Origin: Chlamydiia bacterium
GTDB taxonomy: Bacteria > Chlamydiota > Chlamydiia > Chlamydiales > Parachlamydiaceae
Length of the DNA: 11,709 nt
Assembly (NCBI GenBank): GCA_038257035.1
Contig: JBBSJT010000076.1
Coordinates: 1-11,709, forward strand
Reading direction: 5' to 3'
Part shown: piece after piece, positions 1 through 11,709 of the stretch
How the letters are laid out: each line of letters begins with the position of its first letter
Numbering within the stretch: position 1 is the first letter of the stretch
Program-made: the position numbers and the translations under genes
The notes under the pieces: model-generated
What the model was told of the DNA's origin: nothing
What the model saw: the letters and a program-made list of their open reading frames with translations, nothing else
Database searches by the model: none

Positions 1-1002
1 CAGTTTAATTTTGAGAAAATCGTCGAAGATGATCAAGAATTGATGGAATCTTTTTTATTACAGCATTATCAGCAAGCAGGGGAGTCAGAGGAAGCTGATC
101 TACCTCATGAAATTTTGCTGCCGGTATTGCTTGATCATGCAGCGATTTCAGATATTTTATCGGCAAATAAAAAACGAAAAGTTTATGTTTTGACCCCTCA
201 AAAAGGAGAAAAGCTGTCACTTGTCGAAATGGCTTTTCTTAATGCGGAGGCCACTTTCAAAAAAGATAAAGACATCAAAAACATCAGAGAGCAAACCCTT
301 GTCGAGATGAAAGAGAAGTTTAGCTTGCAAAACATGCCCTACCGGATTGAATGCTTTGATAATTCGAATATGTCAGGCCAATTGGCTGTGTCAGCACTTG
401 TTGCTTTCACAGATGGGGTTAAAGATAGCAAACGCTACCGTCGCTATAAAGTTAAAACTGTGACAGATCAAGATGATTATGCCACTATGCAGGAAGTTTT
501 AACAAGACGTTTTATACGTGCTAAAGAAGAAAATGATTTGCCCAATTTGTTAATTATTGATGGAGGAAAGGGCCATTTAAATATTGCCCTTAAAGTTTTG
601 CGTGATTTAGAGGTAGTCACCGTAGATGTGATTGGGGTGGCAAAAGAAAAAGGACGCCACGATAAAGGCATGACGGATGAGCAAGTTTTTCTTCCTAATA
701 TAAAAGATGCGATTCATCTTAAATCAAATTCCAAAGTCTTATTTTTACTACAACAAATTCGAGATGAGGCGCATCGGTTTGCTATCACTTTTCATAAAAA
801 CTTAAGAAGTAAGAAGATGATTAAAAGTGAATTGGATGATCTGCTTGGAATCGGTCCAAAAAAAAAACAACTTCTGCTTGCCCATTTTGGCAGTATCAAA
901 AAAATGAAAGAAGCTACCCGAGAGGATTTCTTAAAGGTGAAAGGCCTTTCTAAGACGAACATAGAACTCCTTTTAAATTTTATAGCTAAAGATAAAGCAT
1001 GA
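1..1002 (+). CDS. uvrC: Excinuclease ABC subunit C, 5'-truncated by the window edge
   Basis: Frame is open from position 1. It contains the RNase H-like endonuclease motifs RIECFDNSN, DDYATMQEVLTRR, LPNLLIIDGGKGHL and LLQQIRDEAHRFAI, plus the C-terminal HhH motif (LLGIGPKKK...LLAHFGS). Confidence 0.97.
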   Translation, partial: QFNFEKIVEDDQELMESFLLQHYQQAGESEEADLPHEILLPVLLDHAAISDILSANKKRKVYVLTPQKGEKLSLVEMAFLNAEATFKKDKDIKNIREQTLVEMKEKFSLQNMPYRIECFDNSNMSGQLAVSALVAFTDGVKDSKRYRRYKVKTVTDQDDYATMQEVLTRRFIRAKEENDLPNLLIIDGGKGHLNIALKVLRDLEVVTVDVIGVAKEKGRHDKGMTDEQVFLPNIKDAIHLKSNSKVLFLLQQIRDEAHRFAITFHKNLRSKKMIKSELDDLLGIGPKKKQLLLAHFGSIKKMKEATREDFLKVKGLSKTNIELLLNFIAKDKA

Positions 1003-2030
1003 ATACTCATTTTGTCTCCAATTATTGGCCTCACATTAATACCTTGCCTCCGGAAATTGTAAATATTATTTTTTCTGATCATGATTTTTTAATGACTCAT
1101 TCGGTCAATCAGAAATGCAGGGAAGTTTTTAAAGAGACACTACAAATGGAAGAGGTGCAAAAAAAAGGCGTTTACCAAAAAAGCTTATTGCTAGAGGGGA
1201 TAAGGCTCATTTCTGATCTTGAAGACATCAAGAACAAAAAAAGGCTAAAAACAATTCATCAGGCATATTTTGATAAAAAATGTTATTTTTTTGGTGAAAG
1301 TAAATGGAATAAAACTGTTTGGGACCTTTACTGCAATGTTTTAGACAATTTGGAAAAAAATAAAAAAGGCAAATCCTGGAACCTTTTAAAAGCATTGGCT
1401 ATTAATAATGAAGGTGCAGCTATAGCAATCAAAGCCGTAAAAGCATTTGATGGTGGTTCAAGAGATTGTATCAGTAAATTTAAGATAGACGACCTTTGTA
1501 TCATAGCTTACAAAATAAAAAGCGAGCAAGCCATTTATTTTGCAGTTGGAGGCAAGGAAAAATTTCATCAGTTAAGTATTTTTGAAGTTGCTCATAAATA
1601 CTTGGGAATGGGATTTTCTGTCATGCGGGGGATCGATGAACGAGAGGGAATCCTTCACCCCTTTATTGCAATCCAATATAAAAACCCTTTAATGGACAAT
1701 AGAGTAGAGATCGCTTTTTTTAATTGTGCTTTGGGTTTAGATCCATCCAGTGCAGATTATGGTAACTGGTCTTTTTCTGGCAAATTGGAAAGAGGTAAGG
1801 CAGGATTATTATCAAAGTATTCGCGATCATATGTAACAAAAGACAAATGGCCTACCCAATACAAGTATCATTGTGAGTATAATAAAACTACTGAATACCT
1901 TTTTTTATCAACTTCCTTTTGCCTACAACATCCTTGGGTGGCTCCGCTACAACAATTGTTCACAACCGGCCATTGCCCCGTCTACCCCAACGACCCCCAA
2001 AGCCCCCAGTACGAGCTCGTTGCACAGTAG
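999..2030 (+). CDS. Hypothetical protein with N-terminal F-box-like motif (candidate effector)
   Basis: 343-aa ORF overlapping the uvrC stop (ATGA). Residues ~13-43, INTLPPEIVNIIFS...SVNQKCREV, resemble the F-box consensus LPxEIxxxIFS...VxKxW. The remainder is not recognised. Confidence 0.6.
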   Translation: MNTHFVSNYWPHINTLPPEIVNIIFSDHDFLMTHSVNQKCREVFKETLQMEEVQKKGVYQKSLLLEGIRLISDLEDIKNKKRLKTIHQAYFDKKCYFFGESKWNKTVWDLYCNVLDNLEKNKKGKSWNLLKALAINNEGAAIAIKAVKAFDGGSRDCISKFKIDDLCIIAYKIKSEQAIYFAVGGKEKFHQLSIFEVAHKYLGMGFSVMRGIDEREGILHPFIAIQYKNPLMDNRVEIAFFNCALGLDPSSADYGNWSFSGKLERGKAGLLSKYSRSYVTKDKWPTQYKYHCEYNKTTEYLFLSTSFCLQHPWVAPLQQLFTTGHCPVYPNDPQSPQYELVAQ

Positions 2031-2041
2031 GGTGCTGTGCT

Positions 2042-2126
2042 TTGTAGCGTAGGTTTTAACCTGCGCATGTTCAACGGGTTTTAACCCGTTGCCTTGCACG
2101 CATGCAGGTTAAAACCTACGCTACAA
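2042..2126. repeat. REP doublet (REPIN-like), GTAG family A
   Basis: Perfect 23-bp inverted repeat (2042-2064 / 2104-2126). Each arm is GTAG plus the palindrome CGTAGGTT-TT-AACCTGC(G). A central hairpin CAACGGGTT-TT-AACCCGTTG lies at 2072-2091. A near-identical single arm recurs at 8777. Confidence 0.85.
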
Positions 2127-2205
2127 GCTAGTCATAAAAAAGATTTCAAACAAATTCTTCTTGTGATACAAATATTTTTAATCCAAAAAAAAGAAGGGAT
2201 TTAAC

Positions 2206-2496
2206 ATGTTTGTACCATCAACTTTTTCAAGAATAATAGCTCCTAGAATTGGCTTTCAATCTCTGCAATCTACATTTTGCAATAAGCCACAACCGGAAAA
2301 CCAAAAAATTATAGAATTAGGAGATCAATTTTTTAAAGTACAAACAGAAGAATATAAAAATAATAAAAGAACTTTTGAAACCATTCATAAAGATATTGTG
2401 GGCTCTCCATTTTATAATGCTATATTGGTCGTCCTTTTTTGCGTATCAATAACAGGTTTTTTTAATGATAAAGCATTCAATCGTGATTACTATTAA
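2206..2496 (+). CDS. Small hypothetical protein with C-terminal transmembrane helix
   Basis: 96-aa ORF with purine-rich RBS-like GAAGGGA (2193-2199) and hydrophobic segment AILVVLFCVSITGFF near the C-terminus. Confidence 0.6.
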   Translation: MFVPSTFSRIIAPRIGFQSLQSTFCNKPQPENQKIIELGDQFFKVQTEEYKNNKRTFETIHKDIVGSPFYNAILVVLFCVSITGFFNDKAFNRDYY

Positions 2497-2664
2497 TTCT
2501 TTAAAGGATCTTTGTATACACATGAGTTATTATAAAAAGCCTCGGAAGCACTTTCAGGACGGTGGATATGTTCTTTTTGTCCTTTAAGTCCTTGAAAAAT
2601 CCCCAAAAGAAACTCCCATTAAAAACACTAAAAAACCCGAACACTTTTTTTAACTAAAAAAAAC

Positions 2665-2693
2665 TTGCACAAATTTTTGCATTCAGCTATGCT
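2665..2693 (+). promoter_or_regulatory. Sigma70/sigma66-type promoter for tRNA-Val and probably the downstream gene
   Basis: TTGCAC (2665-2670), 17-nt spacer, TATGCT (2688-2693). It is preceded by A/T tracts (UP-element-like) and ends 13 nt before the tRNA. Confidence 0.7.
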
Positions 2694-2706
2694 TTTGCCT
2701 TCTAAT

Positions 2707-2780
2707 GGGGTATTAGCTCAATTGGTTAGAGCGCCACGTCGACATCGTGGAGGTCAGCTGTTCGAGTCAGCTATACCCCA
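2707..2780 (+). tRNA. tRNA-Val (anticodon GAC), CCA not encoded
   Basis: Cloverleaf: acceptor GGGGTAT/ATACCCC plus A73, D arm GCTC/GAGC, anticodon arm CCACG-TCGACAT-CGTGG, T arm AGCTG-TTCGAGT-CAGCT. Confidence 0.95.
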
Positions 2781-2804
2781 TTTTTTATACTTACAGTAAT
2801 TTTC

Positions 2805-4313
2805 ATGAAATCATTTCCATCTAATCAAATTCCGGTCCAACAGATTCAAAGGGTAGCTGCTGAAGTCTTAGCTTCTGCTATTTTAGAAATTTTTCCGGAT
2901 GCCGTTCTTGTTTCAGGAAATGCAACAGACCTTGATTTTTACTACGATTTTCAGTTCAAGCAGCCATTATCAGAAGAAAATCTTTTTTTGGTAGAAGAGC
3001 GCATGAGGGGAATCATCAAAGAAAGCAAGCCTGTTGAAATGCTCGAAATGATGCGCCAAAATGCGATTGGCTTATTTCGTCATCAAAATCAGCCCTATAA
3101 AATTGATGAATTAGAACTTATATCCGACAATATCGTTCAAATATGGAAGATGGGGGATTTTTATGATGTGTGCAAACCTCCTTACGGCTCTTCTTCCGAT
3201 ATAGCGCAAGCTTTTAAACTTCAAAAGGTTGAGAGAAAAACGATTGCCATTCCTTTCTTTAAATCAGGCACGAAACAGTATAAAAAATCTCAAGTGATCA
3301 GAATACGCGGAACTGCATGGTCAAATAAGGCTGACTTAAAAGATTATTTGAAAAAAACTGAAAAAGGTAAAAGAAAAGATCACCAGGCTCTTGGACTTGA
3401 TATGGGTCTTTATACTTTTGAAGATGAAGTTTTCCCGAATGAGCCTTGCTGGCTGCCAAAAGGAATGGAAATCAGAGAATCTCTATTAAATTTTTTAAAA
3501 AGCCAAGATCAGCTCTTAGGATTCGCCCAAGTTTTGACGCCAAATTTAGTGAAACCTTCGTTTTTAACCAAAACAAATCCGCACAAATCAGACGAAAACG
3601 AGTGTGTGCCAATCATTGAAATTGAAAGCGACGATTACCAATTTATTTCAGAAAAAACAGGCGTACATGCCTTGCTTTTTAATAAAAGTCGCCACCAAGA
3701 AAAAGATTTGCCTGTCCGATACGCCGAGAGGCATAGCTGTTTTTTTGAAGGGTCAGAGGCTGAACTTAATGGACTTTTTCAGACAAGAATTTATTTGACC
3801 GATCAAGCACATATTTTTTGTACAGAAACTCAAGTTGTTGAGGAGCTTATTTCGGCTTTGCGTTTAATAGATCAAACAGTTAGAATTTCGGGGTTGAAAT
3901 TAGAGTATGTGCTAAAAAATAAAAAAGATAAAACGCATTTGTCCAAAGGGTATAAATGGTTAGAAAATGCGTTAAATGCTGTTGATTTTCAATTTATCGT
4001 TGACAAAGAGAACGACAACATTTATGCTACTCATGGAAAAGGCTTAATCCATCAAGGTCCAAGAATTGAAGTGGTGTTGATCGATGAGCTTGGACGTAGA
4101 TGGTTGATTTCTTCCCTCGGGGTAGATTCGGCTACGTCAAGTTACTTAGGGTTAAATTACCTGAACAAAGATGGTCAAAAAGAACCACCGGTGATCATCT
4201 TTAGATCGGTATTTAACTCGTTAGAGCGTTTTATTGCCTTGCTCGTCGAAAATAAGACGAGAGAGCTAAAAATTAGTGAGCAAGCAGAACTACTTCCTTC
4301 ATGGTTTAATTAA
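2805..4313 (+). CDS. Threonyl-tRNA synthetase-like protein, degenerate (no TGS domain, no anticodon-binding domain, catalytic residues altered)
   Basis: Recognisable ThrRS blocks FYYDF, FYDVCKPPY, RIRGTAW, KDHQALG, WLPKG, DLPVRYAE, DQAHIFC, GPRIE and SLERFIALLVE. It lies upstream of infC, where thrS normally sits. Confidence 0.9.
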   Translation: MKSFPSNQIPVQQIQRVAAEVLASAILEIFPDAVLVSGNATDLDFYYDFQFKQPLSEENLFLVEERMRGIIKESKPVEMLEMMRQNAIGLFRHQNQPYKIDELELISDNIVQIWKMGDFYDVCKPPYGSSSDIAQAFKLQKVERKTIAIPFFKSGTKQYKKSQVIRIRGTAWSNKADLKDYLKKTEKGKRKDHQALGLDMGLYTFEDEVFPNEPCWLPKGMEIRESLLNFLKSQDQLLGFAQVLTPNLVKPSFLTKTNPHKSDENECVPIIEIESDDYQFISEKTGVHALLFNKSRHQEKDLPVRYAERHSCFFEGSEAELNGLFQTRIYLTDQAHIFCTETQVVEELISALRLIDQTVRISGLKLEYVLKNKKDKTHLSKGYKWLENALNAVDFQFIVDKENDNIYATHGKGLIHQGPRIEVVLIDELGRRWLISSLGVDSATSSYLGLNYLNKDGQKEPPVIIFRSVFNSLERFIALLVENKTRELKISEQAELLPSWFN

Positions 4314-4324
4314 ATAAGCCATAG

Positions 4325-4494
4325 AAGTTGAAGGTGTTTTAAGCGATTAGAATGAAAAAAAAATCCTTTGCATATTGATTGCAGAGGATAAAGAAGAAAA
4401 AAATGGCACTGTGAAAGTGGCTCTTTAATAAAAAGGGTTAACCGATCAGGGAATGGTTCTTAGTTCTTTTATCAAGAAATTGAAAGAAGAGTAA
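4325..4494 (+). pseudogene. Decayed remnant of the ThrRS C-terminal anticodon-binding domain
   Basis: 4372-4494 translates ILIAEDKEEKNGTVKVAL**KGLTDQGMVLSSFIKKLKEE*, resembling the ThrRS C-terminus (..lvvGdkE.e.gtVsvR....dlG.m.l.efi.kl.eE*). 4325-4363 in another frame reads KLKVF*AIRMKKK. Confidence 0.7.
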
Positions 4495-4536
4495 AAAATC
4501 AGGCCGGCCATTTCAAATGAGGAGATAGGAAGTCGG

Positions 4537-5100
4537 TTGAGAGTTAACAGAGAAATACGCGCTCCAAAAGTTCGCGTTATAAGCCAGACCGGAGAACAAA
4601 TTGGCGTCCTAGCGCTTTACGAAGCATTAGCTATGGCCGAACAAGATGGACTTGACCTTGTTGAAATCTCACCGGGTGCAAGCCCGCCTGTTTGTAAGAT
4701 CATAAATTACGGAAAATTCCGTTATGATCAAACCAAACGGGAAAAAGAAAGTAAAAAGGCGCAGCATCAAGTTAAAATTAAAGAAGTCAAGCTTAAACCG
4801 AATATTGACGACAATGACTTTCAAACTAAAATGCGCCATGCACGCGACTTTGTTACTAAAGGTAATAAAGTTAAAGTGTCATGCGTTTTTCGCGGAAGAG
4901 AGATGGCTCATCCAGAAATTGGACAACGTTTAGTTGACAAATTCTGTGAAGACCTCGCCGATATTGCAACGGTTGAAGCTCCGGCGAAAATGTTTGGAAG
5001 AATGTTAACTGCTGTTTTGGCACCTGGAATGAAGAAGAAAAAAGAGGAACCAAGACAGGGACAAGACCCGTCACATTCAGAAATGAACAAAAACGGATAA
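4537..5100 (+). CDS. infC: Translation initiation factor IF-3 (start codon uncertain: TTG 4537 or upstream ATC/ATT)
   Basis: Motifs [47 protein letters not shown] and [12 protein letters not shown]. Confidence 0.98.
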
Positions 5101-5200
5101 ATGAGAGATAATTGACTAAAACTCCTTGTGAAATGATTTTTTGAAGTCGTTTTACTTTAAGAGAGTTTAAATAAGAGTGATTATCGAGGGGAAGTTACAA

Positions 5201-5401
5201 GTGGTAAAGGTAAAATTAAAAACGAAGAAGGCTGTAGTAGCCAGATTTAAGTTGACGGCATCAGGGCAGCTAAAAAGAAGCAAACCTGGTAAACGTCATA
5301 TTTTAACAAAAAAAACATCAAAGCGTAAACGTCAACTGTCAAATCCTGCTTTAGTTAGTGAGTGTCAGTTAAAGATGTACAAACGTGTTATGGGTGTTTA
5401 A
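5201..5401 (+). CDS. rpmI: 50S ribosomal protein L35
   Basis: KLKTKKAVVARFKLTASG...KRHILTKKTSKRKRQL. GTG at 5201 follows SD-like GAGGGG, and the gene lies between infC and rplT. Confidence 0.96.
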   Translation: MVKVKLKTKKAVVARFKLTASGQLKRSKPGKRHILTKKTSKRKRQLSNPALVSECQLKMYKRVMGV

Positions 5402-5427
5402 AAAAATATACAATGTGGAGATGACAA

Positions 5428-5784
5428 ATGGTTAGAGCAACTAACAGCGTCGCTTCACATCGACGCAGAAAAAGATTATTTAAGCGAGCTAAAGGCTTCG
5501 TTGGAGATCGTAAAAATCACGTTCGTTTAACACAAGACTGTGTTCTTCGTGCGTTGGCTTACAATTATCGCCACCGTAAGCTCAGAAAGCGTGAGTTCCG
5601 AAGACTTTGGATCACACGTATCGGAGCTGCCGCTAAGATCAATGGAATTTCTTATAGCAAATTCATTAATGGATTGAGTAAAGCGCGATGTGAACTAAAT
5701 AGAAAAATGTTAGCCGATATGGCTATCCGCGACCCATTCGGCTTTACAGCTGTTGTGAGTCGTGCAAAAGAAGCTCTTGTTTAA
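5428..5784 (+). CDS. rplT: 50S ribosomal protein L20
   Basis: Motifs [36 protein letters not shown] and [10 protein letters not shown], with GGAG RBS at 5417-5420. Confidence 0.99.
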
Positions 5785-5795
5785 ACAATAGTTTC

Positions 5796-5843
5796 AAAAA
5801 ACAGAGCTCAAAATTATTTTTTTTTGAGTCTCTGTTTTTTTTT
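5796..5843 (+). terminator. Intrinsic terminator after rplT
   Basis: Stem CAGAG-CTCAAAA / TTTTGAG-T-CTCTG followed by T9 and preceded by A6. Confidence 0.75.
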
Positions 5844-5869
5844 ATTAAAATTTTTGTGAATTGGTGAAT

Positions 5870-6889
5870 ATGGAAAATTCGATTGAAGCACTACGAACTG
5901 AATTTATAAATGAAATCAAAGCTGTCGATTCCTTAAATGACCTTGAACAGTTAAAAGTCAAATATCTCGGTAAAAAAGGACCGATTCAAAATCTGATGAA
6001 GGAACTACAAAGTGTTCCTAAAGAAAATCGCCCCGAGTGTGGCAAATTCATAAACGACCTTAAAGTCTATCTTTCAAGTCAAATTGAAAACTTGGAAATC
6101 AGCCTAACCGAATCAGAAGAAAAGAAACAGCTTGAAAATGAAAAAATCGACATTTCTTTGCCAGGCAAAAAGCGCTTTGTCGCACGAAAGCACCTTATCT
6201 CTCAAGTATTGGACGATCTCTTAAATATTTTTAAAGAGATGGGCTTTTCTGTTCAATATGGCCCCGATATGGACTCTGACTACTACAATTTTGAAGCGCT
6301 TAATTTTTCTTCCGATCATCCTGCGCGCGATATGCAAGATACTTTTTATATATCCTCCAATATGTTGTTAAGAACACATACAAGTAACATTCAAGCGCGT
6401 ATCATGGAGACTGAAAAGCCTCCTATTCGTATTGTTGCGCCTGGGCGTGCTTATCGAAATGAAACAATTACAACAAGATCCCACGTCTTTTTCCATCAAA
6501 TCGAAGGTTTTTTTGTAGATAAGCAAGTAACGTTTGCCGACTTAAGAGCTACTATGGACGAATTTTTAGCTAAATTTTTTGGGCCTGATGTGGAAACAAG
6601 ATTTCGCCCAAGTTACTTTCCTTTTGTAGAACCAGGTCTTGAGCTTGATATTGGTTGCATTAGTTGTAAACGTGCGGGCTGTCAGCTTTGCAAACAGACC
6701 GGTTGGCTAGAAATTCTTGGTGCCGGTATGATTCATCCTGAAGTTTTAAAAAATGGCGACATTGACCCTGAAATTTACTCAGGCTATGCTTTTGGAATGG
6801 GGATTGAACGTATTGTTATGTTAAAATATGGTATTAAAGACATCCGTCTTTTTACTGAAAATGATCTTAGATTTTTACAGCAGTTTTAA
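5870..6889 (+). CDS. pheS: Phenylalanine--tRNA ligase alpha subunit (start could be 5861 or 5864)
   Basis: Motifs YLGKKG, NFEALN..DHPARDMQDTFY, LLRTHTS, FHQIEG, RFRPSYFPFVEP, CxxC..CxxC, WLEILGAGMIHP and GYAFGMGIER. Confidence 0.99.
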   Translation: MENSIEALRTEFINEIKAVDSLNDLEQLKVKYLGKKGPIQNLMKELQSVPKENRPECGKFINDLKVYLSSQIENLEISLTESEEKKQLENEKIDISLPGKKRFVARKHLISQVLDDLLNIFKEMGFSVQYGPDMDSDYYNFEALNFSSDHPARDMQDTFYISSNMLLRTHTSNIQARIMETEKPPIRIVAPGRAYRNETITTRSHVFFHQIEGFFVDKQVTFADLRATMDEFLAKFFGPDVETRFRPSYFPFVEPGLELDIGCISCKRAGCQLCKQTGWLEILGAGMIHPEVLKNGDIDPEIYSGYAFGMGIERIVMLKYGIKDIRLFTENDLRFLQQF

Positions 6890-7749
6890 TGACAAAAATA
6901 GAAGATCCAAAATGGGTTGTTACCGAGCAAGAGTCGGAACAAAAACTCGTCACATTCCTTAAAAGTAAAATGGATGAATATTCTTTAAAACAGATTAAGC
7001 GTTGTTTAGAAGAAAATTTATGCACCATTAATGGAATCACAGAACGTTTTGCTAAAGCTATGGTTTTTAAAGGGGATATTGTCACCTTCAAACCAATTAA
7101 ACTTGAACCAAAAAAAGATCATCAAATATTTGAAAAAAGTCGCATCCTATTTGAAGATCAGCATTTGTTTATTTATAACAAACCGGCGGGCATCTTAAGT
7201 GAAGGATTTAAAACGGGTCATTTTTTGATTCATCGCCTCGACATAGGCACAACCGGCGTTTTAATGTTTGCTAAAACTGAATTTATCTTAAACGATATGA
7301 TTGCACTTTTTAGAAAGTTTTTAGTTAAGAAGGTTTATCTTGCTATTGTTGATGGCTCGCCAAAAATACTTTCCGGCGTCGTCGATAACTATCTTGGAAA
7401 AAAACTAAGCTATGAGGGCCAGACGATTTGGGGCTCAGTTCCAAAAGAAAAAGGGTTACGCGCCGTCACGGAATGGAAAGTTGAAAAACTTGGAAAATCT
7501 ATAAGTTTAATCAGATGTTACCCAAAAACCGGACGAACGCATCAAATCCGCGTGCATTTAAACGAAATGAACCTTCCAATCTTAGGCGATTACCACTACT
7601 GCCGCACATTTAAAAGCACTTTCCAAGCCAAACGCTGCCTGCTTCACGCCTATAAGGTTAAATTTCCTCATCCAAAATCTCATGTCATGATGGAAATTGA
7701 AGCTCCCATACCGGAAGATTTTGCTTTGGCCTTAAAAGAAATTTTATGA
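6889..7749 (+). CDS. RluA-family pseudouridine synthase with N-terminal S4-like domain (RluC/RluD-like)
   Basis: Motifs NKPAG, HRLD (catalytic Asp), KTGRTHQIRVH, PILGDxxY and LLHAY. TAATG overlap with pheS. Confidence 0.93.
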   Translation: MTKIEDPKWVVTEQESEQKLVTFLKSKMDEYSLKQIKRCLEENLCTINGITERFAKAMVFKGDIVTFKPIKLEPKKDHQIFEKSRILFEDQHLFIYNKPAGILSEGFKTGHFLIHRLDIGTTGVLMFAKTEFILNDMIALFRKFLVKKVYLAIVDGSPKILSGVVDNYLGKKLSYEGQTIWGSVPKEKGLRAVTEWKVEKLGKSISLIRCYPKTGRTHQIRVHLNEMNLPILGDYHYCRTFKSTFQAKRCLLHAYKVKFPHPKSHVMMEIEAPIPEDFALALKEIL

Positions 7750-8780
7750 AAATTTTAATAGTTAAAACATCTTCTCTTGGGGATATCATTCATGCATATC
7801 CGGTTTTAAGTTATTTGAAAAAGTATTTTCCTGAATCTACCATTGATTTTGTTGTAGAAAAACCTTTTGCAGAATTGGTTTCAAACCATCCCTTTGTAAA
7901 TAAAGTGATCGAGGTAAATACCAAGGAATGGCGAAAAAAATTTTCTGCATTTTATAAAGGTGTTAGTGATTTTAGAAAGACTCTTCGAAGTCAAACTTAT
8001 GATGTTTGTTTTGATTTGCAGTGCAACCTAAAATCAGGCTTAATTGTGGCCCAAGTTAAAGCCAAGCATAAGGTTGGATTTGGGTTTAAAACGGCAATAG
8101 AGTGGCCTAATTGCATATTCAATAACATCCGTTTTAATCCTCCAAAAGCTTGCAATGTCCGCGAAGAAAATCTATTTCTTGTTAAAGAATATTTTAAAAT
8201 TGAATCCGATACTTTTGAAAATACCAACCTTCGAATAAGCGACCATGATAAAGAGCATATCAACGATCTCTTATTGTCAATTTCTAATCCAACAAAAATC
8301 ATGGTTTGCCCGGGATCCATTTGGCAAAACAAGCAAATTAGCAAAGAGACGATGATCGATTTTTTAAAAAAAGTAGAAGCGCACAAAAATTGCAATTTTC
8401 TTTTTATGTGGGGCTCCTTAAAAGAGAAGGAATACGCAGAAGAACTGAAAGCCAATTTTCCAAAAAGCTTGGTAGTTGATCGTTTAAGTTTATCTGCCTT
8501 ACAAAACCTCATGAGCCATATGCAGCTTGTAATTGCAATGGATTCATTGCCTCTGCACCTTGCAGGTACGACTAACACCCCGACATTTAGCTTTTTTGGC
8601 CCATCCTCCTCAGCAAAATTTATGCCTATGGGCGAGCATCATCATGCTTTTCAAGGCTCATGCCCATACGGCAGAGTCATTCAAAGACGTTGCCCCATCA
8701 TCCGCACTTGCAAAACCGGCGCCTGTTTGCGCGAAGTCACAAGCGACATCCTTTTCAGAAGTTTTATGAAGATTCTGTAG
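7746..8780 (+). CDS. Glycosyltransferase family 9, LPS heptosyltransferase I (WaaC)-like
   Basis: Motifs MKILIVKTSSLGDIIH, YDVCFDLQCNLKS, DSLPLHLA and FFGPS. ATGA overlap with the upstream gene. Confidence 0.9.
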   Translation: MKILIVKTSSLGDIIHAYPVLSYLKKYFPESTIDFVVEKPFAELVSNHPFVNKVIEVNTKEWRKKFSAFYKGVSDFRKTLRSQTYDVCFDLQCNLKSGLIVAQVKAKHKVGFGFKTAIEWPNCIFNNIRFNPPKACNVREENLFLVKEYFKIESDTFENTNLRISDHDKEHINDLLLSISNPTKIMVCPGSIWQNKQISKETMIDFLKKVEAHKNCNFLFMWGSLKEKEYAEELKANFPKSLVVDRLSLSALQNLMSHMQLVIAMDSLPLHLAGTTNTPTFSFFGPSSSAKFMPMGEHHHAFQGSCPYGRVIQRRCPIIRTCKTGACLREVTSDILFRSFMKIL

Positions 8781-8798
8781 CGTAGGTTTTAACCTTCG
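8777..8798 (+). repeat. Single REP of family A
   Basis: GTAGCGTAGGTTTTAACCTTCG is 21/22 identical to 2044-2065. Its TAG is the stop codon of the GT9 gene. Confidence 0.85.
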
Positions 8799-8971
8799 TA
8801 ATGTAAAAGTAAAATTTGGAGTGCTGTAACTCTGTTACAGCTTTGTTTTCAGCTAGGACTCTGGCAGGCTGCTCTGAAGCACGATAAATCGGGCTTACAA
8901 ATCGCCGGAGCCGATTTGAGCGACAGAGCTGTAACAGAGTTACAGCACTCCAAATTTTACTTTTACATTAC
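8798..8971. repeat. Long inverted repeat / REP doublet, GGAG family B
   Basis: Perfect 45-bp inverted repeat (8798-8842 / 8927-8971). Each arm contains GGAGT plus the palindrome GCTGTAAC-TCT-GTTACAGC. The spacer holds a further stem (8886-8895 / 8909-8917). Confidence 0.88.
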
Positions 8972-9018
8972 TTTAGGTAAGTTAGTTTTATATGTAGGGT
9001 AACTTGTCCTACAAATTA

Positions 9019-9603
9019 TTACAGACCTATAAGCTGCACGTTGTTTTTGAAAAAATCATCGATTTTTTTGATTGCAGCATCTTCGTTTAAATCAGGTTTT
9101 AAGCGAATGGTATATTGAACACCGGCAGCATCAAAAGGACCTGAAATGTATTTTGCACCAATGATTTCTTGTTTTTGCTGAGTTCTGTAGCGCATTAAAA
9201 AATAGGCTTCTTCAATGTTTTTATTTATTGAAGATGTATCAGCAATCAATTTAATGCCTTTAGCTTCAGACATCATTTGTATTTTGACCATACCTGCAAA
9301 TGTTTTTGCTGAAATCTTTTGACCGATGAATTTATTCACTGTAATGATTTCGCTCCAATTATTCTCACTATCATTTTGAGGAATGTATTCGATCATGACT
9401 TGTTCACGTTTACCAAATGCATCTAAAGGCTGTAAAGGTTTATAACCTTTTGGAATAGTAACGCTTAAGTTTATTGGCTGTTTGGTGACGTCAATTGGCA
9501 AAAGAAAAGTCGGTTGAAATGCCTCAATTTCCTTTTCCGTTAATTCAGCACCAAAAATCGGGGTAATCGCAAACATTGCAAATATTAAATATAAAATTGG
9601 CAT
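9019..9603 (-). CDS. Hypothetical exported protein
   Basis: 194-aa ORF with a hydrophobic N-terminus (MPILYLIFAMFAITPIFGA) resembling a signal peptide and an AGGA RBS upstream. It lies 11 bp downstream of the preceding minus-strand gene. Confidence 0.8.
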   Translation of the reverse strand: MPILYLIFAMFAITPIFGAELTEKEIEAFQPTFLLPIDVTKQPINLSVTIPKGYKPLQPLDAFGKREQVMIEYIPQNDSENNWSEIITVNKFIGQKISAKTFAGMVKIQMMSEAKGIKLIADTSSINKNIEEAYFLMRYRTQQKQEIIGAKYISGPFDAAGVQYTIRLKPDLNEDAAIKKIDDFFKNNVQLIGL

Positions 9604-9614
9604 CTTGTGTTCCT

Positions 9615-10739
9615 TTATTTTTTTGTGGTTAATAAATCAAAATCGACATACTCTTCGGCCAACCGTATCGCACGCTCGATCTTTACTGTATCACCGGTGC
9701 GCGTTTTTGCAATAAATGATGTGATCATCTTCATCGCATCATAACTGCAGATAGGGGCGTAGAGGGTTGGAATGTCATGCTGTTTGATTGTTTCCACAAT
9801 TTTTTGACTTGGAGGCTGGCGGCCGGTAAGAATAATTCCACCTTCTAAATCCACTCCATCCTTTTTTTTCACTTCAGAATGTTTTTCAAGCGTTTTAAGA
9901 ATGATATCCTCGCGGCTTGCCGGTGTAATAATCAATTCATTTGGCATGATTTCTTCCATATAGGATTCAAGTGAACCTGCTACCAATCTTGGATTTTGAA
10001 AATGACGGTAACGATGTTTTTTTCCTGAAATAAGCTCTGCATTAAAAAGTGTTTCAAAGTCTTCAATTGCGGGTGTATTTAAAAGATCGTTAAAGGGGAC
10101 AATGCCGAGTAGGGGGATATTCCATTGTTGTAAAACTTTGGGGAAATATTCTTCAATCATGGCGCGTTTATTATCGTGCACGCGATTTAAAATGACACCC
10201 CTAATATTGGCGCCATGTTCACGGCAAAGAGCAATATTTAAGGAAAGCTCATCAAAGGTTGATCCCAATCCTCCGGAAGCAATGATCACCATATCAACCC
10301 CTAGCATTGCCGCAATTTTTGCATTGTTGAGCCCTAGAATGGAGCCGACTCCTACGTGTCCTGTTCCTTCAACAACAGTAAAGGCATTTTCCTGATAGAT
10401 TTTTTTAAAGGAGGTTTCAATGTTTTCTATAAGTTTGCTTGCATCGACTTTATGATCTATAAAATCACGCGTAAATCCTGCAGGAACAATGACAGGGCTC
10501 ATATCTTGCCAATCACTTGCAAGTTTAAAATGTTCTTTAAAAAGCACAACATCTTTATCTACAATGATTTCATCATTGATTCGCACATGTTGCTGCCCCA
10601 TCGGTTTGATAAATCCGACTGTTGAATATCTTTTCTTGAGCGCTGCAATAATACCAAGTGAGAGTGTTGATTTTCCAACATTCTGCCCTGTTGCTGCAAT
10701 AAATATGGCGTTTTTATTATTCATTAAATTTCTCTTCAT
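9615..10739 (-). CDS. BioD-like P-loop plus DRTGG domain protein (stand-alone phosphotransacetylase N-terminal region)
   Basis: IFIAATGQNVGKST (Walker A), VGFIKPMGQ, VVEGTGH, GVILNRV, LIITPASREDII and GGIILTG. No PTA catalytic domain. The start may be the second Met (10724). Confidence 0.85.
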   Translation of the reverse strand: MKRNLMNNKNAIFIAATGQNVGKSTLSLGIIAALKKRYSTVGFIKPMGQQHVRINDEIIVDKDVVLFKEHFKLASDWQDMSPVIVPAGFTRDFIDHKVDASKLIENIETSFKKIYQENAFTVVEGTGHVGVGSILGLNNAKIAAMLGVDMVIIASGGLGSTFDELSLNIALCREHGANIRGVILNRVHDNKRAMIEEYFPKVLQQWNIPLLGIVPFNDLLNTPAIEDFETLFNAELISGKKHRYRHFQNPRLVAGSLESYMEEIMPNELIITPASREDIILKTLEKHSEVKKKDGVDLEGGIILTGRQPPSQKIVETIKQHDIPTLYAPICSYDAMKMITSFIAKTRTGDTVKIERAIRLAEEYVDFDLLTTKK

Positions 10740-10806
10740 TTCTTATATTTTTATTACTATAGTATATATAAAATCATACCCTATTTTCTATTATTTAAGG
10801 TGAAAA

Positions 10807-11451
10807 ATGCAAGAATTTGATGAATTGGTCGTCGTTGTCGATCATTTACTTTCCGAAAATGGCTGTCCCTGGGATAGAAAACAAACCATGAAAACGATTC
10901 GGTCGGATGTTTTAGAAGAAGTCTGCGAACTTATCGAAGCCATTGATCTTGAAGATAATAATCATATTGAAGAGGAACTTGGCGATTTATTTTTTAATGT
11001 TGTTTTCTTGTCCCGGCTAGCGGAAAAAGAAAACCGTACTAAAATGGCAATAGCTTTAAGGGGTATCAAAGAAAAACTTGTCCGTCGACATCCGCATGTT
11101 TTTGGTAATGAATCCATTGAATGTTCTGAACAACTTAAAGCCCGGTGGGATCAGATCAAGCTTACCGAAAAGGGAAAAGAGCATAGAACAAGCGTTTTGG
11201 ATGGAATTCCAAAAGGACTGCCAGCTTTGGCTCGTACACAAAAAGTAACCAAAAAAATGCAATCTGCTCAATTCAGTGAAATGCCACCTACAAATAACCT
11301 AAAATTTAAAGATGAAGAAGAGCTTGGAGCATGCCTTGCTTCAATCGTCATTTTAGCAGAAAACCAAGGTTTAGATGCAGAACATGCGTTAAAAAATTAT
11401 CTATTTGGACTTGAAACGAAGTTTCGTCTTTTTGAAAAATCGGATTTATGA
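10807..11451 (+). CDS. mazG: MazG-family nucleoside triphosphate pyrophosphohydrolase
   Basis: Motifs GCPWDRKQT, LEEVCELIEAI, EELGDLFF, KLVRRHPHVFG, WDQIK and SVLDGIPKGLPAL. The second domain is shortened. Confidence 0.95.
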   Translation: MQEFDELVVVVDHLLSENGCPWDRKQTMKTIRSDVLEEVCELIEAIDLEDNNHIEEELGDLFFNVVFLSRLAEKENRTKMAIALRGIKEKLVRRHPHVFGNESIECSEQLKARWDQIKLTEKGKEHRTSVLDGIPKGLPALARTQKVTKKMQSAQFSEMPPTNNLKFKDEEELGACLASIVILAENQGLDAEHALKNYLFGLETKFRLFEKSDL

Positions 11452-11465
11452 TACGATTCTTAATT

Positions 11466-11564
11466 CACCGGGGACCTTGTGGAATAGATCAATCCGAACC
11501 AGGTCAGAGCAGGAATGCAGCAGCCTTAAGGACCTTGATTTATGCCTCGAGACAATCTCCGGTG
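11466..11564 (+). ncRNA. ffs: Signal recognition particle RNA (small 4.5S type)
   Basis: Terminal helix CACCGGGGA / TCTCCGGTG and helix-8 motif GGTCAGA-GCA-GGAA-TGC-AGCAGCC with GGAA tetraloop. Length is 99 nt. Confidence 0.92.
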
Positions 11565-11604
11565 TTCCTTTCCTTCTAATCAACACCATTTTCTCCAACA
11601 TTAA

Positions 11605-11700
11605 ATGCCGGTCTTTCAGACCTCAATTAAACTTTTATTTTATACCCAGGCCTCCGCTTCGCTCCGAACCTGGGCTATTATATGACGGTCCTTCGGACAT
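11605..11700. repeat. Three-hairpin palindromic element (family C), putative non-autonomous repeat
   Basis: Direct repeats ATGCCGGTCTTTCAGACCT (11605-11623) and ATGACGGTCCTTCGGACAT (11682-11700), 15/19 identical, flank a central stem CCCAGG...CCTGGG (11645-11674). Confidence 0.6.
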
Positions 11701-11709
11701 TAAGGAATA

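Follow-up and report, generated by a model that had tools for sequence, protein, structure and literature searches.

The gene in the thrS slot of the window (the whole stretch of chlamydial DNA analyzed here, 11,709 nt) encodes a protein derived from threonyl-tRNA synthetase (ThrRS), and residue comparisons support the view that it is a pseudoenzyme in which the synthetic and the editing site have both been lost. Purifying selection acts on the protein sequence of the gene, whose position is conserved across most families of environmental chlamydiae. We consider it likely that this conserved pseudoenzyme is the ancestral thrS of the cluster and that its charging function was taken over by a second, complete thrS. 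Full-text searches of the literature yielded no description of the ThrRS-like chlamydial family and no report of any bacterial ThrRS-derived family with both sites dead that still sits in the ancestral slot.

The ThrRS-like gene, its surroundings and its residues

The open reading frame (ORF) at 2805..4313 on the forward strand, the strand of all features described here, runs uninterrupted for 502 codons before its stop, as the original prediction had stated; at a GC content of 0.37, where ~7% of random codons are stops, arithmetic puts the chance of such a run at ~1e-16. The only Pfam domain that we found in the 502-aa product was PF00587 (tRNA-synt_2b; E = 2.1e-18, aa 274 to 483), and its score of 67.5 bits (cut-off, 29.3) places the protein in the class II core family. 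With the NCBIfam thrS profile TIGR00418, which exceeded its cut-off in all 14 control genomes, the product scored 242.5 bits, below the cut-off of 383.65, and matched profile positions 4 to 469 of 565. A phmmer search of the PDB aligned aa 13 to 483 with residues 70 to 528 of Escherichia coli ThrRS (1qf6; E = 1.9e-48). The top Foldseek matches of the AF2 model (pLDDT 83.2, pTM 0.75) were ThrRS structures, with rmsd values of 2.6 to 2.9 Å over ~300 columns to ThrRS catalytic domains, so that the structural comparison proposed with the original prediction came out as a ThrRS fold.

Of the domain set TGS, N2, core and anticodon binding, the ORF holds N2 and core only. The N2 (editing-domain-like) part, aa 10 to 175 (2832..3329), aligns with 1qf6 residues 70 to ~230 and was modeled with a pLDDT mostly of 84 to 95, and the class II catalytic-core fold, recognized by PF00587 and Foldseek, spans aa 201 to 485 (3405..4259). 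The TGS domain is absent from the ORF, the 1qf6 alignment beginning at residue 70 and the tRNA gene lying 23 nt upstream, and no anticodon domain was found within 2805..4313 by Pfam, TIGR00418 or the 1qf6 alignment; profiles and alignment thus agree with the earlier claim that both domains are missing. A decayed remnant of the C terminus of the anticodon-binding domain lies beyond the ORF at 4357..4488, in another frame and with two stops (43% over 44 aa in a tblastn search with the domain from G002, a relative in the same genus).

The placement of the gene ahead of infC-rpmI-rplT-pheS, also part of the original prediction, held when Pfam was run on the DNA directly downstream, which carries infC (IF3; 4537..5100, IF3_N and IF3_C), rpmI (L35; 5177..5401), rplT (L20; 5428..5784) and pheS (5861..6889, tRNA-synt_2d, 1.4e-94). 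Upstream lie a tRNA-Val(GAC) gene (2706..2781; ARAGORN, and Rfam tRNA with 64.3 bits), which ends 23 nt before the start of the ORF, and the 3′ part of uvrC (1..1002; Pfam UvrC_RNaseH_dom, 1.8e-56), a gene also found upstream of the ThrRS-like gene in several relatives. Around the gene, Rfam gave no leader or riboswitch, the matches above gathering score being the tRNA and an SRP RNA. Between 2000 and 5200 we counted 11 promoter-like sites (8.2 ± 3.4 in shuffled sequences) and 5 terminator-like sites (2.3 ± 1.5 in shuffles). Contigs of metatranscriptome X16 covered 2773-2926 at depth 2, 4338-4516 at depth 65 and 4584-5145 at depth 36, with no contig in the body of the ORF; such contigs cannot rank expression, and the library may contain DNA.

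The residue changes listed in the original prediction were all present in the 1qf6 alignment. We take C334, H385 and H511 of ThrRS to be its catalytic zinc site and D383 to belong to its threonine site. Two of the three zinc ligands are replaced (C334 by T285 and H511 by F466), and H385 is kept as H336. In motif 2, the Arg of which is invariant in class II synthetases, R363 is replaced by F314 and E365 by G316, and a further change, beyond those listed earlier, is that of D383 to Q334; the motif-3 Arg (R520) is kept as R475. In the editing site, H73 is replaced by R16, H77 by E20 and H186 by Y127, C182 is kept as C123, and the GAYW motif and Y168 of N2 are also lost. The idea of a catalytically dead ThrRS look-alike thus stood, with two of three zinc ligands, the motif-2 Arg and Glu, D383 and the editing His pair replaced.

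The same losses recur in the family. Among 33 infC-linked copies, C334 was kept in none, R363 in one and H511 in one, and the motif-2 Glu was absent in most; the motif-3 Arg was kept in 28 and H385 in about half. Canonical chlamydial ThrRS kept C334, R363, E365, H385, H511 and R520 each in 15 of 15 copies, and non-chlamydial ThrRS kept H73, H77, C182, H186, C334, R363, E365 and H385 each in 64 of 64. The anticodon domain was found in 17 of the 23 family copies examined; where present, it retains 14 of the 21 positions that active enzymes conserve, compared with 14 of 49 in N2 and 25 of 84 in the core. N2 has family-specific residues (E20, M82, M83, R84, N86 and H93), among them invariant ones (M82 and N86, both at 100%) that active ThrRS does not have. 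It is also more acidic (median pI 5.2 versus 6.1 to 6.4 in active enzymes), and the charge comparison with active enzymes showed no basic shift as a sign of new RNA binding; a new RNA-binding surface on N2 is therefore not favored.

The real thrS was expected to lie elsewhere, and a genome search found it in part: contig C54 of the same genome, a Parachlamydiaceae-type draft, starts inside a canonical thrS, of which the last 198 aa are assembled and the first ~447 residues lie outside the draft assembly. The fragment retains H511, scores 266 bits to TIGR00418 positions 384 to 562 and shares 83% identity with its canonical counterpart in a relative from the same genus. Dead and canonical copies coexist in 37 relatives with two ThrRS-type matches.

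Distribution, selection and ancestry

Of 40 relatives, 36 were verified to have a syntenic ThrRS-like gene, and in 34 infC follows it immediately. The order in these genomes is tRNA-Val(GAC), ThrRS-like gene, infC, rpmI, rplT, mostly with an intact thrS elsewhere as well; tRNA-Val(GAC) was the sole tRNA in all 37 loci scanned, and in each of 34 relatives it preceded the gene on the same strand, at a median distance of ~20 nt from the ORF start. In two of the 40, examination of the locus found the gene absent and tRNA-Val directly preceding infC, and the family profile had no match in 22 Chlamydiaceae-like genomes, in 3 of which the locus upstream of infC was checked. Family members range from 337 to 621 aa (stop-to-stop frames), and the anticodon domain has been lost repeatedly, the window's copy included. 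An in-frame stop was seen in one translated relative only (G024, TAA at codon 424 of 581). An apparent frameshift with stops in the same-genus relative G001 coincided with a run of N, and we did not score it as a broken gene. Public records name genes of the family “threonine--tRNA ligase” or “hypothetical protein,” so that genome-based metabolic and phylogenomic studies of chlamydiae may count the dead gene as a second thrS.

For Protochlamydia amoebophila UWE25, the accessible parts of Koenig et al. 2017 (PMC5451489) list pc0701 (“thrS_1,” “putative threonine-tRNA ligase”) directly before infC (pc0702), with HGTP_anticodon as its only Pfam match and with a complete thrS_2 (pc2015) also present. 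By position and annotation, pc0701 is the counterpart of our ORF; it seems to keep the anticodon domain (PMC5451489), which the window's copy has lost. In the same data pc0701 is constitutively transcribed, with a very high log2RPKM (14.5 to 15.6), and is missing from the proteins detected in elementary bodies (PMC5451489, supplementary file 2), and the accessible text of the paper does not discuss it. The RPKM values may be inflated by reads from the abutting tRNA-Val, tRNA genes not being in the accessible table (PMC5451489).

Selection on the ThrRS-like gene was estimated from ω, which was 0.23 between the window's genome and G002, 0.09 to 0.14 at a dS of 0.48 to 0.72 in six close pairs from another family, and 0.17 in one further close pair (dS 0.058); infC gave 0.03 to 0.12 in the pairs with an ω of 0.09 to 0.14. 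Against strains ~94% identical, 32 of 38 listed differences fell in third codon positions, and the listed indels numbered 0 in the ORF (1,506 nt) and 12 in 4311-4494 (184 nt). The original prediction had argued for selection rather than decay, and open frames in the relatives, ω values of 0.09 to 0.23 and the third-position bias bear this out; the ortholog dN/dS comparison that it had named as a check gave values that were not near 1, with a disrupted ortholog in G024 only. The gene evolves 4 to 5 times faster than its neighbors, and its rate is also 4 to 5 times that of canonical thrS (identity of 43 to 51% versus 83 to 89% in the same genome pairs).

Outside the chlamydiae, an intact thrS lies downstream of tRNA-Val(GAC) in 9 loci, with infC following in 7, and the order tRNA-Val, thrS, infC with an intact thrS is seen in other phyla. 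Because the same slot holds an intact thrS there, the dead copy looks like the ancestral gene, and it is probably the original thrS left in its slot rather than a late duplicate. In a phylogenetic tree the infC-linked copies, whose end branches are long, fell on one side of a branch with an SH-aLRT of 100, separated from all active ThrRS. The active chlamydial copy may be a duplicate or a transfer; the tree, which has long branches and came from a quick search, fits either.

A modeled dimer and competing explanations

The homodimer model of the protein had an ipSAE of 0.79 (best control, 0.00), with the runs agreeing in at least 94% of contacts and a partner pLDDT of at least 80; in calibration, 20 of the 30 proteins whose structures were solved as pairs passed the ipSAE mark, compared with 1 of the 23 whose structures are single chains. 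The modeled interface comprises aa 204 to 329 in the class II core and includes W-x-P-K-G (216 to 220) and T-P (245 to 246), motifs that are conserved in dead and active copies. The ThrRS-derived pseudoenzyme is thus a dimer as modeled, although this result may come from likeness, since the model was built from an alignment of our own making and structures of ThrRS dimers have been solved.

We suggest that, once a second, complete thrS had taken over the charging of tRNA-Thr, the old copy lost the TGS domain along with the sites for aminoacylation and editing, and that the anticodon domain was later lost too in the window's lineage. The product probably pairs with itself at the class II interface, which is preserved, and would act by binding rather than catalysis; its role, binding or regulatory, would be linked to translation, with expression alongside tRNA-Val, IF3, L35 and L20. 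Since the remodeled N2 and the dimerizing front of the core are common to all members, the function would be placed there. Where relatives have a well-conserved anticodon domain, as many do, the protein probably still grips a tRNA-Thr-like anticodon arm; the window's truncated form cannot do so. It is rather doubtful, in our estimate, that the original thrS became specifically a noncatalytic dimeric translation regulator that reads threonine-tRNA status through the anticodon domain or through pairing with active ThrRS; such a protein would feed a threonine-tRNA signal into the expression of tRNA-Val-infC-rpmI-rplT or into ThrRS activity. E. coli ThrRS has a moonlighting regulatory role, and were this proposal true, that kind of regulation would have been split off into a gene of its own. 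Because its members, 337 to ~620 codons long, include forms that have the anticodon domain and forms that lack it, the family is a natural series in which to ask why a synthetase scaffold is kept without catalysis, and cultivable amoeba symbionts exist for testing.

Several other explanations bear on the same observations. The protein might be inert, its frame kept open and foldable because it is translated between a strong tRNA-Val promoter and infC-rpmI-rplT, where nonsense or frameshift mutations would bring polarity and an abundant misfolded product would be toxic. The short gap to tRNA-Val (median, ~20 nt), the very variable length with eroded domains, the rapid amino acid change and the two relatives in which tRNA-Val stands directly ahead of infC are in keeping with this, as is the combination in pc0701 of abundant transcripts and absence from the elementary-body proteome reported in the accessible data (PMC5451489). 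We nevertheless judge it unlikely, for ω values of 0.09 to 0.14 are typical of ordinary functional proteins (compare the infC range above), the invariant residues of the family are not found in active ThrRS, and a useless ORF of 1 to 1.8 kb would be expected to suffer in-frame deletion in reduced genomes, whereas in 36 of 40 relatives 337 codons or more remain. The window, moreover, already has 224 untranslated bases from the stop to infC. By analogy with E. coli, infC may also be served by a separate promoter within the 3′ end of thrS, which would likewise count against this reading. A plain pseudogene in the course of loss is already contradicted, and we give this reading almost no credence: the anticodon domain did decay in place with stops and indels, G024 has its in-frame stop and pc0701 is without a RefSeq locus tag, but the frames are open in all translated relatives except that one, ω is far below 1, and in the strain comparison 32 of 38 listed changes are in third positions, with 12 indels listed for the adjoining 184 nt and none for the 1,506 nt of the ORF.

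Two further readings concern what the folded protein would do. A dead subunit could pair with active ThrRS at the shared class II interface, modulating or titrating it, and both the conservation of W-x-P-K-G and T-P in dead and active copies alike and their place in the modeled interface speak for this, as does the presence of both kinds of gene together in 37 relatives. Rapid divergence beside a slow partner would be unexpected of an obligate heterodimer, however, and the homodimer model is confident by itself; we regard this pairing as improbable. That the protein has remained catalytic, as a zinc-free synthetase-like enzyme acting on a new substrate, seems to us very improbable indeed. The motif-3 Arg persists in 28 of the 33 copies and H385 in roughly half of them, the predicted pocket-forming fold is intact (AF2, Foldseek), and AsnA and EpmA, synthetase paralogs with new chemistry, could serve as precedents, yet the class-II-invariant motif-2 Arg is missing from 32 of 33 copies and the Glu from most, and the replacements in the active site vary among copies, unlike those of a retooled site.

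Comparison with known systems

The closest known counterparts of the pseudoenzyme include the bacterial ThrRS themselves. It shares the N2 and class II folds and the modeled dimer interface with the E. coli (1qf6) and Staphylococcus aureus (1nyq) enzymes and the slot with bacterial thrS (tRNA-Val, thrS, infC, rpmI, rplT, pheS); it differs from 1qf6 and 1nyq in having no TGS or anticodon domain and none of C334, H511, R363, E365, D383, H73, H77 and H186.

Proteins that resemble synthetases but are inactive and have taken on new jobs are known among the HisRS, GlyRS/ProRS-like and SerRS folds. HisZ is the HisRS-like regulatory subunit of ATP phosphoribosyltransferase, and the Pol gamma accessory subunit and SLIMP are also inactive class II paralogs. 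Like them, the ORF product has a class II fold without the aminoacylation residues, exists beside an active enzyme and is under purifying selection; they have known partners and other gene contexts, whereas it is ThrRS derived, carries a dead editing domain and sits in the original thrS slot.

Its N2 part invites two other comparisons. AlaX proteins are free-standing editing proteins that hydrolyze mischarged tRNA by means of HxxxH and CxxxH motifs, and their fold is homologous to N2 (the second additional domain); of these motifs the ORF product retains the Cys alone. A weak match of aa 43 to 141 to MRPL39, a protein resembling the N terminus of ThrRS in the large subunit of the mitochondrial ribosome (chain c of PDB 4ce4; E = 9.4e-4), points to another N2-type domain reused without editing in a translation setting; MRPL39, however, has retained a TGS-like part and lacks a synthetase core.

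Domain content and active-site residues of the ThrRS-like protein

The window is all of contig C76 of a draft assembly (210 contigs, 95.8% complete), and the ThrRS-like gene lies in it as an uninterrupted open reading frame (ORF) of 502 codons at 2805-4313 on the forward strand, as originally predicted. Its Pfam matches were limited to the class II core (PF00587, E 2.1e-18), and the NCBIfam thrS model scored the protein at 242.5 bits, below the cut-off of 383.65, covering only profile positions 4-469 of 565. In a phmmer search against the PDB, amino acids 13-483 aligned with E. coli ThrRS residues 70-528, which comprise the editing domain (N2) and the catalytic domain. All of the substitutions named in the original prediction (H73R, H77E, H186Y, C334T, R363F and H511F, in E. 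coli numbering) were present in this alignment, as were the retained C182, H385 and motif-3 Arg, and we found the further changes E365G and D383Q. An AlphaFold model made with an alignment of 22 family members (mean pLDDT 83.2, pTM 0.75) had ThrRS structures as its best PDB matches, with its catalytic part superposing on ThrRS at 2.6-2.9 Å over ~300 columns. From the residues present, we strongly infer that the protein would neither charge nor edit tRNA.

The TGS and anticodon-binding domains had been described as absent from the ORF, and this was upheld at both ends. The ORF begins 23 nt past a tRNA-Val(GAC) gene (2706-2781), too short a distance to encode a TGS domain. At the other end, the ORF stops at the expected beginning of the anticodon domain, a 44-residue remnant of which (4357-4488) lies in another frame between the stop codon and infC, with 43% identity to the end of this domain in same-genus relative G002 and two stops inside. 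The infC-linked copies of G002 and of a second same-genus relative, G001, still have this domain, showing that the truncation of the window copy arose within the genus.

We aligned 33 infC-linked and 15 canonical (catalytically intact) chlamydial copies with MAFFT and found that C334, R363, E365, H385, H511 and R520 were each kept in all 15 canonical copies. Among the infC-linked copies, C334 was kept in 0/33 and R363 and H511 in 1/33 each, and 28/33 retained the motif-3 Arg. As an outside control, we used 70 loci of a set of 74 in other genomes, leaving aside four that were short or interrupted. H73, H77, C182, H186, C334, R363, E365 and H385 are kept throughout the 64 non-chlamydial ThrRSs, and the 6 chlamydial loci in the set lack that combination. 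Positions lost in the family line the two active sites, and those shared with active ThrRS are mostly structural or at the dimer interface, including P31, F45, Y47, R166, G169, D192-H193, P-K-G 218-220, T-P 245-246, L-P 302-303, E308, G323 and the E-R-F motif. The anticodon domain, present in 17/23 copies, is there the part most like the active enzyme: it keeps 14/21 conserved positions, against 14/49 for N2 and 25/84 for the core.

Distribution and origin of the gene

A second thrS had been expected elsewhere in the genome, and contig C54 indeed opens partway into a canonical copy, of which 198 amino acids are assembled (266.4 bits, thrS profile positions 384-562). This fragment carries H511 followed by an anticodon domain and shares 83% identity with the canonical thrS of G002; the first ~447 residues were not found in the assembly. 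Among 40 relatives, of which 24 belong to the same family and 16 to others, two ThrRS-type matches were found in 37, a canonical one of ~640-670 amino acids elsewhere and an infC-linked copy, and a single match in three (G016, G034 and G038).

The collection of orthologs upstream of infC across Chlamydiota, proposed with the original prediction, yielded such a ThrRS-like gene in 36/40 relatives, with infC-rpmI-rplT directly downstream in 34 and a contig end intervening in the other two. Outside this count stand G014 (a 57% complete genome) and G035 (a candidate match), and G026 and G028 lack the gene, the order there being an unrelated gene, tRNA-Val and infC. In a sample of 70 genomes, the family was found across many families of the class and in none of 22 Chlamydiaceae-like genomes (1.0-1.3 Mb). 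In three Chlamydiaceae-like genomes, the 3 kb upstream of infC gave no match to the family profile (positive control, 4e-177), and tRNA-Val was inverted and ~2.4 kb away.

The tRNA-Val(GAC) gene lies just upstream on the same strand in 34/34 loci tested (median gap to the ORF start, ~20 nt). It also precedes a catalytically intact thrS in nine non-chlamydial loci (L069, L071, L074, L076, L079, L083, L087, L098 and L100), with infC downstream in seven; taxa with this order include Acidithiobacillus, Omnitrophota, Elusimicrobiota, a gammaproteobacterium and Myxococcales. This order is thus not peculiar to chlamydiae and points to tRNA-Val-thrS-infC as an old unit; the chlamydial gene therefore occupies an old thrS slot. 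We conclude that this conserved gene encodes a pseudoenzyme derived from ThrRS and that it is most likely the ancestral thrS, still in its place; the simplest reading is that this original copy was disabled once a second one took over. In a tree, 23/23 dead copies fell on one side of a single branch (SH-aLRT, 100; length, 1.06); the source of the active chlamydial copy was not resolved by this tree. One 668-codon "canonical" thrS, that of relative G023 (L016, on contig C168), grouped with other bacteria, apart from the chlamydial canonical copies, and carries Gln in place of H77; it could stem from a transfer or from contamination in binning.

Protein-level selection and possible function

Between the genome under study, G001 and G002, the ThrRS-like gene is only 43-51% identical, compared with 83-89% for canonical thrS; uvrC, infC and the L35 and L20 genes are 84-98% identical. 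By the Nei-Gojobori method, with dS near saturation, omega with G002 was 0.23, and that of neighboring genes was 0.07-0.09. Six close pairs from another family (forms of 386-465 codons) gave omega of 0.09-0.14 at dS of 0.48-0.72, with 0.03-0.12 for infC, and one more close pair gave 0.17 at a dS of 0.058. We also compared ~94% identical strains in contigs of three metagenome runs, examining the 40 best-supported differences (241 further ones lay beyond these). Of these, 38 within the ORF fell at third (32), first (4) or second (2) codon positions. Of the 12 indels listed, none was in the 1,506-nt ORF and all lay at 4311-4494, in the anticodon-domain remnant. Thus, selection at the protein level maintains the gene, as predicted, rather than leaving it to decay. 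Omega is well under 1, and the ortholog of one relative, G024, is interrupted in frame by a TAA (codon 424 of 581). In the ~94% identical strain of run X5, 4 bases are missing at 4311-4314, at the ORF stop codon, so that the protein C terminus differs between close strains.

Modeled as a homodimer, the protein scored an ipSAE of 0.79 (best control, 0.00), passing a mark that was reached by 20/30 proteins solved as pairs and by 1/23 solved as single chains; because solved ThrRS dimers exist and an alignment of our own was supplied, this score measures likeness, not binding. Contact agreement between runs was at least 94%, partner pLDDT was at least 80, and the modeled interface (amino acids 204-329) corresponds to that usual for class II synthetases. 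Invariant residues that are the family's own, missing from active enzymes, cluster in N2 (M82 and N86, 100%; M83, R84 and R68, 91%), where E20 replaces H77 in 78% of the family, and the shortest forms (337-400 codons) retain N2 together with the front part of the core, with little else recognizable. Our best guess is that the protein would be a dimer with a binding or regulatory function in the translation cluster, centered on the remodeled N2; the main rival reading is a translated spacer, its open frame preserved for the benefit of the genes downstream.

Expression, annotation and other features of the window

In Protochlamydia amoebophila, Koenig et al. 2017 (PMC5451489) list pc0701 ("thrS_1") immediately upstream of infC (pc0702) and a second, complete copy, thrS_2 (pc2015), at another site. 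Gene pc0701 is annotated there as "putative threonine-tRNA ligase," with HGTP_anticodon as its only Pfam domain and no RefSeq locus tag, and we liken it to the window gene by its position and annotation. The tabulated expression is constitutive, at log2RPKM of 14.5-15.6 (infC, 11.3-12.1; thrS_2, 8.9-10.3), which may be inflated by reads of the abutting tRNA gene; the elementary-body proteome in supplementary file 2 does not record pc0701, and the text of the paper does not discuss it (PMC5451489). Exact look-ups returned the record names "threonine--tRNA ligase" (Neochlamydia spp.), "hypothetical protein" and "tRNA ligase C-terminal domain-containing protein," and full-text searches outside subscription journals turned up no description of the family.

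Elsewhere in the window, a bacterial small SRP RNA lies at 11467-11566 on the forward strand (46.9 bits; gathering score, 40), followed by a weak Acido-Lenti-1 match at 11645-11700 (27.6 bits, under the gathering score of 37). On the reverse strand, a 374-amino-acid protein with AAA_26 and DRTGG domain matches and CbiA-like nucleotide binding (9615-10739) is adjoined by an unassigned 194-amino-acid ORF (9019-9603). The infC frame (4537) was called with a TTG start; an unusual start codon is common in IF3 genes and serves autoregulation. Between uvrC and tRNA-Val, two forward-strand ORFs of 343 (999-2030) and 96 (2206-2496) amino acids had no Pfam or NCBIfam match, and the uvrC-to-tRNA distance is much shorter in G002 and some other relatives. 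The same gap in P. amoebophila is described as holding three early-expressed hypothetical genes, one for a putative inclusion-membrane protein (PMC5451489).
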